Origin: Pseudomonadota bacterium
GTDB lineage: Bacteria; Pseudomonadota; Gammaproteobacteria; Xanthomonadales; Rhodanobacteraceae
DNA length: 64,000 nt
NCBI GenBank assembly: GCA_029561145.1
Contig: JAKQJM010000115.1
Location: 2,162 to 66,161, forward strand
Reading direction: 5' to 3'
Shown piece by piece: positions 1 through 64,000 of the stretch. A program made the translations under genes and the position numbers. Numbering within the stretch: the first letter of the stretch is position 1; each line of letters starts with the position of its first letter. The notes beneath the pieces are model-generated. The model worked only from the letters and a program-made list of their open reading frames with translations, was not told the origin of the DNA and searched no databases.

Positions 1-749
1 CCAAGCAGGGCCAGGATCACGATGCGGCTGTTCTTGGTCATGAAGCTTTCGGTCAGTGGCGCCTTCGAGGTCCTGCCCTCGTTCTTCATCTGCTGGAACA
101 GCGGTGATTCGGCTAGCTGCAGGCGAATCCACACTGAAATCATCAGCAGGACGAACGAGAGCAGGAACGGAATGCGCCAGCCCCACGCCTCGAAATCGTC
201 CTTGCCGAAGTAGTAGCGGCAACCGAGGATGACGAGCAGGGAAAGGAACAGGCCGAGTGTCGCGGTGGTCTGGATGAAGCTCGTGTACAGGCCCCGCTTG
301 CCGTTCGGCGCGTGCTCGGCGACGTAGGTCGCTGCACCTCCGTATTCGCCGCCAAGGGCGAGGCCCTGCAACAACCGCAACGTGATGAGGATGATCGGCG
401 CGGCCACGCCGAGGGTTGCATAGTTGGGCAGGACGCCGACCAGGAAGGTCGAAAGACCCATGATCACGATTGTCACGAGGAAGGTGTACTTGCGCCCGAT
501 CATGTCGCCGAGGCGACCGAACAGCAGCGCGCCGAAAGGTCGTACGGCGAAGCCTGCGGCGAAGGCGAGCAGGGCGAAGATGAAGCCGCTGGTCGGATTC
601 AGTGCCGTGAAGAACTGCTTGGCGATGATTGCCGCGAGTGAGCCATAGAGGTAGAAGTCATACCACTCGAACACCGTGCCGAGGCTGGATGCGAAGATGA
701 CTTTCTTGTGACCCTGGGTGAGCGGTGCTGCGGTTGCCGGGTTTGCCAT
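1..749 (-). CDS. MFS transporter, MHS (metabolite:H+ symporter) family; 3' end runs off the window
   Basis: Manual translation from ATG at 749: MANPATAAPLTQGHKKVIFASSLGTVFEWYDFYLYG...RPFGALLFGRLGDMIGRK...QGLALGGEYGGA, all MHS signatures; directly downstream of the DcaP porin gene. Confidence 0.9.
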   Translation of the reverse strand, partial: MANPATAAPLTQGHKKVIFASSLGTVFEWYDFYLYGSLAAIIAKQFFTALNPTSGFIFALLAFAAGFAVRPFGALLFGRLGDMIGRKYTFLVTIVIMGLSTFLVGVLPNYATLGVAAPIILITLRLLQGLALGGEYGGAATYVAEHAPNGKRGLYTSFIQTTATLGLFLSLLVILGCRYYFGKDDFEAWGWRIPFLLSFVLLMISVWIRLQLAESPLFQQMKNEGRTSKAPLTESFMTKNSRIVILALL

Positions 750-762
750 GTTCGTATTCCCC

Positions 763-2112
763 TCAGAATGAGTACTTGGTCGTGAACTGCAGGCGGGTCA
801 GGGAGCCATCGACTCCGCTTTCGAGTTCACGATTGGCGCGCATCAATTCGACGCCGACATCGAGCTTGGGCATCGGTGAATAGAACAGGTTGATCCGGAA
901 ACTCTGCACGGACTCGTTGACGCCGGTTCCGGTCAGGTCGATCGGGTTGTCGTACTGGCTGCGTGCATAGATCAGGTTCGATCGCAGCTTCGGCGAGTAG
1001 ACGTGACGCCAGGCGACATAGCCCGCTGTGCCACCGATCGCATCGAGGTCGCCCGTCGAACTGAGCGCGGCATCGCCAGTGATGCCGAGACCGATGTAGC
1101 GGCTCACGCCATCGCCCGCGGTGAGCTGGTAGCGAAGGTCGTCGTGCTTGCCGAGCACCCATTTGCCACCGACCGTGAAGGCGAACGCGCCCTCGCTGTC
1201 GCTGATCTCCGATGCAGTGGCGGTTGCAGCGCGATCGATGTCGAGGCTGCGGAACAAGGCGCCGAGGCCGAAGCTGCCCCAGTCACCTTTCCAGCCGTAG
1301 CGCAGGGTCAGGTCGGGCAATGCGCCGCGATCCGACTGGATCGTGCCGCCACCGCCGTTCGGGATGATCGTGGTTTCGGGATTCTCGAGCGATGCCGAGA
1401 AACCGCCGCTCGTGTAGCGAATCTGCGACTGGCGCACGAACAGGACGCCGTCGGTCGGTCCGATGAAGTCGACCGAATCGGGAAGCGCCGCGGTATCCAT
1501 GAAGTTCGACCAGGTCTGGCCTGCCAGCCAGTTGTTCCAGTAGGCATAGGCGTGGCGGACGGTTACGCCGTAGGTATTGGTCGCGACCTGGGTGCCGAGC
1601 GCGTTGCCGAAGAAATCCATCTCGACGAAGGCGCCAGCCTTGTCGCCGCCATCGGTGATCGTGTCGACACCGATGTTGAAGCGCGAGAATTTGGCGTGTG
1701 CATCGTAGTCGACGTCGGAGCTCTCGCCGCCCACCGGAGTCTGGCCTGGCACGTACAGGGCACGCCCGACGGCGCCATCGGCAAGCTGGCCGTCGCTGGC
1801 CTTGGTTGCCATGAAATCGGCCTTGATGAAACCGCCGATCTTGACCGTGGTCCCGCTGGGCGATCCCGGCGTCAGCGTGGTCAACTGGATCGGCAGCTTG
1901 CCTGCAGGCAAGGCCGGCGCGGCGGCGACCGGGGCCGCTTCGCGTTGCGCGCGGATTTCCGCGGCGAGGCTCTGCAACTGTTTCTCGAGGTCGTTGATGC
2001 GTTGTTCGAGCGCCTGCTCGCGTGCTTCGTTTGCCATGGCGATGCCCGGCATGGCCATGAGACAAGCCAGTGAAAGCGCAGACAGGCGCAGTCCGGTGAA
2101 CTTCTTGATCAT
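763..2112 (-). CDS. dcaP: DcaP-family trimeric outer-membrane porin
   Basis: Signal peptide, coiled-coil N-terminus (LEQRINDLEKQLQSL), GGFIKAD, beta-strand pattern, C-terminal aromatic (KYSF); start moved to MIKKF behind a GGAG RBS. Confidence 0.8.
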   Translation of the reverse strand: MIKKFTGLRLSALSLACLMAMPGIAMANEAREQALEQRINDLEKQLQSLAAEIRAQREAAPVAAAPALPAGKLPIQLTTLTPGSPSGTTVKIGGFIKADFMATKASDGQLADGAVGRALYVPGQTPVGGESSDVDYDAHAKFSRFNIGVDTITDGGDKAGAFVEMDFFGNALGTQVATNTYGVTVRHAYAYWNNWLAGQTWSNFMDTAALPDSVDFIGPTDGVLFVRQSQIRYTSGGFSASLENPETTIIPNGGGGTIQSDRGALPDLTLRYGWKGDWGSFGLGALFRSLDIDRAATATASEISDSEGAFAFTVGGKWVLGKHDDLRYQLTAGDGVSRYIGLGITGDAALSSTGDLDAIGGTAGYVAWRHVYSPKLRSNLIYARSQYDNPIDLTGTGVNESVQSFRINLFYSPMPKLDVGVELMRANRELESGVDGSLTRLQFTTKYSF

Positions 2113-2172
2113 GATGACACTCCTCCCCTTGGTGGCGTGCCGAGCATGGGCAAGCATCCGTTCAGCCACCAT

Positions 2173-2203
2173 TAGCCATTGGTCTATACGAGACCAAAGT
2201 CGC
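2173..2203. promoter_or_regulatory. Two imperfect inverted repeats, candidate CrbR operators, between divergent dcaP and acs
   Basis: TAGAC-CAAT-GGCTA on minus (2173-2186) and GAGAC-CAAA-GTCGC on plus (2190-2203). Confidence 0.5.
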
Positions 2204-2275
2204 GCGTCGTGCCACCGGGAGGATTGCGCGTGGCATTATCAGGTGCATTGCAGCATTTGAAGTCTGGAGGTTCCC

Positions 2276-4219
2276 ATGTCGCAGTTGCATCCCGTCCCTG
2301 CTGGATTTGCCGCCAAGGCGCGAATCGACAAGGCAGGTTATGCCCGGCTGTATGCCGATTCGATTGCAGATCCAGCGAAATTCTGGGGTGAAGTCGGCAA
2401 GCGTCTCGACTGGATGACCCCTTATACGAAGGTCAAGGATGTCTCGTTCGACCCCCGCGACCTGCACATCCGCTGGTACGAGGATGGTGCGCTCAACGTG
2501 TCGGCGAATTGTCTGGACCGCCACCTGGCCACGCGCGGCGACAAGACCGCGATCATCTGGGAAGGGGACGATCCGGCGGAATCGCGCCGCATCAGCTACA
2601 AGGAGCTGCATGCCGATGTCTGTCGTGCGGCGAACCTGCTGACCAAGCTCGGGGTGGTCAAGGGTGATCGCGTGGCGATCTACCTGCCGATGATCCCCGA
2701 GGCAGCCGTGGCCATGCTCGCATGCGCGCGCATCGGTGCGATCCACATGATCGTGTTCGGTGGCTTCTCGCCGGATTCGCTGGCCAGCCGCATCGCAGAC
2801 AGCCAGTGCAAACTCGTGATAACCGCCGATGAAGGGCTGCGCGGCGGCAAGCATGTGGCGCTGAAGACCAATGTCGATGCGGCGCTCGAACGACCGAATA
2901 CGAACAGCGTCGAGACCGTGCTGGTGGTCCGTCGTACCGGCAGTCCGGTCGACATGCAGGTGCCGCGCGACCGCTGGTGGCACACGCTGATCGACGGGCA
3001 ATCCACCCGGCACGATCCGCTGCCGTGCGAGGCCGAGCATCCGCTGTTCATTCTCTACACATCGGGTTCCACCGGCGCACCGAAAGGCGTCCTGCATACG
3101 ACCGGCGGCTATCTCGTGCACGCCAGCTATACGCATGAGTGCGTCTTCGACCTGCGCGAAGACGACGTCTACTGGTGCACGGCCGATGTCGGCTGGGTGA
3201 CCGGGCACAGCTATCTCGTCTACGGTCCACTCGCCAACGGTGCGACCACGGTGATGTTCGAAGGCGTGCCGAATCATCCGGACAGCTCGCGTTTCTGGCA
3301 GGTTGTCGACAAGCACAAGGTGACGATCTTCTATACCGCGCCGACCGCGATCCGCGCGCTGATGCGCGAAGGAGAGGCGCCGGTCAAGAAGACCTCGCGT
3401 GCGAGCATTCGCCTGCTCGGCTCGGTCGGTGAACCGATCAATCCGGAAGCCTGGGAGTGGTACTTCCGCGTCGTCGGTGAAAATCGCTGCCCGATCGTGG
3501 ACACCTGGTGGCAGACCGAAACCGGCGGCATCCTGATCTCGCCCTTGCCTGGCGCAACCGATCTCAAGCCGGGCTCCGCCTGCATGCCCTTCTTCGGCGT
3601 GCGGCCGGCGATCGTCGATGCGAACGGCAACGTGCTCGAAGGCGCCACCGAGGGCAACCTGATCCTGACCGATTCGTGGCCGGGTCAGATGCGCACCGTG
3701 TATGGCGATCATCAGCGTTTCATCGACACCTACTTCCGCACCTATCCGGGGAACTACTTCACTGGCGACGGCGTGCGTCGCGACGAGGACGGCTACTACT
3801 GGATCACCGGGCGCGTCGATGACGTCATCAACGTATCCGGGCATCGACTTGGAACAGCCGAGGTCGAGAGTGCCCTCGTGGCGCATCCGAACGTCGCCGA
3901 GGCGGCCGTGGTCGGCTGCGCTCACGACATCAAGGGCCAGGGCATCTATGCCTATGTCACCCTCAAGGTGGGCGTGGAGCAAACCGAGGGCCTGCGCAAG
4001 GAACTGATCGCATGGGTGCGCAAGGAGATCGGGCCGATCGCGACGCCGGACTACCTGCAATGGGCGCCGGGATTGCCGAAGACGCGATCGGGCAAGATCA
4101 TGCGCCGCATCCTGCGCAAGATCGCCGAGAACGCGCCCGATCAACTCGGTGATACCTCGACCCTGGCGGATCCGTCGGTGGTCAGGAGTCTCGTCGACGA
4201 GCGCATGATCCGCGAGTAG
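2276..4219 (+). CDS. acs: Acetyl-CoA synthetase (AMP-forming)
   Basis: [14 protein letters not shown]-binding loop, [22 protein letters not shown] with the acetylation-site Lys. Confidence 0.98.
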
Positions 4220-4290
4220 AAGATGTCCGTCAGCATGCAGCGATCGCAGAGTAGTTTAGCGTCGACATCCGACTCGGCGAGGAGGGCATC

Positions 4291-4974
4291 GTGCCTGAAA
4301 TCCTGATCGCCGATGATCATCCGCTGTTCCGTGACGCCTTGAGTCGTGCCGCGGCACAGGCGATTCCGACGGCCAACCTGCTGCAGGCCGACAGCGTGCC
4401 GGCCTTGTTGGCCCTGGTCGACGCGCATCCCGACGCCGACCTGCTCCTGCTCGACCTGCACATGCCGGGTGCGCGCGGTTTCTCGGCATTGGCGCACCTG
4501 CGTGGCCAGTGGCCCCAGCTTCCGGTCATCATCGTTTCTGCGCACGAGGAAACCGACGTGGCGCGGCGCGCGCTCGCGCATGGTGCGGCTGGATACATAC
4601 CGAAATCGCTCGCCGGCGAGAGCATCGTCAGTGCAATCCGCGCAGTACTCGACGGCGAGATCTGGCTGCCTTCGCGGATGGCTGGCGCCAGTGGTGAACT
4701 GCGCGATGCCGAAGCCGAGGCCGCGGCCCGCATCGCCGAGCTGACGCCGCACCAGTTCCGCGTGCTGACCATGCTGGCGGATGGCCTGTTGAACAAGCAG
4801 ATCGCGTACGAACTGGGTGTTTCCGAGGCGACGATCAAGGCGCACATGACTGCGATCATGCGCAAACTGGGTTGCAACAACCGCACCCAGGTCGCGTTGG
4901 CGGCAAGCCAGCTCGCGCTCGATCCGGATGCGTTCTCGCCCGGTGGAGCACATCCGGCGTCTGCTGCCGGTTGA
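4291..4974 (+). CDS. crbR: LuxR/NarL-family response regulator (CrbR/ErdR-like)
   Basis: REC (IADDHPLFR, DLHMPG) plus LuxR HTH (LTPHQFRVL...LLNKQIAYELGVSEATIKAHMTAI); adjacent to acs and a CrbS-type kinase. Confidence 0.85.
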   Translation: MPEILIADDHPLFRDALSRAAAQAIPTANLLQADSVPALLALVDAHPDADLLLLDLHMPGARGFSALAHLRGQWPQLPVIIVSAHEETDVARRALAHGAAGYIPKSLAGESIVSAIRAVLDGEIWLPSRMAGASGELRDAEAEAAARIAELTPHQFRVLTMLADGLLNKQIAYELGVSEATIKAHMTAIMRKLGCNNRTQVALAASQLALDPDAFSPGGAHPASAAG

Positions 4975-5053
4975 AAGTCAGCGGGGACCTCCGATCACGC
5001 GTTAGTGGCGCATCGATCCGCTGCCGGCACAGCCACAGCAGTGTCGCGCCGGA

Positions 5054-8000
5054 TCAGTCGATGCGCGCCGGAGCGGCTTCCATGCCGATGTCGGCAGCCG
5101 TGTTCACGGAGGGGTGCGCGAGGCTCGTGCGGGAGCGGCGCGAATAGGCCGAGAGCAGGGCGCGCAGCGCCGCAGGGCGAACCGGCTTGAGCAGCACGGT
5201 CAGGCCAATCGATTTGGCGCGCTGCTTGAGTTCTGGACTTGCGTCTGCGGTGATCAGGGCGGCGCGCGGCGCCGGATCGCAGTGGCCCAGCAGTTCGCCG
5301 AGAACCTCGATGCCATCGGGACCGCTGCCGAGGTGAAGATCGACGAGGATCAGATCGGGCTTGCGCCGGAGCAGTGCCTGCAGCGCTTCTTCCCGATTCG
5401 CTGCCAGGTCACAGCTCAGCCCCCAGCGCGTCAGCAGGGATGACATGCCTTCGAGGATGCTCGGCTCGTTGTCCAGGCACAGCACATGCAGCGCGCGCAA
5501 CTCACCGGCGAGAGCGGTGCTTCGTGGCGGGGTGAATTCATCGCGGTTGCGCATGCGCACGCGCGGAACCTGGATCGCGAAGCAACTGCCGTGATCGGGC
5601 CAGGAGCGCACGCGCAACGGGTGGCCGAGGATGCGCGCGATGCGCTCGCAGATCGACAGGCCCAGGCCCAGCCCCTGTTCACCCCAGGGCGAGGCGCCAT
5701 CGACGCGATGGAACTCGTCGAAAATCTGCTGCAGTTGCTCGTGCGCGATTCCCAGTCCCGTGTCCCAGAGCTCGATGCGCACATCGTCGCCTTCATGACG
5801 TACGCCAAGGACGACCCGTCCCGTGCGCGTGTAGCGCAGCGCGTTGGTACAGAAGTTCTGCAGGATGCGGCGGAGCAGGTGGGGATCGCTGCGGATCACC
5901 GCGCGACTCGGGATGACGCGGAAGTCCAGCCCGCGCCGTCTTGCCAGCAGCGAGAATTGCTGGACCAGCGGTTCGATCAGGTCGGCGATGGCGATCTCGC
6001 TGATCTCGGGCAGGTACTTTCCGGCATCGAGGCGCGAGCTCTCGAGCAGCGATTCGAGCAGGTCCTCGGCGACGCGGAATGCAGTATCGATGCGCTCGGC
6101 CAGCTGCGCGGATTCCGCATCGAGGTTCGGCTGGTGGCGCAGTGCCGAAGTGAACAGGCGCGCCGCGTTGAGCGGTTGCAGCAGGTCATGGCTCGCCGCT
6201 GCGAGGAATCGGGATTTGGACAGGTTGGCCGATTGCGCTTCGAGCTTGGCCTGTTCCTGGGCGTCGAGCGCCTCGGTCAATTCGACGGTGCGTTGCGTGA
6301 CGCGCTGTTCGAGCGTCTCGTTGGCGTTGATCAGGGCCAGCTCGACTTTCTTGTAGTCACTGACATCGGTGAATGTCGTGACGAACCCGCCGCCGGGCAG
6401 CTGCTGTCCGCGCATCTCGAGCACGCTGCCATCGGCACGCTCGCGCTGGAACACGTGCGCCGTGCCGGCGCGCATGTGACGCAGGCGCTTGATCACATGC
6501 TCGTCCACTTCGCCCGGACCGCATTCACCGCGCTCGGCGTTGTAGCGGATCAGGTCGGCGATCGGCCGACCGACATAGACCAGCCCGTCCGGATAGTCGA
6601 ACATCTCTAGATAGCGCCGGTTCCACGAAACCATGCGCATCTCGGCATCGACGACGCTGATGCCCTGCGAAATGTTTTCCAGGGTCGTGGAAAGCAGTTC
6701 GCGATTGAAGCGCAGTTCCTGCGACGCTTCGTCGAGCAAGGCGACCGCTTCGCTGAAATCGAGGCCGGTACCGCGCAGCGCCGTGGTCAACATGCGTCTC
6801 GCCGAGGCCGAACCGATCGCCGCCGCGAGCAGGCGCTCGGTGTACTGGAGCATCGCGCGATCCGCTGCGGCGCTCTCGTCAAGCGTGCTTCCGACGCTCG
6901 TTGCGTATTCCTGGAAAGCATTGCCCGCATTCTGCTCGCCGAGAATCCGCCCGGTGATCACGCGCAGATCGGCAATGCTGACACGTCCGCGCCATTCGCC
7001 TGCCGCGGCCGAGCCCCGATCGGGTCCGGCGTCGAGGAAGCTTGCGGCACGCAGGCGTTCCTCGACACTGGGACGGAATCGCAACGAGACGAAAACGCAG
7101 GCGCCGATATTCGCGAGCAGCGACCAGAACGTGCCATGCGTGATCGGATCCCAGCCGCTCAGGTTGAAGAGCGCGCGCGGGCGCAACCATGCCTGGCCGA
7201 ACAGGCCATGGTCCACCCATGTCGCGTCGACCCACGCTGCGGTGGCCATGCTCGGCAGGAGCAGGGTGTAGATCCACAAGGCAAAGCCGATCACCAGTCC
7301 ACTGAGGATTCCGCGCCGGCTCGCACCGCGCCAGTAGAGTCCGGCAATGATCGCGGGCGCGAACTGGGCGACGGCGGCGAATGCGAGCAGGCCGATCGCG
7401 GCCAGCCCCTGGGATTGCGAGATCGCGCGGTAGTAGGCGAACGCCATCAGTGCAAGCATGACGATCGCGACGCGGCGGATGCGCAGCACGATCGCCGAGA
7501 CATCGTTGCGCTGGTCGAGCTTGAGTGCGCGCACGCGCAACAGGGCAGGCATGACAAGATCGTTCGAAATCATCGTCGCCAATGCCACGGACGCGACGAT
7601 GACCATGCCGGTCGCGGCGGAAAAACCCCCGACGTAGGCAAGAATGGCGAGACCATTGTCGGCGTGCGACAGCGGCAGCCAGAGCAGCAGCGCATCCGGG
7701 CTGATACCGGCGCCAGCGGCGGCTTCGCGACCTGCATCGACGATCGGCAGGACCAGCACGCAGATGATTGCCAGGTAGACCGGAAACAGGAACCGGCTCT
7801 TCGGAACATCGGCCGGATCCTCGCATTCGACTACACCGACCTGGAACTGCCGGGGCAGGCAGAACATCGCGGTGAAGGCGAGCAGGGTTTGCGCGAAGAA
7901 ACCTGAAGGCAGGCCATCGCGGGCGATCTCGGCAAAAATGCCGATCCTGCCCGGAGTGTCGGCCGTCGGCATGTTCAGTGCGTAGAGACCTACAGCCACG

Positions 8001-8617
8001 AAGGCGACCAGCTTCATCACCGACTCGGCCGCAATGGCCAGCATCAAGCCATGGTGGTGCTCGGTGGCATCGATTCGCCGCGTTCCGAACAGGATCGCGA
8101 ACAGGGCCAGCATGATCGCCACATAGAGGGCTGAATCGTTCAGCAGTGGAACGTGTTCGCGCAATGACTGGCCACCGCTGAGGATACCGACGCTGAGCGC
8201 AACCGCCTTGAACTGCAGGGCGATGTACGGGATCGCCGCGGTCACTGCAATGATCGTGACCAGTGCGCCGAGCGCATGCGACTTGCCGAACCGCGAGCCG
8301 ATGAAATCCGCGATCGAAGTGATGTTGTTGGCTTTCGCGACCCGGATCAATCGTTGCAGCAGTCCGCTGCCGAAAACGAACAGCAGGATCGGACCCAGAT
8401 AGATCGGCAGGAACGAAAGGCTCGATTGCGCGGCACTGCCGACCGCGCCGTAGAAAGTCCATGACGAGCAGTACACGGCCAGCGCAAGGCTGTAGACGAC
8501 GGGCCTCAGGGCGGGCCGTGTCGGGTAGAGCGGTCGCGAGTCGCCGAAATACGCGATGCCGAACAACATGGCCACGTAGGCCAGCGAAACCAGCATCAGG
8601 ACCCAGCCTGCAATCAC
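5054..8617 (-). CDS. crbS: Hybrid sensor kinase with SLC5/SSS transporter, STAC, PAS, HisKA/HATPase and REC domains (CrbS/MxtR-like)
   Basis: Multi-TM SSS domain (SLAVYCSSWTFYGAVG), STAC ([14 protein letters not shown]), SHDLLQPLNA H-box, GLGLGL G-box, C-terminal REC; GTG start inferred. Confidence 0.9.
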   Translation of the reverse strand: MIAGWVLMLVSLAYVAMLFGIAYFGDSRPLYPTRPALRPVVYSLALAVYCSSWTFYGAVGSAAQSSLSFLPIYLGPILLFVFGSGLLQRLIRVAKANNITSIADFIGSRFGKSHALGALVTIIAVTAAIPYIALQFKAVALSVGILSGGQSLREHVPLLNDSALYVAIMLALFAILFGTRRIDATEHHHGLMLAIAAESVMKLVAFVAVGLYALNMPTADTPGRIGIFAEIARDGLPSGFFAQTLLAFTAMFCLPRQFQVGVVECEDPADVPKSRFLFPVYLAIICVLVLPIVDAGREAAAGAGISPDALLLWLPLSHADNGLAILAYVGGFSAATGMVIVASVALATMISNDLVMPALLRVRALKLDQRNDVSAIVLRIRRVAIVMLALMAFAYYRAISQSQGLAAIGLLAFAAVAQFAPAIIAGLYWRGASRRGILSGLVIGFALWIYTLLLPSMATAAWVDATWVDHGLFGQAWLRPRALFNLSGWDPITHGTFWSLLANIGACVFVSLRFRPSVEERLRAASFLDAGPDRGSAAAGEWRGRVSIADLRVITGRILGEQNAGNAFQEYATSVGSTLDESAAADRAMLQYTERLLAAAIGSASARRMLTTALRGTGLDFSEAVALLDEASQELRFNRELLSTTLENISQGISVVDAEMRMVSWNRRYLEMFDYPDGLVYVGRPIADLIRYNAERGECGPGEVDEHVIKRLRHMRAGTAHVFQRERADGSVLEMRGQQLPGGGFVTTFTDVSDYKKVELALINANETLEQRVTQRTVELTEALDAQEQAKLEAQSANLSKSRFLAAASHDLLQPLNAARLFTSALRHQPNLDAESAQLAERIDTAFRVAEDLLESLLESSRLDAGKYLPEISEIAIADLIEPLVQQFSLLARRRGLDFRVIPSRAVIRSDPHLLRRILQNFCTNALRYTRTGRVVLGVRHEGDDVRIELWDTGLGIAHEQLQQIFDEFHRVDGASPWGEQGLGLGLSICERIARILGHPLRVRSWPDHGSCFAIQVPRVRMRNRDEFTPPRSTALAGELRALHVLCLDNEPSILEGMSSLLTRWGLSCDLAANREEALQALLRRKPDLILVDLHLGSGPDGIEVLGELLGHCDPAPRAALITADASPELKQRAKSIGLTVLLKPVRPAALRALLSAYSRRSRTSLAHPSVNTAADIGMEAAPARID

Positions 8618-8732
8618 TCGCGTGCTCCCGCCGCGCGATCTGCGCGACCCGCGCACAGACTCGACCGGGAGGCGCCCGAGGTCAAGCCTCGCTGCGCCTG
8701 ATTGGCCCTGGCTCCCGGTCTTGGACGGAGCG

Positions 8733-8876
8733 CTCTCCTTCCTGCCCAGGGCGGGACGTGGCCTGGATGGCTGGATGAGGGGATGAGCGAAGCGCGGGAA
8801 TGAACCGTTGCTCCGAATCTCACCCGCATGCTCCGCCAGGGCCCTCAGCCCAATTCCTCTGCCAGTGGGAGAGGGC
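8733..8876. repeat. Degenerate inverted pair of REP-like GC-rich palindromic elements
   Basis: 8733-8782 ends GGATGAGGGG; 8841-8876 reads GCCCTCAGCCCAATTCCTCTGCCAGTGGGAGAGGGC, resembling the CCCTCACCCCAACCCTCTCCC..GGGAGAGGG intergenic repeat type. Confidence 0.45.
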
Positions 8877-8961
8877 TTTGCAGCGGCGGAAAGTCAGCTT
8901 GTTGATGCGGCCCGCAAACCGCTTGAAAGCCGTTCAGGGCAAACGGCATCCACGGGCCGGA

Positions 8962-9705
8962 TCAATGCGCCGGTTTCGATTTGTCGTCCGCGACGCGGGC
9001 CACCAGAGATGCCGTCGTGTCGCCCTTGCGGCGGACCTGCGCGATCTGGGTGCCGTGCACGATGAAGTAGATGTTCTCGGCGATATTGGTCGCGTGGTCC
9101 CCGATGCGCTCGATGTTCTTGGCCATGAAAAGCAGATGCGTGCATGCCGTGATGTTGCGCGGGTCTTCCATCATGTAGGTCAGGAGCTCGCGGAACATGC
9201 CGGTGTACAGGCCGTCGAGTTCCTCGTCGCGTGCCCAGGCGAGCAGGGCGCGATCGGCATCGCGGTCGCGGTAGGCGATCAGGACTTCACTGATGATCTC
9301 GCCGGCCAGCTTGGCGAGGCGCGGCAGGCTGAACACCGGGCGCACGAGCTCGACGCGGTTCAACGCGATCGCGCGCTTGGCGACGTTGGCGGCGTAGTCG
9401 CCGATGCGTTCGATATCCGATGAGATGCGCAGGGCGGCAAGTACTTCGCGCAGGTCGCGTGCCATCGGCTGGCGCAGGGCGAGCAGGCGGACGACATCCT
9501 GACTGACTTCGTGTTCGAGGTTGTCGACCTCCTTGTCGCTGGCGACGATGCGCTCGGCGGCATCGCTGTCGCGCTCGACCACGGCGGCGATCGCCGCTTC
9601 GAGTTCATTCAGGGCAAGATCGCCCATGCGCTGGATCTCGCTGGTCAGGCGTGCCAGTTCCTCGTCGTAGCTTTTCACGATATGTTCGCCGAGTTGGTTG
9701 GTCAT
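8962..9705 (-). CDS. phoU: Phosphate signalling complex protein PhoU
   Basis: Two repeats ending SSDIERIGDYAANVAK and KNIERIGDHATNIAE; follows pstB. Confidence 0.97.
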   Translation of the reverse strand: MTNQLGEHIVKSYDEELARLTSEIQRMGDLALNELEAAIAAVVERDSDAAERIVASDKEVDNLEHEVSQDVVRLLALRQPMARDLREVLAALRISSDIERIGDYAANVAKRAIALNRVELVRPVFSLPRLAKLAGEIISEVLIAYRDRDADRALLAWARDEELDGLYTGMFRELLTYMMEDPRNITACTHLLFMAKNIERIGDHATNIAENIYFIVHGTQIAQVRRKGDTTASLVARVADDKSKPAH

Positions 9706-9715
9706 GGGGAATTCC

Positions 9716-10540
9716 TTAGCCGAAGCGGCCGGTGATGTAGTCCTCGGTCTGCTGCTTCGTGGGTTGCGTGAAGAGCTTTTCGGTTTCACCGAACTCGACC
9801 AGCTCTCCCAGATACATGAAGGCAGTGAAATCCGAACAGCGTGCGGCCTGCTGCATGTTGTGGGTGACGATCGCGATGGTGAAATCCTCGGTGAGTTCGG
9901 CGATCAGCTGTTCGATCTTGCCGGTCGCGATCGGATCGAGTGCGGAGGTCGGTTCATCGAGCAGCAGCACTTCCGGCTTGAGCGCAACCGCGCGTGCGAT
10001 GCACAGGCGCTGCTGTTGTCCGCCGGAAAGCCCGAGCGCGCTCTGCTTGAGCTTGTCCTTGACTTCATCCCAGAGCGCGCCCTGGCGCAGCGCCTGCTCC
10101 ACGCGCGCATCCATGTCGGGCTTCTTGAGCTTTTCGTAATGGCGTATCGCATACGCGATATTCTCGTAGATCGACATCGGGAACGGCACGGGCTTCTGGA
10201 AGACCATGCCGACCTTGCCGCGCAAGCGATTGAGCGAATACTTCGGATCGAGGATGTTCTCGCCGTCGAGGATGATTTCGCCAGCGGCTTCCTGTTTCGG
10301 GTAGATCGCGTAGATGCGATTGAAGATGCGCAGCAAGGTCGATTTACCGCAGCCCGAGGGGCCGATCAACGCAGTGACGCGCTTCTCGGCGATATCGAAA
10401 CTCACATCCTTCAGCGCGTGGAAGCGGTCGTAGTGGAAGTTGACGTGCTTCGCGCTCATCTTCGGCGTCGTGGCCAGCGCGGACTTGCGACCACTCGCGG
10501 CTACCACCGGGGCCGACATGGAAAAATTGAGGTCAGTCAT
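9716..10540 (-). CDS. pstB: Phosphate ABC transporter ATPase
   Basis: GPSGCGKST Walker [34 protein letters not shown]. Confidence 0.98.
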
Positions 10541-11426
10541 GGCTGATCTTGTTCCTGAGAAGGATGGCCCGCGCGATCAAGCTGAGCACCAGTACGAAGA
10601 AGGTGAGGACGAGGGCGCCGGCCCATGCAAGCGTCTGCCAGGATTCATACGGGCTGGCCGTGAACTGGTTCATCACGACCGGCACGCTCGCCATGGGCTG
10701 GGTCAGGTCCGCGCTCCAGTACTGGTTGCCGAATGCGGTGAACAGGAGTGGCGCCGTTTCACCACTGATGCGTGCCAGGGCGAGGATGATGCCCGTGACG
10801 ATGCCTGCCGAAGCACCGCGATAAAGCACCTGCACGATCACCTTCCATTGCGGCACGCCGAGCGACAGCGCTGCCTCGCGCATCTGCGCGGGCACCAGGC
10901 GCAACATTTCATCGGTCGTGCGCACGACGACGGGGAGCACGATGAAGGCCAGCGCGATCGCGCCGGCGATGGCCGAGAATCCGCCGCCCATCTGGGCGAC
11001 GACCAGCGTGTAGACGAACAATCCGAGCACGATCGACGGCGCCGAGAGCAGGATGTCGTTGACGAAGCGGATGACCAGGCCGATCTTGCGCGCACCGGCG
11101 TACTCGGCCAGCCAGGTGCCCGCGGCGATGCCAAGCGGCGTGCCGATCAGGATCGCCAGGCCGCACATCATCATGCTGCCGAAGAACGCGTTGGCGAGAC
11201 CACCGGCCTGCTGGGGAGGTGGTGTCATCTCGGTGAACAGCGCAATGCTGATGCCGCCCAGCCCCTTGCTGACCGTCGTCCACAGGATCCAGGTGAGGAA
11301 GAACAGGCCGAATACGGCCGCCACGCAGGACATCACGATGGCCATGCGGTTGATGATGTTGCGCCGGCGGTACAGCCGCTCGGCGACGTTCGCCTTGTCG
11401 ATCGGGGAGGAAGCCGCTGCGTTCAT
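10533..11426 (-). CDS. pstA: Phosphate ABC transporter permease
   Basis: [32 protein letters not shown]; overlaps pstB and pstC. Confidence 0.96.
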
Positions 11427-12394
11427 TTCACGCCCTCGCGCCGGGACAATTGCATCAGCATGAGGCGCGCGATCGCGAGCACGAAGAACGTGACGATGAA
11501 GAGGACGAAACCGAGCAGCAGCAGTGCCGATCGGTAGGTGTCGGTGGCCTCGGCAAAGTCGTTCGCGATCAGCGCCGCGATGGTCGTGCCGGGTTCGAGC
11601 AGCGAGCCCGAGAAGCGCACGGTATTGCCGACCACGTAGGCGACCGCCATGGTCTCGCCAAGGGCACGACCGAGGCCGAGGAAGACGCCGCCGATGACCG
11701 CCGATTTCGTGTACGGCAGGACAACGTCCCAGATCACTTCCCATTTGGTGGCGCCAAGCGCGTAGGCCGATTCCTTGAGCCGTGTCGGCACGGTCAGGAA
11801 AACATCCCGCATCACGGCGGTGACGAACGGGATGACCATGATCGCAAGTACGAAGCCGGCGGTGAGCATGCCAATGCCGATCGGCGGGCCCTGGAAAAGC
11901 GGTCCGATCAGCGGCAGGGTGCCGAGATGGTCATTGAGCCAGGGCGTCACGTATTCGGTCATGACCGGCACGAGCACGAAAAGACCCCACATGCCGTAGA
12001 TGATCGACGGGATGCCGGCGAGCAATTCGATGGCCGAGCCGACCGGAGTGCGCAGCCAGATGGGTGCGACTTCGGTGAGATAGATGGCGATCCCGAAACT
12101 GACCGGCACCGCGATGAGCATCGCGATTACCGCGGTGACCAGGGTTCCGTAGATCGGAACGAGGGCGCCGTAGCGGTTTTCGACCGGGTTCCATTCTGCG
12201 GAGAAGAAAAAGCCCAGGCCTTCCTTCTCGAGGACCTCGCGTCCGCCCCAGAGCATCGACAGCGCGGCACCGGCGAGCGCGATCAGGACGAAGAAGGCGG
12301 TGATGGCGAGAACGTAACGGAATCCCTTGTCCTGGAGTTCGTCACGGCGGGACTGGGGTCTGGATACGGAGCCGCGAGCTGCGATCGTCGTCAT
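11423..12394 (-). CDS. pstC: Phosphate ABC transporter permease
   Basis: ELLAGIPSIIYGMWG, ESAYALGAT, GRALGETMAV. Confidence 0.96.
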   Translation of the reverse strand: MTTIAARGSVSRPQSRRDELQDKGFRYVLAITAFFVLIALAGAALSMLWGGREVLEKEGLGFFFSAEWNPVENRYGALVPIYGTLVTAVIAMLIAVPVSFGIAIYLTEVAPIWLRTPVGSAIELLAGIPSIIYGMWGLFVLVPVMTEYVTPWLNDHLGTLPLIGPLFQGPPIGIGMLTAGFVLAIMVIPFVTAVMRDVFLTVPTRLKESAYALGATKWEVIWDVVLPYTKSAVIGGVFLGLGRALGETMAVAYVVGNTVRFSGSLLEPGTTIAALIANDFAEATDTYRSALLLLGFVLFIVTFFVLAIARLMLMQLSRREGVK

Positions 12395-12510
12395 GTGAAG
12401 GCCGCGCAATGAAAGTTCCCGCCGGCGTCTGCCCGGTCAGGACGATATGAACGAGTATTGCCGGACATTATGTCAGCCCGGCCATCCGTCCTGAAGTTGG
12501 ACCCGCTTCG

Positions 12511-12539
12511 GCACCCGGAAACCGGCGGTTTCCGGGTGC
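12511..12539. terminator. Intercistronic stem-loop between pstS and pstC (attenuator or mRNA stabiliser)
   Basis: Perfect 13-bp stem GCACCCGGAAACC/GGTTTCCGGGTGC with a 3-nt loop, 19 nt after the pstS stop. Confidence 0.7.
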
Positions 12540-12558
12540 TTCAGGAGACGTATGCGGC

Positions 12559-13578
12559 TTACTTGATGCGGTCGGCCCAGTACGCCTTGATCTGCTCGAC
12601 GAGGCTGTCGGGCAAGGGCACGTAGTCGAGCGCCGACGCCTGGGTCTTGCCGTCCTGGTAGGCCCAGGAGAAGAACTCGCGGGCAGCCTTGGCGCGGTCG
12701 GCATCCTTGGCTTGCGCGTGCATCAGGATGAAGTTCGTGGCGGTGATCGGCCAGGAGCCTGCACCCGGGGCATTGGTGATGACGAGGCTGAAGTCGGTCG
12801 CATTCTTCCAGTCGGCGCTCGCCGCAGCGGCGGCGAACGACTCGGCGCTCGGCGTGACGAATGTTCCGTCAGCGTTCTGCATCAGCGTGTAGGACATCTT
12901 GTTCTGCAGTGCGTAGGACAGTTCGACATAGCCGATCGCGTTCTTGACCTGCTTCACATACGCGGCAACGCCTTCATTGCCCTTGCCGCCGAGGCCGGCC
13001 GGCCACTGCACCGAGGTGCCTTCGCCCACGCTGCTCTTCCATTCCGTGCTCACCTTGGAGAGGTAGTTGACGAAGTTGAAGGTCGTGCCCGATCCATCCG
13101 AACGATGCACGATCGTGATCTTGCCATCGGGCAGGGACAGGCCGTCGTTGATCGAAGCGATGGCCGGATCGTTCCACTTGGTGACCTTGCCGAGGAAGAT
13201 GTCGGCCAGCAACGGACCGGTAAGCTTCAGCTTGCCGGCATCGATCCCTGCGACATTGACGACCGGGACCACGCCGCCGATCACCGACGGAAACTGGATC
13301 AGGCCCGCCTCGGCAAGTTCCTTCGAGTCCAGCGGCTTGTCGGACGAACCGAAGTCGACCGTGCCGGCCTTGATCTGGGCGATGCCGCCGCTCGAACCGA
13401 TCGACTGGTAGTTGATCTTGTTCTGCGTTGCGGCGTTGTAGTCGGCCGACCACTTGGACATCAGCGGAAAGACGAAGGATGCGCCGGCACCGGTGACTTC
13501 CGCAGCTTGCGCTGCGTTGACGCCGAGCACCGAAGCGATTCCGAGTACGGCTGCACTTATTCTGATCGAGATAGTCAC
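12559..13578 (-). CDS. pstS: Phosphate-binding periplasmic protein
   Basis: GAGASF, YQSIGSSGG, HRSDGSGTT, GKGNEGVA; GTG start behind AAGGAG. Confidence 0.97.
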   Translation of the reverse strand: MTISIRISAAVLGIASVLGVNAAQAAEVTGAGASFVFPLMSKWSADYNAATQNKINYQSIGSSGGIAQIKAGTVDFGSSDKPLDSKELAEAGLIQFPSVIGGVVPVVNVAGIDAGKLKLTGPLLADIFLGKVTKWNDPAIASINDGLSLPDGKITIVHRSDGSGTTFNFVNYLSKVSTEWKSSVGEGTSVQWPAGLGGKGNEGVAAYVKQVKNAIGYVELSYALQNKMSYTLMQNADGTFVTPSAESFAAAAASADWKNATDFSLVITNAPGAGSWPITATNFILMHAQAKDADRAKAAREFFSWAYQDGKTQASALDYVPLPDSLVEQIKAYWADRIK

Positions 13579-13624
13579 GCTGGCAACTCCTTGGGGATGG
13601 GCAACGAAGAATGCGGAGGCGCAC

Positions 13625-13680
13625 TTTGTAGCCCGGCAAGGTTGCAGTCGTGTTACAGGAGCAGGAATGAAAAATGAAGG
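13625..13680 (-). promoter_or_regulatory. Pho-box-like array and -10 element of pstS
   Basis: Minus strand: CCTTCAT-n4-CATTCCT-n4-CTGTAAC-n4-CTGCAAC (11-bp period), then 10 nt, then TACAAA. Confidence 0.65.
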
Positions 13681-13840
13681 GTGGGCAGGCAACGCATGGT
13701 CGCCGTTCTTCCCCGAATGTCATCGCATGTGCTGAATATTCAGCATCCGGGGCAAGATAAAACGGATCGAAATCAAGGGAATTGAAGCACTCCCCGGATT
13801 CTGCGCAGGCAGGTTTGCGGCGCATGGCCGGCGCCATTTC

Positions 13841-14122
13841 CTAACTGCCGCTTATGTAGTCGGGTCCCTTGCCCACGGTCTTCTCGTAGACGCCCTTGCC
13901 GGCGCGCTTGTATTGGGTGAAACCATGCTTTCCTGCATGGCTTTCGCTGGTGCGATGGCTTTGCCCCGAGATCACCTGTGCAGCACTGATGACGCGGTGA
14001 ACGGGCGCATGACAGTCCGGGCACGCTTCCAGAGCCGGGTCGGACAGCCGTTGCAGCAGTTCGATCCCGTCCCTGCAGCGGGGACAGCCGGCAAGGTCGG
14101 CGACGTATTGGTAGATGGGCAT
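13841..14122 (-). CDS. FmdB-family zinc-ribbon protein
   Basis: MPIYQY start, CPRC and CPDC pairs, GFTQYKRAGKGVYEK tail. Confidence 0.8.
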   Translation of the reverse strand: MPIYQYVADLAGCPRCRDGIELLQRLSDPALEACPDCHAPVHRVISAAQVISGQSHRTSESHAGKHGFTQYKRAGKGVYEKTVGKGPDYISGS

Positions 14123-14154
14123 GTGCAACAGGATGCGGCCAGGGACCGCCAGGA

Positions 14155-14829
14155 TCAATGCGGATCGAGTTCGAGTTCCGATTCGTCAGTCCGATCCTCG
14201 CCGGCTGCAATATCCGACATGTGCTTCCAGCGATTGATGATCTTGCAGAACAATTCTGCGGTGCGCTCGGTGTCATAAACCGCCGAATGCGCCTGGGCCG
14301 GATCCCAGCTGCTGCCTGATGCCGCCACGGCGCGGGCCAGCACGGTCTGCCCATAGGCCAGACCTGCCAGGGTCACCGTATCGAAATTGCTGAATGGGTG
14401 GAATGGATTGCGCTTGTGGCCAGTCCGGCGTACCGCGGCATTGAGGAATCCGAGGTCGAACGCGGCGTTGTGACCGACCAGGATCGCGCGCTGGCAGTCC
14501 GAACTGCGCATCGCCTGGCGTACCGGGGCGAAGATGTGGTCGAGGGCCGCGCGCTCTTCGAGTGCATTGCGGAATGGATGATCGGGATCGATGCCGGTGA
14601 TCTCGAGCGCGCGCGGATCGATGTTCGCGCCTGGAAACGGTTCCACATGGGTCGAAACCGCGGGTTGCGGAAACACGAAACCGCGATCGTCCATGCCGAT
14701 CACGACGACTGCGATCTCGAGCAGGGCATCGCGCTCGGCATCGAAACCGCCAGTCTCGACATCGACGACGACGGGCAGGAATCCGCGAAATCGCTCGGCG
14801 ATGCGGACAACGGATGGGTTGTTGGGCAT
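14155..14829 (-). CDS. rnt: Ribonuclease T
   Basis: [42 protein letters not shown] (DEDDh); start moved to MPNN. Confidence 0.95.
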
Positions 14830-14901
14830 GCGCAAAGGATAGCCGATCGGTCCGGCCTTGGTGTCCTGCGTGACTGCTGCAGCGTCCGCCCGTGCGATCA
14901 A

Positions 14902-14952
14902 CTGAAATATTTGCGCTATTGGCCTGCAACGTGACCGTAACAAATCGTCAAT
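14902..14952 (+). promoter_or_regulatory. Pho-box-like array upstream of the phosphate porin
   Basis: CTGCAAC-n4-CCGTAAC-n4-CGTCAAT at 14924-14952, plus CTGAAAT 22 bp upstream in the same phase. Confidence 0.6.
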
Positions 14953-15022
14953 ACCCTGCGCAGCCACGGACGACCGAATTGCGGCGTTCGAAGCCTTCCC
15001 TCCCACTCATGAGATTTCAACA

Positions 15023-16192
15023 ATGAAACGTCTTGCCCCACGACTGCTTGCCGCGGCAATCATCGCAACCCTGGCCGGGCAGGCCCAGGCCGAGATCGCC
15101 ATCGATGTGATCGGTCCGTACGAAGTCAGTTTTGAAGGCCTCGTCCAGGCCGATGGCAACTGGTACCACAATGACATGCAGGATCTCGGCGGAACGCTGG
15201 GGAATGGCGGTGACGGCAAGGACCAGGAGTTCGAGATGCGCCGGGCCGAACTGGTCCTCAAGGGCAAGGGCACGATGTTCGACTGGGTGCTCGGCTTCGA
15301 TGCGAAGGCCAACAAGTTCCTCGATGCGAACGTGAAGTGGAAGATCGGCTCGAACTACCTGATGGTCGGCCAGTTCAAGCAGCCGAACAGCCTTGAAGAG
15401 CTGAGCAGCACCAAGAACAACGATTTCATTTCCAAGGCGATGGTCACCAATACGTTTGGCGTTGCGCGTCGCGTCGGCGTTGCCTACGGCGATGACGGCA
15501 AGAACTGGGGTTACTCGGTCAATGCGTTCGGCCGCGAGCTGACCCGCAATCTCGCCCAGGGCCAGGGCTTTGGCGGCCGCTTCTACTACGCGCCGATGGT
15601 CGATAGCGGCAGCCTGCTTCATTTCGGCGTTTCGGCAGTCGACTACGATACGGCCAGGGACACGCAGCGCTGGCGCGTCCGTCCGGATGCGGATCTTTCG
15701 ACTGGGCGCCTGATCGATACCGGCAATATCCTCAACGCCGATCGCATTCGTACCTATGGTCTCGAAAGCGCGTGGGTCGATGGGCCGTTCAAGGTGCAGG
15801 GCGAATACATGCGCTCGACCACGACACGCACCAGTGCCACGACCGCGCCGGACTTTACGGCCGATAGCTGGTATGTCTCGGGCGTGTGGAACCTGACCGG
15901 CGAAACCTGGGGCTACAAGAGCGGAACGCCGACCACGCCGTTGCCGAACGATCCATCCGCCGGCATGTGGCAGGTCGGTCTGCGCTACGACGACACCAAC
16001 CTCAGCGATGGCGCGATCCGCGGCGGCGACGAGCACAACATCACCATCGGCGTGAACTACTACTGGCGCTCGAACTTCAAGATCATGGCCAACTACGTGG
16101 CCGCGAAGAGCTCGAAGTACAGCTCGGCTGCCGCTGGCAATGTCGACGACGATCCGAACATCTTCGAGACCCGCCTGCAGTTCTACTGGTAA
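15023..16192 (+). CDS. oprO: OprO/OprP-family phosphate-selective porin
   Basis: Signal peptide, FEMRRAELVLKG, VGQFKQPNSLEELSS, ITIGVNYY, C-terminal QFYW; next to the pst operon. Confidence 0.88.
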   Translation: MKRLAPRLLAAAIIATLAGQAQAEIAIDVIGPYEVSFEGLVQADGNWYHNDMQDLGGTLGNGGDGKDQEFEMRRAELVLKGKGTMFDWVLGFDAKANKFLDANVKWKIGSNYLMVGQFKQPNSLEELSSTKNNDFISKAMVTNTFGVARRVGVAYGDDGKNWGYSVNAFGRELTRNLAQGQGFGGRFYYAPMVDSGSLLHFGVSAVDYDTARDTQRWRVRPDADLSTGRLIDTGNILNADRIRTYGLESAWVDGPFKVQGEYMRSTTTRTSATTAPDFTADSWYVSGVWNLTGETWGYKSGTPTTPLPNDPSAGMWQVGLRYDDTNLSDGAIRGGDEHNITIGVNYYWRSNFKIMANYVAAKSSKYSSAAAGNVDDDPNIFETRLQFYW

Positions 16193-16260
16193 CGGAGCGC
16201 ACAAGCGCTCGAGGCTCAAGGCTCTCCCGCGACTCTTTCGGCAATCTGCCAGTCGTGATT

Positions 16261-16293
16261 GAGGTGATGCGCAGCGCGCATCACCTCTTTTTT
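16261..16293 (+). terminator. Rho-independent terminator of the porin gene
   Basis: 12-bp stem GAGGTGATGCGC/GCGCATCACCTC followed by T6. Confidence 0.85.
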
Positions 16294-16933
16294 ATGCCGA
16301 TGCCGGGGTTTTCAGCCGGTAGCCGCACAGGTCGCGTATCAGACAGGCCGGGCACTCGGGCTTGCGCGCCTTGCACACGTAGCGACCGTGCAGGATCAAC
16401 CAGTGATGGGCATCCTGACGGAACTCCGCGGGCGTCACGCGGACCAGCTTGTCCTCCACCGTGCGCACGTCCTTGCCCTTGGCGAGACCGGTGCGATTGG
16501 CGACGCGGAAGATATGCGTGTCGACCGCAATGGTCGGTTCGCCGAAGGCGGTATTGAGGACGACGTTGGCCGTCTTGCGACCGACGCCAGGCAGGGCCTC
16601 CAGTGCTTCACGATTTCGCGGCACGTGACCGTCATGCCGGTCGACTAGGATCCGGCACGTCGCGATGACGTTCTTCGCCTTGGCGTTGAACAGGCCGATC
16701 GTCGAGATATGCCGCTTGAGTTCCTCCTCACCAAGATCGAGCATCGCCTGTGGCGTATTCGCGAGCGGATACAGCCGTCGCGTCGCCTTGTTGACGCCGA
16801 CGTCGGTGGCCTGTGCCGAAAGAATCACGGCGATCAGCAACTCAAACGGGCTCGTGTAGTCCAGTTCCGTGGACGGCTTCGGATTGAACTCGCGCAGGCG
16901 CGTGAACATTTCGACCACGTTTTCGCGCTTCAT
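16292..16933 (-). CDS. nth: Endonuclease III
   Basis: LSAQATD, Hh[18 protein letters not shown], Fe-S motif [17 protein letters not shown]. Confidence 0.98.
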
Positions 16934-17583
16934 TGCGATGACGATCCGTCTGTCCGGTTTGTCATCGCTTCACGCTTTGCCTTGCCGCGCGCGATCGCTT
17001 CAAGCACCGCATCGCGACTGATCGGCGCCACGCGTGGCGCATCGATCCGTTGCCCTGTCTCGCGACGTGAATTGCGCTCGCCGCCCTTGCGCGCCAGACG
17101 CCGGTTGCGGGCCTCGAAGCGTTGCCTTGAATGGATCGCACGATCGAGTATTTCCGCTCGCATGAGGGGCATGGCCGAAGTCGCAACCATCACGATGCAG
17201 TCGACCGGACATGGCGGGATGCACAACTCGCAACCCGTGCATTCGGTGGCGATGATCGTGTGCATGCGCTTCGCCGAACCAACGATCGCATCGACCGGAC
17301 AGGCCTGGATGCACTTGGTGCAGCCGATGCAGACATTCTCATCGATGACCGCGACGGTCGGATTGGATTCGATGCCAAACGCCGCGTTCAAGGGTTTCGA
17401 TGCGCGCCCGAGCAGAGCTGCCAGCGCGTCGACACCGGCCTGGCCGCCCGGCGGGCACTGATCGATGTCGGCCGCGCCGCTCGCGATCGCCTCGGCATAG
17501 GGGCGACAAGCCGGATAGCCGCAACGCGTGCATTGCGTTTGCGGCAACAGGCAGTCGATCTTCGCGACGAGACTTGCACTCAT
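16930..17583 (-). CDS. rnfB: RnfB/RsxB-like polyferredoxin lacking the N-terminal membrane anchor
   Basis: [51 protein letters not shown]. Confidence 0.88.
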
Positions 17584-18062
17584 GCGTTGTGCGGGTTCAA
17601 TGCGCCTTCGGCGCGAGATTGAAGTTCGCCAAATGATGCAACAGGCCTTTCACGCCAGCGATGGTGGCAGGTTCGGCAGCGGAGCCGGTGGGTGAAGCCG
17701 AGTCCGAAAACCAGGGACAGCAATCCGAGGGGTCCGAAAAGAAAAAGAACAAATCGCACCCAGTCCCGTGGACGCGGGTTCCACTCGGTTTCCAGGCCGG
17801 AACATTGCGGACAGCATGAATGGTCACACTCCTCCTCGGCGAACCGGAGCGCGCCTGTTCGATAGGCCTCGGCGAGGCCACTCGCCATTTCCAATTGGGA
17901 GAGGGGAACCATCACGCGAAAACCGCCGTACGCAAAAATCTGGAGCCAATCCAGACGCACGAAATTCTCGTCGAACAGATGGGCATCAAGATCATTTGCG
18001 CGCAACAGTGCTACCAGGGCCAACCCATCGAGATAGTCGCAAGTACGTTCCACGCAGCGCAT
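17580..18062 (-). CDS. DUF2007-like protein with CxxC-TM-CxxC C-terminus
   Basis: [17 protein letters not shown]...GGFRVMV N-terminus; CPQC and CRTC flank a hydrophobic segment; ATGA overlap with rnfB. Confidence 0.6.
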
Positions 18063-18086
18063 GACGTCCTCCGTGATCCGCGATGA

Positions 18087-20252
18087 CTACCGAACCGTTG
18101 CGCCCGGTGCGGCTCCGGCATCGACGTCGAGCAGCTTGAGGTCGGCGCCGCCATTGCCGGCCGAAAGGATCATGCCTTCGGACAGGCCGAAGCGCATCTT
18201 GCGAGGGGCGAGGTTGGCGATGAAGATGACGTTGCGGCCGATCAGTTTTTCCGGTTCGGCGTAGGCGGCGCGGATACCCGAGAAGATCTGGCGCTGGCCG
18301 AGTTCGCCGGCATCGAGCTTGAAGCGCAGCAGCTTGTCCGAACCTTCGACGAAGACGCACTCGATGACCTTGCCGACGCGCAGATCGAGCTGGGAAAAAT
18401 CCTCGATCGATATCGGCGTGCTTGAGGCTCCCGGGTTTCCAGCCGTGGCATTGACTGCGACGGCCGGGACGGTTTGAGCCGCGATGGTTCTCGCTTCGGC
18501 CGCAGCTGGTTTCGGCGGAGCCGCAAGCGAGTCTTTCGAGGCTTCGATCATCGCGGCGATCTGCTTCGGGTCGACGCGCGTGGCGAGCGGCTGGTAGGCG
18601 TTTATCGTGTGCTCGAAGCGATGGCGCCGGATTTCGCCAAAGCGATCGAAGCGCGCATCGGCCAAGGCGAGGAAACCCTCGGCATTCGCAACGAGGCGCG
18701 GCAGCGCCGGCTTCAAGGCGCAGGCAATCGCGCGAAACAGGTTGATGCCGGTCGTCAGGACAACGTGCAGTTCATCACGGCGTGCCGCGTCCCTGGCCAA
18801 CGCCCACGGCGCCGTATCGGCAATGTATGCATTGGCCTGGTCGGCGACCTGCATGATCTTCGCAAGCGCCCGGTTGAAATCATCCTGAGCGTAATGCTCG
18901 ACCGCTTCGACCAGTGTCGATGCGCACAGATCGAGCATTGCTGCTGCGCGTCCCTCGTATTCCGGCGCATCGGCTCCTGCCCGGATCGATTGGAAATCCG
19001 CCGCGAGGCGATTGTCGAAATTCGCTTCGAGCAGCTTCGCGCAGCGGCTCGCGATATTGACGAACTTGCCGACGATATCGGCGTTGACGCGCTGGGCGAA
19101 ATCGTCGAGGTTCAGATCAAGATCGACGACGCCGCCCGAGGATTTGGCCGCGAAGTAATAACGCAGGTATTCCGGATTGAGCCCCACGTCGAGCCATGTT
19201 CTGGCCTGGATGAACGTACCGCGCGACTTGGACATCTTCTCGCCGTTGACGGTGAGATAGCCGTTGACGTGCAGAGCGGTCGGCACGCGGAAATTCGCGC
19301 CATGCAGCATGGCCGGCCAGAACAGGCCGTGGAAATTGACGATGTCCTTGCCGATGAAGTGGTGCAGCTCGGCCGGACTGTCGGCATCGAGATACTCGCC
19401 GAACGAATAGCCCTTGATGTCGCAAAGCGCCTTGAAGCTTGCGAGATAACCGACCGGCGCATCGAGCCAGACATAGAAGAACTTGCCCGGCGCATCGGGA
19501 ATCGGGAAACCGAAATACGGCGCATCGCGCGAGATATCCCAGTCGCGCAGGCCGCCTTCGGCATTGAGCCACTCGCCGAGCTTGGCGATGACGCCCGGAT
19601 GCGCGACGGGCTTGCCGTGCGTGAGCGTGCCGGCGAACCAGTCGCGCAGCAGGCTCTCGAACTGGCCCACGCCAAAGAAGAAATGCTCGGAATCACGCAG
19701 CACCGGCTCCGCGCCCGACATGACCGAGCGCGGATTCTTCAGATCGGTCGGTGCGTACGTGGCACCGCAGTTCTCGCAGTTGTCGCCGTATTGATCGGGC
19801 GTGCCGCAATTCGGGCACTCGCCGCGGATGTAGCGATCCGGCAGGAACATTTGCTTGACCGGATCGAAAAGCTGCTTGATCGAGCGGCGTGCGATATGGC
19901 CAGCATCGCGCAGCCTGGTGTAGATCGTCTCGGCAAGTTCGCGGTTTTCGGTCGAATGGGTCGAATGGTAGTGGTCGAAGTCGATCGCGAAATCGGCGAA
20001 ATCGCGTTCGTGCGAGGCCTGGATTGGCCTGATGAAATCTTCCGGACTCAGGCCGGCCTTTTCAGCGGCGAGCATGATCGGCGTGCCGTGCGCATCATCA
20101 GCGCAGACGAAATGCACCGTATGCCCCTGCATGCGCAATGCGCGAACCCAGATGTCGGCCTGCACGTAACCGAGCAGATGGCCGACATGCAGGTGCCCGT
20201 TGGCATAGGGCAGGGCGTTGGTGACAAGGATCTTCCTTGCAGGGCTGCTCAT
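18087..20252 (-). CDS. metG: Methionyl-tRNA synthetase
   Basis: NALPYANGHLHVGH (HIGH), CPNC/CENC Zn knuckle, KMSKS, C-terminal tRNA-binding OB domain. Confidence 0.98.
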   Translation of the reverse strand: MSSPARKILVTNALPYANGHLHVGHLLGYVQADIWVRALRMQGHTVHFVCADDAHGTPIMLAAEKAGLSPEDFIRPIQASHERDFADFAIDFDHYHSTHSTENRELAETIYTRLRDAGHIARRSIKQLFDPVKQMFLPDRYIRGECPNCGTPDQYGDNCENCGATYAPTDLKNPRSVMSGAEPVLRDSEHFFFGVGQFESLLRDWFAGTLTHGKPVAHPGVIAKLGEWLNAEGGLRDWDISRDAPYFGFPIPDAPGKFFYVWLDAPVGYLASFKALCDIKGYSFGEYLDADSPAELHHFIGKDIVNFHGLFWPAMLHGANFRVPTALHVNGYLTVNGEKMSKSRGTFIQARTWLDVGLNPEYLRYYFAAKSSGGVVDLDLNLDDFAQRVNADIVGKFVNIASRCAKLLEANFDNRLAADFQSIRAGADAPEYEGRAAAMLDLCASTLVEAVEHYAQDDFNRALAKIMQVADQANAYIADTAPWALARDAARRDELHVVLTTGINLFRAIACALKPALPRLVANAEGFLALADARFDRFGEIRRHRFEHTINAYQPLATRVDPKQIAAMIEASKDSLAAPPKPAAAEARTIAAQTVPAVAVNATAGNPGASSTPISIEDFSQLDLRVGKVIECVFVEGSDKLLRFKLDAGELGQRQIFSGIRAAYAEPEKLIGRNVIFIANLAPRKMRFGLSEGMILSAGNGGADLKLLDVDAGAAPGATVR

Positions 20253-20305
20253 TCCGACCGGATTCCGCGCGTTTCAGGGCGCGGAATTATCGCATGCACC
20301 GCCAG

Positions 20306-20752
20306 CTACAGGGTGCAGCCGAGACTGCCGAGCTTCGTCCGCGCAAGTCCGCGCGCCCTCTGGCACTGCCGGGCCACGCGCTGGGCATCGACGCCGCGGG
20401 CGATGTTGCCCACGATCGCGCGTACCGATGCGTGGAGTTCGCGCGCCATTTCCTTGCGTGCATCCGGCGAAAGACGGGAGTTCAGGCACTGGCGATACGC
20501 TTCGACGTAGTCGTCGCAGTCGGGAAATCCGGTCTTCTCGTACGGAGGAATATCCCCCTGGACCGGCGGAGGCGGAGCGCCGACTGCGGCGACGGGCGCC
20601 TGTTGCGGTGGCGTGGCTGGCGTTGTCGCAGCCGGTTGCTGAGGCGCTGCGGCGCTTGCCGGCGCATCGGGTATGCCCGAGGGTTGGTCCTTGTTGCAGG
20701 CTACCAGGGCGAACGCGAACGGCAGGAGCAGGATCATTCTGGGCAAGGTCAT
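20306..20752 (-). CDS. Hypothetical lipoprotein with Pro/Ala linker and four-Cys helical domain
   Basis: Lipobox ALVAC; PA-rich linker; TGFPDCDDYVEAYRQC...C...GCTL. Confidence 0.7.
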   Translation of the reverse strand: MTLPRMILLLPFAFALVACNKDQPSGIPDAPASAAAPQQPAATTPATPPQQAPVAAVGAPPPPVQGDIPPYEKTGFPDCDDYVEAYRQCLNSRLSPDARKEMARELHASVRAIVGNIARGVDAQRVARQCQRARGLARTKLGSLGCTL

Positions 20753-20922
20753 CTGCGGTCCTTCAGGAGTGGGTTCCGGACTCGATTGGACTCCATCGGG
20801 TCGGAACAGTTCGTGATGATTTTCGATCCTGCGTTCAGGATTGCATCGGATCGGAAGCCGAAGCGGATCGAAGCACGGTTCGAGGCGGTACACTAGCGGT
20901 CTTTGCACGATTGATCGAGTCC

Positions 20923-22014
20923 ATGAGCGAAACCGTTGAGGAACGAGTCAGGAAGTTGATTTCAGGGATCATCGATCCGCACAGCGGACAGGACCTCGTT
21001 TCCGCTGGCGCACTGCGCGGTGTCGGTGTCTCGCAGGGGCGCGTGTCGATCGATATCCAGCTCGGCTATCCGGCGCTTTCCTGGCAGTCGACGTTGTCGA
21101 GCCAGGTCAAGGCTGCGCTTGAAGCGGACGCGATGATCGAGTCGGCTGCGGTCAGTGTCTCGTGCCGGGTCGGTGCGCATCGGGTCCAGGAAGGCCTGAC
21201 CCCAATGCCGAACATTCGCAACGTGATTGCGGTCGCTTCGGGCAAGGGCGGGGTCGGCAAATCGACGGTCGCCGCGAATCTCGCGTTGGCATTGCGCGCG
21301 GAAGGCGCCAGCGTCGGCGTACTCGACGCCGACATCTACGGTCCGAGCCAGCCGCGCATGCTCGGGCTTTCGGGCAAGCCCGATACCAAGGATGGCAACC
21401 GCATCGAGCCGAAGCTCAATCACGGCATCCAGGTCATGTCGATCGGCTTCCTGATCGAGGAAGACACGCCGATGATCTGGCGCGGACCGATGGTTACCCA
21501 GGCACTGCAGCAATTGCTCAGCGACACCAACTGGGTCGATCTCGACTACCTGGTCATCGACCTGCCACCCGGCACCGGCGACATCCAGCTGACCTTGTGC
21601 CAGCGCGTTCCGGTTTCCGGCGCGGTCATCGTCACCACGCCGCAGGACATCGCGCTGCTCGATGCGCGCAAGGCACTCAAGATGTTCGAGAAGGTCAATG
21701 TGCCGGTGCTCGGCATCATCGAGAACATGTCGACCCATCGATGCACCCACTGCGGCCATGAGGAACACCTGTTTGGCGAAGGCGGCGGCCAGCGCATGGC
21801 TGAACAGTACGGCGTGCCACTGCTTGGCGAGCTGCCGCTCGACATCCGCATCCGCGAGCAGGCCGACCAGGGCACGCCGGTTGTCGCGGCGCTGCCGGAT
21901 TCGGAAATTGCCAGCCGCTATCGCACGATCGCGCGCAATTCCGCCGCGCGTCTTTCGCTGCAGGCGCGCAACAAGTCGATCCAGTTCCCGAAGATCGTCA
22001 TCCAGAACACCTGA
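20923..22014 (+). CDS. apbC: Fe-S cluster carrier ApbC/Mrp
   Basis: ASGKGGVGKST, DADIYGPS, IWRGPM, DLPPGTGD, CTHC; start moved to MSETVEE. Confidence 0.97.
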   Translation: MSETVEERVRKLISGIIDPHSGQDLVSAGALRGVGVSQGRVSIDIQLGYPALSWQSTLSSQVKAALEADAMIESAAVSVSCRVGAHRVQEGLTPMPNIRNVIAVASGKGGVGKSTVAANLALALRAEGASVGVLDADIYGPSQPRMLGLSGKPDTKDGNRIEPKLNHGIQVMSIGFLIEEDTPMIWRGPMVTQALQQLLSDTNWVDLDYLVIDLPPGTGDIQLTLCQRVPVSGAVIVTTPQDIALLDARKALKMFEKVNVPVLGIIENMSTHRCTHCGHEEHLFGEGGGQRMAEQYGVPLLGELPLDIRIREQADQGTPVVAALPDSEIASRYRTIARNSAARLSLQARNKSIQFPKIVIQNT

Positions 22015-22016
22015 TC

Positions 22017-22616
22017 GTGGGTGTCCGTTTCCTCTCCGCGGTCCTGTGCCTGTTCGCGCTCGCGGCCTCGGCGCGGGCCGATGACGCGCTCGAGCGCCTG
22101 CTTGCGGCGGCAATTGCCCAGGTCGGCGTGACGACATCCTACGAACAGGCCTACGCGGCACTGGACTATCCGGGCGGCGACGTGCCGATCGCGCAGGGCG
22201 TCTGTTCCGACGTGGTGATCCGCGCGATGCGTGCAATCGGCGTGGACCTGCAGGTCGAGGTTCATCGCGACATGCGCGCGCATTTCAGCACCTATCCGGC
22301 ACTTTGGGGATTGCGCCGCCCGGATCCGAACATCGACCACCGGCGGGTTCCGAATCTCGAGACCTGGCTCGCGCGTCAGGACAGAAGCAGGCCGGTCTCG
22401 GTCGATCCGGCGGACTATCTGCCCGGCGATTTCGTATCGTGGCGCCTGGACGGGGGCCTCGCGCATATCGGCATCGTCGCCGACCTGCGCAGCGCGGATC
22501 TCCAGCGCCCCCTGATCATTCACAATATCGGCGCCGGAGCCCGCGTCGAGGACGTCCTGTTCGCCTGGAAGGTGAATGGGCACTATCGCTGGCTGCCGCT
22601 GCCCGCGCGCCGGTGA
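22017..22616 (+). CDS. DUF1287 (YijF-like) exported protein, putative papain-like/NlpC fold
   Basis: Signal peptide; [48 protein letters not shown]. Confidence 0.85.
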
Positions 22617-22665
22617 CCGCATTGGCTTCGTTGTCCCACCCAATCAACCGCAATCGAGAGACTTC

Positions 22666-23235
22666 ATGAGCATCAAATCGGATCGATGGATACGCCACAT
22701 GGCTGAACAGCAGCGGATGATCGAACCGTTCGAGCCGGGCCAGGTCAAGCTGAACGCCTCGGGTGGGCGGATGATCTCTTATGGAACATCGAGTTACGGC
22801 TACGACGTGCGCTGTGCCGCCGAGTTCAAGATCTTCACCAACATCAATTCAACGATCGTCGACCCGAAGCATTTCGAGTCGGGAAACTTCGTCGATTTCA
22901 GTGGCGACGTCTGCATCATCCCGCCCAACTCGTTCGCGCTGGCGCGCACCGTCGAATACTTCCGCATACCACGCAAGGTGTTGACGATCTGCCTCGGCAA
23001 ATCGACGTATGCGCGTTGCGGGATCATCGTCAACGTGACCCCGCTGGAACCCGAATGGGAAGGTCACGTGACGCTCGAGTTCTCGAACACGACCCCGCTG
23101 CCGGCACGCATCTACGCAAACGAAGGCGTGGCCCAGATGCTGTTCCTCGAATCGGATGAAGAGTGCGAAACGAGCTACCGGGACCGTGGTGGCAAATACA
23201 TGGGCCAGGTCGGGGTGACCCTGCCGCGGACTTGA
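22666..23235 (+). CDS. dcd: dCTP deaminase
   Basis: [44 protein letters not shown]. Confidence 0.98.
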
Positions 23236-23283
23236 GCATCGGTGGTAGGCTTGCCGTCTTGTCAGATTCCGGAGTGTGGCTAC

Positions 23284-23700
23284 ATGGGTTTTGCGATCAA
23301 GCTTCAACCGTTTCGACTGTTGATCCTGTTGCTCGTCGTGCTCGCCCTCGCGGCCTGCGCGGGCGGCAGGAAGACTGCCGCGAATCTCGCGCCGGTCGTC
23401 GTGCCCCCGACATTCGATGTAACCCTGGTGGCAGCGAAGGAAGGCCAGTTCGACTACCAGAACGTGCCACTCACCGCCGAAGACCTTCGCGCCGCGCTCA
23501 ATTTCCGCAAGGAGCAGTCGTTGCCGATGGCCACCGTGCTGCTCACGCGCGGCGAGAAGCAGAAGGTCAAGGACAACCATATCGTTGCCCTGGCGCGGGT
23601 TGCAGTAGCGCTCGGGTTCAAGGCCTACGTCAATGACGACGGCGAGATCAACGAAATCCGCACGACGGTCAAGAGTGCGGAAAACTCAGAAGGGGAATGA
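23284..23700 (+). CDS. Lipoprotein with ExbD/TolR-periplasmic-domain-like sequence pattern
   Basis: Lipobox LAAC; vtl..keGqf......L.....V.L pattern; start uncertain. Confidence 0.6.
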   Translation: MGFAIKLQPFRLLILLLVVLALAACAGGRKTAANLAPVVVPPTFDVTLVAAKEGQFDYQNVPLTAEDLRAALNFRKEQSLPMATVLLTRGEKQKVKDNHIVALARVAVALGFKAYVNDDGEINEIRTTVKSAENSEGE

Positions 23701-23701
23701 A

Positions 23702-24058
23702 ATGACAAGCATGATTCGTGGCTTGCGCGTTGTCGCCGCATCCGTCCTGCTCGGCGTGTTCATGGCCGGCGCCGTGCATGCCGGAGATATCCGCGATGGC
23801 CGGGCCATCGTCACTCCGATGAAGGACGGCCAGTACAGGATCGATAGCTACACGTTCGGCAAGGCTGAACTTTTCGGATACATCAGCGACCTCAAGGAAA
23901 CGAAGAAGATCACCGGGATCGTGTTGAAGAATGGGCGCAGCGACGACAAGAAGGCATCCGAGGAACAGCGCCATTCGGTCGCCAGTATCGGCAATACCTT
24001 GCAACTTGAAACCTTCACCCAGGATGGCAAGGAACTCACGCCGCTGTCGATGGAGTAG
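23702..24058 (+). CDS. Secreted protein, apparent paralogue of the upstream ExbD-like lipoprotein
   Basis: Signal peptide ending AVHA; aligns by eye with the 23284-23700 product. Confidence 0.6.
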   Translation: MTSMIRGLRVVAASVLLGVFMAGAVHAGDIRDGRAIVTPMKDGQYRIDSYTFGKAELFGYISDLKETKKITGIVLKNGRSDDKKASEEQRHSVASIGNTLQLETFTQDGKELTPLSME

Positions 24059-24140
24059 CTTTCCGCGCGTTGACCAGGCCGCCCGAGGATTCTGGCAGGC
24101 CTTGGCCAGCCCGCGTCGTACTTCCCGTTACGCGAGCACG

Positions 24141-24794
24141 ATGGCGTGGATCCTCGGTGCCGGCCTGCTCGCTTTCGGCAGCGGCGCAAGCATGGCTGCC
24201 AACCCGCTGAGTGTCTGGAAAGAGCGCCTGTTCGGCGAACGCACGATCCAGTCGCCGATCCGCGAAGCGTCGCCGGAAGGCGTGGTCCTGCTTGGCCTCA
24301 AGCGTCCGGAACGCCTGCGCATTGGTCCCGATGCCGATCAGCGCGATTTTCCGAAAGGCAAGAGTCGCTACCGCGAAATCGAACTGCAGCGCGAGTTCGA
24401 GCATGTCGCCCTGCGGATCCAGGTGCTTGCACAGCCGAACCCGAAGGGACGCGGCAACGTGGTCTTCAATCCGATCGTCTATGTGATCGGTGATGACGAC
24501 AAGGTTCGCGACAGCAAGCCGGCCGATCCCCTGGTCCTCGATATCCGGCCGTTCAAGCCAACCCGCCTGCTGGCCTGCATCCCGCTCGACAAAGTCCGGA
24601 GGATTGCCGTTGCGACCCCGGAATCCGCGCGCGGGAAGTCCTACGAATCGAAGGCACGCGACAAGGTGAAGGCGTCGAGCAAGGATGGATTCTTCTATGC
24701 GACCGATCCGGTCAAGGTCAGCCTGCCGTATGCCGATACCGGCGACCTGATCGTCGAGGTGATTCGCGCGGACAACAAAGGCGAGGGTTGCTGA
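24141..24794 (+). CDS. Exported hypothetical protein, possibly MalM-like
   Basis: Signal-like N-terminus, beta-rich body (VFNPIVYVIGDD); family call weak. Confidence 0.55.
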   Translation: MAWILGAGLLAFGSGASMAANPLSVWKERLFGERTIQSPIREASPEGVVLLGLKRPERLRIGPDADQRDFPKGKSRYREIELQREFEHVALRIQVLAQPNPKGRGNVVFNPIVYVIGDDDKVRDSKPADPLVLDIRPFKPTRLLACIPLDKVRRIAVATPESARGKSYESKARDKVKASSKDGFFYATDPVKVSLPYADTGDLIVEVIRADNKGEGC

Positions 24795-24803
24795 GTCGCT
24801 TCG

Positions 24804-25457
24804 TCAGTGAGTGGTCCCGCCTGAAATCGGCAGATCTTCGTGGATGCGCAGGGCGCATGCGATGGCTTTCCTGATTGCGTACACCATCGTGTCGAGTGCC
24901 ATGTCTGGATCACCGGGATGCCGCGCCGACTGTTGTGGCAGCCACGGCACATGGATGAATCCGCCGCGAGCCGACTCGTGCTCGCTGGCCAGCAGGTGCG
25001 CCAGCCAGTAGAAGATCTGATTGCAGACATAGCTGCCGGCACTCAGCGAAAGCGTCGAATGCACGCCATGCGCCGACAATTCCGCATGCATGGCCTTGAC
25101 CGGCAGGGTCGAGAAGTACGCGCCGGGACCTCCCTCGAGGACCTCCGCGTCAATCGGCTGCAAGCCTGCATTGTCGGCGATGCGGGCATCGATCAGGTTG
25201 ATCGCCACGCGTTCGAACGAAATGCCGGCCCGGCCGCCGGCCTGACCCAAGGCGACGACCAGCGTCGGCTTATGCCGATCAAGCAGCTCCGCGAGGACCA
25301 GCGGAGCATCGCTGAACGAGACCGGCAGCACGCCCGAGACGATACGGTGAGCCTCGATCGTCTCGCCTGCAAGCTGGTTGGCGATCTCCGCGGAGGGGTT
25401 GATCGTGTCGCCGGCGAAAGGCTCGAAGCCGAGCACGAGCACGACGGGCCCGCTCAC
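24804..25457 (-). CDS. pcp: Pyroglutamyl-peptidase I
   Basis: GFEPF, ERVAIN, SAGSYVCN (catalytic Cys), GFIHVP. Confidence 0.96.
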   Translation of the reverse strand: MSGPVVLVLGFEPFAGDTINPSAEIANQLAGETIEAHRIVSGVLPVSFSDAPLVLAELLDRHKPTLVVALGQAGGRAGISFERVAINLIDARIADNAGLQPIDAEVLEGGPGAYFSTLPVKAMHAELSAHGVHSTLSLSAGSYVCNQIFYWLAHLLASEHESARGGFIHVPWLPQQSARHPGDPDMALDTMVYAIRKAIACALRIHEDLPISGGTTH

Positions 25458-26425
25458 CGGAACACCAGCACGATCATCAGCAGGATATTGACGACCATCA
25501 GCGCGAGCGCGGTGGGAACCTGCGATCGGATCACGCCGTACTGGTCAGGCAGTTCGAGCAGGACGGCGGGCACGATATTGAAGTTGGCCGCCATCGGCGT
25601 CAGCAGGGTGCCGCAATAGCCGGTCAGCATGCCGATCGCGCCGAGCACGGCAGGATCGGCACCGTGCCTGAGGATCAGCAAGGGCAGGCCGATGCCGGCC
25701 ATCATGACCGGGAATGCGGCAAATGCATTGCCCATGATGATCGTGAAAAAGACCATGCCGAGCGCGAAGGCGAGCAGACAGGCGATGCGGCTGTCGATCG
25801 GTATGACGGCGGCAGTGAGCGCAGCAATCGTGTCGCCGACTCCGGTCGCCGCAAACACGCCGCCGAGGGTAGCCAGGATCATCGGCAGCAATACCGCCCA
25901 ACTCAGCGAATCGAGCAGTCGGCGCCCCTCGAGTATCGATTGCATCGGTCGCGCACGAGTGCTGCGCAGGGCCGCACCAAGCGCAAGGATGCTGGCCAGC
26001 CCGAGCGCAGTCAGGGTAAGGTTTTTCGGATCGAGCAGGTTGATGCCCCGCGACGACAGGAATTTTCCGCCGAGATACAGCGCAACCGTCAGCAGCGGAA
26101 TCGCCAGTGCCGGGGTGAACAGGCGGTTTCCGAGGCGCGTTGCCGATGCGACACGGCGCTCGTGTTCGCCTAGAGCGTCCGCCGTGACGCGTTGTCGTCC
26201 TCGCGCAGCGAGCAGGCCGAGTGCAATGACGCCGACGCCCATTGCCTGCGCAGGCCATTTTTCGCCGTGTGTCGTGGCGGCAAGGATCAAGTCGCCGAGC
26301 ACGAAGGGTCCGGCCAGGATCATCCAGAATGCGGCGATCGAATAGTGCCGTTCGCGCAGGTTGAGCAGGGCTGTCGCAATCAGGAATGCACCGACCAGCC
26401 AGTAGAGATACTCAAGGCGCAGCAT
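25454..26425 (-). CDS. DUF979 membrane protein (proposed 5-oxoproline transporter subunit)
   Basis: FTIIMGNAFAAFPVM, GYCGTLLTPMAANFNIVP; pxp/pcp context. Confidence 0.9.
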   Translation of the reverse strand: MLRLEYLYWLVGAFLIATALLNLRERHYSIAAFWMILAGPFVLGDLILAATTHGEKWPAQAMGVGVIALGLLAARGRQRVTADALGEHERRVASATRLGNRLFTPALAIPLLTVALYLGGKFLSSRGINLLDPKNLTLTALGLASILALGAALRSTRARPMQSILEGRRLLDSLSWAVLLPMILATLGGVFAATGVGDTIAALTAAVIPIDSRIACLLAFALGMVFFTIIMGNAFAAFPVMMAGIGLPLLILRHGADPAVLGAIGMLTGYCGTLLTPMAANFNIVPAVLLELPDQYGVIRSQVPTALALMVVNILLMIVLVFR

Positions 26426-27128
26426 CGGCTGCCCCGTTGGCGCGTTTGCGTTCGCGTTCGAGGCGCCGTTGCAACAGGCGCACGCGCAACGCATGGATGA
26501 CGAAGGCGGCGATCGCGGTGGGCAGTGCCCAGAGCGAGATCGCCAGCGGTTCGAGCACGATGTCGTTGCGCGCATAGAAGCCCTGGATCAGCAACACCGC
26601 GCCGAACGCCATGAACACGTCCTCGCCGAAAAACAGGCCGACATTGTCGGTCGCGGCCGCGCTGGCGCGTACGGTCGCGCGTTCGGCGTCGCTGAGCGGG
26701 CCGCCGAGGGTGCGTTCGGCAGCGGCTTCGCTCATCGGCGCGACGAGCGGCCGTACCGTCTGCGGGTGACCCGCGACATGGGTCAGGCCGATCATGCTGA
26801 GCAGTTGGCGCAGGCCGAGATAGGCGACCTGGAAACGGGTCAGGGTCAGCCCGCGGAAACCGCTGATCCAGTTGCGCGCGTGTTCGCGCAGACCGTAGTG
26901 CTCGAGCAGGCCGATCACCGGCAGGGTCAGCAGAAACAGCAACAGGGTCCGGTTCTCGACGAAGGTCTGGCCGAGCAAGGCAAGCAGGTCGGGAACACGG
27001 ATGCCGGCCGCCAGTGCACTGACGACGCCGGCGATCACCACGACCAGCACCGGATTGCGACGCAGCGCAAATCCCGCGATCACGGTCGCGACGCCGAGCA
27101 GGGGCCAGTAGTTGATGGATTCCGGCAT
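26412..27128 (-). CDS. DUF969 membrane protein (proposed 5-oxoproline transporter subunit)
   Basis: GHPQTVRPLVAPMSEAA, DNVGLFFGED. Confidence 0.9.
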   Translation of the reverse strand: MPESINYWPLLGVATVIAGFALRRNPVLVVVIAGVVSALAAGIRVPDLLALLGQTFVENRTLLLFLLTLPVIGLLEHYGLREHARNWISGFRGLTLTRFQVAYLGLRQLLSMIGLTHVAGHPQTVRPLVAPMSEAAAERTLGGPLSDAERATVRASAAATDNVGLFFGEDVFMAFGAVLLIQGFYARNDIVLEPLAISLWALPTAIAAFVIHALRVRLLQRRLERERKRANGAADAAP

Positions 27129-27141
27129 GACTAGCTCCTGG

Positions 27142-27930
27142 TCATCCTGCGGATCCTGGCCGCGGTTCGCGTGACGAGTGCAGTCGTCCGCCCGCGCCGA
27201 TGCCGAAGCCGGCTTCGTGGAAGGCATCGCGCAGGCGCCGCGCGAGTTCGACGGCGTCTTCGCGGTCGCCATGCAGGCATAGCGTGTCGGCGTTCACCGC
27301 CAGTCGCGTGCCATCGAGCGTATCGACCGCAGCCTCTCGCAGGATCGACAGCGCCTGGGCGATCGCATGCCCGATATCGCCGATCACTGCTCCCGCTGCA
27401 CCGCGCGGGGCGAGGCTGCCGTCCGCAAGGTAGCGACGGTCGATGAAGGCTTCGTGGGCAACCTGCAGGCCCGCGCGCAGACCTGCCGCAGGCAGTTCGC
27501 TGCCGGCAAGGCCGACCAGAACCAGTTGCGCGTCGAAATCGCGCACGCACCCGGCGATCGAGTCTGCGAGCCTCGCGTCACCCGCTGCCTGGTTGTAGAG
27601 CGCGCCATGCGGCTTGACGTGGGCGAGCCGGATGCCTTCCGCACGCGACAATGCAGCGAGTCGCTGCAGCTGTTCGCCAACCAGCGCGTGGACCTCGGCC
27701 GGAGTCAATTGCAAGGCGCGCCGGCCAAACTGTTCGCGATCGGCGTAGCCCGGGTGCGCTCCTGCGACGACGCCGAACTCGCGGCACAGGCGCAGCGTCT
27801 CGCGCATGCTGTCATCGTCACCGGCGTGTGCGCCGCAGGCGATGTTCGCCGAGCTGATCAGCGGCATGATCGCCGCGTCATTTCCGCAACCTTCACCGAG
27901 GTCGCAGTTGAGATCAATGCGGCGGAGCAT
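27142..27930 (-). CDS. pxpA: 5-oxoprolinase subunit A (LamB/YcsF)
   Basis: IDLNCDLGE, SANIACGAHAGD, HVKPHGALYN, TLCLHGD. Confidence 0.96.
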   Translation of the reverse strand: MLRRIDLNCDLGEGCGNDAAIMPLISSANIACGAHAGDDDSMRETLRLCREFGVVAGAHPGYADREQFGRRALQLTPAEVHALVGEQLQRLAALSRAEGIRLAHVKPHGALYNQAAGDARLADSIAGCVRDFDAQLVLVGLAGSELPAAGLRAGLQVAHEAFIDRRYLADGSLAPRGAAGAVIGDIGHAIAQALSILREAAVDTLDGTRLAVNADTLCLHGDREDAVELARRLRDAFHEAGFGIGAGGRLHSSREPRPGSAG

Positions 27931-27942
27931 GTCGAGGTCGAC

Positions 27943-29733
27943 TCAGTGGGCCGGTGGTCCAAGTGCAGGCGCCTGCCAGAGCACGGCTTCCGGTTTGCCG
28001 CCGAGCATCTGCGCACGCACCAGCGGAATCGGCGGGCCGCCGAAGCTCAGAAATGCATCATGGAATGCCTTCCAGCCCGCGCGACCGCCATGCGTTGCGG
28101 TCCAGTCTTCGCGCAACTGCATGATCATGAGCTTGCCGAGGGTGTAGTTGAGGTAGCCCGGATCGTAGGTGCCGCGCGCCGCCTGCTGGCGCGCATTGCC
28201 GGGATCCTGGAAACCCTGCTCGCGGAACATTGTCTCGGATTCGGCCAACGTCATCGTCCCGGTGTGCATGCCGATCGCGGAAAGGAAACGCACGTTGCGC
28301 AGCAGGGCTTCACTGAGCTGGCCGATGTGCGCTTCCGCGGAAGAATCCCCAAGGCCGGCGTCGAACATCATCTCCTCGGTGTAGTGCGCCCAGCCTTCGG
28401 CATAGGCATAGCCGACAAACAGGCGTCCAAACGTCCACTTCGCGCGATTGGCATGCAGGAACTGCAGGAAATGCCCGGGCCACACTTCGTGCGCCGAAGT
28501 GAACAGCAGCACGTCGCGGCCCGGCACGTAGGCATCCTGCTCGGCCTGCGGCCAGGTCGGATCGGGCGGCGCGATGTAGTAGGTCGACGGCAGATTGGTC
28601 TCGTAGGGCCCCGGTATCTCGATGTAGGCGAAATTCCAGCGATTGAACGGCGGAGCTTCGTCGACCAGGGCTTCCTCGGTTCCCGGAATCGTGACGAGAT
28701 CCTTGTCGACAAGGAACTGGCGCAGGCTGGCCAATTGCCTGCGCGCGCCTTCGACCGCGCCGCCTTCGGGCTTGTCCTCGCCGACCTTGAGCACGCATTG
28801 TTCGAGTGACTTGCCCGCTGCGAAATCGTGGCAGGCCGCCTTCAACGATTCGAGATTGCGGGAAAGATCGGCTTCGCCGAGGGCCTTGAGCTTGTCGAGA
28901 GGAATGTCGACGCGTTCGCTGGCATGCAGCATCTTGCTGAATTTCTCCGCGCCAAGCGCGAAATCGCCATTGGCGGTCGCCTTTTGCGCCGCGTACCAGT
29001 CGGCCATATCCCGGGTCGCCTTGATCGCGGCGGCATTCGACGCCTTGAAGCGCGCCTGCAGCGCCTCGTCGTGGATGTCGGCAAAGATCGCGGGCACATC
29101 GTCGCTGAAGAAACTCGAGTAACCGCCGAACGTGGCGACGCCGAGATCGACATACGAGGCCGGCAGCGGCGTCTTCATGTTTGCGCGGATCTGTTCGATC
29201 GCCTTCGGCAGCGCTTCCTGGTAGGCGACAAAGGCCGCCATGCGCTGGGCCAGCAGTGCATAGGGCCGGGTCAGGTACATGCTCGGCGAAAGGTCGCCTG
29301 CATAGAAAGCCGGATTGTTGTACGGGAAACCCGAATCCTCCAGCGTGAACAACTGGCCATCGATGACGGCCAGTACATACTCGCGCTGGAAACGCTGCCC
29401 GGCATCGAGCCGGTCATCGCCGAAGGCGGCGATTGCATCGCGCTGCGCGTGCAGCCAACCGGCCGTCGCGGTCAACGCCGCGGCCGAATAGTCCGGCAGC
29501 TTCCCGTCGTACTCGTGTTTGCCGGCACTCGCGGCAAACGTCGGGTAGTGATCGAAGTAGGCGTCGATGAAGGCATCGACGGTCGCGTCCCAGGAGGCAG
29601 CTTCGCTGGCCGTCGCAGGAACCGCTTGTGGCGCGGATCCGGCCTTGGGCGTGGACTCGGCGGATTGCCGGCAAGCGCCCAGCAGCAGGCATGCAAGCAG
29701 GGCAGCAAGCGGCAGGGTGCGGAACGCTGGCAT
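27943..29733 (-). CDS. DUF885-family lipoprotein, putative zincin-like metallopeptidase
   Basis: Lipobox LLGAC; HEVWPGHFLQ and AEGWAHYTE motifs; FHDAFLSFGGPPI tail. Confidence 0.85.
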   Translation of the reverse strand: MPAFRTLPLAALLACLLLGACRQSAESTPKAGSAPQAVPATASEAASWDATVDAFIDAYFDHYPTFAASAGKHEYDGKLPDYSAAALTATAGWLHAQRDAIAAFGDDRLDAGQRFQREYVLAVIDGQLFTLEDSGFPYNNPAFYAGDLSPSMYLTRPYALLAQRMAAFVAYQEALPKAIEQIRANMKTPLPASYVDLGVATFGGYSSFFSDDVPAIFADIHDEALQARFKASNAAAIKATRDMADWYAAQKATANGDFALGAEKFSKMLHASERVDIPLDKLKALGEADLSRNLESLKAACHDFAAGKSLEQCVLKVGEDKPEGGAVEGARRQLASLRQFLVDKDLVTIPGTEEALVDEAPPFNRWNFAYIEIPGPYETNLPSTYYIAPPDPTWPQAEQDAYVPGRDVLLFTSAHEVWPGHFLQFLHANRAKWTFGRLFVGYAYAEGWAHYTEEMMFDAGLGDSSAEAHIGQLSEALLRNVRFLSAIGMHTGTMTLAESETMFREQGFQDPGNARQQAARGTYDPGYLNYTLGKLMIMQLREDWTATHGGRAGWKAFHDAFLSFGGPPIPLVRAQMLGGKPEAVLWQAPALGPPAH

Positions 29734-29804
29734 CGCTGAACTCCGGTCTGGAAACGTTCGAGACTAGGCAATTGCACGCAGGCGTGCAATCAGCAGAAGT
29801 CACG

Positions 29805-30749
29805 TCAGCCCAGGGCGATCGACATGCGCACGAGCCGCTGGCGTTGTTCGATGCGCTTGCGTTCGGCCAGCGCCGCATCGCAGCGCACGAAGCGCAATGC
29901 ATCGCCGGGGCGCAACTGGGCGAGTCGCGGCAGATCCGCACGGATGGCGTGAGCGATGCGCGGATAGCCGCCGTGCGTCTGTGCGTCGGCGAGCAGCAGG
30001 ATCGGCTGGCCATCCGCCGGCAGTTGCAGCGTGCCGGGCATGACCGGCTCGGAAATCCGTTCCTGCGGATCGGCGATCGTCAAGCCGGGCCCCTGCAGGC
30101 GAAGGCCCTGCCGATTGCTTGCGGCGCTCACTTTCCAGGCGGTGGCGAACAGGGCGTGGTCATCGGTGATCGCATCGTGGCCGGGCAGCAGATGCACGAT
30201 GGCAGGTCGCGCGAGATCAAGGTCCGGCGCTGGATCGACCCAGCGAGCATCGATGACCGGCTCGCTGCAATCGGGTCGAAATCCATCGGCAACGACGAGG
30301 CGGTCGCCAGCGCTCAGCGGACGACCCGCTACTCCGCCGAAAGCCGCGCGCAGATCGGTACTCCTGCTGCCGAGCAGCGGTTCGCAATCCAGGCCACCCG
30401 CAATGGCCAGGTAGGCTCGCGCACCAAGCCGGCACGCGCCAAGCTGCAACACGCTGCCGGCGGGCAGGTCGACACGACGCCAGCACGGGATCGCCAGGCC
30501 ATCGACGTCGGCATCGATCTGGGCGCCGCAGATCGCCACGCGCGCCGCATGCTCGAAATGCAGGCGCGGGCCGGTCAGCGTGATCTCGATCGCGGCGAGA
30601 CCCGTCGCATTGCCGACCAGTCGATTGGCGATCGAATACGAGTAGGCGTCCAGCGCGCCGCTGCGGCCGACGCCAAGGTGTCGCCAGGCCTGGCGTCCGT
30701 CGTCCTGCACGCTGCTGAGCAATCCCGGCGAGATGACCAGCACGCTCAT
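29805..30749 (-). CDS. pxpC: 5-oxoprolinase subunit C
   Basis: SVQDDGR, GARAYLAIAGG, LGSRST, SNRQGLRL, DAQTHGGYP. Confidence 0.95.
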   Translation of the reverse strand: MSVLVISPGLLSSVQDDGRQAWRHLGVGRSGALDAYSYSIANRLVGNATGLAAIEITLTGPRLHFEHAARVAICGAQIDADVDGLAIPCWRRVDLPAGSVLQLGACRLGARAYLAIAGGLDCEPLLGSRSTDLRAAFGGVAGRPLSAGDRLVVADGFRPDCSEPVIDARWVDPAPDLDLARPAIVHLLPGHDAITDDHALFATAWKVSAASNRQGLRLQGPGLTIADPQERISEPVMPGTLQLPADGQPILLLADAQTHGGYPRIAHAIRADLPRLAQLRPGDALRFVRCDAALAERKRIEQRQRLVRMSIALG

Positions 30750-31441
30750 GCGTTCGGACCGGCGGAGCGGCTGGCGTCGACGAAGCGTACGAGGTCGCCT
30801 GGTTCGAGCAGGGTGACGGGTGTGCGCGCCGCATCGAACAAGAGGGCGTCAGTGCGCCCGATGATCTGCCAGCCACCGGGGCCACTGCGTGGATAGATGC
30901 CGGTCTGTGCGCCTGCAATGCCGACGCTGCCGGCGTGAACCTCGATGCGCGGCGTTGCGCGTCTCGGCATCGCGATGCTGGCGTCCATGCCGATCAGGTA
31001 CGGGAAACCCGCGGCAAACCCGAGCATGCCGACGCGATACTCGGCCGACGCATGGCGCTGGACCACCTGTTCCGGGCTCAGGCCGGCGTGCGCGGCAACG
31101 GCGTCGAGATCAGGACCGTAATCACCGCCGTAGCGGACGCGGATTTGATGGGATCCCACGGCAGGCAGATGGCCGTCAGCGATCGCATCGAAGTCGCGCG
31201 TGGCGAGCCAGCCGCGCACCGCGCCAAGCGGGTCGGCGACGTCGCTCATGGCATCGAGATCGACACAGACCGCCAGTGTGGCAAAGGCCGGAACGACATC
31301 GAGCAGCCATGCGGGGCGCTCGCGTCGCAGCAACGCGGCGCAGGCATGCACGTGCTGATTGATCGTCGCATCGATTGCGCTGCCGAAGCGCAACAGCAGG
31401 GCATCCTCGCCGAGCGGCTCCACGGTAAACAGCCGGCTCAC
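30746..31441 (-). CDS. pxpB: 5-oxoprolinase subunit B
   Basis: PLGEDALL, YGPDL, GFAAGFPYL, GIYPRSGPGGWQIIGRT. Confidence 0.95.
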   Translation of the reverse strand: MSRLFTVEPLGEDALLLRFGSAIDATINQHVHACAALLRRERPAWLLDVVPAFATLAVCVDLDAMSDVADPLGAVRGWLATRDFDAIADGHLPAVGSHQIRVRYGGDYGPDLDAVAAHAGLSPEQVVQRHASAEYRVGMLGFAAGFPYLIGMDASIAMPRRATPRIEVHAGSVGIAGAQTGIYPRSGPGGWQIIGRTDALLFDAARTPVTLLEPGDLVRFVDASRSAGPNA

Positions 31442-31854
31442 CCGCGCAGCAATCCCTGCAGCAGGGCGATCCGCTCGATCAGTGCTTCGGGAGCATACGG
31501 ATCTGCCTCGACCCGGCCCCAGACCGGCGCCGGCCAGGCCGGATCTTCCTCGAAGCGGGCAATGACGTGCACGTGCAGCTGCGGCACGACATTGCCAAGC
31601 GCGGCCACATTGAGCTTGTGCGGGCGGAAGGCATCGCGCAGCAGGCGCGCGCTGCGATCGGTTTCATCGCTGAGCTGGTGGCGTTGCTGCGGATCGAGGT
31701 CGATCAGGTCGCGCGCCCCGACCACGCGTGGCACGAGGATCAGCCACGGATAGTTCGCGTCGTCCATCAGGCGCAATTCGCACAACGCGAACCGGGCGAG
31801 TGGATGCGTGTCCGCGGCAAGTCGTGCATCGAGTTCGAAATGCATGGCCTTCAT
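31438..31854 (-). CDS. HIT-family hydrolase
   Basis: LMDDANYPWLILVP, KLNVAALGNVVPQLHVHVIAR; ATGA overlaps on both sides. Confidence 0.9.
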   Translation of the reverse strand: MKAMHFELDARLAADTHPLARFALCELRLMDDANYPWLILVPRVVGARDLIDLDPQQRHQLSDETDRSARLLRDAFRPHKLNVAALGNVVPQLHVHVIARFEEDPAWPAPVWGRVEADPYAPEALIERIALLQGLLRG

Positions 31855-32522
31855 GGCACGGTCGCCAGGTGCCGGGCGAAGAATGCCAGGGTGCGCTGCC
31901 GGGCGAGCGCGGCACTGTCGGGATCGAAATCCGCGCGCTGATCGCAGTTGAAACCGTGACCCGCCGGATAGACGTGGATCTCGGCAGCGGGCAGTGACTG
32001 GCGATGACGTTCGATCGCCGCGGTGGGAATCGACGCATCGTTGGCCCCGAAATGGAACTGCAGCGGGGCCGAAAAGACCTCGTGCAGCCAGGCGACATTG
32101 CGTGCGCCATAGTAGCTGACCGCGGGAAGTCCGAGCCGGCTCGCCGCGAGCATCGCGATCGTGCCGCCCCAGCAATAGCCGACCACGCCGATTTTCCCTG
32201 CCGAGCGGATCGCATCGGCCGCACTGCCCACATCAAGCATGACTGCGTCGATGTCGAGTTCGCCGATCAGGCTGCGGCCTCGCGCCACGCCCTCCGCATC
32301 GTAGGCGAGCTCGATGTCGCTCTCGACATGATCGAAGAGCGCCGGCGCGATCGCCGCATAGCCTTCGAGGGCAAGGCCGTCGACGATATCGCGGATGTGC
32401 GCATTGACTCCGAAGATTTCCTGGACAACGACGATGCCGCCCTTCGGCTTGCCTGCCGGCAACGCCTGGTAGGCGCCGATGCATTGCATGCCGCTGCCGC
32501 TAATGCGCAATGCTTCGCCCAT
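31851..32522 (-). CDS. Dienelactone hydrolase-family protein
   Basis: QEIFGVN, GYCWGG nucleophile, HGFNCD. Confidence 0.92.
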   Translation of the reverse strand: MGEALRISGSGMQCIGAYQALPAGKPKGGIVVVQEIFGVNAHIRDIVDGLALEGYAAIAPALFDHVESDIELAYDAEGVARGRSLIGELDIDAVMLDVGSAADAIRSAGKIGVVGYCWGGTIAMLAASRLGLPAVSYYGARNVAWLHEVFSAPLQFHFGANDASIPTAAIERHRQSLPAAEIHVYPAGHGFNCDQRADFDPDSAALARQRTLAFFARHLATVP

Positions 32523-34674
32523 CGGCACTCTCCTTGGCGAGCGACATCGACGGCGCATAGACGGCCACGCGGTTGCGCCCGGCGGCTTTCGCCGCATACA
32601 TCGCGCGGTCGCCGGCATCGAGCAGGGCATCGACGCCCGGTTCGGCGACTTCGCCGAGATCGGACAGGCGTGCAAGTCCGATGCTGACGGTTACCGCGAT
32701 GCCGCGATTGTCGATCGTCGACAGCGAATCCTGCACGCTCCTGCGTATGGATTCGGCAATCACTTCGGCGCCACGCGCGCGCTCGTCCTCGAGCACGACG
32801 ACGAATTCCTCGCCGCCGAAACGTCCGAGCAGGTCCGCTGTGGCGAGACGTTGCCGGATCGCGGCCACGCCTGCCAGCAGGACGCGATCGCCGAACAGGT
32901 GACCGAGCCGGTCATTGATCTGCTTGAAACAATCGAAATCGATCAGCAGGACAGCGAGCATCCTGTTCCCGCCTGGATTCGGCTGCATGCGACGGGCGAT
33001 CTGCTCGCGCAGGTGCGATCGATTGAATACACCGGTCAGCGGATCACTGATTGCCGCCATGTAGAGTTCCGCCGCGCGTTCCTCCAGGCGGCCATTGGCA
33101 TCGGCGAGCGCCTTGCCCTTCTCGTCGATCTCGACGTTCTTGGCACGCAGCGCGCGATTGAGCCGGTTGACGCCGACGAAGCGCCAGAATGTGAGCAGCA
33201 GGCCGACACCGAGGCCGAGCATGACGACCTGGCCGAGTTGTGCCTGCACTTCCTGCTTGTCCAGTCGTACGGCCTGCAGCTCGTTGTCCTTCTGCAACAG
33301 GGCAAGGTCCTTGTCGGCTTCGGCGCGGGCATGACGCACCTGCAGTTCACCGAGCTGGCGACTTGCCCGCGTGCCAAGCAGCAGTTCGCGCTGTTCGGCG
33401 TGCCGACGCAGGAAGCGCAGCGCCGACTCGAGGTCGTGATCGGCGAGCGCCATTTTCTCGCGCAATGCATAGGCGTGCAGCAATTGCGGACGAAGTCGGG
33501 CCGTTTCGAGTCCCGCGATCGCTTCATCGATCATGCCGCGGGCCTGCAGCGCATGTCCCTCGGCCTGGTTGATCTCGGCCAGATGCAGCAGCGCGCGTGC
33601 GACGATCTCGTGTTGCCCGAGTTCGCGTCCGGCCTCGAGTGCAGACTCGAACAGGGCCGCGGCTTCATCGTTTTTTCCGAGACCGAAGTGCGCACGCCCG
33701 GACTCGAGTCGCTCGAAGGCCTGGTTGGAACGGTTGCCCAATGCCTGGTCGATTGCCAATGCTTCGCTCGCGGCGGCCAGCGCCGGGCCGTAGTCGCCCA
33801 CATCATTGAGCAGGCTCGCGTAGCTGCCGAGCACGGGCGCATAGGTTTCGGGATTGGCCTCTGCGTCGACGCTCGCAAGCGCGCGTTCGAAATAGTGGCG
33901 GGCGTTCCCTTCATCCTCGATCTCGCGATAGAGCAGGGCGATGTTGCGCAAGCTGGTTTCGAGGTGATCGCCGATCCGCTCGCGGATCGCGAGGGCTTCC
34001 AGTTGCAGTTCCAGGGCGTGCGCGAAATCACCACGATCCCGCAAGACCGTGCCGAAGTTGCCCAGCATCAAGGCGAGCCGGAATTCGTTGCCACCGTTGC
34101 GCAGCAGGGCAATCGCCTTCTCGTAGTGCCCCAGCGCGGTGTCCAGATCGCCGCCCCGGCGTGCCACGACACCGAGATAGCCGTAGGCAGACGATTCGAG
34201 TTCGCTGGAGTTCGCCTTGCGCGCGGTATCGAGGAGGGTTTCAGCGAGCCGGCGCGCCGCCTGGTAGTCGCCGAGCAGCAGGGACATTTCAGCCTGGCGC
34301 TCGAGGGCGAGCATCTGCATCTGCACGTCGCCAGTGACGCCCGCCAGCTGCTGCACGTCGTGCCAGGCGTCCCGTGTCGGCGCGACGGCATGCAGGCAGC
34401 CCATCAGCTGCGCTTCGAACACCGCCGCTTCGAGTTCGCCGCGCACGCCACCGATGCTGCCGACCAGCTGGCGCGGGACGACCAGGGCCGCATGTGCCGA
34501 CGTCGCCAGCTTCTGCGTGCTTGCCAGCGCCCTGGCGCGCTCGCTGACCGAGTCGGCTGTCGATGTGGCTGCCTGCGAGATGACCGGACTCAGCACGGCG
34601 ACCAGCAGGACGCCGAGTCCGCTCCTGGCTCGTCGTCTTGCGTGTGCTGGAGTACTGGCTGGATTGCGCGGCAT
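32500..34674 (-). CDS. Membrane diguanylate cyclase with extracytoplasmic TPR domain
   Basis: N-terminal hydrophobic segment, TPR-like helices, one TM, DPLTG...DFDCFKQIND...RFGGEEF; start uncertain. Confidence 0.88.
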   Translation of the reverse strand: MPRNPASTPAHARRRARSGLGVLLVAVLSPVISQAATSTADSVSERARALASTQKLATSAHAALVVPRQLVGSIGGVRGELEAAVFEAQLMGCLHAVAPTRDAWHDVQQLAGVTGDVQMQMLALERQAEMSLLLGDYQAARRLAETLLDTARKANSSELESSAYGYLGVVARRGGDLDTALGHYEKAIALLRNGGNEFRLALMLGNFGTVLRDRGDFAHALELQLEALAIRERIGDHLETSLRNIALLYREIEDEGNARHYFERALASVDAEANPETYAPVLGSYASLLNDVGDYGPALAAASEALAIDQALGNRSNQAFERLESGRAHFGLGKNDEAAALFESALEAGRELGQHEIVARALLHLAEINQAEGHALQARGMIDEAIAGLETARLRPQLLHAYALREKMALADHDLESALRFLRRHAEQRELLLGTRASRQLGELQVRHARAEADKDLALLQKDNELQAVRLDKQEVQAQLGQVVMLGLGVGLLLTFWRFVGVNRLNRALRAKNVEIDEKGKALADANGRLEERAAELYMAAISDPLTGVFNRSHLREQIARRMQPNPGGNRMLAVLLIDFDCFKQINDRLGHLFGDRVLLAGVAAIRQRLATADLLGRFGGEEFVVVLEDERARGAEVIAESIRRSVQDSLSTIDNRGIAVTVSIGLARLSDLGEVAEPGVDALLDAGDRAMYAAKAAGRNRVAVYAPSMSLAKESADGRSIAH

Positions 34675-34825
34675 GGAAGTCCGACAGGAGTACGAACAGG
34701 AAACCGGTTCCACCGATCGGGCAATGATATCGCGGAATGGCATGTACTCGCGGCTTTCGTGGAGGGTCGGTATCCTGCCCGGGAGATCTCCTCGCCGTTC
34801 GAAAACACTGCCATGCGGGTTGCCC

Positions 34826-35677
34826 TTGCGTCTGGTCGTTCCCTCCATCGATTCGGTTGATCCTGGCACTTTCGAGCGGCCGCCACTGTCGGAATGGATG
34901 TCCGATTTTGCTGCATTGCTCGAGGGGCCGGACTGGCCAGCGGTCGCCGTGCTCGATCGGTTGCGTGCTGCTGCCGAGTTGGCGGACGCAGTCGTGCGGC
35001 CCGCGTTTGTCGCGCAGTCGCCCGCCCTGCTCGCGGATGGACAGCACTACGAGGAGCGCATCCGGGGCGGCCGGATCGCGACACGCGAAGGCAACTGGCA
35101 CGATCTGCTGAATGCGCTGGTCTGGTTGCGCTGGCCCCGTATAAAGCATGCGCTGAATGTCGCCCAATGCGCCGATATCGCCCGGGTCGGGCCGCGTCAG
35201 CGCACGCGCGCCCAGTGTGCGCTGACCCATTTCGACGAGGCAGGCGCCATCGTCGTCTGCAGCGATCCGGGCTTGATCGAGCTGTGGGATCGTCATGACT
35301 GGCAGTCGCTGTTCCTGGGCGAGCGCGCGGCGTGGGGATCACGCATCGCGGTTCACGTATTCGGCCACGCCCTGCTCGAACTGGCCTTGCAACCGCAACG
35401 CTACCTGGTCGCCAAGACCCTGGTATTGATGGTCGACGATGACTGGCACGCCGAAAGGGACGATCCGGATCGGTTGCGATCGGCGATCGACGCGTGCATT
35501 GCCGGTCTGATTGCCGATGCGCAGGTCCTGACTGACCCGCAACAGTTGCGACCGCTTCCGTTGTCGGGCATTCCAGGTTGGCACGCCGACTCGGGCAGTG
35601 CGTCGTTCTACGACGACGCGCCGTGCTTCAGGCCGTTGCGAGCGGGACGTCGCTATCCATCGCCGGCGAAGCTCTGA
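34826..35677 (+). CDS. DUF3025-family protein
   Basis: HYEERI..GRIATREGNWHDLLNALVWLRWP, LTHFDEAG, FGHALLE, LPLSGIPGW; TTG start inferred. Confidence 0.85.
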   Translation: MRLVVPSIDSVDPGTFERPPLSEWMSDFAALLEGPDWPAVAVLDRLRAAAELADAVVRPAFVAQSPALLADGQHYEERIRGGRIATREGNWHDLLNALVWLRWPRIKHALNVAQCADIARVGPRQRTRAQCALTHFDEAGAIVVCSDPGLIELWDRHDWQSLFLGERAAWGSRIAVHVFGHALLELALQPQRYLVAKTLVLMVDDDWHAERDDPDRLRSAIDACIAGLIADAQVLTDPQQLRPLPLSGIPGWHADSGSASFYDDAPCFRPLRAGRRYPSPAKL

Positions 35678-35886
35678 TCGACCCGCGGTGCGGGTTCGAC
35701 CGCGTCGCCGGGGAACTTTTCGCGTTCTCATGGGGTACATTGCGCGTCGCTCGCAATCCCGGCGGCCTTGCCGCGGCATGCGCACCTGGAAATCTGGTGT
35801 GCCGGGAAGCGCGACGATCAACGAATGGACAGATCCGCGATCAATCGCGGAAATGCACGCAATCGGCAACCCAGGGTGATTTGAAA

Positions 35887-36828
35887 ATGATAGAAACCCA
35901 AGCGCTTGGAAAACGCTATGGCGACCTCGTCGCCGTGGATGGCATCTCGTTCAAGGTGGAGCCGGGCCAGGTGCTCGGATTCCTTGGTCCGAACGGGGCC
36001 GGCAAGTCGACAACGATGAAGATGATCGCCGGATTCCTGTCGCCGACCTCGGGCAGTGCCCGGGTCTGCGGCTTTGATGTGGAAACCCAGTCACTCGAAG
36101 CCCGGCGCGTGGTCGGCTACCTTCCGGAGGGCGCGCCGAGCTACGGCGAAATGAGCGTGCGCCAGTTTCTCGGTTTCATAGCCGACGCGCGATCGGTGCC
36201 CGCCAATGCCCGCGCCAGGCGTCTCGATGATGCGATCGGCCGTCTCAATCTCGAAGGCGTGCTCGAGCAGCCGATCGAAACCTTGTCCAAGGGTTTCAAG
36301 CGTCGGGTCGGCCTCGCCCAGGCGATCCTGCACGATCCCAAGGTGTTGATCCTTGACGAACCGACCGACGGGCTCGACCCGAACCAGAAACACGAGGTGC
36401 GCAGCCTGATCAATGCGATGGCGCGCGACAAGACCATCATCGTCTCGACCCACGTGCTCGAGGAAGTGCATGCGGTCTGCAATCGCGCGATCGTGATCGC
36501 GCGCGGTCGCGTGCTTGCCGATGCCACGCCTGCCGAACTCGAGTCGCGTTCGCGATACCACCAGGCCGTTTCGGTCACGGCAGCCGATCCGAAGGCAGCA
36601 CGCGAGGCACTTGCCCGCGTCGCCGATGTCGCCGCGATCGAAGTCGATGCACAGGACGGGCGCATCACGGCATTTCCGAAGCCGGGCCGCAGCATCTTTG
36701 CCGCGATCAACGAGGTGTTCAGGGAACGCAATATCGTCGTTCGTGAAATGGCCCTCGAAGGCGGGCGCCTCGACGAAGTGTTCCGCACGATCACCCAGGG
36801 CAAATCGGCCACGGAGGCAAACCCATGA
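35887..36828 (+). CDS. ABC transporter ATP-binding protein (GldA-like)
   Basis: GPNGAGKST, LSKGFKRRVGLAQA, DEPTDGLDP. Confidence 0.93.
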   Translation: MIETQALGKRYGDLVAVDGISFKVEPGQVLGFLGPNGAGKSTTMKMIAGFLSPTSGSARVCGFDVETQSLEARRVVGYLPEGAPSYGEMSVRQFLGFIADARSVPANARARRLDDAIGRLNLEGVLEQPIETLSKGFKRRVGLAQAILHDPKVLILDEPTDGLDPNQKHEVRSLINAMARDKTIIVSTHVLEEVHAVCNRAIVIARGRVLADATPAELESRSRYHQAVSVTAADPKAAREALARVADVAAIEVDAQDGRITAFPKPGRSIFAAINEVFRERNIVVREMALEGGRLDEVFRTITQGKSATEANP

Positions 36829-37559
36829 GCATGATCTCGACCGTTTTCCGGCGCGAGCTGCGCAGCTATTTCGCGACGCCGGTGGCTTATGTGTTCATCG
36901 TGATCTTCCTGGTCCTGTCAAGCGCATTCACGTTCTATCTCGGCAATTTCTACGAACGCGGACAGGCCGACCTGCTGCCGTTCTTCAGCTTCCTGCCGTG
37001 GCTGTACCTGTTCCTCGTGCCGGCCGTGTCGATGCGACTGTGGTCGGAAGAGCGCAAGAGCGGCACGATCGAATTGCTGCTGACCCTGCCGATCACGATG
37101 TGGCAAGCGGTCATGGGCAAGTTCCTCGCGGCCTGGGCCTTCATCGGCATCGCGCTCACCCTGACCTTCCCGCTGTGGATCACGGTCAACGTGCTCGGTG
37201 ATCCCGACAACGGCGTGATCCTCGCCAGCTATGTCGGCGCGCTGCTGATGGCCGGGGCATTCCTCGCGATCGGCTCGTGCATCTCCGCGGCCACGCGCAA
37301 CCAGGTCGTTGCCTTCATCCTTACCGTGGTGGCCTGCTTCGTCCTGGTCATGGCGGGTTTTCCGCTGGTCCTCGACGGATTCCGTTCGTGGGCGCCGCAA
37401 GGACTGGTCGACGCGATCGCCGGGCTGAGCTTCCTGACCCATTTCGCATCGATCAGCAAGGGCGTCATCGACCTGCGTGATCTTCTCTATTTCGTGTTGA
37501 TGATCGGCTTCTGGCTGTACGCGAGTGCCATCGTGATCGACCTCAAGAAAGCCGACTGA
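36825..37559 (+). CDS. ABC-2 permease (GldF-like)
   Basis: RELRSYFATPVAY, MRLWSEERKSGTIELLLT, GVIDLRD. Confidence 0.92.
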   Translation: MSMISTVFRRELRSYFATPVAYVFIVIFLVLSSAFTFYLGNFYERGQADLLPFFSFLPWLYLFLVPAVSMRLWSEERKSGTIELLLTLPITMWQAVMGKFLAAWAFIGIALTLTFPLWITVNVLGDPDNGVILASYVGALLMAGAFLAIGSCISAATRNQVVAFILTVVACFVLVMAGFPLVLDGFRSWAPQGLVDAIAGLSFLTHFASISKGVIDLRDLLYFVLMIGFWLYASAIVIDLKKAD

Positions 37560-37572
37560 GGAAGCAGAACCC

Positions 37573-39432
37573 ATGACATCCCATCGCAAGACCCTGTCCG
37601 GCGGCGCCCTGATCGTCCTGATCATTCTCTTCGTCGCGCTCATGCTGGTCGTCAACGTGCTGTTCCGCGGCGCCCGCGTCGATCTCACCGAGAACAACCT
37701 CTACACGCTTTCTCCGGGCAGCAAGGAAATTCTTTCGAAGCTCGAGGAGCCGGTCAACCTCTACCTGTTCTATTCCGACAAGGGCACGCAGAACCTGCCG
37801 CAGTTGCGCACCTACGCGACCCGCGTGCGCGAACTGCTCGAGGAAATGGCGGCACGCTCCCGCGGCCAGATCAAGCTCGAGGTGATCGACCCGTTGCCGT
37901 TTTCCGAGGACGAGGACCGCGCAACGGCTTACGGGCTGCAGGCCGTGCCGGTCAGCAATGCCGGCGAGACCATCTTCCTCGGGCTCGCCGGCACCAATTC
38001 GACCAATGGCCAATCGGTGATTCCGTTCTTCCAGCCGGACAAGGAATCGTTTCTCGAATACGACATCGCCAAGCTCATCCATGAGCTGGCGACGCCGAAG
38101 AAGCCGGTGATCGGGCTGGTCTCTAATTTGCCGATCGGCGCCGGTTTCGATCCGGCGACCCGCCAGATGCGCGATCCGTGGGCGATCCAGCAGCAGTTGT
38201 CGCAGTCCTTCGACGTGCGCGAGCTCAATCCCGGCGGGATCAAGAGCATTGATGCCGACATCAAGGTGCTTGTCCTCGTTCATCCGAAGAACCTGTCGGA
38301 CGAGGCGCAGTACGCGATCGATCAGTTCGTCCTGCGTGGCGGGCACCTGTTGGTCTTCGTCGATCCGAACGCCGAGCTCGATACCTCGGGTGCCGATCCG
38401 GAGAATCCGCAGGCGGCGATGTTCGCCGATCATTCCTCGGACCTGCCGAAACTGTTCAAGGCCTGGGGCATCGAATACGACCCGAAGAGCGTTGTCCTCG
38501 ATCGCGCGCTCGCTGTCGCGGTCAGCATGGGGCAGGGCGGTCGCAGCGTGCGCCATCCGGGCATCATCGGGCTGACCGCGGCCGAGCTGAGCCGGGACGA
38601 CGTGGTGACCGCCAATCTCGATGGGGTGAACGTGTCGAGCGCCGGTTATTTCGGCCTCGGCAAGGATTCGACGAGCAAGCTCGTGCCGCTCATGCAGAGT
38701 TCGGGCGACGCGATGGCGGCCGCATCCGACCGCCTCAAGATGTTGCCCGATCCAAGCGCCCTGCTGGCCGATTTCAAGCCGAGCGGGACGCGCTATGTGA
38801 TTGCCGGGCGAGTCGAGGGCAAGTTCAAGACGGCGTTCCCCGAGCGCAGCGAAGCGGGACATCTGGCCGAATCGAAGGACGATGGCCAGATCGTCATTGT
38901 TGCCGATACCGATGTCCTCGCCGATCGACTCTGGGTGCAGGTACAGGATTTCCTCGGCCAGAAACTCATGAACGCATTCGCCAACAACGGCGACCTCGTG
39001 CTCAACACGATCGACAACCTGACTGGCTCATCGGCCCTGATCTCGATCCGTGGCCGGGCGACTTCGCAACGTCCGTTCACCACGGTCGATGCACTCAAGC
39101 GCAGCGCCGACGACCGTTTCCGCGCCAAGGAACAGGAACTGCAGGGCGAGTTGCAGGAAACCGAACGCAAGCTGGCCGAACTGCAGTCCGCGAAAACGCA
39201 TGACCAGCAGATGATCCTTTCACCGGAACAGAAGTCCGAACTCGACAATTTCGTCAAGCGCAAGACCGGGATCCGCAAGGAACTGCGCGATGTGCGCCGC
39301 TCGCTCGACGCCGAGATCGAGACGCTGGGCAGTCGCCTGAAGTTCCTCAATATCGTGCTGGTGCCGTTGCTGGTGACCCTGGTCGCGGCGGGATTCGCGA
39401 TGTGGCAGGTACGTCGGCGCAAGTCGTCCTGA
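37573..39432 (+). CDS. GldG-like ABC auxiliary component (GIFT domain)
   Basis: RVDLTENNLYTLS, EYDIAKLI, IDQFVLRGG, NGDLVLNTIDNL...LISIR, C-terminal coiled coil plus TM. Confidence 0.88.
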   Translation: MTSHRKTLSGGALIVLIILFVALMLVVNVLFRGARVDLTENNLYTLSPGSKEILSKLEEPVNLYLFYSDKGTQNLPQLRTYATRVRELLEEMAARSRGQIKLEVIDPLPFSEDEDRATAYGLQAVPVSNAGETIFLGLAGTNSTNGQSVIPFFQPDKESFLEYDIAKLIHELATPKKPVIGLVSNLPIGAGFDPATRQMRDPWAIQQQLSQSFDVRELNPGGIKSIDADIKVLVLVHPKNLSDEAQYAIDQFVLRGGHLLVFVDPNAELDTSGADPENPQAAMFADHSSDLPKLFKAWGIEYDPKSVVLDRALAVAVSMGQGGRSVRHPGIIGLTAAELSRDDVVTANLDGVNVSSAGYFGLGKDSTSKLVPLMQSSGDAMAAASDRLKMLPDPSALLADFKPSGTRYVIAGRVEGKFKTAFPERSEAGHLAESKDDGQIVIVADTDVLADRLWVQVQDFLGQKLMNAFANNGDLVLNTIDNLTGSSALISIRGRATSQRPFTTVDALKRSADDRFRAKEQELQGELQETERKLAELQSAKTHDQQMILSPEQKSELDNFVKRKTGIRKELRDVRRSLDAEIETLGSRLKFLNIVLVPLLVTLVAAGFAMWQVRRRKSS

Positions 39433-39448
39433 GTCCGGAGGCAGAATC

Positions 39449-40684
39449 ATGATGAATCAGAAAACCCTGGTACGGCTCGGTGCGGCGACCTTGATCGCGG
39501 TGGTCGCCGCGTTTGCTATCGACCGGTCGCGCCAGCCGGTCAGCGAGTTCAGCGGGCAAGCCGGGCGCCTTGCCGATGACCTGCAGTCACGCGTCAACGA
39601 CGTCAATCGCGTCGTGCTGAGCACCGCCAATGCGCAGACGACGGTCACTCTCGCGCGCAAGGATGGCGCCTGGAGCGTCCTCGAACGGGGCGGATATCCA
39701 GCTGACGTCGGCAAGCTGCGCGAGTATCTGCTCAAGCTAGCCGATGCGAACCTGATCGAGCAGAAGACCTCGAACAAGGATCGCTACGCCGATCTGGGCG
39801 TCACCGATATCAGCGACGCCACGGCCAAGGGCGTCGAAGTCAGGCTCGAAGGCCTGCCAGCGCCATTCGCCTTCATCGCTGGAGTCTTCAATGCGCAGGG
39901 CAGCGGCACCTACGTGCGGCGCAGCGACCAGGCGCAAAGCTGGCTGGCGAAGGGCAACCTGGTGCCGGACAAGACCGCCAGCGGCTGGTTGCGCAAGGAT
40001 CTCGCCGACATTCCTGGCGACCGCATCGAATCAGTGACGATCATGCACGCCGATGGCCAATCATTGAGCGTCAGCAGGAAGACCGCGGGCGACGCGCGCT
40101 ACGACGTCGCAGGCGTGCCCAAGGGGCGGGAGCTGAGTTCCGAGTTCGCGGCCAACGGCCTCGCTTCGGTACTCGCCGACCTGCGCATCGATGATGTGGC
40201 GCCGATGAGCGAAGTCGGCATGCCGGACGCGCGGACCAAGGCACGCTACCGCACCTTCGATGGCCTGGTCGTGGATGCCGGGGAATGGCAGGTCGGTGAC
40301 AAGCACTATGTCGCGTTCACGGCGTCACTGGATGCCGACACGGCAGACCGCCACATCGCGGCGGAGCAGGCCGCGGCCAGCGCCAAGGCGGCGGAAAAAG
40401 TCGCGGCAACCGCGTCCGCGAAGAAGGCTCCGGGCACGGAAGAGCCGGTCGAGGAACCTGCCGGGAAGCCTGCCGTCGCGACGGATCCGGCCAAGGATCG
40501 CGAACACAGGCTGCTTGCCCTGAACAGCGAGGTCGAGTCGCTCAATGCCGCCTTCAAGGGCTGGAGCTTCATCCTGCCTGCGCACAAGATCGGCAATATC
40601 GACAAGCGCATGGAGGATCTGCTCAAGCCACTTGAGGAGAAGGTTCCCGCGAAAACCGGGAAAGCCGGAACGCCGGGAAATTGA
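39449..40684 (+). CDS. DUF4340-domain membrane-anchored protein
   Basis: N-terminal TM, GYPADV..L, W.RKDL, fourth gene of a GldAFG-like operon. Confidence 0.8.
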   Translation: MMNQKTLVRLGAATLIAVVAAFAIDRSRQPVSEFSGQAGRLADDLQSRVNDVNRVVLSTANAQTTVTLARKDGAWSVLERGGYPADVGKLREYLLKLADANLIEQKTSNKDRYADLGVTDISDATAKGVEVRLEGLPAPFAFIAGVFNAQGSGTYVRRSDQAQSWLAKGNLVPDKTASGWLRKDLADIPGDRIESVTIMHADGQSLSVSRKTAGDARYDVAGVPKGRELSSEFAANGLASVLADLRIDDVAPMSEVGMPDARTKARYRTFDGLVVDAGEWQVGDKHYVAFTASLDADTADRHIAAEQAAASAKAAEKVAATASAKKAPGTEEPVEEPAGKPAVATDPAKDREHRLLALNSEVESLNAAFKGWSFILPAHKIGNIDKRMEDLLKPLEEKVPAKTGKAGTPGN

Positions 40685-41064
40685 ACGCCCTCGCGCGTCG
40701 CGCCGGGATGATGGGCGGTGTACTCGCCGCCCTTGGCGTGATTCTTGGAGCATTCGGCGCGCACGCGCTGCGTGGGCGCCTCGATGCCGGAATGCTGGCG
40801 ACCTGGCATAGCGCAGTCGACTATCAGTTCTGGCATGCCCTCGGGTTGCTTGCGCTGACCGCCGTTGCTGCGGAAGGTCGCGTCGCTGGCACCATCGCGC
40901 TCTGGTCGTTTGTCGTCGGGATCGTGATCTTCTGCGGCAGCCTCTACGCGATTGCACTGGGCGCTCCGCGCGGATTCGGCATGCTCACCCCGATCGGCGG
41001 CCTCGCATTCATCGCGGGGTGGATCGCGCTTGTTGATGCGTTTCGGCGCAGCGCCGGTCGATGA
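40681..41064 (+). CDS. DUF423 small membrane protein
   Basis: LGAFGAHAL, YQFWHALG, IFCGSLY, TPIGG..FIAGW. Confidence 0.92.
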   Translation: MNALARRAGMMGGVLAALGVILGAFGAHALRGRLDAGMLATWHSAVDYQFWHALGLLALTAVAAEGRVAGTIALWSFVVGIVIFCGSLYAIALGAPRGFGMLTPIGGLAFIAGWIALVDAFRRSAGR

Positions 41065-41336
41065 TGCGTTCGCATCCCCGCTGTCACGAGATGCGGCGAG
41101 TCCGGAAGCCGGTGAGTGCAATCCGCCTGGGGACGATGCCATCGCTGGCTGGATGTGGTGTTTTTTGTTTTCGTTTCCATTAAATGGCTTTTAATATTTG
41201 TCCGTGTCATTTGCCTGGGCAGCAGGTGCATGCATAATGGTCGGGCTCGCCCGGGCCAATGGCTTCCGTCAGCGAAGCTTCCGACCCGGTCGCAACGTTT
41301 TCGACCGGCCGCAGGCCAGTTACAGGGGAAGCAACC

Positions 41337-41693
41337 TTGAATGTCTTTGAGCGGTCCGTGAACGCCAGTCCGGACCGCTGCTTCTTCGCCATTGCATGCG
41401 CACGGTTCGCGATCGTGCTTGCGCTGGTCGGCAATCCCGTCAGTGCCGGCTTGCTGCCACTGCCAGACGACGCGCCATCGGGCAGCGGGAGTTTCGTGTT
41501 GACAGGCCACGTCATGGCCAATGGCGGCACTACGCGTGCGCGCAGTCCGTGCTTCGACCTCGCCGCGTCGATCGGACAGCCGGTCAGCGGGAGCACGCAA
41601 GGCGGAGCGTATTCGCTCTACGCCGGGTTCCTCGGTCCATCCAATCCCCACGATTCCATTTTTCGCAGCAGTTTCGAGGTGTGCCAGCCATGA
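41337..41693 (+). CDS. Small secreted protein with SIGQPxxG motif and C-terminal DxIFxxxFE motif
   Basis: Hydrophobic leader ending VSA; [24 protein letters not shown]; [13 protein letters not shown]; start uncertain (TTG 41337 or GTG 41358). Confidence 0.75.
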
Positions 41694-43066
41694 GAACCTT
41701 TTTCTTCGCGATCCTGTTCTTCATGGGCGCCATCGGCGGAAGTGCGCATGCGCAGACTGCCCAATTGCCGGACTTCACCTATCAGGGCCATCTTCAACAG
41801 AATGGACAGCCGTCCACCGGATTGTTTGATCTGGGATTTTCGTTGTACGACTCGGCCACCGGTGGCCTGCAGGTCGGAACGACGATTCTCGAACCCCAGT
41901 TCCCGGTGAGCGACGGGCTGTTCACGGTCAGCTTGAGTTTTCCTGGCGCGTTCACCGGGCAACAACGCTGGCTGCAGGTCAGCGTGAATGGTCAGCCGCT
42001 CCTGCCACGCCAGGCCGTTTCAACGGCACCGGTGGCGCAGTTCGCGCTCGATGGCAACCCGGGTCCACCCGGTGCGACAGGCGCCACCGGCGCGCAGGGT
42101 CAGCAAGGCGTGCCGGGTGCCACCGGATCCGCCGGACCGCAGGGCGAACCAGGCCCGCAAGGGCCGCAGGGCGTTCAGGGCGCTCCCGGTTCCACCGGTG
42201 CGCAGGGTCCGGCCGGATTGGAGGGGCCACAAGGCGAGCAAGGTCCTGCAGGACCGCAAGGCGAAACGGGGCCGGCCGGAACATCGTTTGCCGATGCGCC
42301 CGTCGATGGAAAGACCTATGCCCGAAAGAACAATGCCTGGATCGAGATCGACCCGACGTCGGGATTGCCCACCGTGCAGGCGGCGATCCTTGCCGACAAT
42401 CCAACGCTGTATTACCCGCTCGATGAAGCGCCTGGCTCCACGTCGTTTGTCGATCTGGGCTCGGCTGGCATCAATGTTGCGCTGAGTGGCGATGCGATAA
42501 CGCTCAAGCCCGGCTGGAGCCGTCTGTATCCGACCAGCGACGCGACCTACCTGCGCACCAATGAAGGCAATGGCAAGGCGAAGGCGATGGGCAACCCGAC
42601 CGGTACGGCGACTCCGAGCGGCTCGTTGAGCGTCGAGGCGATCTACAGTCCGCAGACCTTCGGTTCGGGCTATCAGCCGATCCTCGAGATCGGCGATGAC
42701 GCGCCCGAACTGCCATTTCTCTCGTTCGGCGTGATCGGATTGCAGCCGCGCATCGTCGTGGGCAACGGTGAACGTGTCGACCTTCCTGGACTCAATGCCG
42801 GACAGGCCTATCACATTGCCGCCGTCCTCGATGCATCGGTCAACGAAGTCCGCATGTATGTCAACGGGCGATTGCTCCAGGTGCAGTCATTGTTCGGCTA
42901 CGCGGGAACACTGGTCGCACCGACCGTGCATGTTGCCTCGCGTGCGGGTGCGGATCGTCCGTTCGTCTATTCCACGCTCGGCCACGTCGCGTTCTATTAC
43001 GGACAGGCGCTCTCCGTTGCGCAGATTTCAGCACACGCCAAGGCGGCGGGTCTTTACGGCCATTGA
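41690..43066 (+). CDS. Secreted collagen-like fibre protein: FTYQG domain, (Gly-X-Y)26, foldon-like motif, LamG/ConA-like head
   Basis: Signal peptide ending SAHA; FTYQGHL...; uninterrupted collagen; [16 protein letters not shown]; [14 protein letters not shown]...YHIAAV...RMYVNG. Confidence 0.88.
42053..42286 (+). repeat. Collagen Gly-X-Y repeat, 26 uninterrupted triplets
   Basis: GNP GPP GAT ... GET GPA GTS counted from the translation. Confidence 0.95.
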
Positions 43067-43164
43067 GGCGTGCGAGGTTGGATGACAGCGGCGGAATCTC
43101 CTTTTCGCCCGGTCATTTCCTGGTTGTCGCAGAGCCGATTGCGGTCCTCCGCCACGCTCTTCCG

Positions 43165-43186
43165 CAACAGGCCGGATGGCCTGTTG
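43165..43186. terminator. Stem-loop downstream of the fibre gene
   Basis: CAACAGGCC-GGAT-GGCCTGTTG 9-bp perfect stem; no clear U tract. Confidence 0.4.
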
Positions 43187-43304
43187 ATGCCAGCCCGGGC
43201 CGGAGCCCAGGGCCTTTCTCTTTCCGATGCGGCGCACAACGGAATTTCGTGAACGCGAGCGCATAATTCGCCGAACAAGCGTTTGAACCAAACCGAATGA
43301 GGGG

Positions 43305-46190
43305 ATGGCGATGTCGCGTTCGAAGACGAGGAATGAGTGGTTCCGGAACAAGTTGCTGGTCGCTTGCACCGCGATGGCTTTCGCGCTCCCGGCAGCGGCG
43401 CAGTCGCTCAGCGCGCCGGGCATGAGCGCGCCGGGAAGGATCAGCTGGGATGCTGAGGGCATACCGACGATCGATGCCGCCAACGACAACGACGCGGCGT
43501 TCCTGCAGGGCTACGCCCATGCGAGGGATCGCTTTTTCCAGATGGACCTCACCCGACGCTCGGTCAGCGGTACGCTGGCCGAACTGGTCGGCGCGTCGCA
43601 GTTGTCGTCCGATGTCCAGGCGCGCAATCTCGGCCTTCGTCGCGGCGCCGTGAAGACCTGGGCGCAAATGTCGGACGACTCGCGCGGCTGGTTGCGTGCC
43701 TATGCCGATGGGGTCAACTTCTGGCTGTCGACGAACCCGCTGCCGCCCGAGTATGGCGCGTTGCTGCTGACCCATGCCGATCCGTGGACGCCTGTTGATT
43801 CGCTCTGTGTCGGCAAGGGTCTCGCATTCCAGCTTTCGTTTGACCTCGATATCGATCCGACGATCAATCTCGGTGCCTATCAGCAAGCCGGGCAGGCCGG
43901 CGGGTTCGATGGCAGCATCCTGTATTTCGGCGATACCCATCGCATCGCGCCCGCTGACGATCGGGTCACCGTCCCGGGATTCCAGCCTGGCGTTGCAAGC
44001 GCAACGGCGAGCGCTTCGCCGGCTCCCAAGCTCGAAACGCCCCACGATGCGCCCGCCGTGGGTTCGATCAGTGCCGAGACCATCGACATGGCGCGGGCTT
44101 TCCGCGAGCAGATCCAGGCATCGCCCCTGCTCGGGCGTGCGCTGGAGGGTCGGGATACGCCGATCGGCAGCAACGAATGGGTGATCGCGGGCAGCAAGAC
44201 TGCATCGGGTAAGCCGATCCTGTCGAACGATCCGCATCTCGGGCTCGATCTGCCATCGGTGTTCATGGAGCAGCACCTGCTCTCGCGTGACACACGCTAT
44301 CCGACATCGATGGACGTGACCGGCGTCACCGTGCCTGGCGCGCCCGGCGTGATCCAGGGCTGCAACCAACGCGTCTGCTGGGGCACGACGACGAATTCCC
44401 TCGACGTCACCGATGTGTTCCAGGAGTCGTTGCGCCTGAACAGCTATGGTTTGCCCTATGCGATCGTCCACGACGGGCAGGAGGAGACCCTGCAATGGGT
44501 GTTCCAGAACTACTACGTGAACCGCTTGAATGGCACGCCCGATACGGTCACGCGGGAAAACAGCATCGGCTACACCAACGGCGGCGTCAGCATCCTCGTG
44601 CCAAGGCGCAACTACGGTGCACTGGTCAGCATCACCGGCAGCAAGGGCCTGTCGATCGCCTACACCGGGTGGGGCGCGACCTTCGAGATCGAATCGTTCC
44701 GTCGCATCAATCGCGCTGGCAACATCGAGCAGTTCCGTGAGGCGCTCAGCTACTTCGATTTCGGCTCGCAGAACTTCGCCTATGCGGACATCGACGGCAA
44801 CATCGCCTATTTCACGAGCGCCGAGGCACCCGTGCGCACCGACCTGCAAACCATGAATGCCCCGGGCGGCGGCATTCCGCCGTTTGTCATCCGCGATGGA
44901 ACCGGAGCCCTCAAGCACGACTGGCTGCCCGTGCAGCATCCGCAGCCGAACCAGGCCACGCCGTTCGAGATCCTGCCTGCGGACGAAATGCCTTACCTGG
45001 TCAACCCGGCGAGCGGCTACTTCGCCAATGCCAACAACGATCCGATCGGATTCTCGCTCGACAACAATCCGCTCAATCAGTTGCGGCCGGGCGGCGGCCT
45101 CTACTACCTCGATGTCGGTGGTGCCTCGGCCTATCGCATGGGCCGCATCGATCGCGAGATCCAGCGCCTGCTCGCGGCCGGCGGCCACGTGACGACGGCA
45201 GACATGAAGAAGCTGCAATCCAACAACCAGTTGCTCGACGCAGAGCTTGTATTGCCGTACCTGATAACGGCATTCAAGGCCGGTGAAGAGCCTGGTGCGT
45301 GGTCGCAACTCGCCGCGCTGTCGGCCGAACCGCGCATTGCCGAGGCAATGAATCGACTCGAACAATGGGATTTCTCCACGCCGACCGGAATCCAGCAGGG
45401 TTACGACGCCGGGGACAATCCATCGGCGCTGCCTGCGCCCGCTGCGAGCGAGATCAACGCAAGCGTCGCGGCGACGATCTGGGCAGCCTGGCGCAGTGCC
45501 GCCATCCGCAACACGATCGACAAGACGCTGACCAGCGTCGGGCTCGGCAACTACAAGCCCGGCAGCCGTGATGCACAGGCTGGCTTCAAGTTCCTGCTCG
45601 ACAACTACGCGCAACTCGGTGGCAAGGGCGCATCGGGATTGACCTTCTTCGCGGCTGCCGGGGCGCCGAATGCGGCTGCGGCACGCGACTACGTCCTGCT
45701 CAAATCGCTCGGCGATGGCCTCGACATGCTGGCGAGTGATGGTTTCGCGGCGGCCTTTGCCGGTTCGACGAACCAGGCCGACTACCGGTGGGGTCGTTTG
45801 CATCGCATCGTCTTCGACCAGCCGCTCGGCGCGCCGTTCAGCATTCCGGGTCCGAACGGCTACGGATTCAGCGACCTCTCACCCGAACTCAAGGGACTCG
45901 CGCGCCCCGGCGGGTTCGAGTCGGTCGACGCGGCCAGCCACGACGCGCGCGGCAGCGGCGTCAACAGTTTCATGTTCGGCAGTGGCCCGGCGCGGCGCTT
46001 CGTCGGCGAGATGTTGCCGACCATCAGTGCTTCGGAAATCATTCCGGGCGGGCAAAGTGGTGTGCTTGGCAATCCGCTCTATGCAAGCCAGCTCGGTCGC
46101 TGGCTGACCAATCAGTATCATCCGCTCGCGATTCCCTCGTCGGCATCCCTCGCGCAGGGAGTCTCGGTGCTGAGCTTCGTGCCGCGCTGA
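43305..46190 (+). CDS. Penicillin/AHL acylase-family Ntn hydrolase (S45), secreted
   Basis: Signal peptide, GYAHARDRFFQMD, GSNEWVI (N-terminal nucleophile Ser), LSNDPHL, FANANND, PGGQSG. Confidence 0.93.
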   Translation: MAMSRSKTRNEWFRNKLLVACTAMAFALPAAAQSLSAPGMSAPGRISWDAEGIPTIDAANDNDAAFLQGYAHARDRFFQMDLTRRSVSGTLAELVGASQLSSDVQARNLGLRRGAVKTWAQMSDDSRGWLRAYADGVNFWLSTNPLPPEYGALLLTHADPWTPVDSLCVGKGLAFQLSFDLDIDPTINLGAYQQAGQAGGFDGSILYFGDTHRIAPADDRVTVPGFQPGVASATASASPAPKLETPHDAPAVGSISAETIDMARAFREQIQASPLLGRALEGRDTPIGSNEWVIAGSKTASGKPILSNDPHLGLDLPSVFMEQHLLSRDTRYPTSMDVTGVTVPGAPGVIQGCNQRVCWGTTTNSLDVTDVFQESLRLNSYGLPYAIVHDGQEETLQWVFQNYYVNRLNGTPDTVTRENSIGYTNGGVSILVPRRNYGALVSITGSKGLSIAYTGWGATFEIESFRRINRAGNIEQFREALSYFDFGSQNFAYADIDGNIAYFTSAEAPVRTDLQTMNAPGGGIPPFVIRDGTGALKHDWLPVQHPQPNQATPFEILPADEMPYLVNPASGYFANANNDPIGFSLDNNPLNQLRPGGGLYYLDVGGASAYRMGRIDREIQRLLAAGGHVTTADMKKLQSNNQLLDAELVLPYLITAFKAGEEPGAWSQLAALSAEPRIAEAMNRLEQWDFSTPTGIQQGYDAGDNPSALPAPAASEINASVAATIWAAWRSAAIRNTIDKTLTSVGLGNYKPGSRDAQAGFKFLLDNYAQLGGKGASGLTFFAAAGAPNAAAARDYVLLKSLGDGLDMLASDGFAAAFAGSTNQADYRWGRLHRIVFDQPLGAPFSIPGPNGYGFSDLSPELKGLARPGGFESVDAASHDARGSGVNSFMFGSGPARRFVGEMLPTISASEIIPGGQSGVLGNPLYASQLGRWLTNQYHPLAIPSSASLAQGVSVLSFVPR

Positions 46191-46211
46191 CCGAGGTACA
46201 TCCTGTGCACC

Positions 46212-46250
46212 AATGAAAAGCCCCCGCAGCGATGCGGGGGCTTCTTCATT
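46212..46250. terminator. Probable bidirectional terminator between convergent acylase and M35 genes
   Basis: AAGCCCCCGCA-GCGA-TGCGGGGGCTT with A-rich and T-rich flanks. Confidence 0.85.
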
Positions 46251-46276
46251 CCACGGCGGGATGAATCGACGTGCTT

Positions 46277-47350
46277 CTAGTTGCGCGCCGGCGTGTTTTC
46301 GGCGAAGTACTCGTGGCTGTCCGCGTTGGCCACCGCCTTGGCCGGATTGCTCACTGCGAGATTGTGCGCAGCGGTCTGGCCATAGGCGTTGTCCTTGGTC
46401 CCTGCGACGACGTTGAAGTGGCTGGTCTCGTGGACGAGGGTCCCTGCACGTGAATCGGTGCCGGTGTTCGGGGCCGACCAGAATGCGCCGCACAAATAGA
46501 CCTTGTAAGGCTGGGTCGGGTAGACATAGGCATAAGTGCCGCTGTCGGTGCACGAGCAATTGAACGTGAACGGCTGGGACGAAAGTGCGCTGTAGATATT
46601 GTTGAAGTGCGTACGCACGGTCGAATAGCGCGAGCTGTTGTAGGTGCCGAACCACCAGGTATAACGACTGCCCTGGGTGCCCGCGGCGAGATAACTCTTC
46701 GCATTGTTCGAGTAGGTCACCGAGGAGTTGCGTGCCGTGGCGAGCTGGGTCTGGCGTGTATTGCTGCAACTGACGAAGCTGTTCGTCGCGGCCAGCGGAA
46801 TGATCGGCGTGCGCAGTTGCTCGTCGCCCATGTTCAGCGCGTCGGGAGTCGAATCGGCATATACAGCCGTTGCTCCGCGGCTCATGTCGAACGCCCGCAA
46901 TGCGGAATCGACGCCACCCTTGTCGGCGGCCATGACTTCGCGCACGACTTCACGTGCTTCGCGCGCATAGCGGACCTCGAACTGGCCGCCGCCGCGCATG
47001 TCGTAGAGGGCGCTCAGCTCGACCTTGGCGTCGAGGCTTTCGCCCGGCCTGAGTTCGACGAAATCCTCGGCACGCGGTGCAACGCGCTTGTACATCGGAC
47101 CGACGTAGTCGACGGCCTTGCCGTTCTGGCTGACTTCGAACAGGTCGCTGGTGACGCCGTCGACTGGCGTCTGCCAGCGCAAGACGTGGATCGTCGATGA
47201 AGTCTGGTTGACCAGGCTGAAGTTGATCGTGGCGTTCGCGGCATCCTCGCCGGATGGCGACAGCGCGACCTCGAGACCGGCGGCCCAAACCGCCGATGAA
47301 CCCAACATTCCCACGGCAAACACGGCAAAACCCGCAAAGAGCTTGTGCAT
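46277..47350 (-). CDS. Secreted M35 (aspzincin) peptidyl-Lys metalloendopeptidase-like protease
   Basis: Signal plus prodomain; LVHETSHF and GTKDNAYG motifs; NADSHEYFAEN. Confidence 0.92.
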   Translation of the reverse strand: MHKLFAGFAVFAVGMLGSSAVWAAGLEVALSPSGEDAANATINFSLVNQTSSTIHVLRWQTPVDGVTSDLFEVSQNGKAVDYVGPMYKRVAPRAEDFVELRPGESLDAKVELSALYDMRGGGQFEVRYAREAREVVREVMAADKGGVDSALRAFDMSRGATAVYADSTPDALNMGDEQLRTPIIPLAATNSFVSCSNTRQTQLATARNSSVTYSNNAKSYLAAGTQGSRYTWWFGTYNSSRYSTVRTHFNNIYSALSSQPFTFNCSCTDSGTYAYVYPTQPYKVYLCGAFWSAPNTGTDSRAGTLVHETSHFNVVAGTKDNAYGQTAAHNLAVSNPAKAVANADSHEYFAENTPARN

Positions 47351-47498
47351 GTCAAACCTCGATGATGAGTAGTCGCTTCCTCCCCAGGAAACGAGCGCCA
47401 CGGACGTGACGCTGCGCGAGCGTAGGCGCGAAATTACCCTTGTGCAAGTATCGAAGCCGCATCTTGCGATTGTCGGTGCATCGCCGTCATATGCACTT

Positions 47499-47527
47499 GG
47501 GTCGCGCCATTCGACCTGGCGCGACCC
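47499..47527. terminator. Stem-loop downstream of the tricorn-like gene
   Basis: 11-bp perfect stem GGGTCGCGCCA/TGGCGCGACCC. Confidence 0.6.
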
Positions 47528-47546
47528 TGCGGATGCGGGCGACTGC

Positions 47547-50500
47547 TCAGCGCATGTCGGCAGGTGCCTTGACCGGATCGGCCGGGCGCGGTGGCAGGCT
47601 GATCGGCGCGGCGGTGATCTGCGCCTTGATCTCGGCGATGGCGCGATCGAGCTGCATGTCGCGCCCGGCCAACTCGGAGGCGACATCATTCTCGACGACG
47701 ATGTCGGGGTCGACGCCGTGGCCTTCGATGATCCACTGGCCATGGACATCCGCGCTGGCAAACTGTGGAACATTGACGGTTCCGCCGTCGATCAGCGGAC
47801 CCCAGTCGTTGATGCCGACGACACCGCCCCAGGTTCGGGTGCCAATCAACGGGCCGAGTCTGGCCTGCTTGAACATGTAGGAGAAGATGTCGCCGTCGGA
47901 AGCGGTCGTGCCATTGCACAGCGCGGCCAGGTGTCCGACATAGGTCTGCTGCGGATAGGTGCCGGTTATCTCGGCGCCGCGGCCATAGTCGAGGCCGAGC
48001 AATTTGCGCGACAGGCGCTCGATGATCATCGCCGAGACATTGCCGCCGCCGTTGTCGCGTACATCGATGACGAGCCCCTGTTTGCGCAGCTGCGGGTAGA
48101 ACCACTTGATGAATTCGCGGATGCCGTCACCGCCCATGTCGGGAATGTGCAGGTAACCGATCTCGCCCTTGCTGGCCTCGGCCACATAGTCGCGATTGCG
48201 GCTCGTCCATGCGTAGTAGTTGAGATCGGCTTCGCTGTCGATCGGATTGACCAGCACCGTGCGCGCGCCTTCGATGGTCGCGCGGGAATTTACCGTCAGC
48301 TGGATGAGCTGGCCTTTCGGCGAACGCAGCAGGCGATACGGATTGTCGTCGCCGTTCAACGATTGGCCATTGATCGCGAGCACAAAGTCGCCTTGCTTCA
48401 CGTTGATGCCGACTTCGGTCAGTGGCGAGCGATAGCGCTCCTCGTCGTTCTCGCCAGCAAGGATCTTCGCAATGCGATAGCGGTTCGCGCTAGCGTCGAG
48501 CTCGAAGCGTGCGCCGAGCAGTGAGACGTGCGGTCGATCGGGCATGCCGAGATCGCCACCGCTGACATAGGCGTGCGAGCTCGACAGCTCGGCGACCATT
48601 TGGCCGATCAGGTAGTTGAGGTCGCTGCGATCGCCGACATCGGCGAGCTGCGGTTCGTACTTCGCGCGTAGCGCCTGCCAGTCGTAGCCGTGCATGTTCT
48701 GCACGTAGTAGTGATCGCGGAAACGACGCCAGACTTCGCGGAAGATCTCGGCATACTCGGCCTTCGGATCAACCTGCGCATAGAGGCCGTCGAGCTTGAT
48801 TTCCCTGGCTTCGACCTTCGCTTCGCCGAGATCGACGCGCTTGTAGGCGTCCTCGCTTTTCACGATCAGCGTGGAACCATCCCGCGACAGGGCGAGATCA
48901 TCGACGCCTTCGAGCACGTCCTTGCTTTCGCGATCCTCGAATGACCAGGCCTTCACGCGCGCCTTCGTCGCGCTGTCGCGACCATAATAGAAGCCATCGC
49001 TGACCACGTAGAGCAGCGATTTCCCGGTCGCCGCGATCCATTGCACGTTGTCGGGCTCGACCGGCACGCGCACGAGGCGATCGGCAAGGCCGTCGAACTC
49101 GATGCGATCGTCGGGTTTCGTCGGCGCCGGGTTCTTGCCCTTTGCCTTCGTTTCGTCGTCCTTGTCGGATTTGTCGTCGCCCTTCGTCGCGCTGTCATTG
49201 CGCGGAGAGAAAGGATTTTCGACATCGCGGCGCAGGGTCAGGGCAAAGATCCCGCCGCTGCGGTTGCTGGCGAAGTTCCATTCGATGCCGGAGATCTGCG
49301 GTGCCCATTCGCGATCGCCGATGAAGTACAGGATCTTCCCGTCCGGCGAGAATGCGGGGTTGTACGCGTTGACGCGGGCATCCCCGATCGGATGGTTGGC
49401 CCGGGCCGCGACATCGTAGACGTGCAGTCGCGGCAGTTGGGTACCGGTGTCGGTCAACGTATAGGCGAGATAGTGGCTGCCGGGCGACCAGGCGTAGTCG
49501 CGCCGTGAAAACCCCGGGTCATCGGCAACCAGCACGCTGGCGCCGCCATTGGCAGGAACCACATGCAGGCGACTTTCGTTGTCGATGAAGGCGATGCGCG
49601 AGCCATCCGGAGCCCAGCGCGGCGCATACAGGCGCCCGAGCTTTTCCGTGCTCAGCTGGCGCGGATCGCTGCCGTCGGCATTGCGTGCCCAGATGGCCTC
49701 TTCGCCGCTTTCGTCCGACACATAGGCGATACGCTTGCCATCGGCCGACCAGGACGCCTCGCGTTCGTGTGCGCCAGGTGTGTGGGTCAGGTCCAGCGTG
49801 ATGCCGTGCTCGAGCGGCACGTTGAATACCTCGCCGCGTGCGACGAACGCCGCGCGCTTGCCGTTCGGGCTCAGCGAGAAGTCCTCGATGTACTTCGCGA
49901 CGCTGCGCGTGCTGGCGCGCGAACGCACCAGGTCGCTTGGCACGTTGATCTCGAGTTGCCTGTCCTGCCTGGCCGAAGTGTCGTACAGATGGAGCAATCC
50001 ATCGACTTCGAACACGATCTGGTGCTTGCCGTCGCCGCTGGCCCAGCGCGCGTCCTTGCCCTTGTAGTCGGTCAATTGCGTGGTATCGCCACTTGCGGTG
50101 TCGTAGCGGTAGAGATTCAGGTGCTCGCCGCGATCGGCCAGGAAGTAGATCGCATCGCCCATCCACATCGGATCGCGATCGGTGTTGACATCGTTGGTGA
50201 TGTTCTTCGCCGATTTCCCGGCGATGTCGTAGATATAGAGATCCTGCGCCCAGCCGCCTACATAGCGATTCCAGGTGCGGTAGTCGCGGAACTTCGGCGA
50301 GTAGACGATCTGTTGCCCATTCGGGGAATAGTCGCCACTGCCGGCGGTCGGCATCGGCAAGGCCGTCGCCAGCCCGCCCGCCGTCGAGACGCTGAACAAT
50401 TGCGGATTGGATATGCCGACCGCATAGCGGATCGATCGGAAGATCACCGCCTTGCCATCCGGACTCCAGCCGTAGACCTGGCTGTCGATGCCCCAGCGCT

Positions 50501-50846
50501 GGGGCAGCGGACCGGGTGTCGGATACCAGGTCAACTGACGCGGCTCGCCACCGCTGGCGGGAATCACGAAAACCTGGTCGTCGCCACTGTACTGGCCGGT
50601 AAACGCGATCTGGCTGCAGTCGGGGGAAAAGCGGGCGGCCTGCTCGACGCCCGGACCCGCGGTAACGCGGATGGCCGTTCCCCCGTTCGTACCGACCGTC
50701 CACAGGTCCCCTGCATAGGTGAACGCGATGCGATCGCCGCAGACATCCGGGAAGCGCAGCAGGCGCGTCACCGCGTCTGCAGACGACGGCAGCGCGGCCA
50801 TGAGAAAAGAAAGGGAAAACAGCGACAGCATGATTCGATCACGCAT
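47547..50846 (-). CDS. Tricorn-like S41 protease with signal peptide
   Basis: LLRFPD, PD40/propeller repeats, PDZ, GYLHIPDM, DVRDNGGG, TASDGD, GTRTWGG. Confidence 0.93.
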   Translation of the reverse strand: MRDRIMLSLFSLSFLMAALPSSADAVTRLLRFPDVCGDRIAFTYAGDLWTVGTNGGTAIRVTAGPGVEQAARFSPDCSQIAFTGQYSGDDQVFVIPASGGEPRQLTWYPTPGPLPQRWGIDSQVYGWSPDGKAVIFRSIRYAVGISNPQLFSVSTAGGLATALPMPTAGSGDYSPNGQQIVYSPKFRDYRTWNRYVGGWAQDLYIYDIAGKSAKNITNDVNTDRDPMWMGDAIYFLADRGEHLNLYRYDTASGDTTQLTDYKGKDARWASGDGKHQIVFEVDGLLHLYDTSARQDRQLEINVPSDLVRSRASTRSVAKYIEDFSLSPNGKRAAFVARGEVFNVPLEHGITLDLTHTPGAHEREASWSADGKRIAYVSDESGEEAIWARNADGSDPRQLSTEKLGRLYAPRWAPDGSRIAFIDNESRLHVVPANGGASVLVADDPGFSRRDYAWSPGSHYLAYTLTDTGTQLPRLHVYDVAARANHPIGDARVNAYNPAFSPDGKILYFIGDREWAPQISGIEWNFASNRSGGIFALTLRRDVENPFSPRNDSATKGDDKSDKDDETKAKGKNPAPTKPDDRIEFDGLADRLVRVPVEPDNVQWIAATGKSLLYVVSDGFYYGRDSATKARVKAWSFEDRESKDVLEGVDDLALSRDGSTLIVKSEDAYKRVDLGEAKVEAREIKLDGLYAQVDPKAEYAEIFREVWRRFRDHYYVQNMHGYDWQALRAKYEPQLADVGDRSDLNYLIGQMVAELSSSHAYVSGGDLGMPDRPHVSLLGARFELDASANRYRIAKILAGENDEERYRSPLTEVGINVKQGDFVLAINGQSLNGDDNPYRLLRSPKGQLIQLTVNSRATIEGARTVLVNPIDSEADLNYYAWTSRNRDYVAEASKGEIGYLHIPDMGGDGIREFIKWFYPQLRKQGLVIDVRDNGGGNVSAMIIERLSRKLLGLDYGRGAEITGTYPQQTYVGHLAALCNGTTASDGDIFSYMFKQARLGPLIGTRTWGGVVGINDWGPLIDGGTVNVPQFASADVHGQWIIEGHGVDPDIVVENDVASELAGRDMQLDRAIAEIKAQITAAPISLPPRPADPVKAPADMR

Positions 50847-50951
50847 GCGGCGACTCCAGCGGTTTCGGGCGATGCAGATTGATAGTCCAGCGGCTGCCAG
50901 GATGCCAGCGCCACAAGTCACGTCGGCACGCTGCGCTGCGGCGTGGACGGA

Positions 50952-51530
50952 TCATCGCGGTCGCCAGCACCAATGCCACGGTTCGTAGGCGATCCCGTGC
51001 CGGTTGCCGCGCGGGTATGACAGGGAAAATCCGAAGCGTGAAGCGTCGCGCTGCAGCCAATCGAAGGCCGTCGATCGCTCGAACTCTTCCTCGAGTGCGG
51101 CGAAGCCCGGTGTCGTGATATCGACGACACGTCCGGAATGATGTTCGCTGTAGCCCGGTGCGGCACTGACGCGAAGGATCTCGTCGATCGACTGGCCGCG
51201 CTCGAGCTTGCGTTCGAGGATGAGCAGTTGATGTGAAGCCGAGCGGAATGCCGAGACGATGTCGAGTACGACGCCCTCGCGCGCAGCCGCTTGTTGCATG
51301 CGCGCCCACGCTCGCGCGGCAGGCGGAGCCAGCCATTGTTCGCGACCATGGATATCGATGCCGATGCAGGTCAGTACGCGTGGCTCGCGAACCGCGCGCA
51401 AGCGGTATCGTGTTGCGTAGTCGCGCGGAACACCGAGTACGCGGGATGCCGCGATCACGCGCTGGCGCTGTGTCGTGTCGCAACGCATCGGGGGCTGGAG
51501 TGTTTTCACGGCAGTCCAGTATCCGGGCAT
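50952..51530 (-). CDS. M15 (VanY-like) D-Ala-D-Ala carboxypeptidase
   Basis: SAFRS, APGYSEHHSG..VD, YEPWHW; start uncertain. Confidence 0.85.
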   Translation of the reverse strand: MPGYWTAVKTLQPPMRCDTTQRQRVIAASRVLGVPRDYATRYRLRAVREPRVLTCIGIDIHGREQWLAPPAARAWARMQQAAAREGVVLDIVSAFRSASHQLLILERKLERGQSIDEILRVSAAPGYSEHHSGRVVDITTPGFAALEEEFERSTAFDWLQRDASRFGFSLSYPRGNRHGIAYEPWHWCWRPR

Positions 51531-51567
51531 GCACGCCGTCCGTTCAAGCGCAGGCGACCTCTCGCCA

Positions 51568-51589
51568 GCCGATCGGTCGACCGATCGGC
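51568..51589. other. Perfect 22-bp palindrome
   Basis: GCCGATCGGTCGACCGATCGGC equals its own reverse complement. Confidence 0.9.
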
Positions 51590-51643
51590 GCCCACGCCAC
51601 CGGCTGCTTGTTGCGCAGTCGTTCCCGCCTCGACGGTACGGCG

Positions 51644-53023
51644 CTAGTCGGCATGAGCCGGACGTGCCTTGACCCAAGCGGCGATATCATCGAGCACCTT
51701 GCTGTCCACATGGCCAGGCAATTCGTAATCCTTTGGCCCGGGCGGATCGCTGCCGGGCATGAAGGCATGGCCCAGCATCGGATACTCGATCAGTTCGAAA
51801 CGCGGATCGGTGGCGAAGGCCGAACGCCATTTGCTGAACTCGTCGGCAGGAGTGACCTGATAGTCGCGGCTGCCTTGCAGCAGGAGCATCGGCTGCAGGA
51901 TCGCGCGGGCCGTGGCGATCGGGTCGTAGGCGTTGAGGTCGCGCCAATAGCTGGCCGGCAGGCCGAGCAGCATCGACACAGGGTCGACGCCGCCGGCGGT
52001 CAGGTGTTTGACCGCCTGGCGCTGCGGTTCGAGAGCGGCCAGTGCCTGCTCGATTTCCGCATCGGACTGGCCTTGGAGCCTGGCGAGGTAGCGGGTCTGG
52101 CGAACGACGATATCCTCGAGCTTGCTCGCGGGAGGGGCGAGCAGGATCAAGCCCGCGATGGCGGGATCACGCTGCCCGATTCGCGGCGCCATCATTGCAC
52201 CGAGGCTGTGTCCGGCGACATGGATGCGGCGTGGATCGATGTCAGCCTGCGTGCGCAGGAATGCCGCTGCAGCCAATGCGTCATCAACTGTTTCGTCATC
52301 GACGGTGAAGCCCGCGTGGGCGAACATGTCCGGGCGCGCCATCGTGCGCTTCTCGTAGCGCAATACGGCGAGTCCGCGCGTGGCGAGTCCATCGGCAAGA
52401 TCGAGAAACGGCTTGTTCGGCCCGATCGTTTCATCACGATCGTGCGGGCCCGAACCATGCACGAGGATCACCGCAGCGAACGGGCCCTGGCCTTCCGGCA
52501 GGGTCAGCAGGCCGGGCAGCGGAACGCCGGTTGCGCCGATCGTCACCTCGCGTTCGCGATGGCGCGTGATGCTTGCGTCGGCAGGTGATGCCGGCAGTGC
52601 GGAAGCCGGCACGATCCAGAAGCCGGATATCTTCTGCGTCGCATCGAATACCACGCGCGCATCGAGTGCGAGCGTGGCGAATTGCAGGTGCGAGCTGGCG
52701 ACCAGCTTGCCGTCGATCATCTCGCTGCGCGGCGGCGCTCTCGATCGGCGGTTGCCGAATGTTGCCGAGACGCCCTCCCAGGCTTGCTGCAGCTTGCCCC
52801 CGGCCAGGCCTTCGCGAAGCTCCGGAGTGGCCATGACCAAGGCGTCCTCGTACTTTCCTTCGTCGAGCAGATCGAGGAAGCGGGTCGCCATCTGTATTCG
52901 CGCGGGACCGGGCGTTGCCGTCCCGGCGGATTGCGGCAACCATTGCTGTCCAGGCATCCAGATGCCCACTCCGACGAGGAACACGAGCAGGAGCGCGAGC
53001 GGGACAAACCACCATCGTCTCAT
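51644..53023 (-). CDS. Alpha/beta hydrolase with N-terminal anchor and DUF3887-like domain
   Basis: HGSGPHDRDET, GHSLG nucleophile, QGSRDYQV, LGHAF. Confidence 0.88.
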   Translation of the reverse strand: MRRWWFVPLALLLVFLVGVGIWMPGQQWLPQSAGTATPGPARIQMATRFLDLLDEGKYEDALVMATPELREGLAGGKLQQAWEGVSATFGNRRSRAPPRSEMIDGKLVASSHLQFATLALDARVVFDATQKISGFWIVPASALPASPADASITRHREREVTIGATGVPLPGLLTLPEGQGPFAAVILVHGSGPHDRDETIGPNKPFLDLADGLATRGLAVLRYEKRTMARPDMFAHAGFTVDDETVDDALAAAAFLRTQADIDPRRIHVAGHSLGAMMAPRIGQRDPAIAGLILLAPPASKLEDIVVRQTRYLARLQGQSDAEIEQALAALEPQRQAVKHLTAGGVDPVSMLLGLPASYWRDLNAYDPIATARAILQPMLLLQGSRDYQVTPADEFSKWRSAFATDPRFELIEYPMLGHAFMPGSDPPGPKDYELPGHVDSKVLDDIAAWVKARPAHAD

Positions 53024-53138
53024 CCGGGACAATCCCTGATTCGTCGTTGTTTCGTCGCCGCCACGAAACCGCGGATCCGGATTTGCACGAAAGCCGCTGC
53101 GGCTTCGGGATCGTTGGCGAAAGGGTGTCGCAGACGGG

Positions 53139-53321
53139 TCAGCACTTCTTCTTGAGAAACAGCAGGATCGGTCGCATTGGCCCGACATTGAGTGTGCTGA
53201 CGAGTTCCCATCCCATCAATCCTTCACGCGTCAGGACCTCGTTGATGTTCTCGATATCGAAGCTGCCGAGGAAGGACGGCCTGACCTCGATTGTCTGGTA
53301 GCTCCAGGTTTGTTCGTTCAT
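53139..53321 (-). CDS. DUF4177-family small protein
   Basis: WSYQTIE...LTREGLMGWELVS...LFLKK. Confidence 0.8.
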   Translation of the reverse strand: MNEQTWSYQTIEVRPSFLGSFDIENINEVLTREGLMGWELVSTLNVGPMRPILLFLKKKC

Positions 53322-53378
53322 CAGGCTACTCCTGCTGGAATCATTGTTGGTGGTCGTCGGCAATCGCTTGCGCGTGAT

Positions 53379-54314
53379 TCAATGCGCAGCAGGCTCCTGG
53401 TCCGCCGGATCGAGCCTCAACAGCGGCGCGGGCAGGCGCTCGCCGCTGATGTGGATCGAACGGCCGAGCCGGTCGAAAGCGATCGCTTCGGCCTGCGCCA
53501 GTGGCGGCAAGGCCAGGCGTTGCGGCGTTCGCGAGAACGCGGTCTGCCAGGTTTCGCCAGGCGCGCGCGGAAACAGCCAGGCGTCGCGATAGGTCAGGAC
53601 GATCGCCCGTCGACCCTCGGCGTCGATGTCCATGCCGGTTGGCGAGCCGCCGAAGCGTGCGGCGGGAAATCGCGCGAGCCGCTCGCTGGGCGCTGGCTGC
53701 GGGATCGAATCGATCGATGCGAGCCGGCGCGCGACGCGGCTTGTCGCCGTGCTGCCGACGCTGTCGAGCGGCAGGCTGTAGAGAGCGAGCGGTGCATGCT
53801 TGTTGATCAGCAGGATCTCGCGCGAGCGTACGTCGATCGCCATGGCCTCGGCGTCGTGCGAACCGTCCGGATAGCGGAAGCGCTGGCGCCAGGCCGGCTT
53901 CACCGAAAGCATTGGCGGCTCGGCGCTCAGGTCGGGTTCCTCGACGGCGATCAATTCATAATCCTTGCGCACTCCGCCGTTGTCGCCGATGTCGCCGATC
54001 AGCAGCCACGACTTTCCATCGAGCTGATAGCTCGCGATGTCTTCCCAGTCGACCGCGCGCACACCTTCGATGCGCAGACAGGCGCGGCGGTTTCCGCGCG
54101 TGTCGATCGCGCAAAGTTCGGCCGGTTTCGGTGAATCGTTGTGTACCCAGAGGATTCCGTCGTTGCGTCGCGAGGCCGCGATCCCGCTGATTTCGTCGAG
54201 GCGAGCATCGGTGATCAGGGCTTCGAGCTGTGCCGGCGCGAACGCTGCAGCCGGCAGGTCCGCAGCCGGCGTGGCGCCGCTGCCGAGCGCGGCCAGCAGC
54301 AGGATTGTCCTCAT
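53379..54314 (-). CDS. Secreted beta-propeller-like protein with acidic blade motifs
   Basis: Signal peptide; EISGIAAS, WVHNDS, DWEDIA, GDIGDN, DAEAM, TGMDI, QAEAI. Confidence 0.75.
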   Translation of the reverse strand: MRTILLLAALGSGATPAADLPAAAFAPAQLEALITDARLDEISGIAASRRNDGILWVHNDSPKPAELCAIDTRGNRRACLRIEGVRAVDWEDIASYQLDGKSWLLIGDIGDNGGVRKDYELIAVEEPDLSAEPPMLSVKPAWRQRFRYPDGSHDAEAMAIDVRSREILLINKHAPLALYSLPLDSVGSTATSRVARRLASIDSIPQPAPSERLARFPAARFGGSPTGMDIDAEGRRAIVLTYRDAWLFPRAPGETWQTAFSRTPQRLALPPLAQAEAIAFDRLGRSIHISGERLPAPLLRLDPADQEPAAH

Positions 54315-55750
54315 TGCAGGCTCGCCGGGCCAAGTGCCTCGACCTGCTTGAGCCGCGTGCGGCCGAGCAGGTCGAGGCCCTGGTAGAAGCGCCATGGATC
54401 GCCATCACCGCTCGAAAAGGCAATGTGGCCCGCATCGAAGCCGGTCAGGGCCGCGTCGAAACTCTGCCAGCGATCATTGATCCAGGCCTGCATCCATGCA
54501 TGGGGCACGAACACGTGCTCGACGCCATCGAAGCGCGGCGTATAGACGAGTCCGTCGACCACACGCGTGGCGATGCCTAGCGAGCGACCCATTGCCGCGA
54601 GCAGGACCGCATGCTCGGTGCAGTCGCCCTCGGGCTTGCGTACCACCTGCAATGCCGAGGCGTAGCCGACGCCCAGTGTCTTGTTGCTGATGAACGTGCG
54701 CACGAAGCTCTCGAGCGCCTGCATGCGCTCGAAATCGTCGTCGATGCCGGTCGTCGCCTTCGCTGCCAGGGCGACCAGATCGGGCGCGGTACTCTGCAGC
54801 CAGTCGTTCGGCATCGTGTCCGCGGGTAGCGGCGTCCCGCCGACCCCGGCACGCGCGTCACGATGGACCTCGACGATGAGATCCTCGCCGCTGCGGCGAA
54901 CGCTCTGTTCGGAAGTATCCGGGATGTTCATCGGCGCGTCGTGGTTGCGCGGGCTGATCGTGTAGCGCAAGGTCGTCGACAGTTCGCTGTTCCCTAGCGC
55001 GCGCGGCGATGGCATCAGCGTGCGCTCGAAGACATCGGAGCGCTGGTTCGGCGCGTTCGCACAGGCCTTGTCGCAGGCAAGCAGGGTCAGTTCGACGCCG
55101 ATTGCCGGCATCGTCAGCTTGTACACGTCGCGTTCCTCGTCGATCCATGCGGTATTGAGGACCGGAGCGCCGGCGAAATCGAAGACCTGTTCGACGCGGA
55201 CCAGTGATTTCGTTCCGCCCGGCAGCTCGATCCGCTCGCGCGCGCCGATCGTCGTGGCGACATCGATCGCGGCGAGGCTCGACGGCTGGAACGACAGCTC
55301 GCGGTGTTCGCCACCCTCGGTCAGCGGCGTGCGCAGGCTGGCCAGTCGCAGTCCCTCGGCAAGCAGGGCTCCCTCGGGCCACGCGAGTTCACGCTGCTCG
55401 GTCGCGCCGCCGTTGCTGATGCTCACTTTCAACCGATCGCCGTCAACCCTGCCTTCGATGCGCGTCTCGTTGCTGCTGAGTTTCGCAACCGAAGTGAAGG
55501 CCAGGGGTTTGCCCGCGCGCGTCTCCTCGCTCGACTCGCTGCTGCCCATCGTGATGCGCGTGCCGGCGCGATCGAATTCGATGTCGAGGCGTTGCCGGGT
55601 GGTCACGGTGTCGCCACGCACCCGGCGTTCACTTTCAAAGCTGCCGATCTTGCGTCCATCGAGCAGGACGCTGTACCACTGGTGTCCGGATGGCCGCGCC
55701 AAAGCCAGCATCGGAACGAGCATCAACAGGAAAAGCGGAATCCGGCGCAT
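54311..55750 (-). CDS. Secreted transglutaminase-like (Cys-His-Asp) protein
   Basis: Signal peptide; [24 protein letters not shown]. Confidence 0.88.
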
Positions 55751-55820
55751 GAATTGTCCCGTCCAGGAGATGGCCCATTGTGCCGCAGTCGATACAATGG
55801 CGTGTCACGAAAAGGTGTGG

Positions 55821-57008
55821 ATGATGAAAGCATTGGGTACACCGCATACCGGCGGCGCGATCCGCGCCATGTTGCTGGGGTCGGGCGAGTTGGGCAAGGA
55901 AGTGGCGATCGAGTTGCAGCGCTTCGCGATCGAAGTGATTGCCGTGGATCGCTATGCGAATGCGCCGGCGATGCAGGTTGCGCATCGCAGCCATGTCATC
56001 GACATGCTCGACGGCAGCGCATTGCGCCGGGTCATTGCCGCGGAGAAACCCGACCTGGTCATTCCCGAGATCGAGGCGATCGATACCTCGACCCTGGTTG
56101 CGCTCGAAGGCGAAGGACTGAACGTGGTCCCGACCGCTCGCGCGGCCTGGCTGACGATGAATCGCGAGGGAATCCGCCGGCTTGCCGCCGAAGAGCTCGG
56201 ATTGCCGACCTCGCCCTACCGGTTCGTCGCGAACGAAGCGGACTATCGCGCGGCCGTCGACGAGCTCGGTCTTCCATGCGTGATCAAGCCGGTGATGAGC
56301 TCATCCGGCAAGGGCCAGAGCACGATATTCTCGAACGATGATCTCGATGCGGCATGGAGCCATGCGCAATCGGGCGGTCGTGCCGGACAAGGTCGCTGCA
56401 TCGTCGAGGGATTCATCGCGTTCGACTACGAGATCACCCTGCTGACCGTGCGCCACGCCGGCGGCACGGATTTCTGTGCGCCGATCGGTCATCGCCAGGA
56501 AGCCGGCGACTATCGCGAATCCTGGCAGCCGCAGCCGATGAGCGCGAAGGCGCTTGCCGAGGCGGAGCGACAGGCGTTGGCGATCACCGGGGCACTCGGC
56601 GGACGTGGCGTCTTCGGCGTCGAATTCTTCGTGCGCGGCGACGATGTGATCTTTTCCGAGGTCAGTCCGCGGCCCCACGATACGGGACTGGTGACCCTGA
56701 TCTCGCAGGAGCTTTCGCAGTTTGCCCTGCATGCCCGCGCGATCCTCGGCTTGCCGATCCCGCTGATCCGGCAACTCGGCGCATCGGCTTCCTGTGCGGT
56801 GCTCGTCGAGGGCGACGGGTCAGACATCCGCTATGAGGGCGTCGCCGACGCGCTGGCCGAGGCGGACACGATGCTGCGCATTTTCGGCAAGCCCGAGGTT
56901 CGTGGACATCGGCGCATGGCTGTGACCCTGGCGCGCGCGGAGTCGATCGAGCTGGCGCGCAGCAAGGCTGTCGCGGCGGCCGGATGCCTGAGGATCACGG
57001 TGAGCTGA
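55821..57008 (+). CDS. purT: Formate-dependent GAR transformylase
   Basis: [40 protein letters not shown]. Confidence 0.97.
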
Positions 57009-57019
57009 TCAGCTCACCG
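56998..57019. other. Perfect 22-bp palindrome formed by the abutting 3' ends of two convergent genes
   Basis: CGGTGAGCTGATCAGCTCACCG; both genes end GTG AGC TGA. Confidence 0.9.
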
Positions 57020-57731
57020 GGCGCGGCTCGATCTGCCATTGCCCATTGCGCAGGGTCTCGATCGGCTGGAAGTGGATCTTGTAGTCCATCTTCGGATGCC
57101 CGGCGATCCAGAAGCCGAGATAGACATGATCGAGTCCGTTCTCGCGGGCCAGTTCGATCTGGCGCAGGATCGCGAATGTGCCGAGCCCGCGGCCAGCTTC
57201 ATCGGGGTCGTAGCAGGTGTAGACCGCCGACAATCCGGATGTGCAGAAGTCGGTCACTGCGATGGCAATGAGGCGTCCGTCCTTGCGCAACTCGACGAAG
57301 CGTGTCGGACTCCATGACGTGTAGAGGAACCGCGAGAAGTCATCAGGTCGCGCATCGTCCATGCCGCCATCCGGATGACGCCATTGCAGGTAGCGTTGAT
57401 AGAGCGCAAAGCGCTCCGCGCTGTAGCGCGCGGGGAGGATCCGTACCTCGAGGTCCGCGTTGCGCTTCAGGCAGCGTCGCTGGGCGCGATCCGGCGTGAA
57501 GGTCGCGACCGGAATGCGGCAGGCCACGCAGGCCCGGCAGCCGATGCAATGCGGGACATAGACATGCTCGCCGGCCCGGCGATAACCGCGCAGCAGGCCG
57601 AACTCGTAGAGATCCGCCAGTTGCGGCGAACTGGGATCGATCACGAGGTTCTGTGAAGTGCGCTCGCTGAAGTAGCCGCAGGCATGCGGCAAGGTCTGGA
57701 AAAGACGGACGACATCGGAGCGCATGGCCAT
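57009..57731 (-). CDS. ATE1/Bpt-like aminoacyl-tRNA-protein transferase (N-degron pathway)
   Basis: HACGY, GYRRAG..YVPHC..C.AC, LSAVY..YDP, SLG-type GLGTFAIL, YLGFWI....KMDYK. Confidence 0.9.
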   Translation of the reverse strand: MAMRSDVVRLFQTLPHACGYFSERTSQNLVIDPSSPQLADLYEFGLLRGYRRAGEHVYVPHCIGCRACVACRIPVATFTPDRAQRRCLKRNADLEVRILPARYSAERFALYQRYLQWRHPDGGMDDARPDDFSRFLYTSWSPTRFVELRKDGRLIAIAVTDFCTSGLSAVYTCYDPDEAGRGLGTFAILRQIELARENGLDHVYLGFWIAGHPKMDYKIHFQPIETLRNGQWQIEPRPVS

Positions 57732-57799
57732 ATTGTGCAACAGCGCCGGCCCGCCAAAACATCGCGGGCTGCACAGAAAACGATTCTTGACGATCCGGG

Positions 57800-58186
57800 C
57801 TAGCGCATCAGATAGGTGCTTGCGATCAGCAGGATCACGCCGCCGATCAGGCCGAGCAGGATCATGCGGATGCGCATCGAGTTGGCCTTGTGGCGCTTCG
57901 GATCGCTGGGCGAACGCGCCGCGGCAAGCTCGTCGGCAAAACGCGTCGCCGGCTCGAGGCCGGCCTCGCGCAGGAGTTCGCGGGCGCGCCCCTGATCGCT
58001 CGAATCAGTCACCCAGACCTGGGCCCAGCCTTCGCTTTCGCCGCGATCGGTGTAGCTGAAGCGCTTCCATTGGCCGCCCTGCCAGTCGCGGCGATTGCGG
58101 ATGGTCGTCTCGATCCCGGCGTCGCTGAGAAGGGCGACGACACGTTCGACATTTTCGTAGCGGGGCGAGGTGTAGATCTGGCGCAT
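57800..58186 (-). CDS. Small membrane protein with DUF2007-like N-terminus
   Basis: MRQIYTSPRYENVERVVALLSDAGIET...WAQVWV; C-terminal TM. Confidence 0.75.
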   Translation of the reverse strand: MRQIYTSPRYENVERVVALLSDAGIETTIRNRRDWQGGQWKRFSYTDRGESEGWAQVWVTDSSDQGRARELLREAGLEPATRFADELAAARSPSDPKRHKANSMRIRMILLGLIGGVILLIASTYLMR

Positions 58187-58281
58187 GTCGGTGAGTCCAT
58201 CCAGCAACAGTTCGGGAACGCGGCACGGCAATCAGGATACGAAAGCCCGCACGATCTTGCCTTGGCCACTCATCGGCAGCC

Positions 58282-59154
58282 TCATTCGCCCGCATTCACG
58301 ACGCGGATCAGGCCTTCCTGCGCCGTCGACGCCACAAGCACGCCGTCACGCGTGAAGATCATGCCTCGGGCAAGTCCGCGCGAATGCTGCGCACTCGGGC
58401 TGTCGCAGGAATACAGCAGCCACTCGTCGGCGCGGAACGGTCGATGGAACCACATCGCGTGATCGAGGCTGGCCATGCGCACGTTCGGCTGCAGGTACGA
58501 AATCGCGTGCGGGAACGTGGTCGTGCCGATCAGGTGGAAATCCGAGGCGTAGGCGAGCAGCGAGCGATGCAGGACAGCGCTGTCCGGCACGCGATCGACG
58601 AGGCGAAACCAGACGTTCTGGTAAGGCGGCTGCCGGGTCGGATTGAGTTCGTTGCGCGGATGCACATGACGGAACTCGAAGGGCCCTGCGTTGTTGAGCC
58701 AGCGCTTGCGCTTGGCGGGGATCTTGTCGAGTTCGTTGGCCGGCACGATGTCGACTTGCGGCAAATCCTCCGGTTTCGGCACCAGCGGCATCGGAAACTG
58801 GTGCTCGGCGCCGTCTTCGGGGGTCTGGAACGAAGCGGTCATGTTGAAGATCGGCTGGCCATGCTGGATCGCGACGATGCGCCGCGCCGAGAAACTGCCG
58901 CCATCCCGGCTGCGTTCGACGTTGTAGATGATCGGCGCTTCGACATCGCCTGCACGCAGGAAATAGGCGTGCAGCGAGTGCGCGTGACGCCCCGGATCGA
59001 CCGTCTGCTGTGCGGCCGACAAGGCCTGGCCAAGTACCTGGCCGCCGAAGACATAGCGCGTGCCGATGTCGCGGCTCTGGCCGCGGAACAGGTTGTCCTC
59101 GAGACGTTCGAGCTGGAGCAGGTCGATCAGTTCATGGACTATCGATGCAGACAT
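58282..59154 (-). CDS. tesB: Acyl-CoA thioesterase II
   Basis: VFGGQVLGQAL, SLHAYFL, LLAYASD, ASLDHAMWFH, QEGLIR. Confidence 0.96.
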   Translation of the reverse strand: MSASIVHELIDLLQLERLEDNLFRGQSRDIGTRYVFGGQVLGQALSAAQQTVDPGRHAHSLHAYFLRAGDVEAPIIYNVERSRDGGSFSARRIVAIQHGQPIFNMTASFQTPEDGAEHQFPMPLVPKPEDLPQVDIVPANELDKIPAKRKRWLNNAGPFEFRHVHPRNELNPTRQPPYQNVWFRLVDRVPDSAVLHRSLLAYASDFHLIGTTTFPHAISYLQPNVRMASLDHAMWFHRPFRADEWLLYSCDSPSAQHSRGLARGMIFTRDGVLVASTAQEGLIRVVNAGE

Positions 59155-59209
59155 GGAGAAGGGGGTCAGGGACGGCAGGCGAGTATAGCCAAGCCGCTGC
59201 TGCGCTGCG

Positions 59210-59782
59210 TCAATCAGCTGCGTCCGGCCAACGCTGCAGCGAACTGCGGGCTACCACGTCCGCCCATGGGAACATCGGTCCCGGATCGAGGCGCCTGGGC
59301 AGCAGCAGATCCGGATTGTCGCTGGACGGTTCCTTGCGCTGATCGAGCACGTCGTGGCCGGCGATCCAGTGCAAGCTCGGGTGCTCGTGGCGCAGATGCC
59401 TGAGCAGGGCGAGCAGGGATCCGATCTGGGCCGCGGTATACGGCTCGGTCATGGCCTGGTGCCGCGAATCGTTCCAGTCCGGATAGCGGCCGAGGTTGAC
59501 CAGCTCGATGCCGATCGAGCGTGGGTTGTAGCGGAACGTATGATGCGCCACGCGGAGATCGCCGATGAAGCGCAAGGTGCGACCGTCGCGGTCAATGTAG
59601 TAGTGACCGCTGTTGCCGGTCCTGCTGTCTTCGTAGCGGATGCGTTCACCGTATTCCCGCGCCGTGGCGAGGTCGGGAAGCTCGGTGCAGTGGATGACGA
59701 CCAGGTCGATCGCCGACGAAGGGCGCTCGGCGAGGCGTTCCTCATAGGGCAGGGGCCATTCGTGGATCACGAGATCGGTCAT
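59210..59782 (-). CDS. N-acetylmuramoyl-L-alanine amidase (Amidase_2)
   Basis: VVIHCTE, SGHYYID, AHHT, SIGIELVN, GH..., DPGPMFPW. Confidence 0.9.
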   Translation of the reverse strand: MTDLVIHEWPLPYEERLAERPSSAIDLVVIHCTELPDLATAREYGERIRYEDSRTGNSGHYYIDRDGRTLRFIGDLRVAHHTFRYNPRSIGIELVNLGRYPDWNDSRHQAMTEPYTAAQIGSLLALLRHLRHEHPSLHWIAGHDVLDQRKEPSSDNPDLLLPRRLDPGPMFPWADVVARSSLQRWPDAAD

Positions 59783-60010
59783 CGATGGAGTTTCGCACAG
59801 GGCCGGGTTCGCGTACCTGACGGATTTCCGCGATGCAGCGGTGTCGAGTCGAAGGATTGATGCTTGCCGCGTTTCTCCCTGCGAGGCAGAGGCATCGAGG
59901 CTGTAGCACTCCCGCACCGCGATCGGGCGCGCCACGGGTTTCGCGGTCGAGCCTCGCGTAGCGGTTTTGTTGTTGGTGTTAGCATCGCGAATTTTCCCGG
60001 AGTTCCCTCC

Positions 60011-60526
60011 ATGAAAGGAACCGTGATTCTTTCCCACGGCCTCGAAAGCGGCCCGAATGCGACCAAGGTCACCGCGCTCGCAGCGGTCGCCGAAGGACTC
60101 GGTTGGGCGAGCATCCGGCCCGATTACCGTGATCTCGATGCAAGCCGCGATGTCGAGGCGGTCACCGCGCGAATGCAGCGTGCGCTGGATGCGGCTCCCG
60201 CCGAAGGACGCGTGGTCTTCGCCGGTTCGAGCATGGGTGCCTTCATTTCAGGTTTCGCGTCGACGCGGCGTGACTGCGCCGCGCTGTTCCTGATGGCCTT
60301 GCCGGTCGGTATCCGCGGTTATTCGTTCGACTACGAAGCGGCTGCGGTACCCACCGTGCTGGTGCACGGCTGGCGTGACGAGCTGTGTCCGGTTGATGCG
60401 GTCATCGAATTCGCGCGTGGGCGCGGCGACACCCTGCACCTCGTCGATGACGAGCATCGCCTGAGCGGACACGTCGACTATTGCGCCGGGGCGTTCCGCC
60501 AGCTCCTCGTCACGCTGGATTCCTGA
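60011..60526 (+). CDS. Small alpha/beta hydrolase
   Basis: LSHGLESGP, GSSMG, HGWRDE, HRL; TGATG overlap with rlmKL. Confidence 0.88.
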   Translation: MKGTVILSHGLESGPNATKVTALAAVAEGLGWASIRPDYRDLDASRDVEAVTARMQRALDAAPAEGRVVFAGSSMGAFISGFASTRRDCAALFLMALPVGIRGYSFDYEAAAVPTVLVHGWRDELCPVDAVIEFARGRGDTLHLVDDEHRLSGHVDYCAGAFRQLLVTLDS

Positions 60527-62694
60527 TGCCACAGTTCTTTGCGACCTGCCCGAAAGGCCTGGAATACCTGCTGCGCGACGAACTCGTGGCGCTTGGTGCG
60601 AGCGAAGTGCACGAGGCCCTGTCCGGCGTGCATTTCAGCGGCGAGCTGGTCGATGCCTATCGCGCTTGCCTGTGGTCGCGCCTGGCCAGCCGCGTGCTGA
60701 TGCCGCTCAGCGAGTTCGCCGCGCCCGACGAACATGCCCTCTACGACGGCGTGCAAGTCATCGACTGGTCAGGTCATCTGGCCGAGGACGGCACGCTCGC
60801 GGTCGACGCGGTCAGCAATGCGAGCCAGATGCGGCACACGCGCTATCTTGCACAGAAGGTCAAGGATGCGGTCGTCGACCAGTTCCGTGATCGCAATGGC
60901 AATCGCCCCGGTGTCGATCTCGAACAGCCGTCGATACGGCTGAATCTGCTGCTGCGCAAGGATCGTGCCCTGCTTTCGCTCGATCTCTCGGGAACACCCC
61001 TGCACCGGCGGGGCTACCGCGTCGGCCAGGGCGAAGCACCACTCAAGGAAAATCTCGCCTGTGCGATGTTGCTGCGTGCGGGCTGGCCTGCGATCTTCGA
61101 GGCGGGCGGAGCGATCGTCGACCCGATGTGCGGTTCCGGCACGCTCGTGACCGAGGCTGCACTGATGGCCGCCGATGTCGCGCCGGGTCTGCGCCGGGCC
61201 TATTTCGGCTTCCTCGGCTGGCTTGGTCACGATGCGCCCATCTGGGAATCCCTGCTTGCCGAGGCGCAGGGGCGTGCCGAAGCCGGTCTGCGTGCGCTGC
61301 CGGCGGCATTCTTTGGTTATGACGAGGACCCGACCGTCCTCAGCCAGGCGAAGCGCAATGCGCAGCAGGCGGGGGTGATCGGATTCATGCGCTTCGAGCG
61401 CCAGTCGGTCGAGCACCTGCAGCGCCCGACCGATGCCACCCAGGCCGGGTTGCTGATCTGCAATCCACCGTATGGCGAGCGTATCGGCCAACAGGATGCG
61501 CTGGCCCCGACCTATCGTGCGATTGGCGACAAGGCGCGCAGCGAATTCGACGGCTGGCGCCTCGCGGTGATCACCTCCGACGAGGATCTTGGTCGCGCGA
61601 TAGGGCTGCGCGCGCACAAGCGCTACACGCTCTACAACGGTGCGCTCGAATGCCGCTTCCTGCTGTTCGACATCGGTGGCGATGCAGCGCCGCGCGTCGC
61701 GGAGGAGCGCCCGATCTCGGCGGGTGCCGAGGCGGTCGCCAACCGCATGCGCAAGACGATCAAGCACCTGCGCAAGCGCCTCGATCGCGAGGGAGTGCGG
61801 TGCTGGCGCGCCTACGATGCCGATATTCCCGAGTACTCGGCGGCGGTCGACGTCTATGTCGGTCGCGACGAGTCGCGCCCCGACAGGCCGGATTCGACCT
61901 GGCTGCATGTCCAGGAATATGCCGCGCCGAAGGACATCCCCGAACACGTCGCATCGGCCCGGCTTGCCGATCTCGTGCGTGGTGCGGGCGCTGCCTTCGA
62001 ACTGCCGCGCGAGCGGGTTGTCGTGAAGACACGCTACAAGGCCAAGGGCGGTGGCAAGTATGGCCGCATGGATCAGCGCTCGAGCTTCCTGGTCGTCGAG
62101 GAAGGCGGGCTGCGTTTCCGCGTCAACCTGCACGACTATCTCGACACGGGCTTGTTTCTCGATCACCGTCCGGTACGCGCGCACCTGCGTGCAGCGGCGC
62201 GTGGCACGCGTTTCCTGAACCTGTTCTGCTATACCGCAACGGCCAGCGTCTATGCCGCATCGGGCGGTGCGCGCACGACGACCAGTGTCGATCTTTCCGC
62301 CACCTATCTGGATTGGGCCGAACGAAACCTCGCCCTGAACGGTTTCGGTGGTGCGGGGCACCAACTGATCCAGGCCGATTGCCTGCAATGGCTGGAACAC
62401 GATCGCGGCGAGTACGACCTGATCTTCGTCGATCCGCCAACGTTCTCGAACTCCAAGCGCGCCGACGATTTCGATGTGCAGAAGGAGCACGGCCGCCTGC
62501 TCGCGCTCTGCGCGGAAAGGCTGGCCTTTGGCGGCCTGATCGTGTTCTCGAACAACTTCCGGCGCTTCAAGCTGGACGAGCAGGTTGCTGCACAGTTCAA
62601 CGTGCGCGACATCAGTGCATCGACGATTCCGTTCGACTTCACGAGAAATTCACGCATTCATCAATGTTACGAACTGCAACCTCGCAGACAATGA
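60526..62694 (+). CDS. rlmKL: Bifunctional 23S rRNA m2G2445/m7G2069 methyltransferase
   Basis: THUMP, LHRRGYR, APLKENLA, DPMCGSGT, NPPYGER; second MTase with DTGLFLDHR and DPPTFSNSK. Confidence 0.97.
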   Translation: MPQFFATCPKGLEYLLRDELVALGASEVHEALSGVHFSGELVDAYRACLWSRLASRVLMPLSEFAAPDEHALYDGVQVIDWSGHLAEDGTLAVDAVSNASQMRHTRYLAQKVKDAVVDQFRDRNGNRPGVDLEQPSIRLNLLLRKDRALLSLDLSGTPLHRRGYRVGQGEAPLKENLACAMLLRAGWPAIFEAGGAIVDPMCGSGTLVTEAALMAADVAPGLRRAYFGFLGWLGHDAPIWESLLAEAQGRAEAGLRALPAAFFGYDEDPTVLSQAKRNAQQAGVIGFMRFERQSVEHLQRPTDATQAGLLICNPPYGERIGQQDALAPTYRAIGDKARSEFDGWRLAVITSDEDLGRAIGLRAHKRYTLYNGALECRFLLFDIGGDAAPRVAEERPISAGAEAVANRMRKTIKHLRKRLDREGVRCWRAYDADIPEYSAAVDVYVGRDESRPDRPDSTWLHVQEYAAPKDIPEHVASARLADLVRGAGAAFELPRERVVVKTRYKAKGGGKYGRMDQRSSFLVVEEGGLRFRVNLHDYLDTGLFLDHRPVRAHLRAAARGTRFLNLFCYTATASVYAASGGARTTTSVDLSATYLDWAERNLALNGFGGAGHQLIQADCLQWLEHDRGEYDLIFVDPPTFSNSKRADDFDVQKEHGRLLALCAERLAFGGLIVFSNNFRRFKLDEQVAAQFNVRDISASTIPFDFTRNSRIHQCYELQPRRQ

Positions 62695-62763
62695 ACCTGG
62701 ATTTCAGTCGCTATTCAGACTGGAAAAAGCAAAGTGCACGCGTTCAACCAGAGGACCCAGACC

Positions 62764-63300
62764 ATGTTGTTCACGCGTACTCGCCAAATCCGACTCTTCT
62801 CTGCCGCGGCTGCATTGATAGTCGCGATGCTGTTTGCTCCGAGCGCGTTCGCGCGTGGCGGGCATCACGGTCATCATGGCGGCAGCCATCACAACAACTG
62901 GGGCATCAGCCTGGGCTTCTCCGGACCCGGTTACAGCATCGGCTACTCCGATTGCCGCCATTGCGGCAGTGGCTATGTCAGCGGGAATTTCTACGGTGGC
63001 TATGGTGGCTATGGTGGCTATGGCGGTTACGGCTACAACAGCTACAACAGCTACTATCCGGCTTACTACGACAGTTACTACTACCCGGGATACAGCGTCG
63101 GCTACTACGACTACCCGTCGTATCGCCATCGCCCGGTGACACGCCGAATCGTGCGCTACAACACCTATTACGATGACGGCCCGCGCCGCCATGACGGATA
63201 TCATCGTGGCGGTCGTTCGCACGGTCGCGATTCTGGCGACTACGGCGACCGTGATCGCGGCTATTCGTCGCGCGCCGCCTACTACGATCGTCGCAACTGA
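62764..63300 (+). CDS. Secreted His/Gly/Tyr-rich low-complexity protein
   Basis: Signal peptide ending SAFA; GGHHGHHGGSHH; (YGG)4; about 30 Tyr; own terminator. Confidence 0.8.
   Translation: MLFTRTRQIRLFSAAAALIVAMLFAPSAFARGGHHGHHGGSHHNNWGISLGFSGPGYSIGYSDCRHCGSGYVSGNFYGGYGGYGGYGGYGYNSYNSYYPAYYDSYYYPGYSVGYYDYPSYRHRPVTRRIVRYNTYYDDGPRRHDGYHRGGRSHGRDSGDYGDRDRGYSSRAAYYDRRN
62992..63051 (+). repeat. In-frame 9-nt tandem repeats (YGG x4, YNS x2)
   Basis: tacggtggc tatggtggc tatggtggc tatggcggt tacggc tacaacagc tacaacagc. Confidence 0.85.
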
Positions 63301-63350
63301 CGATTGACCCTGCAAGGCCGCCTGCATGTTCAACCTGCAGCCGGCACCTG

Positions 63351-63395
63351 GACCCCGCGGACATTTCCCCTGATATCCGCGGGGTCTTCTTTTTG
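63351..63395 (+). terminator. Rho-independent terminator
   Basis: 11-bp stem GACCCCGCGGA/TCCGCGGGGTC followed by TTCTTTTTG. Confidence 0.8.
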
Positions 63396-63464
63396 TGTTT
63401 CCGCTTGCCCGGAGCTGGGCAAACCTGCGGACCCGATATTCCGGAACGCGACGGGAAAGCCGCG

Positions 63465-64000
63465 TCATTTGCGTATTCCGAACACTCCATCGAGAGCGAA
63501 CCGAGCCAGGAACCCGGCTTTCTCGAGGCGCTTGCCGACTTCGCGTGGCACGTCACGACCGCTGGTCAGCCTGTTCGGACTGCCGGTGTAGTGGAACAGG
63601 CGTCCGCCACGGCGCAGGACGCGCGAAAGCTGATCATAGAATGCCTGTGAATACAGTTCGCCGGCGATGCCGAATCGTGGCGGATCGTGCAGCGCCGCAT
63701 CGAACGACGCATCGGCGATCTTCGAGATGGCGTCGGTCACGTCGCCATGCACGAGTTCCAGGCGACGTCCGTTCACCGCTGCGGCCGGATCGGGCGACCA
63801 GGGATTGAGCGTGCGCAGCCAGAGCACATCGGCGTTCTTCTCGAAGGAGTGGACGCGTGAAACGCCTGCCTCAAGGCAGCAGGCGGCGAAGTAGCCGAGG
63901 CCGCCGCAGGTATCCAGCACGATCTTGCCGCGCGGTTCGATCAGGGCGATCTTGCGCCGCGCGTCTTCGAACGGGGATTCCTTCGATGTCGGCAACATCT
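63465..64000 (-). CDS. SAM-dependent methyltransferase (COG2521-like); 5' end outside the window
   Basis: VLDTCGGLGY, HDPPRF, GELYS, LFHYTG. Confidence 0.8.
   Translation of the reverse strand, partial: MLPTSKESPFEDARRKIALIEPRGKIVLDTCGGLGYFAACCLEAGVSRVHSFEKNADVLWLRTLNPWSPDPAAAVNGRRLELVHGDVTDAISKIADASFDAALHDPPRFGIAGELYSQAFYDQLSRVLRRGGRLFHYTGSPNRLTSGRDVPREVGKRLEKAGFLARFALDGVFGIRK

Follow-up and report, generated by a model that had tools for sequence, protein, structure and literature searches.

The window analysed here, a stretch of 64,000 nucleotides from a member of the Rhodanobacteraceae, encodes a small exported protein and, directly downstream, a long fibre with a collagen-like stalk. 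This arrangement raises the question of what the small protein does for the fibre, and how such a fibre is delivered and held by a Gram-negative cell. The first-pass annotation of this DNA had proposed that a conserved N-terminal domain docks a trimeric fibre onto the small partner, giving a modular adhesin with exchangeable tips. This adaptor idea can now be made concrete, since a C-terminal tag that recurs throughout the genome is found on the small partner and is missing from the fibre. On this view the small protein would attach, as an adaptor, to the base of the fibre and supply a localisation tag in trans, a reading to which we assign a probability of about one half. The module as a whole is probably a trimeric fibre outside the cell whose base serves for docking to a small partner; it is composed of two uncurated families and tied to an undescribed tag.

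Architecture of the two proteins

The features of the pair are collected in Table 1. The beginning of the small gene is ambiguous, with TTG 41337, GTG 41358 and ATG 41259 as candidate start codons. Read from the TTG, the product comprises 118 aa; a start at the GTG gives the cleaner signal peptide. The consensus scan for promoters yielded one site versus 0.4 expected, a weak signal. A hydrophobic N-terminus is present in all aligned homologues of the small protein.

Table 1. Features of the gene pair, in window positions, and the basis of each assignment
Feature	Position	Strand	Basis
Promoter-like site TTGCCT-16-CATAAT, 5' of the small gene	41211..41238	+	Consensus scan alone
Small partner gene	41337..41693	+	ORF and translation; conserved homologues
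Predicted Sec signal peptide, small protein	41358..41447	+	Read by eye; cut before G
Small beta-rich domain, SIGQP..G..GG.Y.L.AGF	41478..41648	+	Three G-x-[YF]-x-L hairpin units; profile matches
C-terminal tag DSIFRSSFE, followed by VCQP and stop	41652..41678	+	Motif count in genome
Fibre gene, 458 aa	41690..43066	+	ORF; start overlaps small-gene stop (ATGA)
Fibre signal peptide, ...GGSAHA/QTAQ cut	41690..41752	+	Read by eye; predicted Sec-type
Conserved N-domain, predicted six-strand beta-sandwich	41753..42055	+	Homologues; AlphaFold2
Collagen-like Gly-X-Y stalk, ~25 triplets	42053..42280	+	PF01391; PDB collagen matches
Foldon-like hairpin, 20 residues, right after the collagen	42290..42349	+	phmmer
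LamG/concanavalin-like C-terminal tip	42614..43030	+	PF13385

The beta-rich domain accounts for about 55 residues of a mature small protein of only about 65. No Pfam or NCBIfam family covers it at threshold. Its profile matches 5304 cluster representatives in a protein search, and in the proteins P0331 and P0210 it is found in tandem, in two or three copies; the domain is an autonomous unit. Modelled alone with AlphaFold2, it reached a pLDDT of 51 from a shallow input alignment of 58 sequences, a value that is compatible with folding on binding and may also merely reflect the shallowness of this alignment. The model was too poor to serve as a query for fold searches and was discarded for this use. 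Two cysteines, one in the second strand (CFDL) and the other in the final C-x-P, are gained and lost together among clades, and this covariation suggests that the small protein is disulfide-bonded and hence extracytoplasmic. Against its orthologues, the small gene shows a dN/dS of 0.34-0.57. The small protein is the faster-evolving of the two conserved parts, with an orthologue identity of 51-56% versus 71-82% for the N-domain. A lipoprotein anchor was considered because of a lipobox-like L-V-A-C in a few homologues (P0006, P0007) and was rejected, as none of the four local copies has it. Without a membrane or lipid anchor of its own, the small protein cannot alone be the anchor to the surface.

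The N-domain of the fibre comprises about 100 residues with the motifs FTYQGHL, LFTVSL, RWLQVSV and LLPRQ and is 60-82% identical across Dokdonella, Tahibacter and related genera. Its AlphaFold2 model (pLDDT 86.5) contains six strands. Foldseek searches with this model returned generic FN3/Ig/MG-like folds, with best E-values of 0.065 in the PDB and 0.028 in a viral structure library and no match in either at 0.001 or better. Likewise, no Pfam or NCBIfam family reaches its threshold on the N-domain. The stalk that follows contains a Collagen repeat (PF01391, 54.1 bits versus a threshold of 27.2, E 1.3e-14), located at residues 122-173 and in a second stretch. When the segment after the collagen was searched with phmmer, it aligned to the T4 fibritin foldon, with an E-value of 0.0023 for foldons in fusion constructs and of 0.1-0.4 for the bare 27-mers, and also to the DUF2793 structure 8rk3 (E 0.0072); the foldon pattern A-P-x-D-G-x-x-Y-x-R-K-x-x-x-W occurs in the hairpin. 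Collagen and a foldon-like clamp in the fibre, together with S74 modules in its relatives, make a trimer probable. At the C-terminal end, Laminin_G_3 (PF13385) scores 27.5 bits versus a cut-off of 27.6, and the same family is precomputed on most fibre orthologues. The LamG-type tip suggests binding to carbohydrates or surfaces, and we infer from it a function in carbohydrate binding or adhesion.

The genes on both sides of the pair are cellular (ABC_transp_aux, DUF4340, DUF423, penicillin amidase, M35 peptidase), and no phage genes flank it. In these respects the first-pass annotation has held: the small secreted protein with its SIGQP motif and the fibre are both open reading frames of the + strand joined by the ATGA at 41690-41693, in which the stop codon of the small gene overlaps the start of the fibre gene; all motifs quoted for the fibre N-domain are present; the 25 Gly-X-Y triplets and the hairpin behind them are hallmarks of the trimer that it had postulated; and its statement that phage genes are absent agrees with the cellular flanks.

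Linkage of the two genes and exchange of fibre ends

Profile and sequence searches of the window's own genome (3.6 Mb) detected exactly four small domains and four N-domains. All four small genes lie directly upstream of a fibre gene on the same strand, on C66 (the window), C141 and C12 (two pairs), and the ATGA overlap is found in three of the four. Among related genomes, the best 80 N-domain loci were taken, with one genome per species; the records of all of them are named as Lysobacterales or agree with this order (Dokdonella, Tahibacter, Rhodanobacteraceae, Pseudofulvimonas and Chiayiivirga, a few being titled only Proteobacteria or Gammaproteobacteria), and 79 of them have enough upstream DNA for the comparison. 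A small-domain match precedes the N-domain in 71 of these 79 testable loci, and the gap between the two matches is 63-145 nt, which corresponds to one signal peptide.

A sample of 121 genomes of the family gave the same picture. The two domains share one set of 25 genomes, belonging to 5 of 30 genera, with one additional marginal small-domain match (G416, E 1.3e-4). Nearly all small-domain matches (69/70) adjoin an N-domain gene. Seen from the fibre, the small gene is directly upstream in 63 of 83 N-domain matches and nearby in a further six, where in five cases it immediately follows the fibre gene. N-domains with no small gene nearby amount to 10-17% (8/79 Lysobacterales loci, 14/83 matches in the family sample), and in one unpaired fibre subtype the preceding gene encodes about 900 residues. 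Genomes carry 1-12 scattered copies of the pair, which are under purifying selection.

Beyond the family, five other genomes in a 300-genome sample of the class have a distant N-domain; two genomes have a small domain, and both are among these five, with the two domains on the same contigs. Across 400 genomes of the phylum, the small-domain profile added two marginal matches, in a search of low sensitivity that scored 14 candidates per genome. A distant set was formed from eight small-domain proteins taken from the protein search. Six of their genes adjoin an N-domain fibre gene, one of which is a truncated N-domain start; another has as its neighbour a Peptidase_S74 fibre that the end of the contig truncates, and the last has no fibre neighbour. 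One of the distant pairs belongs to a genome of the Pyrinomonadaceae (Acidobacteriota), and the others are from metagenome contigs. In these lineages the fibre gene mostly precedes the small gene, often with a 4-nt overlap. Almost obligate co-occurrence of the pair, often with apparent translational coupling, is supported by the gene order in the Lysobacterales loci, the family sample and the distant set.

The proteins P0338 and P0312 may be fusions in which a region resembling the N-domain is joined to the small domain and the tag; hhalign gives moderate support for their N-domain part (probability 54%, E 1.3e-4). The divergence of the small protein correlates with that of the N-domain (r 0.63, Mantel p 0.001). 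As evidence of contact this correlation was set aside as uninformative, since it is expected for any two linked genes.

In a set of 75 pairs, the fibres that are complete and long enough were compared over their last 110 residues. BLAST sorted these ends into 14 classes, of which about ten are left once ends that are likely frameshifted are discounted; they include LamG, DUF7151 and, after AVTSSKI-type repeats, a beta-sandwich that contains Cys. In 151 pairs of fibres the N-domains are at least 70% identical and yet the tips belong to different classes. Fibre relatives bear Peptidase_S74 or Tail Collar modules, and the ends of wider relatives also include pectin-lyase-like, beta-propeller and He_PIG domains. 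Judged from these comparisons, the small gene and the N-domain form a constant cassette, on which stalks and tips are swapped. The earlier proposal had also suggested that the two motifs recur together in unrelated bacteria with variable C-termini, and it had asked for their adjacency to be scored with profiles. The recurrence is borne out in the window's genome, the Lysobacterales loci and the distant set, the profile search in the family sample placed all but one of the small domains beside an N-domain gene, and the roughly ten end classes on closely similar N-domains agree with exchangeable tips.

A C-terminal tag and the modules in its place

The small protein of the window ends in a short motif, for which the pattern D-x-[ILVM]-[FLY]-x-x-[GSAN]-F-[ED] (short form D-x-I-F-x-x-G-F-E) was derived. 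This pattern occurs 79 times in the six-frame translation of the genome, and 66 of these occurrences are located within 14 residues of a stop codon, compared with 0.35 expected from shuffling. Fifty of the 66 tagged frames have a start resembling a signal peptide, and the tagged proteins tested resemble secreted enzymes, beta-propeller proteins or DUF11 proteins. No curated NCBIfam model covers the FxxGFE tail. The tag lies 0-14 residues from the stop codon, with no hydrophobic segment after it, and by its sequence it does not appear to be a tripartite sorting signal of the LPXTG, PEP-CTERM, GlyGly-CTERM or other such types.

The distribution of the tag over the two partners is one-sided. In the window's genome it is carried by all four small proteins and by none of the four fibres. 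Among the 80 related loci, 72 of 72 small proteins have the tag or a close variant at their end, as opposed to none of 74 complete fibres, and the untagged fibres include the unpaired ones. Because unpaired fibres also lack a tag in cis, the tag is not strictly required beside every fibre. That this tag is associated with a fibre gene is a new observation.

A DNA pattern for the tag was run over the 121-genome family sample, in which the control count was zero everywhere. Tag-rich genomes, with 3-130 matches, are those of the genera g1, g288, g300, g291 and g294 and two of the six g280 genomes; the remaining genomes of the sample, which comprise 24 genera and the other four g280 genomes, have 0-1 matches. 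All 25 pair-bearing genomes are tag-rich (16-130 matches), and in g280 both tag-rich genomes have the pair and the other four lack it. In g294, tags are present and the pair is absent. Since the genomes with the pair are all tag-rich and g294 is tagged without it, the pair seems to make use of the tag system as a client and not to be its machinery. The possibility that the fibre N-domain is a tag receptor for all 66 proteins is not favoured, as g294 is rich in tags without any N-domain.

In other lineages, different elements follow the small domain. In P0175 and P0178, the small domain is followed by a YLP-box, a putative sorting motif (C-terminal [IF]-Y-L-P-L-V-x-R) that reaches the curated NCBIfam cut-offs (NF053834 / NF050076); an NCBIfam search of the window's small protein found no YLP-box. 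Elsewhere the tail reads FFRLxxP. A CarboxypepD_reg domain succeeds the small domain in Acidobacteriota, and a dockerin (Dockerin_1) accompanies it in P0210 and in the G133 neighbour. In G022, the slot is taken up in a multidomain protein of 1281 residues, encoded just downstream of a fibre gene, that begins with two LamG domains. As differing modules follow it across lineages, the N-terminal small domain is the constant element, and the slot behind it holds lineage-specific sorting, docking or cargo modules.

Possible roles of the pair and its relation to known systems

In the adaptor reading, the large subunit would be a probable trimer composed of the Ig-like N-domain, the collagen stalk, the foldon-like clamp and the lectin-like LamG-type tip, and the small subunit would consist of the 55-residue beta domain and a short tail that ends in D-x-I-F-x-x-G-F-E. 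Both subunits would be exported by the Sec system. The beta domain of the small subunit would bind the conserved N-domain of the fibre, and its tail would contribute in trans what about 66 other exported proteins possess in cis, the terminal tag. The tag-less fibre would thereby be delivered to, or held at, the place to which tagged proteins go, either beyond the outer membrane or on it. What we infer from the arrangement described above is that the two proteins touch, that this is their destination and that the tag has a 'localisation' role.

The tight operon coupling of the two genes, with a likely 1:1 ratio of the products, would also suit a dedicated chaperone that assists the trimerisation or export of the fibre and is not part of the finished structure, comparable to the assembly proteins of phage tail fibres. 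Such a role would be in keeping with a small domain that is poorly structured alone and with the phage-type trimerisation aids (foldon-like hairpin, Peptidase_S74) used by fibre relatives. It is unlikely, though, in view of the terminal tag that the small protein shares with about 66 exported enzymes and adhesins. Moreover, the small domain is found elsewhere together with dockerins, the YLP-box or large cargo domains. Such traits belong to exported or anchored proteins and not to a helper in the periplasm. The domain also forms tandem repeats. An equally improbable explanation is that the two proteins are secreted together without binding each other, for instance in matrix building or in the capture of prey or substrate, or that the small protein modulates the tip. 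Adjacency alone is no proof of contact, no small gene is located near 10-17% of the fibres, and evolution is faster in the small protein than in the N-domain. Nevertheless, the partners conserved beside each other are specifically the small domain and the N-domain, with the cassette remaining when the tips change class; overlaps of the first stop codon with the second start codon are found repeatedly, in either gene order and in different phyla, and a possible fusion protein exists.

Two further explanations connect the pair with filaments and phages. The protein PamT, with 241 residues, is a predicted tip pilin of CPR bacteria encoded in a chaperone-containing pam operon (PMC13278184). The small domain of the window matches positions 27-83 of its model (NF058579) with 21.3 bits versus a cut-off of 240, and several other small-domain proteins, the paralogues alike, match the same positions with 21-34 bits (E 1.4e-4 to 2.2e-8). 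On this basis the small protein might be pilin-like and related to PamT and, carrying the fibre, might polymerise or cap a filament through strand exchange; six strands in the N-domain model would agree with this, as would the tail-fibre-like gene that the PamT preprint notes alongside pam operons (PMC13278184). We regard it as very unlikely, given that under a quarter of PamT is covered, that the mature small protein is merely about 65 residues long, and that no chaperone, usher or Pam-like genes are located beside the window pair or the three paralogous pairs. The resemblance is best taken as a local similarity to the first ~55 mature residues of PamT, at about a tenth of the family cut-off, and not as family membership, and by its neighbouring genes the window pair does not appear to be a chaperone-usher or donor-strand pilus. 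Less credible still is a prophage or tailocin remnant, in which a tail fibre and an accessory gene would persist with no cellular role. PHROG tail-fibre families do match the fibre, and foldon-like, Peptidase_S74 and Tail Collar modules occur within the fibre family. These PHROG matches, however, are confined almost entirely to the collagen repeat and its immediate surroundings (residues ~106-236); for this reason they were rejected as a sign of phage origin, and the fibre would not qualify as a PHROG phage tail fibre. Sec signal peptides on both proteins, the cellular flanks, the purifying selection on scattered copies and an N-domain with no specific match in the viral structure library also speak against such a remnant.

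Several known systems resemble the module in parts. In the exosporium of Bacillus, the BclA filaments are attached by their N-terminal region to basal-layer proteins (ExsFA/BxpB), and a short conserved part of this region probably makes the contact with the small partner. BclA and the collagen-like tip fibrillae of endospore appendages have a trimeric collagen-like stalk and a globular C-terminal head, as is probable here. The BclA structure 1wck aligns to the fibre over the collagen-like repeat only (residues 113-188, E 0.33). Judged by the N-terminal targeting motif and the C1q-like C-terminal domain of such filaments, the window fibre does not appear to be of the BclA type. Furthermore, and unlike BclA, the pair belongs to Gram-negative vegetative cells, both of its parts are predicted to be exported by Sec, and the partner is tagged. 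Phage tail fibres and fibritin (T4 foldon, Peptidase_S74, Tail Collar) have the stalk and tip modules and the trimer logic in common with the module, and the position of the foldon-like hairpin after the collagen recalls engineered collagen-foldon fusions. In contrast to phage fibres, the window fibre has a signal peptide and neither a virion attachment domain nor phage neighbours. In the cohesin-dockerin system of scaffoldins, one constant binding module is likewise combined with exchangeable modules for anchoring or cargo. As a putative binding pair, the small domain and the N-domain are unrelated to cohesin and dockerin, and the small protein of the window has no dockerin. The module thus belongs to none of these three systems, and a literature search found no paper that describes it.

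The YLP-box of P0175 and P0178 and the FxxGFE tail of the window protein occupy the same position, and both are devoid of the transmembrane helix and basic tail of sortase and exosortase signals. To our knowledge, no processing enzyme has been assigned to either. Tentatively, the small domain and the N-domain might constitute an unrecognised docking pair that spans phyla and by which interchangeable trimeric fibres or other cargo are hung on ultrashort, lineage-specific tags (FxxGFE in Lysobacterales, the YLP-box elsewhere). In that case the small protein would be the first identified trans-acting carrier of these orphan tags and would offer a route to their sorting machinery.

The pair is found in Gammaproteobacteria, Acidobacteriota and other lineages, though both of its domains are uncurated. 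If the adaptor reading is true, it would explain how tag-less fibres reach their destination. The orphan FxxGFE and YLP-box tags would become accessible to experiment through a simple system of two genes. Protein display would gain a new docking pair beside cohesin-dockerin, and the collagen, foldon and lectin architectures of phages and spores would be seen in use by free-living Gram-negative bacteria.

Copies and arrangements of the fibre module

Two of the four pairs of small gene and fibre gene in the window's own genome lie 12 kb apart on contig C12 (locus L010, 1-16000). Several large secreted proteins are encoded between them (see table), and the first pair is adjoined by a divergently transcribed gene for a 752-residue OmpR-type/TPR regulator. 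Duplication of the module as one unit also took place in the lineage of L107, a metagenome contig, since positions 31-4155 carry two tandem units, each consisting of a fibre gene followed by a small gene. The small proteins of L107 end in a tail, [IF]-L-L-P-L-V-L-R-Q, that is similar to the YLP-box, an ultrashort putative sorting motif; an NCBIfam search with one of them (P0179) gave no match to the YLP-box. In a distant gammaproteobacterium, an N-domain fibre gene is closely followed by the gene for a large small-domain protein, which comprises, in this order, a signal peptide, one small domain, two LamG domains, CarboxypepD_reg, DUF11, and VWA.

One fibre subtype has no small gene upstream (L017, L024, L039, L044, and L056, with the N-domain at ~3001 in each) and combines collagen with a ...VTLSFFYVP-type or TLVCVP-type tail. 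The gene before it is large, with an open frame of >900 residues at three of these five loci, and was interpreted as TPR or kinase-like. Two genomes carry a normal pair of small gene and fibre gene 4.7 kb upstream of this subtype.

Features of the module and of related proteins
Feature	Location	Remark
Cys codons, small protein	window 41547-41549; 41685-41687	in CFDL; in terminal C-x-P
Tag on small protein	window 41652-41678	
Foldon-like hairpin, 20 residues	window 42290-42349	immediately after collagen repeat
798-residue repeat protein	L010, between C12 pairs	
M23-type peptidase	L010, between C12 pairs	875 residues
Beta-propeller protein	L010, between C12 pairs	end LFADGFDPAQ
1281-residue small-domain protein	L096 2143-5985 (G022:C335)	distant gammaproteobacterium
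N-terminally placed tag motif, frames	C136:+123023, C147:+17643, C111:+34682	G000 (window's genome)

Fibre hairpin and small-protein cysteines

The hairpin of the window's fibre was aligned with T4 fibritin foldon sequences and PDB 8rk3 (DUF2793). Across the small-protein clades, the two cysteines are either both kept or both missing, and in paralogue D two cysteines flank the tag instead, a pattern of residues that suggests alternative disulfides.

The tag motif at either protein end

Genome-wide, ~66 proteins carry D-x-I-F-x-[DN]-G-F-[DE] no more than 14 residues from their stop, with 0.35 expected, e.g. on contigs C105, C126, C141, and C92. They range from 113 to 1368 residues, mostly possess a signal peptide, and in 18 cases F-[DE] forms the very last residues; no NCBIfam model spans this tail. 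In a few proteins, the motif is not C-terminal and immediately follows the predicted signal-peptide cleavage site (e.g. ...VVWAG|DHVFDSGFDH), and thus the tag may function at either end of the mature protein.

Follow-up and report, generated by a model that had tools for sequence, protein, structure and literature searches.

The locus analysed here raises the question of whether a device familiar from protein engineering, the phage T4 foldon placed at the C-terminus of a collagen peptide as a standard trick, also occurs naturally in a secreted protein made by a bacterial cell. The analysed stretch (hereafter the window) comprises 64,000 nucleotides from a Pseudomonadota bacterium (GCA_029561145.1, JAKQJM010000115.1:2162-66161), and it contains, on a Dokdonella chromosome, a fibre gene in which a collagen-like stalk runs directly into a short foldon-like motif and then into a lectin-like head. 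Three points need to be settled in turn: whether the motif is related to the foldon, whether the gene belongs to the cell or to a phage, and what the motif would do at the end of the stalk. The features concerned, counted from the first letter of the window, are the following.

41211..41238, plus strand: promoter-like site TTGCCT-16-CATAAT (consensus scan; one found against 0.4 expected from shuffles)
41337..41693, plus strand: small secreted partner gene, predicted (open reading frame; likely TTG start at 41337 after a GGGGAAG motif)
41690..43066, plus strand: fibre gene P0001, 458 aa plus stop (open reading frame list and translation)
41690..41752, plus strand: signal peptide, aa 1-21, with predicted cleavage before Q22 (read directly off the sequence)
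41753..42052, plus strand: conserved beta-rich N-terminal domain (N-domain), aa 22-121, 100 aa (AlphaFold strands at 29-111)
42053..42286, plus strand: collagen-like stalk, aa 122-199, 26 uninterrupted Gly-X-Y triplets (regular-expression count)
42287..42349, plus strand: foldon-family beta-hairpin motif, aa 200-220 (profile comparison and hairpin predicted by AlphaFold)
42350..43063, plus strand: linker and LamG/ConA-like jelly-roll head, aa 221-458, 238 aa (Pfam and Foldseek)

Close homologues of the fibre protein form approximately 40 clusters at 64-81% identity, from Dokdonella and other Xanthomonadales records. Judging from its sequence, the protein carries a conserved Sec-type signal peptide: a basic n-region is followed by a hydrophobic core of 14 residues and by A-x-A preceding Q22, A21 and Q22 were invariant in an alignment of 19 family members, and the full-length members start with a similar hydrophobic leader. 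The structural model is an AlphaFold monomer computed from 19 close homologues and is of low confidence overall (mean pLDDT 53.7), with a pLDDT of 64-82 per 10-residue block in the N-domain. The stalk matched the Pfam Collagen family (PF01391) at 54.1 bits (E 1.3e-14), above the cut-off of 27.2, and the 26 perfect triplets described in an earlier note on this DNA proved exact in both count and coordinates. S199, the Y residue of the last triplet, is included in the 22-residue segment (aa 199-220, DNA 42284-42349) that was aligned with the T4 foldon, and a short helix (aa 229-236) lies in the linker between the motif and the head.

In an ungapped alignment, this segment shared eight of its 22 residues with the T4 foldon (A, P, D, G, Y, R, K and W); the next-best register gave three identities and no other register exceeded this number, so that the eight identities in exact register claimed earlier were reproduced. 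The foldon signature residues D202, A203, P204, D206, G207, Y210, R212 and W217 all fall in one register, in which the motif retains the foldon positions acidic 5, A6, P7, D9, G10, Y13, R15 and W20, with D202 occupying the place of the foldon Glu5. Across 19 family members, F200, D202, A203, P204, G207, Y210, A211, R212 and W217 were invariant, and D206, which was either Asp or Asn, was the only signature residue to vary. We take most of these invariant residues to correspond to the Glu5-Arg15 salt bridge of the foldon and to the Ala/Pro/Tyr/Trp core, which together hold the T4 trimer. In addition, the AlphaFold monomer places strands at 209-213 and 216-220, which would form a hairpin in the foldon register, with a pLDDT of 58-65 at the motif.

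Searches of solved structures led to the same family. With phmmer, a 45-aa piece containing the motif retrieved 123 PDB sequences at E<=10; the foldon chains had E-values of 0.04-1, gp54 of Pseudomonas phage JBD30 (sequence MSDAPSDGKAYARESGAWTEL) had an E-value of 0.0011, and the 60 matches listed among the 123 were fibritin, foldon-tagged constructs or gp54 itself (8rk3). Profile searches were run against a PDB set of 177,635 sequences. A family profile was built from the Dokdonella junctions alone (29 distinct sequences, not selected by any pattern). Its E-values were 5.4e-7 for gp54, 7.5e-4 for 1rfo, which is the foldon of 27 residues, and 2e-5 for the variant 8udn, and no unrelated protein was present among the best 60 of its 563 PDB matches, which consisted only of fibritin, foldon fusions and gp54. 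A broad motif profile, built from 124 diverse instances of DAPxDGxxYxRxxxxW from bacterial genomes and viral contigs, matched 1rfo at E 1.5e-7 and gp54 at E 2.2e-9. A direct profile comparison with the T4 foldon, similar to a check that the earlier note had suggested for Fibritin_C, aligned F200-I220 of the family profile against I3-L23 in hhalign with a probability of 95.9%. The back-translated motif pattern occurred once in the window against no occurrence in 100 shuffles, and once in the 3.6-Mb genome. With the PDB profile matches, the hhalign result and the invariant foldon residues, the proposed relation holds, and the motif is, at the sequence level, a member of the foldon family.

It might be objected that a short linker rich in Gly, Pro and aromatic residues has come to resemble the foldon by chance or convergence. 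The identities number just eight in 22, convergence is possible for short motifs, and the single motif copy stays under the Pfam threshold: the 45-aa piece, aligned to foldon positions 71-90 of the 93 in Fibritin_C (PF07921), scored 13.8 bits (E 0.065) against a cut-off of 21 bits, while a scan of the whole fibre protein against Pfam, PHROGs and NCBIfam did not detect the motif and gave no Fibritin_C match. However, a single copy misses this cut-off because it is too short, and proteins in which this motif is repeated in tandem, in 5-13 copies, pass Fibritin_C at 75-102 bits (E 1e-21 to 1e-29). Furthermore, a tblastn search of the motif against annotated phages returned 596 records, including T4-like wac genes, phi92-type fibres and DMS3/JBD30-type proteins, in which intermediates form a continuum between the motif and the T4-like fibritins. 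As the best 60 matches of the PDB profile searches were also confined to foldon-bearing chains and gp54, and hhalign gave the probability reported above, we find a chance resemblance hardly credible.

The second point concerns the owner of the gene. Collagen, a foldon-type motif and LamG-like tips are typical modules of phage fibres, PHROG tail-fibre families match the collagen part, and the fibre gene, although its G+C content equals the genome average, has a GC3 of 0.70, somewhat under that of the neighbouring genes (approximately 0.80); it could on these grounds be regarded as belonging to a phage-derived element, whether still active or a remnant, such as a prophage tail fibre, a tailocin or a gene-transfer-agent fibre. 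Nevertheless, the PHROG matches are confined to the Gly-X-Y region, the predicted signal peptide is conserved and cleavable, and the N-domain is common to hundreds of secreted non-phage proteins. Pfam annotation of the neighbours on both sides identified an ABC transporter with auxiliary proteins, DUF4340, DUF423, penicillin amidase, an M35 peptidase and a tricorn-like protease, and no phage genes were found beside the fibre gene among these Pfam-scanned neighbours or in two relatives on large contigs. In an all-against-all comparison of 13 loci, the gene order of the window was kept within one clade, while a second clade keeps another order, in which the genes that follow include a glycosyltransferase and a polysaccharide deacetylase. 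Purifying selection acts on the fibre gene: at a dS of approximately 1, pairwise dN/dS was 0.15 in the N-domain, whereas the motif (0.24) and the head (0.23) had nearly equal values. The evidence thus points to a cellular gene, and we judge a phage-derived element to be very improbable. The conserved signal peptide and the non-phage neighbours also bear out the earlier description of the product as a Sec-exported, chromosomal, non-phage protein. The genome encodes a type II system with two GspD secretins; a route across the outer membrane therefore exists, and the fibre protein may use it.

Two candidate identities were discarded in the course of these comparisons. A prophage remnant was ruled out by the signal peptide, the context, the synteny and the dN/dS values, and assignments as a PHROG tail fibre or an NCBIfam adhesin were set aside because their matches were confined to the Gly-X-Y region and hence are not evidence of identity.

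The assignment of the head depends on several comparisons of different sensitivity. It scored 27.5 bits (E 4e-6) with Pfam Laminin_G_3 (PF13385), which is 0.1 bit short of the cut-off of 27.6, PF13385 is listed for the family in precomputed annotation, and remote homologues of the head reached 34-62 bits. Foldseek, run with the low-confidence model, returned CBM40, sialidase lectin domains and pentraxin jelly rolls at E-values of approximately 1e-4, matches that we used solely for naming the general jelly-roll fold. The near-threshold Pfam score, the remote homologues above it and the jelly-roll matches agree with the LamG/ConA-like head read earlier from the sequence, and such a head would probably bind glycans. 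Clostridial neurotoxin receptor-binding domains, which appeared among the Foldseek matches at low TM, were rejected as reflecting the generic jelly-roll fold.

Many tail-fibre-like proteins that have no signal peptide carry clear LamG relatives (30-37% identity) as their C-terminal tips, and some of these remote proteins have DUF2793 N-termini, as in JBD30 gp54. The motif was absent from the tail-fibre-like proteins that carry homologous heads, and tblastn with the head as query gave no match in a set of annotated phage genomes (50,697 records). A phage origin of the Dokdonella head is thus only suggested by its remote tail-fibre-like homologues; heads of this type and the motif nevertheless appear typical of phage fibre proteins.

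The N-terminal half of the protein belongs to a different context. Relatives of the N-domain numbered 232 at E<=0.001, and the 120 listed among them, with 60-80% identity, come from Dokdonella, Ahniella, Tahibacter and other Rhodanobacteraceae. At the C-terminus these proteins differ, with no Pfam match in some and with collagen plus other domains, He_PIG, pectinesterase or PQQ-like domains in others. Four N-domain genes are present in the genome of the window itself, one of which encodes 142 collagen triplets and a different head and lacks the motif. When the N-domain of a more typical paralogue was used as the query, relatives at 44-59% identity came from records labelled Verrucomicrobia, Planctomycetota, Chloroflexia, Acidobacteria and others, and many of them have a C-terminal Peptidase_S74 and carry the name 'tail fiber domain-containing protein'. 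By these matches, the fibre protein belongs to a large family of modular proteins that have the N-domain in common. None of 203 other N-domain proteins sampled contained the motif, including 29 with collagen; the foldon is therefore not generally needed for the collagen stalks of this superfamily. With the motif missing from all 203, the most economical interpretation is a single graft in the Dokdonella lineage, by which a cassette of phage-fibre type, either collagen-foldon or foldon-head, was joined to the cellular N-domain frame.

Within the fibre family, the boundary between stalk and motif is strictly kept. In the members examined, the junction is identical (G-X-Y followed directly by F-x-DAP), and the collagen run forms one block that ends exactly one residue before F200. 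The stalk itself ranges from 11 to 61 triplets across the family and differs in length even where the signal peptides are identical. A fixed clamp combined with a rapidly varying stalk length fits a C-terminal registration element.

Similar junctions were found in viral contigs, where the motif follows at least five Gly-X-Y triplets within 8 residues in 14 of the 134 instances listed. These junctions are often like that of Dokdonella (GGTFADAP, GVTFPDAP, GSGLADAP), with the motif placed directly after collagen as G-G-T-F-A-DAP in contigs L158 and L185 and as G-V-T-F-P-DAP in L174. Proteins of Ensifer and Mesorhizobium have a collagen segment with the motif immediately after it, near the C-terminus, with relaxed motif copies upstream of the collagen. 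In at least 263 instances from genomes and viral contigs, the motif precedes unrelated sequences, poly-Gly linkers, copies of itself (tandem arrays are common) or the C-terminus, and the range of these settings marks it as an independent module. Within the phylum, the strict pattern was found only in the genome of the window and was absent from the other 400 of the 401 genomes sampled.

Natural collagen-foldon junctions are thus a recurrent design in viral contigs and tail-fibre-like proteins, and the junction as such is not new. The earlier note had presented a natural collagen-foldon fusion and held its signal peptide and chromosomal context to be the unusual part; the novelty is confined to this cellular, secreted setting and does not extend to the junction itself, given the viral-contig instances. 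Already known are the foldon, collagen-like phage fibres, secreted collagen-like adhesins and cellular fibres built of phage-like modules. Foldon-plus-head layouts are also known in phages, as tandem and internal foldons have been described in phage fibres (PMC3797505) and Fibritin_C is located ahead of SGNH heads in Acinetobacter phages (PMC11058221). The new part is the foldon-type junction within a cellular, signal-peptide-bearing secreted collagen fibre: our literature search, which was incomplete in coverage, returned no cellular protein for which such a junction of natural origin had been described, and no conserved junction rule.

With regard to the third point, we consider it probable that the fibre is a cell-made, Sec-exported trimer composed of an N-domain dock, a collagen stalk, a foldon-type clamp and three LamG/ConA-like heads acting on a carbohydrate-type ligand. 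The N-domain would most likely dock the fibre on the cell surface, possibly via a co-translated small secreted partner, and the stalk would be a collagen triple helix of variable length. One foldon-type hairpin per chain, located at the C-terminal end of the collagen, would assemble with its two counterparts into a three-fold clamp; this clamp would gather the three chains, set the end of the triple helix and join the helix to the three heads, which in turn would bind the carbohydrate-type ligand. LamG-type domains are usually monomeric folds, and a separate trimerising element would therefore be needed for such heads to sit on a triple helix. The motif probably has this trimer-forming role in the fibre protein, and both hairpin-driven trimerisation and surface display of the fibre are what we would expect of it.

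Some observations count against a clamp. The motif is internal in the fibre and lacks the C-terminal STFL segment of the foldon, and the 29 collagen-bearing relatives of the N-domain do without the motif, so that nucleation of the trimer could also start from the N-domain or from the head. Internal foldons ahead of heads do exist in phages.

An alternative hypothesis makes the hairpin a mere hinge or adaptor (a 'knee'): trimerisation and register would be determined elsewhere, in the N-domain or in the head, and the foldon-like sequence would have arrived with the head module and have no nucleating role. Besides the 29 relatives, the 142-triplet paralogue in the same genome has a collagen stalk and no motif, the matching segment of JBD30 gp54 is a 'knee' in a trimer anchored by its N-terminal thigh domain, and in the Scl proteins of Streptococcus it is the N-terminal domain that nucleates collagen. 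Against such a hinge, the foldon-shared residues are invariant across the family, and we take them to correspond to the acidic-Arg pair and the Trp/Tyr/Pro core that stabilise the foldon trimer; the motif also joins the last triplet in a constant way while the stalk varies in length, and the usually monomeric state of LamG-type domains speaks against nucleation by the head. In addition, foldon motifs of the T4 and JS98 types have been reported to suffice by themselves for trimer folding (PMC3797505). We regard a hinge without nucleating function as rather unlikely, and a foldon-type clamp remains our preferred reading.

The fibre gene is not alone at this locus. The stop of the small gene upstream overlaps the start of the fibre gene by 4 bp (ATGA), and the longest open reading frame of the small gene starts at an ATG at 41259. 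The promoter-like site, which is a consensus match only, lies in an AT-rich intergenic stretch upstream of this two-gene module. A homologue of the small gene was found in 10 of the 13 family loci, was called with the same 4-bp overlap in L001 and L003, and precedes three of the four N-domain genes of the genome, including the fibre gene. The small protein, which gave no match to Pfam, has a predicted signal peptide, two G-G-x-Y-x-L-type repeats and a D-x-I-F-x-x-x-F-E-type C-terminus, and its Dokdonella copies have Cys-bearing tails. An N-domain gene of Marinicella is likewise preceded by a small gene whose pattern looks similar by eye.

These observations allow a broader proposal, which we put forward tentatively and hold to be possible but doubtful: the fibre and its overlapping small partner may exemplify a system for displaying fibres on the cell surface that has not been described before and that several bacterial groups would have. 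In this system, a fibre with a conserved N-terminal dock would be matched with a small secreted adaptor whose C-terminus reads D-x-I-F-x-x-G-F-E, and whole phage fibre modules would be swapped into this frame, the cassette in the present case being collagen, foldon and a receptor-binding head. If this is true, a lectin head that is monomeric by itself would be carried on a collagen stalk by means of the foldon-type clamp. The two-gene module is probably a more novel aspect than the junction.

For collagen folding and biomaterials, our results indicate that nature repeatedly uses the solution adopted by engineers, with a shorter conserved junction (G-X-Y followed directly by [F/I/L]-x-DAP) that in Dokdonella is compatible with stalks of 11 to 61 triplets, and the natural junctions are a source of candidate non-T4 clamp sequences. 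For microbiology, a collagen-shafted, foldon-jointed example is added to the class of bacterial surface fibres built from phage-type modules, and the class is thereby tied to a small co-translated partner protein. Established principles are unchanged by the finding.

Among known systems, the T4 fibritin foldon (C-terminus of gpwac; PF07921; PDB 1aa0, 1avy and 1rfo) falls in the same sequence family as the motif by profile comparison, and a hairpin is predicted at the equivalent place in the Dokdonella motif. The T4 foldon is terminal and has the STFL tail, whereas the Dokdonella motif is internal and tail-less and is followed by the 238-aa head; T4 fibritin is a neck-whisker part of the virion with a coiled coil, whereas the motif is located in a cellular secreted collagen protein and is not a C-terminal cap. 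The engineered (GPP)10-foldon (PDB 1nay) likewise has the foldon at the C-terminal end of collagen, but through a Gly-Ser linker, while the Dokdonella motif joins the last triplet directly (G-X-Y followed by F-A-DAP).

Of the sequences solved, JBD30 gp54 (PDB 8rk3 and 8rk4; DUF2793) is the closest to the motif among the PDB matches listed. It is a homotrimer in which the thigh domain extends to residue 118 and the knee is an antiparallel beta-sheet followed by a short helix (PMC11445458). Residues 121-144 of gp54 match the motif, and this segment opens the knee domain. The order of anchor, hairpin 'knee' and sugar-binding-like 'foot' parallels the stalk, hairpin and lectin-like head of the Dokdonella fibre; however, gp54 is a phage baseplate protein without a signal peptide or collagen, is anchored by its DUF2793 'thigh', and has a foot whose fold is described differently. 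The phi92 gp151-type 'lateral tail fiber protein with type I collagen domain' contains a motif 68% identical over 22 residues, followed by a head of approximately 130 aa in the same order as in Dokdonella, but this motif does not adjoin the collagen stretch and the anchor is Tail_spike_N. More generally, the collagen/foldon fibres of phages (phi92 type and IMG/VR contigs) are virion proteins without a signal peptide and with other N-terminal anchors.

The MAT fibres of Bdellovibrio bacteriovorus have a signal peptide, a conserved beta-rich N-domain, a fibre and a swappable tip, and the N-domain has been proposed to sit on the cell surface (PMC10769870). The Dokdonella fibre has the same type of layout, with a signal peptide and a beta-rich N-domain shared by the four paralogues of its genome and with relatives that have other C-termini. 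Like the Dokdonella family, the MAT fibres form multi-gene families, are of cellular origin, use phage-like modules and occur in S74 and non-S74 versions; the likeness lies in the architecture and the Peptidase_S74 tips. MAT shafts are described as beta-prisms or beta-helices, whereas the Dokdonella shaft is collagen, and neither a foldon-type motif nor a small upstream partner is described for them (PMC10769870).

The 'lollipop' of Legionella Lcl, which is secreted via type II secretion (PMC11162425), resembles the Dokdonella fibre in its signal sequence, N-terminal surface-targeting segment, variable collagen stalk and C-terminal ligand-binding head, but the Lcl head is a trimer of a different fold without a foldon. 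The NCBIfam Lcl model matched only the collagen part of the fibre, at 48 bits against a cut-off of 500, and the Lcl/Scl models NF046116, NF038330 and NF038329 likewise stayed below their cut-offs of 325-500, with 48-52 bits over aa 122-209 only.

Finally, animal collectins place a separate trimerising neck, an alpha-helical coiled coil, between collagen and their lectin heads. This order of collagen, neck and heads parallels the Dokdonella layout, with a coiled coil at the position that the predicted hairpin would occupy, and the role of the hairpin would be analogous to that of the collectin neck and of the gp54 knee.

The fibre gene in the window is preceded by a small gene encoding a secreted protein, the 3' end of which overlaps the fibre start (ATGA). 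Two paralogues of this small gene, and a similar-looking gene in a Marinicella genome, were also found:

Window 41337-41693, + strand: small secreted protein gene.
C141:113497-114012 (contig of the same genome): small-gene paralogue, preceding another N-domain fibre gene.
C12:14046-14615 (contig of the same genome): small-gene paralogue, preceding another N-domain fibre gene.
L243:2720-2983 (Marinicella locus): small gene resembling the partner gene.

All four encoded proteins share G-G-x-Y-x-L-type repeats and a D-x-I-F-x-x-x-F-E-type motif at the C-terminus; in the Dokdonella copies, Cys is also present within or close to the C-terminal tail. No match to any Pfam family was found for these small secreted proteins.

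Outside the window, the same genome encodes three further proteins with the N-domain:

C141:113868-116015: collagen-bearing paralogue.
C12:2432-4225: paralogue in which collagen is absent.
C12:14585-15379: paralogue in which collagen is absent.

The N-domain of the collagen-bearing paralogue is 58% identical to that of the window fibre; its stalk comprises 142 Gly-X-Y triplets, and it ends in a beta domain of approximately 120 aa that is unlike the head of the window fibre, with no foldon-type motif in the protein. One of the two C12 paralogues contains repeated Cys-containing units (e.g., ISYYD..NG.LK...C) that look like those of a beta-propeller. In the other, the tail is short, at approximately 150 aa.

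Three other genes were recorded in or near the window:

C66:71437-71940, + strand (contig of the same genome, approximately 5 kb past the window's end): collagen-like ORF.
Window 46277-47773, - strand: secreted-looking M35 (Aspzincin) lysine-specific metalloendopeptidase.
Window 47547-50921, - strand: tricorn-like protease with PD40, Tricorn and S41 domains.

The collagen-like ORF consists of short Gly-X-Y blocks of 24, 8, 7, 6 and 8 triplets, with one residue interrupting the repeat between each block and the next, and lacks a foldon-type motif. Both protease genes are found a short way downstream of the penicillin amidase gene, and their ORFs, as listed, overlap by approximately 230 bases.

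Proteins P0044, P0054, P0055, P0057 and P0065 carry 5-13 foldon-type hairpin units in tandem, with a period of approximately 24-27 residues, and they pass Pfam Fibritin_C only because the scores of the copies add up. Collagen followed by a foldon-type motif was found in tail-fibre-like proteins at loci L029 (Mesorhizobium), L021 (Ensifer) and L107; the motif ends approximately 15 residues from the C-terminus, and relaxed copies of it occur upstream of the collagen. These proteins are a natural counterpart of the engineered collagen-foldon fusions.
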